Of a stretch of DNA of 16,085 nucleotides, positions 1 through 16,085 are shown piece by piece. Each line of letters begins with the position of its first letter. Within the stretch, counting starts at the first letter, position 1. Below the pieces are notes generated by a model, which searched no databases, was not told where the DNA came from, and was given only the letters and a program-made list of their open reading frames with translations. Where the stretch lies: positions 1 to 16,085 of the IMG/VR virus record IMGVR_UViG_3300045988_169639; one strand, 5' to 3'. The DNA comes from a virus. A program made the position numbers and the translations under genes.

Positions 1-7833: not shown

Positions 7834-7865
7834 TTTGGAAATTGAAATTTTATGTATTATCTTTG
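7834..7865 (+). promoter_or_regulatory. Bacteroidota-type promoter motif P2, rightward.
   Basis: TTTG (7834-7837) is followed by 20 nt and then TATCTTTG (7858-7865). It is an inverted copy of the 16-mer found at the leftward promoter. Confidence 0.5.
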
Positions 7866-7900
7866 TACTATCAAACTAAAACTACTTCCATATTGAAAAT

Positions 7901-7935
7901 TGAGCTGGGATTAATTCCCAGTTTAATTTTAATCT
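7901..7935 (+). terminator. Hairpin plus T-rich tract in the helicase leader (intrinsic-terminator-like or attenuator-like).
   Basis: The core stem is CTGGGA-ttaat-TCCCAG (7905-7921), extendable with A-T and G-T pairs to 7901-7925. It is followed by TTTAATTTTAATCTTT. Confidence 0.4.
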
Positions 7936-8023
7936 TTACTGTAACTTTTTTACTAATATTTTGTAGTAAGATAAATAAAAAAAGTTACATATAAAATTTA
8001 TTAACTTATTAAAAATTACTATT

Positions 8024-9742
8024 ATGAAAACTTATTTAAATAATTTAATCAATGAATTACCTACTAACTGTTTATTTGATAAAGGAAAAGTTGGATGTGG
8101 TGGAACTTCAATGGCTTTAGAGTGTGATAAGCCTTATGTTATATGTGTTCCATTTGTAAGCTTAGTTGAGAATAAACTTGCTCAATATCCTAATGAAAGA
8201 CGTAAAGAGCCTATTTTTGGAGTTTATCAAGGTATTACTAAGACAGACATTGAAGCTTATGTATCTTCAGTTAAATGCCCTAAAATCATTGTTACTTATA
8301 ATTCTCTTTATAAAGTAATAGAAGCAGTAAATCCTAAAGATTATAGCTTATTAATTGATGAATATCATATACTATTTAATCAATATAGTCTTAGAAGAGA
8401 TGCAATTAAAGATGTATTAAAGACATATAGTCTATTTAAAGAATATACATTTATGACTGCAACTCCATTAGAAGATGAATTTGTTTTAGATGAATTGTCT
8501 AAACTGCCATTAGTAAAACAAGAATGGGATGATGTTATTGAGACTAAAGTTCAGACTGTTAAATGCAAGAATGTAGAAGCTTCCACAATTAAGCTTATAA
8601 ATGGATTTTTAAGTGGGAATGTTGAAGGTAATGCTTATATATTTGTTAACTCTGTTGACTTTATAAAGAATCTTATTTTAAAGGCTAAACTTACAGCAGA
8701 TAACACAAGAGTAGTATATTCTAAGAATAATAGAACTAAACTGCCAATTCAGAATTCTTCAGTAAATGATGAACCTAAGAAGATTAATTTGTTGACTTCT
8801 ACTGTATTTGAAGGTTCTGATATTTATGATGAAAATGGAAGAATTATTGTAGTTAGTGATTCCTCTAAAGCTCAGACTCTTTTAGATATATCTACTTCAA
8901 TTCAACAGATTGCTGGTAGAATTAGAAATAGTAAATATTTAAACTGGATAACTCATCTTTACTCAGCAACAAGATATGCAGATATTAGTTATGAAGACTT
9001 TAAAAAGAAGAATATCCAGAATATTGAGGAAACTAAGATTGCTGTAGATGCTTACAATGCAATGCCTGAAGTTGCAAGAAAGAAACTTAAAGAATTTACA
9101 TCTGATACTTATATCCAAGTAAATGAGGATTATACCTTTGAATTTGACCCAAATATGGCTAAAGTAGATATATTCAATTTTAAGGTTGCAAGAGGTTTAT
9201 ACTCTGTAAGAGTTAATCTTACTAATGAATATCTAAAGAATGGCTTTATAAAGGTTGCTGAATGTGAAGATAAATCTATTAAGATAGACCTTGAAGCTCC
9301 TAGTAAGTCATTTCAGGAGCTTATTAAAGATGTAAGAGCTGAATGGGAAACTAAATTTAAAGTTGGAACTCCTATATTAAATGAAGCTCTAATTAAATAT
9401 CCTTGGTTAAATGATGCAATTAATAAACTGGGATTTGAAAGAATGGCAACTTTGGGTTATTGCATTAAAGATATTAAAGAGGAGCTTGTTAAAATATCAG
9501 ATAAAAATATGCCAAATAAGGTTGCCAAATTACTTACAAGAGATATTCAGAATGGTATGTTCTACAATTTAGCTTTATTGAAGAATAAGATTGCTGATGT
9601 ATATAAGACTTTAGGTATAAAGAAAACTGCAAAGGCAACAGATATTGAACACTATTTTGAAGTTAGAAAATCAACTAAAACTGAAAAGGATGTTAGAAGC
9701 AAAGGATACATTATTATTAGACCAAGATTCATATTTAAATAG
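8024..9742 (+). CDS. Superfamily 2 (DExH-type) helicase with an uncharacterised C-terminal region of about 250 aa.
   Basis: It is an intact 572-aa ORF. Motifs are P-loop GKVGCGGTS, motif II LLIDEYH, motif III MTATP, motif V-like LTSTVFEGSDI and motif VI QQIAGRIRN. It has four Trp codons, all TGG, and no in-frame TGA. The stop is TAG. Confidence 0.8.
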   Translation: MKTYLNNLINELPTNCLFDKGKVGCGGTSMALECDKPYVICVPFVSLVENKLAQYPNERRKEPIFGVYQGITKTDIEAYVSSVKCPKIIVTYNSLYKVIEAVNPKDYSLLIDEYHILFNQYSLRRDAIKDVLKTYSLFKEYTFMTATPLEDEFVLDELSKLPLVKQEWDDVIETKVQTVKCKNVEASTIKLINGFLSGNVEGNAYIFVNSVDFIKNLILKAKLTADNTRVVYSKNNRTKLPIQNSSVNDEPKKINLLTSTVFEGSDIYDENGRIIVVSDSSKAQTLLDISTSIQQIAGRIRNSKYLNWITHLYSATRYADISYEDFKKKNIQNIEETKIAVDAYNAMPEVARKKLKEFTSDTYIQVNEDYTFEFDPNMAKVDIFNFKVARGLYSVRVNLTNEYLKNGFIKVAECEDKSIKIDLEAPSKSFQELIKDVRAEWETKFKVGTPILNEALIKYPWLNDAINKLGFERMATLGYCIKDIKEELVKISDKNMPNKVAKLLTRDIQNGMFYNLALLKNKIADVYKTLGIKKTAKATDIEHYFEVRKSTKTEKDVRSKGYIIIRPRFIFK

Positions 9743-9902
9743 AATTGCGGATATTAAAGAAACTCTTAAAAAGTCAGAAGATACTATTAAGGAGTTTGAT
9801 AAGTGAATGAATGAATTTAAAGAGAATTCTAAGAAATTAGGAGATATTATAGATAGAGTATTAGCACAAAGAGATTTTACATTTATTTCTAAATTTGATT
9901 AA
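9690..9902 (+). CDS. Small coiled-coil protein (70 aa). The start is uncertain and could instead be ATG 9807.
   Basis: The frame opens after TAA 9618-9620, with ATG at 9690-9692, in-frame TGA at 9804-9806 and TAA at 9900-9902. Translation: ..NRIADIKETLKKSEDTIKEFDK-W-MNEFKENSKKLGDIIDRVLAQRDFTFISKFD. It overlaps the helicase 3' end by 53 nt. Confidence 0.4.
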
Positions 9903-9904
9903 TT

Positions 9905-10045
9905 ATGGATGATCATTTATTTAAAAAGCTTGAAGAACTAGAATACAGAATAGTTCAACTAGAAAACCAGAATAGAGGTTTAGTTTGGGAAGAAGTAGAA
10001 GAAATGCCAAAACCAGAAATTACTAATGCAACATATACTGATTAA
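9905..10045 (+). CDS. Small hypothetical protein (46 aa).
   Basis: Translation: ATG 9905-9907, MDDHLFKKLEELEYRIVQLENQNRGLVWEEVEEMPKPEITNATYTD, TAA 10043-10045. It is tightly packed between its neighbours. Confidence 0.4.
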   Translation: MDDHLFKKLEELEYRIVQLENQNRGLVWEEVEEMPKPEITNATYTD

Positions 10046-10046
10046 T

Positions 10047-10190
10047 ATGAAATACCAAACCTATAAATTATGTATAAATGGAGTGTATTATGTATATGTA
10101 ATACCAGAAAATAGTAAGTTTTTAGTAGACTTACAAACAGGAGATTTAATACCTAAAGAAGATGATAAATTATTTGAAATGATGGAATAA
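10047..10190 (+). CDS. Small hypothetical protein (47 aa).
   Basis: Translation: ATG 10047-10049, MKYQTYKLCINGVYYVYVIPENSKFLVDLQTGDLIPKEDDKLFEMME, TAA 10188-10190. The terminator follows directly. Confidence 0.4.
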   Translation: MKYQTYKLCINGVYYVYVIPENSKFLVDLQTGDLIPKEDDKLFEMME

Positions 10191-10198
10191 ATGAAAAT

Positions 10199-10229
10199 AG
10201 GAGGGTTATTTGCCCTCCTTTTCTTTTTT
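10199..10229. terminator. Rho-independent terminator at the convergence point of the rightward and leftward transcription units.
   Basis: AGGAGGG-ttatttg-CCCTCCT forms a 7-bp GC-rich stem, followed by TTTCTTTTTT on the + strand. On the minus strand the same hairpin is followed by ATTTTCATTTATT. Confidence 0.7.
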
Positions 10230-10230
10230 A

Positions 10231-10821
10231 TTAAACATATCTTCACTTGAATCCTTTTACTTTATAACCTTCTCTAATTGCTTTAGCAATAGAATTTTTA
10301 TGAACTCCGACATCTAAAGAAGCACTAACTGCACAATCATATTCTTTAATAAGAATATCATCTTTATATGCACCTACTTTCTTAGCTCTTGGATTATTAC
10401 CAAAAGAATTATTTAAATAGCTCAAATCTCTTCCTTTCTGGCTATCACTCATCTTTTTCCTAGTTTCTTCTGATGGATGTCTTCCAATACTTTTAGCTCT
10501 TATCTTGTCTTTTCTTTCTTGAGTAAATGTAATTCCTAATGTGCCATCACCTCCGTCTGTAGCATTATAACCGTATTTCAGATTACGAGTATTATATCTA
10601 TAAATAAGAATCTTCTCTAATGTTTTAGCACAAGCTTCTGGTAATCCTTCTTTAACTATAATGTGTTCAAATCCATCTCATCCATATTTTTTAATAGCAT
10701 TTTCAAATGGCTGTTTTCTATAGCCAAGACCGTTTGCCCATCGTATCTCTGGCTTCTTACAAGTAATTCCAATATATTTCTTACCATTAATCTTGTTTAA
10801 ATGAACATATACACTATACAT
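10231..10821 (-). CDS. GIY-YIG homing endonuclease, copy c (196 aa): NUMOD3-like linker and NUMOD1/IENR1-like C-terminus.
   Basis: ATG at 10819-10821 ([20 protein letters not shown]..). Track ORFs 10678-10872 and 10243-10452 lie in one frame, joined through TGA at 10678-10680 ([15 protein letters not shown]..). TGA at 10243-10245 gives the ending ..[12 protein letters not shown] before TAA 10231-10233. It is a paralogue of copy b. Confidence 0.85.
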
Positions 10822-11263
10822 ATAAATTACCTTTCTTTCTTCGTTGTAATCCTTTAATACTATATAAAGCAATATGCACTCAGTGAGCAGTACTACTTCT
10901 TTCTATAAAGCATTCGTCAAAATCATACTTTTCAATAGCTTCAGTAATCCAAACCTGAAATTCTTTCATTTGACCGTTACTTGGAATTATATCTGCTGCA
11001 TATCCTGTTAGATGGGCAGATGTCAAAGATCCTCCTACAGCTTTATTAAGCTCATTACATCTATAACCTGAATTCACACTTATTGCTGGATTCCCCAACC
11101 GATTAACATCACAATACTCTGCCCAATCACTTCTTAATGGGTCTAAAAGTTTCTCGACTAACTCTATAAGGTGTTCAGTAATCTCTTTATTTGGAGTATT
11201 ATCTATCTTCTTAATAGAAGCTGTATCAGATCTTGTTAATTCACTAATAGTAAAATATTTCAT
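10814..11263 (-). CDS. Endolysin, peptidase M15 family (L-Ala-D-Glu / D-Ala-D-Ala peptidase type), 149 aa.
   Basis: [28 protein letters not shown] carries the H-x6-D zinc motif. The track ends at TGA 10880-10882. Read-through gives ..[29 protein letters not shown] and TAG 10814-10816, restoring the family's W-V-H-(V/I) motif that carries the third zinc ligand. Confidence 0.85.
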
Positions 11264-11424
11264 TATTTAATAATATCTTTAAGCATAGTATAACGGTAAA
11301 ATAAATGACATCCTGCACCAAGTGCTATGAGTACTAATGTAATCCAAAATGGAATTACTTTTACCATTAAAAATACTAAGATTATAATTACTATTGCTAT
11401 TAAATATTTCATCCAATATTTCAT
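11263..11424 (-). CDS. Holin candidate (53 aa, two predicted TM helices).
   Basis: Translation: ATG 11422-11424, MKYWMKYLIAIVIIILVFLMVKVIPFWITLVLIALGAGCHLFYRYTMLKDIIK. TAA 11263-11265 overlaps the endolysin ATG as TAATG. It has a charged C-terminus and no TGA. Confidence 0.6.
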   Translation of the reverse strand: MKYWMKYLIAIVIIILVFLMVKVIPFWITLVLIALGAGCHLFYRYTMLKDIIK

Positions 11425-11427
11425 AAC

Positions 11428-12081
11428 TTATTTATTTAAAATTATACTTACTTTAATTCCTGCATCTCTTAGTTTTACTCAAGTATCAACTGGCATCTCA
11501 TTATCACAATAAGATAAGCCTAAAATTCCAATATCTCTATTTTCTGATTTTAAATAGAATATTGCTATCTTATTAACCTCATTAGATTTAAATGCATAAT
11601 ACATTCTTCTATCTAATTCCTTTATATCTTCAACATCTCCAAATCATCCTCCTTTTTTAGATGTTTCCAATATAAATAAATAATCAGATAATAGGAAGTC
11701 TTTATAGTGACTTGAAACTGGAGCAACTCCAGGTTCTGTTTCTTCACTATTCATAATGCCATAAGTGAATGGTAATCCTCCTAATCCTGAAGTGCTATTA
11801 TGATACTCAATAACTCAAGCTCTATCTGCATTCGTATCATTTAAAAGATCTTTAAGGATATATCTAACCTTAAGATCCGCTTCTTGTCGTATTACTTGAT
11901 TAGTATTATGAACTGTTTCTATATAACTTACAACTTTATCATATATTATTCCTGGATTAGTACTTATAATTATTACATAAGAAATAAATATAAATCCAAA
12001 TCCACCTTTAATTATTTTCCACAGTCCATATTTATCTACTCATTCTAATACCTTTCCAAACCAGTTTAATTTATTTTCCAT
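11428..12081 (-). CDS. N-terminally membrane-anchored protein of the lysis cassette (217 aa); function unknown. Invisible in the standard code.
   Basis: Not in the track. ATG 12079-12081 overlaps the upstream TAA. There are four in-frame TGAs (12040-12042, 11815-11817, 11644-11646, 11479-11481), and the stop is TAA 11428-11430. Translation: MENKLNWFGKVLE-W-VDKYGLWKIIKGGFGFIFISYVIIISTNPG.. then a soluble domain of about 170 aa (..DRA-W-VIEYHNSTSGLGGLPFTYG..KKGG-W-FGDVEDIKELDRR..PVDT-W-VKLRDAGIKVSIILNK). Confidence 0.7.
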
Positions 12082-12506
12082 TACATATTATCAGAACAAG
12101 TACCCAGAGTGTTGTCTACAGCTAAATCAACTCTAACAAATACTCCAGTACAAATATCTTTGAACTTCTGATAAAATGGAGTAAAAATTAAAGGATAAGA
12201 AATATCAACTTCTGGATATTGGTTATTAAATCGGTTAATTATATTAGTTAATGCTAATATTCCAGCTGATTGCTCTTCAAGCTGATTATTATCAGTCTCA
12301 TCCCATCTTGCTATAAAATAGAGATTTAAAGAGTAAGTAATAGTATCCTCATCCATATTAAATGTATTTGGAGTTATATAAAATACATTATATTCAATAG
12401 TTGGGATACTATTAAGTTCATATATATCCTTACTTCCTACAAAATTAATATTGGGTTCTTCAAGAGCACAAGCTTTTAAATTGTTTATTAATTCAAAATA
12501 CGTCAT
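12081..12506 (-). CDS. Hypothetical structural-module protein (141 aa).
   Basis: ATG at 12504-12506 lies one nt after the upstream TAA (MTYFELINNLK..). The track start at 12608 is a GTG inside the upstream gene. The stop is TAA 12081-12083. Confidence 0.6.
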   Translation of the reverse strand: MTYFELINNLKACALEEPNINFVGSKDIYELNSIPTIEYNVFYITPNTFNMDEDTITYSLNLYFIARWDETDNNQLEEQSAGILALTNIINRFNNQYPEVDISYPLIFTPFYQKFKDICTGVFVRVDLAVDNTLGTCSDNM

Positions 12507-12507
12507 C

Positions 12508-13185
12508 TTACTTACTCTTTTTATTGTTATCACTTGAAGGGAAATCATAAGCTCTTTGCAGAGGACCTTCACAAGAATTATATCTCCAACCTTTACCTCT
12601 AGCTCCACCTAACCAAATAGTGCAAGATGAACTTGAGTACATATTTGGATACATATCTTTAAGAGGTTTATAAGAATACAATTCAGGAAAATCATTATAA
12701 TATGTAATTACCCAATTTTGCAATCTTGTTTTAAAGAAATCTGCTTTATCTCTATAATATTTCTTAATAAGATTAACTTGATTAATATCAGAAGTTAAAT
12801 CTTTCTCATCATCAGTCCTCATAACCCCAAAGTTACTAAGCTTAAATGAGATGGGTATAGTAATTTCACTTAATACTTGATAAAGTAAATAGGGTTGAAT
12901 ATAGTAATCTAGCAATTCTTTATATCTATGATTTTCTGGGTCATCTATAGAAGTAGGATCATAAATAGGAGGTTCTATTGGATGAACTGGTTTATTTGGA
13001 TCTTTCCAATCGATTACTAATTTCTGAATCTTTTCTAAGAGCTTAGTTCCAATTAATGACTGAAGCTCAATATCTTGTGCAAGTTTAATTGCTGACTGAA
13101 GATATTTACCAGAAACATTATTGTCTAAATTGGATTCTGATTTTATATAATCTTCAGATATTAATAGTACATTTCTATATTCCAT
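12508..13185 (-). CDS. Hypothetical structural-module protein (225 aa); possible head-tail adaptor.
   Basis: It is an intact ORF with TAA stop. It lies between the portal/HEG and the lysis genes. The functional call rests on position only. Confidence 0.55.
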   Translation of the reverse strand: MEYRNVLLISEDYIKSESNLDNNVSGKYLQSAIKLAQDIELQSLIGTKLLEKIQKLVIDWKDPNKPVHPIEPPIYDPTSIDDPENHRYKELLDYYIQPYLLYQVLSEITIPISFKLSNFGVMRTDDEKDLTSDINQVNLIKKYYRDKADFFKTRLQNWVITYYNDFPELYSYKPLKDMYPNMYSSSSCTIWLGGARGKGWRYNSCEGPLQRAYDFPSSDNNKKSK

Positions 13186-13828
13186 AATAATATTTATAAT
13201 TTTTGCAGGGTTTATTTTTTCTACAAGATCTAGATATACTAGAAGAATCTACATTATTCTTCTCTCCAGCTTCCTTAGCTGATTTATACTCACAAATAAA
13301 ATTACCATCTAAATCATACTTATATACTTTTTTGCACTGACGTTCTGAAATTAGTTGTTTTTCTTTATCTGAGAGTTTCATACCTTTATTTCAAGGAGTT
13401 TTGCCTAATCTTGCCTCCCTCATTTTACGCTTGCTTTCATCTGAATGCTGTTTACCATAAAATGAGTTATTTTCTCCTGATCTTATAATTCTAAGACTAT
13501 CTTTATAATCTTGTGAAAAAGAATATCCACAAGTACCGTCTCCTCCATCAGTTAAATTATACCCATATTTTGGATTTCTAGTATTATACTTATAAATCAG
13601 AATCTTTTCTAAAGTCTTAGCACAAGCTTCTGGAAGATTATCTCTAATTATAATATGTTCAAAATTATCTCATCCATATTTTTTAATTGCTCTGCTAAAA
13701 TAAAGATTATTCTTGTAACCTTGACCTTTAGTTCCCCATCTATTATTTAAAGTAAGTGATGTTATTCCAAAATATAATTTATTATCAGCCATATTCTTAT
13801 GGCAGTACACTGTATAATTATTCAACAT
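13175..13828 (-). CDS. GIY-YIG homing endonuclease, copy b (217 aa).
   Basis: ATG at 13826-13828 ([85 protein letters not shown]..). TGAs lie at 13670-13672 and 13391-13393. It joins track ORF 13175-13381 and ends at TAG. It overlaps the portal stop and the next gene's start by 11 nt each. Confidence 0.85.
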
Positions 13829-14885
13829 TTTCTGCATTGTCTGACATTCCTTTTGGAGTTAAACTAAATGGTTCAATAGTAATACTATTCTTAATGCCGA
13901 AGATTTTATCAAATGAGTCACAAATTTCTGATTGTATTGGGCGTACAAAAGTACGATTATATAGCTTAAATGCTTCATTAAACTCATTTTCATTAAATCC
14001 TGAGCTATAGTTTAAACCGAACAACGAAGGATTAGCTCTGAAGGCACAGAATATTTGATCTCTGGTTCTCTCAGATAATGATTGATATTTCTCATCAAAA
14101 TCATCAGAATCTAATCTTTCAATAGTAGTCTTATTTGCCTCATCTGCATTATATGAAATCAATATTCTGCCAGCATTCTGATAACCAGAGAACTTCTCAT
14201 TAATATTCCTCTCAATCTCCTCTCTAATTTCATCTGTAGGTTCCCCATTATTAAAGTTAATAATAAGATTACCCATAAATCCATTATTGATGTTATTTAA
14301 ATGGAATTCATTAATATTTTTCTCAGTTTCACAAGATAAAATAGCAGCTCCATAAACAGGAATAGGATATACTCCTCTTGTTATATAACCTTTATTATAA
14401 AATATACTAGCTGGATTTTCATCCCCAGCTCCAAATTTTGGATATTTTATAGCTTTTACAGACCAAGCTGTCCAATCAGTTGCATAATATAATATATCAT
14501 TCTTTTCGCTTGACCTTACATTCATAAAATCAATATGATATATCTCTGCAACTCTTCCGAGCATATCTCTAATTACTTGGATAGCATAACCTCCAAATAT
14601 CATCTTATCAATAGTGATTTTTCTCATTATATCAACTATTGTTTCACCTTTCTTGTTTACAACTACTTCAAATCCTGGAGCATTACATTTAACATCATTA
14701 CCAACGATAAAGTCAGCAGAACCATTAATAATGGATTGGAGAGTGGCAACATTTAAATATAAATCCCATAGATATAATGGATATTTGTTATCTTCTCCTC
14801 ACATTATCATATCAGAACCTCTTTTCCTTGTTTCCGTTGGAAGAACGATGTTAGATTGAATAAAAGGATCTAGGGCTGACATCAT
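13818..14885 (-). CDS. Portal protein (about 355 aa).
   Basis: Track ORF 13818-14627 extends upstream in frame through TGA 14799-14801 to ATG ATG at 14880-14885 (MMSALDPFIQSNIVLPTETRKRGSDMIM-W-GEDNKYPLYLWDLYLN..). The sequence resembles portal families (..YGAAILSCETEKNINEFHLNNINNGFMGN..ERLDSDDFDEKYQSLSERTRDQIFCAFRANPSLFG..). Confidence 0.7.
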
Positions 14886-14895
14886 TATTTTACTT

Positions 14896-15285
14896 TTATT
14901 TTCTTTCATAAGCTGTGTATTTTGATTGATAGTCATATTGGTATTTATTATTATCATAATTACCTACCCTCATTAAACCTGAGCTTAGTATGCTTATGGG
15001 AGTACCAGCTACAAGTATCTCTGTTCCATTTGTGAGAGTATTGGAATATGTAACTAATATTACAGGATTACCATACAATTCACTTCTATAAATATTATTA
15101 GTATCAATGATTATATCATACTTATTAGGATTTTCAAATAAGATATATTGATACTCTCCGTCATCCATATCTTCTAAAGTTATATCAAATTTATAATATA
15201 TATTTTCAGAATAATTCTGATTATTTAAATTATAAATATAAATTTGTTTTGTTACAGTATGCTGAAGAACAAGACTATAATTCAT
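14896..15285 (-). CDS. Hypothetical protein (129 aa).
   Basis: It is an intact ORF with ATG 15283-15285 and TAA 14896-14898. It is Asn/Tyr-rich and has no recognisable motif. Confidence 0.5.
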   Translation of the reverse strand: MNYSLVLQHTVTKQIYIYNLNNQNYSENIYYKFDITLEDMDDGEYQYILFENPNKYDIIIDTNNIYRSELYGNPVILVTYSNTLTNGTEILVAGTPISILSSGLMRVGNYDNNKYQYDYQSKYTAYERK

Positions 15286-15940
15286 ATTTTCAAATATATT
15301 TTTTATATGTGGGAATTATGCCTCTTAAAGCATTATATACACCACTTCTTGTAAATTCATCTTCTAGCTCTCTAATTCTACTATATTTTTTAATTAGTTT
15401 TCCATCTAAAGAGTATCTGAGAATATATTTATATTTGGGATTTGGCCTAGTCTTTCAAGCTTCTTTCATAGCTTGTTTACATTCCTCACTTCTTGATTTT
15501 CCATATAGAGGATGAAATTCTCCAGATCTACAATAATTACTAGTATGTTTGCCGTAATTTGGATTCTTTTCTCCTCTTTTTGCTTCAGACAATCTTTTTC
15601 TCGTTTCCTCAGTTATTATATGTCCAAATCCACCATCTCCTCCATCTGTCATATTATATCCATTTATTTTAGAATTAAATAAATTAATATATTTCTTTTC
15701 AGCTTCATCTAATTTTCTATTTAATAAACTTTCTGAGGTACAACAAAATACCTGTATAGTTTCGATAATAAAATTTTTATCTCCATATTTTCTAATAGCT
15801 CGACTTAAATGATAATCCAAACCAGATTTTGCTTTCAGTTTATGCTCAATGAACCTACGTTTAATATCTCTGGTAGTTTTTCCAATATAAATCTTATTGT
15901 TTATTAAATTAGTTATTTTATAAATTGTTCCACTTTGCAT
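15275..15940 (-). CDS. GIY-YIG homing endonuclease, copy a (221 aa): NUMOD3 repeats and NUMOD1/IENR1-like C-terminus.
   Basis: The N-terminus GTIYKITNLINNKIYIGKT..RF.EH is a GIY-YIG motif. The track ends at TGA 15455-15457, but the frame continues (..AMKEA-W-KTRPNPKYKYILRYSLDGKLIKKYSRIRELEDEFTRSGVYNALRGIIPTYKKYI-W-KYEL). A second TGA lies at 15290-15292, and the stop is TAG 15275-15277. Confidence 0.85.
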
Positions 15941-16008
15941 AATTTTTACATTAGTTTTACATATCTTTTTCTTAAAATATAAACTAATTTACTAATGTAT
16001 TAAAATAA

Positions 16009-16084
16009 TTAAAGGAGACCTAAGCCTCCTTTAATGTCAAGTTTTTTACTCACTCAAAGTACTAAGAAAAAATAAAAACTGACA
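16009..16084 (-). repeat. Structured intergenic element, copy B: a 50-nt inverted repeat (16035-16084) followed by a 9-bp hairpin (16009-16034).
   Basis: The minus strand reads TGTCAGTTTTTATTT-N17-TGAGTAAAAAACTTGACA, then TTAAAGGAG-gcttaggt-CTCCTTTAA, then TTATTTTAAT. It has the same layout as copy A, but the second hairpin has a different sequence. Confidence 0.7.

Positions 16085-16085: not shown

Follow-up and report, generated by a model that had tools for sequence, protein, structure and literature searches.

Endolysin TGA codon and lysis cassette in a ~31-kb human-gut phage family with TGA-to-Trp recoding

Lysis Cassette and Neighboring Genes

The window analyzed here is a stretch of 16,085 nucleotides covering positions 1 to 16,085 of the IMG/VR virus record IMGVR_UViG_3300045988_169639. 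A putative lysis cassette is located on its minus strand and contains genes for a 217-aa membrane-anchored protein (11428..12081), a 53-aa protein with two hydrophobic segments (11263..11424), and an endolysin (10814..11263). The endolysin has 149 aa if TGA is read as Trp. Its 149-codon frame, translated from the minus strand, contains only one internal TGA, at 10880..10882. Under the standard code (code 11), the open reading frame is 10880..11263 and encodes 127 aa, so that 22 residues are lost, as was already stated in a previous sequence-only reading of this locus.

By profile, motif, and modeled fold, the endolysin is a zinc peptidase of the Peptidase_M15_3 family with the LAS fold, and hydrolase activity is predicted for it. 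The protein matches the Pfam family PF08291 (E = 7.9e-15, 55.4 bits with a cut-off of 23.2) and the PHROG family 894, annotated as "endolysin" (E = 1.9e-27). The SxHxxGxAxD motif of LAS peptidases (PMC3315420) was found at residues 82-91 (10991..11020, minus strand) as S82-A-H84-L-T-G87-Y-A89-A-D91, with His84 and Asp91 as its zinc-motif residues. This motif lies upstream of the TGA. The W-V-H-I segment (residues 128-131) begins at the TGA codon itself, which corresponds to the invariant Trp128 of the W-x-H motif and precedes the codon for His130 (10874..10876, minus strand) by two codons. The sequence-only reading had placed the H-x6-D motif before the TGA and the W-V-H-I segment only after it, and both placements are correct.

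His130 is predicted to be the third (distal) zinc ligand. In 44 homologues, H84, G87, A89, D91, W128, and H130 are invariant, and His130 is the sole invariant His downstream of the HxxxxxxD motif. Residues 3-131 align with positions 2-107 of the 108 positions of the PF08291 profile, and position 107 is reached only if the TGA is read through. In the AF2 model of the protein (pLDDT 96.5), two strands, 127-132 and 143-148, come after the TGA, and His130 sits on the first of them. The best Foldseek match of this model in the PDB is the Zn DD-peptidase of Streptomyces albus (1LBU, E = 4.4e-5), followed by Hedgehog-N, VanY, LdcB, and ChiX. The two proteins share the LAS fold and the SxHxxGxAxD motif, the latter aligning with SRHMYGHAAD (His154...Asp161) of 1LBU. 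PDB sequence searches with the C-terminal 55 residues and with the family profile stopped short of the third-ligand region of 1LBU; thus, the equivalence of His130 to the distal ligand is deduced from the fold match and the invariance, using the known LAS architecture (PMC3315420; PMC4102407). Invariance, Pfam boundary, and fold therefore point to the same residue that the sequence-only reading had proposed for checking by profile or structure. Because termination at the TGA would remove His130 together with the last two β-strands of the model, an active endolysin very probably requires TGA to be read as Trp. The previous claim that the truncated enzyme is inactive can be kept in this form, as a prediction from sequence conservation and the model.

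The closest counterparts of this protein are M15_3 endolysins of Bacteroides phages. One of them, the ORF017 endolysin of the standard-code Bacteroides phage B124-14, has the same MKYFT...IDNTP N-terminus, SxHxxGxAxD motif, and C-terminal W-V-H. The endolysin studied here differs from those of Bacteroides phages in three respects: TGA takes the place of TGG as the Trp codon of the W-x-H motif, 17 extra C-terminal residues form one more strand, and the 3' end of the gene overlaps a gene for a GIY-YIG endonuclease. Trp128 itself is also invariant in homologues from standard-code phages. Many endolysin homologues in the databases were called as truncated forms of 127 or 129 aa ending at the Trp128 TGA.

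The Trp128 column contains TGA in all 15 distinct relatives, and the Trp47 column always contains TGG. A fixed TGA at Trp128 could mean selection for TGA at this position, but 8 of the 70 conserved Trp columns of these phages are likewise all-TGA. The endolysin has three Trp codons, all N-terminal to His130. Thus, a TGA at any one of them would delete the ligand, and the location of the TGA next to His130 has no extra significance.

The gene for the 53-aa protein, a candidate small holin or antiholin, overlaps the endolysin ATG with its stop codon by 1 nt. In the window, both of its Trp codons are TGG, and the family as a whole has 0 TGA and 20 TGG codons in 10 distinct relatives, in agreement with the previous description of this gene as TGA-free. 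No match to this protein was found in Pfam or PHROG.

In the 217-aa protein, an N-terminal TM helix and a long helix are combined with a GAF-like domain at the C-terminus. As previously noted, its synthesis needs four TGA read-throughs, at residues 14, 89, 146, and 201 (12040..12042, 11815..11817, 11644..11646, and 11479..11481, respectively); residues 7 and 21 are encoded by TGG. The AF2 model of this protein (pLDDT 82.7) matches GAF domains in the PDB (Foldseek, E~1e-6, TM-score up to 0.76). In the viral structure library, it matches phage GAF proteins as well as proteins annotated as "Class III holin", "Holin", and "T holin lysis mediator" (for the annotated T-type holins, E from 1e-4 to 1e-3). 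A weak homologue was found in Nonlabens phage P12024S, a cultured phage of Bacteroidota, where its gene immediately precedes those for the endolysin and holin. Sequence searches, including those of Pfam and PHROG, linked it to no holin family. The protein resembles the T4-type holin T in its length class (~218 aa), single N-terminal TM segment, globular α/β C-terminal domain, and place in a lysis cassette, but structurally it is closest to generic GAF domains. On the basis of the model, it may be a holin of the T4 type (class III) or a regulator of lysis.

Downstream of the endolysin, a GIY-YIG homing endonuclease gene (10231..10821, minus strand, 196 aa, 2 TGA codons; Pfam GIY-YIG and NUMOD3) has its ATG inside the endolysin gene, giving an overlap of 8 nt at the 3' end of the latter. 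This gene ends a long block of minus-strand genes, and its presence varies among the relatives. On the opposite strand, a gene for a 572-aa orphan protein (8024..9742, plus strand) was found. This gene is TGA-free, with 0 TGA and 68 TGG codons in 14 distinct relatives, and gene calls show it at full length even where a contig was annotated with code 11. No relative of the protein was found in Pfam, PHROG, or the PDB, and its gene is a candidate early gene expressed before a switch of the code.

TGA Usage in the Genome

The window comes from a family of ~31-kb human-gut phages in which TGA is recoded to Trp genome-wide. Under code 11, the fraction of the window occupied by open reading frames of ≥100 aa is 0.71; under code 4, it rises to 0.91. 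All genes called under code 4 end in TAA (414 genes) or TAG (97 genes) and have lengths matching those of their relatives; thus, TGA is not needed as a terminator. Among 70 Trp columns conserved across the relatives, 36 are mixed TGA/TGG, 8 are all-TGA, and 26 are all-TGG, the share of mixed columns being the same as for the A/G-ending codon pairs of Lys, Glu, and Gln. Reading of TGA as Gly (code 25) was rejected, since TGA aligns with invariant Trp residues and interchanges with TGG. A megablast search of the whole window against GenBank phages gave no match. One copy of the phage is contained in a scaffold of 193 kb, which may represent a prophage or a concatemer.

In total, 28 TGA and 41 TGG codons were found in the window, with TGA present in 17 of 26 genes. 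Across the relatives, there are 550 TGA and 715 TGG codons, and 63% of the 385 distinct genes contain TGA. The TGA-bearing genes include those for the large terminase (TerL), portal, tape measure, tail proteins, an HTH protein, and all homing endonucleases. Some genes have up to 11 TGA codons, and there are long genes with 8-11 of them. TGA accounts for 43% of Trp codons, as compared with 71-87% of A-ending codons in comparable pairs and with 80-90% of TGA in natively code-4 genomes (Mgcod preprint). The base following TGA (A in 43%, G in 34%) differs little from the base following TGG, which indicates no special read-through context.

TGA is distributed unevenly among gene families, as judged from statistics that count related genomes as independent samples and are thus not phylogenetically independent. 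The TGA fraction of the endolysin (0.42) equals the mean for the genome (0.43), and a comparison with the remainder of the genome gave p = 0.8. The 217-aa TM protein, with a fraction of 0.71 (q = 0.008), is the only TGA-enriched member of the cassette. Other TGA-rich families are the homing endonucleases (0.68) and a 110-aa membrane protein encoded outside the cassette (0.68). The TGA enrichment of lysis genes, which the sequence-only reading had put forward for checking, is seen in the 217-aa protein but not in the endolysin, and the 53-aa protein shows the reverse. TGA-free families include the 79-aa protein (0/13), protease (0/19), scaffold (0/6), major capsid protein (0/15), and a 174-aa protein (0/12). 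Since the genes for the prohead protease, scaffold, and major capsid protein are TGA-free, TGA use is not a simple divider between late and early genes. The genes for the 59-, 79-, 572-, and 46-aa proteins, located by the divergent intergenic region, have no or almost no TGA. The 144-aa, 102-aa, and HTH protein genes, which come next, carry TGA.

Host and Decoding of TGA

The host of this phage is probably a member of Bacteroidales that uses the standard code and has a cell wall. The best 80 genomic homologues of the endolysin (GTDB) belong nearly all to Bacteroidales, including isolate genomes. The closest endolysins of cultured phages are those of Bacteroides and Prevotella phages, with 45-50% identity to the Bacteroides phage enzymes. 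Additionally, Shine-Dalgarno motifs are missing upstream of 23 of 27 genes. A scan of 185,579 GTDB species genomes for TerL, as a prophage or host link, revealed no relative, and neither CRISPR nor prophage links to a host were obtained. Among the 80 GTDB endolysin loci, only one, a 4.6-kb contig from horse faeces, has other phage genes (~30% identity), and it carries no host information. The known bacteria that read TGA as Trp are wall-less Mollicutes or insect endosymbionts. With a probable standard-code, walled host, a change of the code during infection is plausible.

No genes for a decoding machinery were found. ARAGORN predicted 0 tRNAs in the window and in the loci of 30 relatives, which together cover the whole circular genome, and an Rfam scan at E ≤ 1 found no tRNA. 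Relaxed ARAGORN runs (ps80, ps60, and mitochondrial mode) yielded only noise, with no credible suppressor tRNA. Pfam matches revealed no release factor, aminoacyl-tRNA synthetase, or other code-change gene (RF1, TrpRS) in the ~31-kb genome. An apparent non-coding gap of 333 nt (4552..4884) was considered as a hidden RNA gene and rejected, being an open reading frame of 111 aa. With no tRNA encoded, the phage must rely on some further factor or on host components for decoding of TGA.

Gut phages reading TGA as Trp (code 4) have been described as Agate, Jade, and some crAss-like clades (Borges et al., bioRxiv 10.1101/2021.08.26.457843). The phage studied here shares with them low GC content, gut habitat, and TGA codons in frame where Trp is conserved, and its host, too, probably uses the standard code. 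The same study reported 26-71% of recoded genes in phages of standard-code hosts and 90% where the phage shares the code of its host; the 63% found here falls inside the former range. About 65% of the reported code-4 phages have no suppressor tRNA (Borges et al.), which is also the case here; thus, a suppressor tRNA is not strictly a defining feature. In Agate, the TGA-preferring families are the homing endonuclease and the transmembrane protein of the lysis cassette (Borges et al.), and the same two types of families were found here. In contrast to the published code-4 clades, the genome is ~31 kb instead of 127-200 kb, it lacks any tRNA, release factor, or synthetase, and its genes for the major capsid protein, scaffold, and protease have no TGA, while recoding of structural genes is described for those clades.

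Role of TGA in the Lysis Cassette

The best explanation, to which we assign a probability of about 0.7, is that TGA in the cassette is an ordinary sense codon of a phage recoded throughout its genome, and that the cassette is gated only as most of the phage program is. TGA stands for Trp across the whole genome of this phage, whose host is most likely a standard-code member of Bacteroidales. The cassette, with its T-holin-like TM-GAF protein, two-TM protein of 53 aa, and predicted M15_3/LAS zinc endolysin, lies at the end of a long one-directional gene block, and the TGA at 10880..10882 would simply encode the invariant Trp128. Dependence on TGA is common to about two thirds of all genes. Genes with up to 11 TGA codons, which need efficient decoding although the phage has no tRNA, count against this explanation. 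The shared dependence, together with the unenriched endolysin and the lack of TGA in the 53-aa candidate holin and the capsid genes, argues that lysis is gated no more than the remainder of the program. The claim of the sequence-only reading that the cassette is specifically gated by TGA decoding is therefore not upheld. The locus thus reads as a common instance of what has been published, rather than as a lysis-specific switch.

A further reading, of rather low probability, concerns the way in which the code is changed. A tRNA-less phage of ~31 kb may force efficient UGA-to-Trp decoding in a standard-code Bacteroidales host by a protein-based mechanism, with the factor encoded by a strictly TGA-free early gene. 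For instance, release factor 2 may be inactivated, after which host tRNA-Trp would read UGA. The gene for such a factor would be that of the 572-aa orphan or of the 59-, 79-, or 46-aa protein, and the density of TGA would adjust when, or in what amount, harmful products are made, namely the T-holin-like protein, endolysin, and homing endonucleases.

An alternative explanation, which we regard as unlikely, is that selection has made TGA in the cassette a timing device: neither the endolysin nor, if it is a real holin, the 217-aa protein would be made before the TGA-to-Trp switch, which would set or safeguard the time of lysis. Possible regulation of late or lysis genes of phages by recoding has already been published (Borges et al., bioRxiv 10.1101/2021.08.26.457843). 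The predicted loss of His130 on termination, the TGA fixed at Trp128, and the TGA-rich 217-aa protein, which is T4-holin-like in fold and architecture and whose weak homologue adjoins the endolysin in a cultured Bacteroidota phage, are consistent with such a device. The probable standard-code host and the TGA-free genes for the 59-, 79-, and 572-aa proteins also fit a code switch. Nevertheless, the TGA usage of the endolysin equals the genome mean, the 53-aa membrane protein has no TGA, and TGA is equally frequent in the genes for TerL, tape measure, and a 1118-aa virion protein, as well as in those right after the first two genes of the long block. TGA does not mark late genes, considering the TGA-free protease, scaffold, and major capsid genes. 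Moreover, the cassette is already the last in a one-directional block of ~27 kb, a position that by itself would delay the lysis genes, and no component of a switch was found. As a whole, the interpretation given in the sequence-only reading is supported only in part.

A host with native code 4, whose code the phage would simply use with no gating at all, would account for the lack of a suppressor tRNA, release factor, and aminoacyl-tRNA synthetase, for the efficient decoding needed by long genes with 8-11 TGA codons, and for the presence of TGA in every module, but it is very improbable in view of a peptidoglycan endolysin with relatives in Bacteroidales genomes and in Bacteroides and Prevotella phages, the restriction of known TGA-to-Trp bacteria to Mollicutes and insect endosymbionts (introduction of Borges et al.), a TGA share far below that of native code-4 genomes, several strictly TGA-free families, and a fraction of recoded genes that is typical of standard-code hosts and below the 90% of a shared code.

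This locus is a compact and abundant example of published stop-codon recoding, with no new principle. Annotation with the standard code shortens this endolysin in many database entries. The single TGA of the endolysin gene, located four codons from the end of the minimal catalytic domain, provides a clean on/off reporter of TGA decoding. Finally, a genome of ~31 kb without any tRNA narrows the hunt for a non-tRNA factor of the code change to a few TGA-free genes.

TGA as a sense codon throughout the phage genome

Under the standard code (code 11), ORFs of 100 aa or more span 0.71 of the window; the fraction rises to 0.91 when TGA is read as sense and only to 0.74 when TAG is. The 26 gene calls in the window contain 28 TGA and 41 TGG codons, with TGA present in 17 of the genes, and TAA or TAG closes the genes once TGA counts as sense. 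In about 40 loci on related human-gut contigs of ~30-32 kb, 36 of the 70 conserved Trp columns contain both TGA and TGG; Lys, Glu, and Gln columns mix their A/G-ending codon pairs in the same proportion. TGA is thus a sense codon across the whole phage genome.

A Gly meaning was ruled out: TGA aligns with an invariant Trp of standard-code homologues, and the codon therefore means Trp.

The lysis cassette and the predicted third zinc ligand

The three cassette genes are tightly packed and all lie on the minus strand. The gene for the 217-aa membrane protein (11428-12081) contains four in-frame TGA and two TGG codons, and that for the 53-aa two-TM protein (11263-11424) has two TGG codons and no TGA. 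The 149-codon endolysin ORF (10814-11263) starts with an ATG sharing one base with the preceding stop. Its frame holds a single internal TGA at 10880-10882, corresponding to codon 128, and under code 11 it encodes only 127 aa. The segment carrying the H-x6-D motif (residues 82-91) precedes this TGA, and W-V-H-I (residues 128-131) is found only after it. These positions, the four read-throughs needed for the 217-aa protein, and the lack of TGA in the 53-aa holin candidate all agree with the sequence-only reading.

Residues 3-131 of the read-through endolysin match positions 2-107 of the 108 in the Pfam profile Peptidase_M15_3 (E=7.9e-15), and the protein also matches PHROG 894 'endolysin'. Zinc in LAS enzymes is held by two His and one Asp on a beta-sheet (PMC4102407); in Ply500, the ligands are His80, Asp87, and His133, and the motif is SxHxxGxAxD (PMC3315420). 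Aligned with the Streptomyces albus zinc DD-peptidase 1LBU, the endolysin has H84 and D91 at the positions of His154 and Asp161, and H84, G87, A89, D91, W128, and H130 are among the residues invariant in 44 homologues. The endolysin of Bacteroides phage B124-14, which uses the standard code, shares the SDHMKGFAAD and W-V-H motifs. An AlphaFold model was made for the closest database homologue, P0001, which has 85% overall identity to the endolysin and does not differ from it in the last 53 residues. In this model (pLDDT 96.5), W128 and H130 are predicted on a strand at 127-132, followed by a final strand at 143-148. The best PDB match of the model is 1LBU, followed by Hedgehog N-domains, VanY, LdcB, and ChiX, and the predicted fold is the LAS fold.

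Given the invariance of H130, the model, and the LAS fold, a stop at codon 128 would remove the only candidate distal His together with two strands of the sheet. The earlier proposal that the TGA-terminated endolysin, short of its predicted last zinc ligand, would be inactive is well supported. The location of the TGA beside the ligand is itself unremarkable, since His130 follows all three Trp codons and TGA at any of them would cause the same loss. Trp128 is encoded by TGA in 15 of 15 distinct relatives and Trp47 by TGG in all of them; as 8 of the 70 Trp columns are all-TGA, the fixed TGA at Trp128 is not significant by itself.

Homologues of the 217-aa protein are confined to this phage group (21 sequences). 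Its model (pLDDT 82.7) comprises an N-terminal hydrophobic helix, a long helix, and a C-terminal domain matching PDB GAF domains (E~1e-6, TM up to 0.76). In a viral structure library, it matches same-sized phage 'GAF domain-containing' proteins as well as proteins annotated as 'Class III holin', 'Holin', and 'T holin lysis mediator'; further matches are proteins of crAss-like, Polaribacter, and Tenacibaculum phages. A weak homologue (24.6% identity, E=5e-4) is encoded directly upstream of the endolysin and holin of Nonlabens phage P12024S, which has a Bacteroidota host. The structural matches and this neighbourhood identify the 217-aa protein as part of the lysis cassette, where it may act as a holin of the T4 type or regulate lysis. 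For the 53-aa two-TM protein, no relatives were detected in Pfam or PHROGs. If the 217-aa protein is the real holin, the idea that TGA decoding gates lysis is strengthened, as membrane lesion and wall hydrolase alike would depend on it.

Distribution of TGA among gene families

Recoding as a timer of late and lysis genes is a published hypothesis (bioRxiv 10.1101/2021.08.26.457843). At least one TGA was found in 63% of the 385 distinct family genes, including those for the large terminase (TerL), portal, tape measure, an HTH protein, all homing endonucleases, and an 1118-aa virion protein with 8-11 TGAs. The mean TGA fraction of Trp codons is 0.43 for all genes, 0.42 for the endolysin (p=0.8 vs. 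the rest), and 0.71 for the 217-aa protein (q=0.008), these statistics being descriptive only and counting related genomes as independent samples. The 53-aa cassette protein has TGA at none of 20 Trp codons. Outside the cassette, TGA is preferred in the homing endonucleases (0.68), a 110-aa membrane protein near the terminase genes (0.68), and a 53-aa protein downstream of the 572-aa gene (0.93). TGA-free families are a 572-aa orphan (0 TGA vs. 68 TGG in 14 distinct relatives), a 79-aa protein (0/13), the prohead protease (0/19), scaffold (0/6), major capsid protein (0/15), and a 174-aa tail-tube-like protein (0/12). TGA is therefore not a simple divider of late and early genes. A few genes beside the divergent intergenic region (7138-7280) avoid it, as do those for the most abundant virion proteins, and it is concentrated in harmful or low-demand products. 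The proposed gating of the lysis cassette is only partly supported: endolysin function very probably requires TGA decoding, but the need extends across the genome, and the endolysin shows no TGA enrichment. Dependence on TGA is not special to the lysis genes.

In two related loci outside the window (L010, 788-3485; L018, 19078-20283), the protease, scaffold, major capsid, and 174-aa genes have no TGA, unlike those for the tape measure and large virion proteins; the most highly expressed genes seem to avoid this codon. The 572-aa orphan (8024-9742, plus strand) lies on the strand opposite to the cassette, is missing from one relative (L021), and has no relative in Pfam, PHROG, or PDB. GxGGTS and DEYH stretches, noted by eye, hint at an NTPase, and the gene is a candidate pre-switch early gene. 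A 45-75-nt element at about 2010-2082 (intergenic region 1961-2224) has two or three further intergenic copies per relative, which precede the protease gene and the GIY-YIG/129-aa/portal block or lie close to the 572-aa gene. As a possible recurrent promoter or terminator, it would delimit transcription units.

With about three hydrophobic segments and four TGAs, the 110-aa protein (4885-5217, minus strand), encoded just upstream of the terminase genes, is a second membrane protein rich in TGA and lies outside the lysis cassette. Region 4552-4884 shows 99-100% nucleotide identity across relatives whose endolysins share just 64-84%. A 111-aa Cys-containing ORF there (4460-4795, minus strand) overlaps, in another frame, the start of a 150-aa terminase-small-subunit-like gene. 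Possible explanations of this near-identity are a recombination sweep, a packaging site, and a frameshift arrangement.

Five homing-endonuclease-like genes were found within 16 kb: three of the GIY-YIG type (10231-10821, 13175-13837, and 15275-15940), one HNH (5186-5752), and one T5orf172 (7281-7766). Their presence varies among relatives. The C-terminal 35 residues of the endolysin exist as two mosaic forms, and which form is present varies together with the endonuclease gene downstream; this suggests co-conversion by homing.

Host, decoding, and known recoded phages

The best 80 endolysin homologues among 185,579 species genomes are almost all from Bacteroidales, including isolate genomes of Parabacteroides, Millionella, and Rikenella. 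The closest cultured-phage endolysins, at 45-50% identity, belong to Bacteroides (58 records) and Prevotella (15 records) phages. No Shine-Dalgarno motif was found upstream of 23 of the 27 genes. TGA makes up 43% of Trp codons, vs. 71-87% A-ending codons in comparable A/G pairs; in native code-4 genomes, TGA accounts for 80-90% of Trp codons (Mgcod preprint). The endolysin relatives, the lack of Shine-Dalgarno motifs, and the 43% TGA argue against a natively code-4 host, and several lines point to a walled, standard-code Bacteroidales as the probable host. A copy of the ~31-kb phage lies inside a 193,455-bp scaffold (L039, ENA ERZ28596505 scaffold_39; phage region 160163-180612), and another homologue is on a 176-kb JGI contig. 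The L039 copy could be a concatemer or a product of multi-strain assembly, or be integrated, in which case it would name the host.

No tRNA was found in the window or in loci jointly covering the whole circular genome (ARAGORN, Rfam scan at E<=1, relaxed thresholds), and no release factor or synthetase was present among the Pfam hits. Suppressor tRNAs were reported in only 35% of code-4 phages, and three TGA-preferring families were described in Agate phages: an intron homing endonuclease, a tail protein beside the lysis cassette, and a lysis-cassette transmembrane protein (bioRxiv 10.1101/2021.08.26.457843). The family analyzed here likewise shows TGA bias in homing endonucleases and the lysis-cassette TM protein. 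Unlike Agate, this phage is about four-fold smaller and has no translation-related gene, and the capsid module of its family is TGA-free. Distant relatives (L024-L038, IMG/VR contigs of 31-39 kb) carry a 162-aa virion-module protein at 31-42% identity, have 49-63% GC, and, read with the standard code, already reach a long-ORF coverage of 0.95-1.0. As outgroups, they would be useful to date the recoding.

The phage is a further case of an already published kind of recoding. More interesting is that a tRNA-less 31-kb phage should have TGA read as Trp, at up to 11 codons in one protein, in a probable standard-code host.
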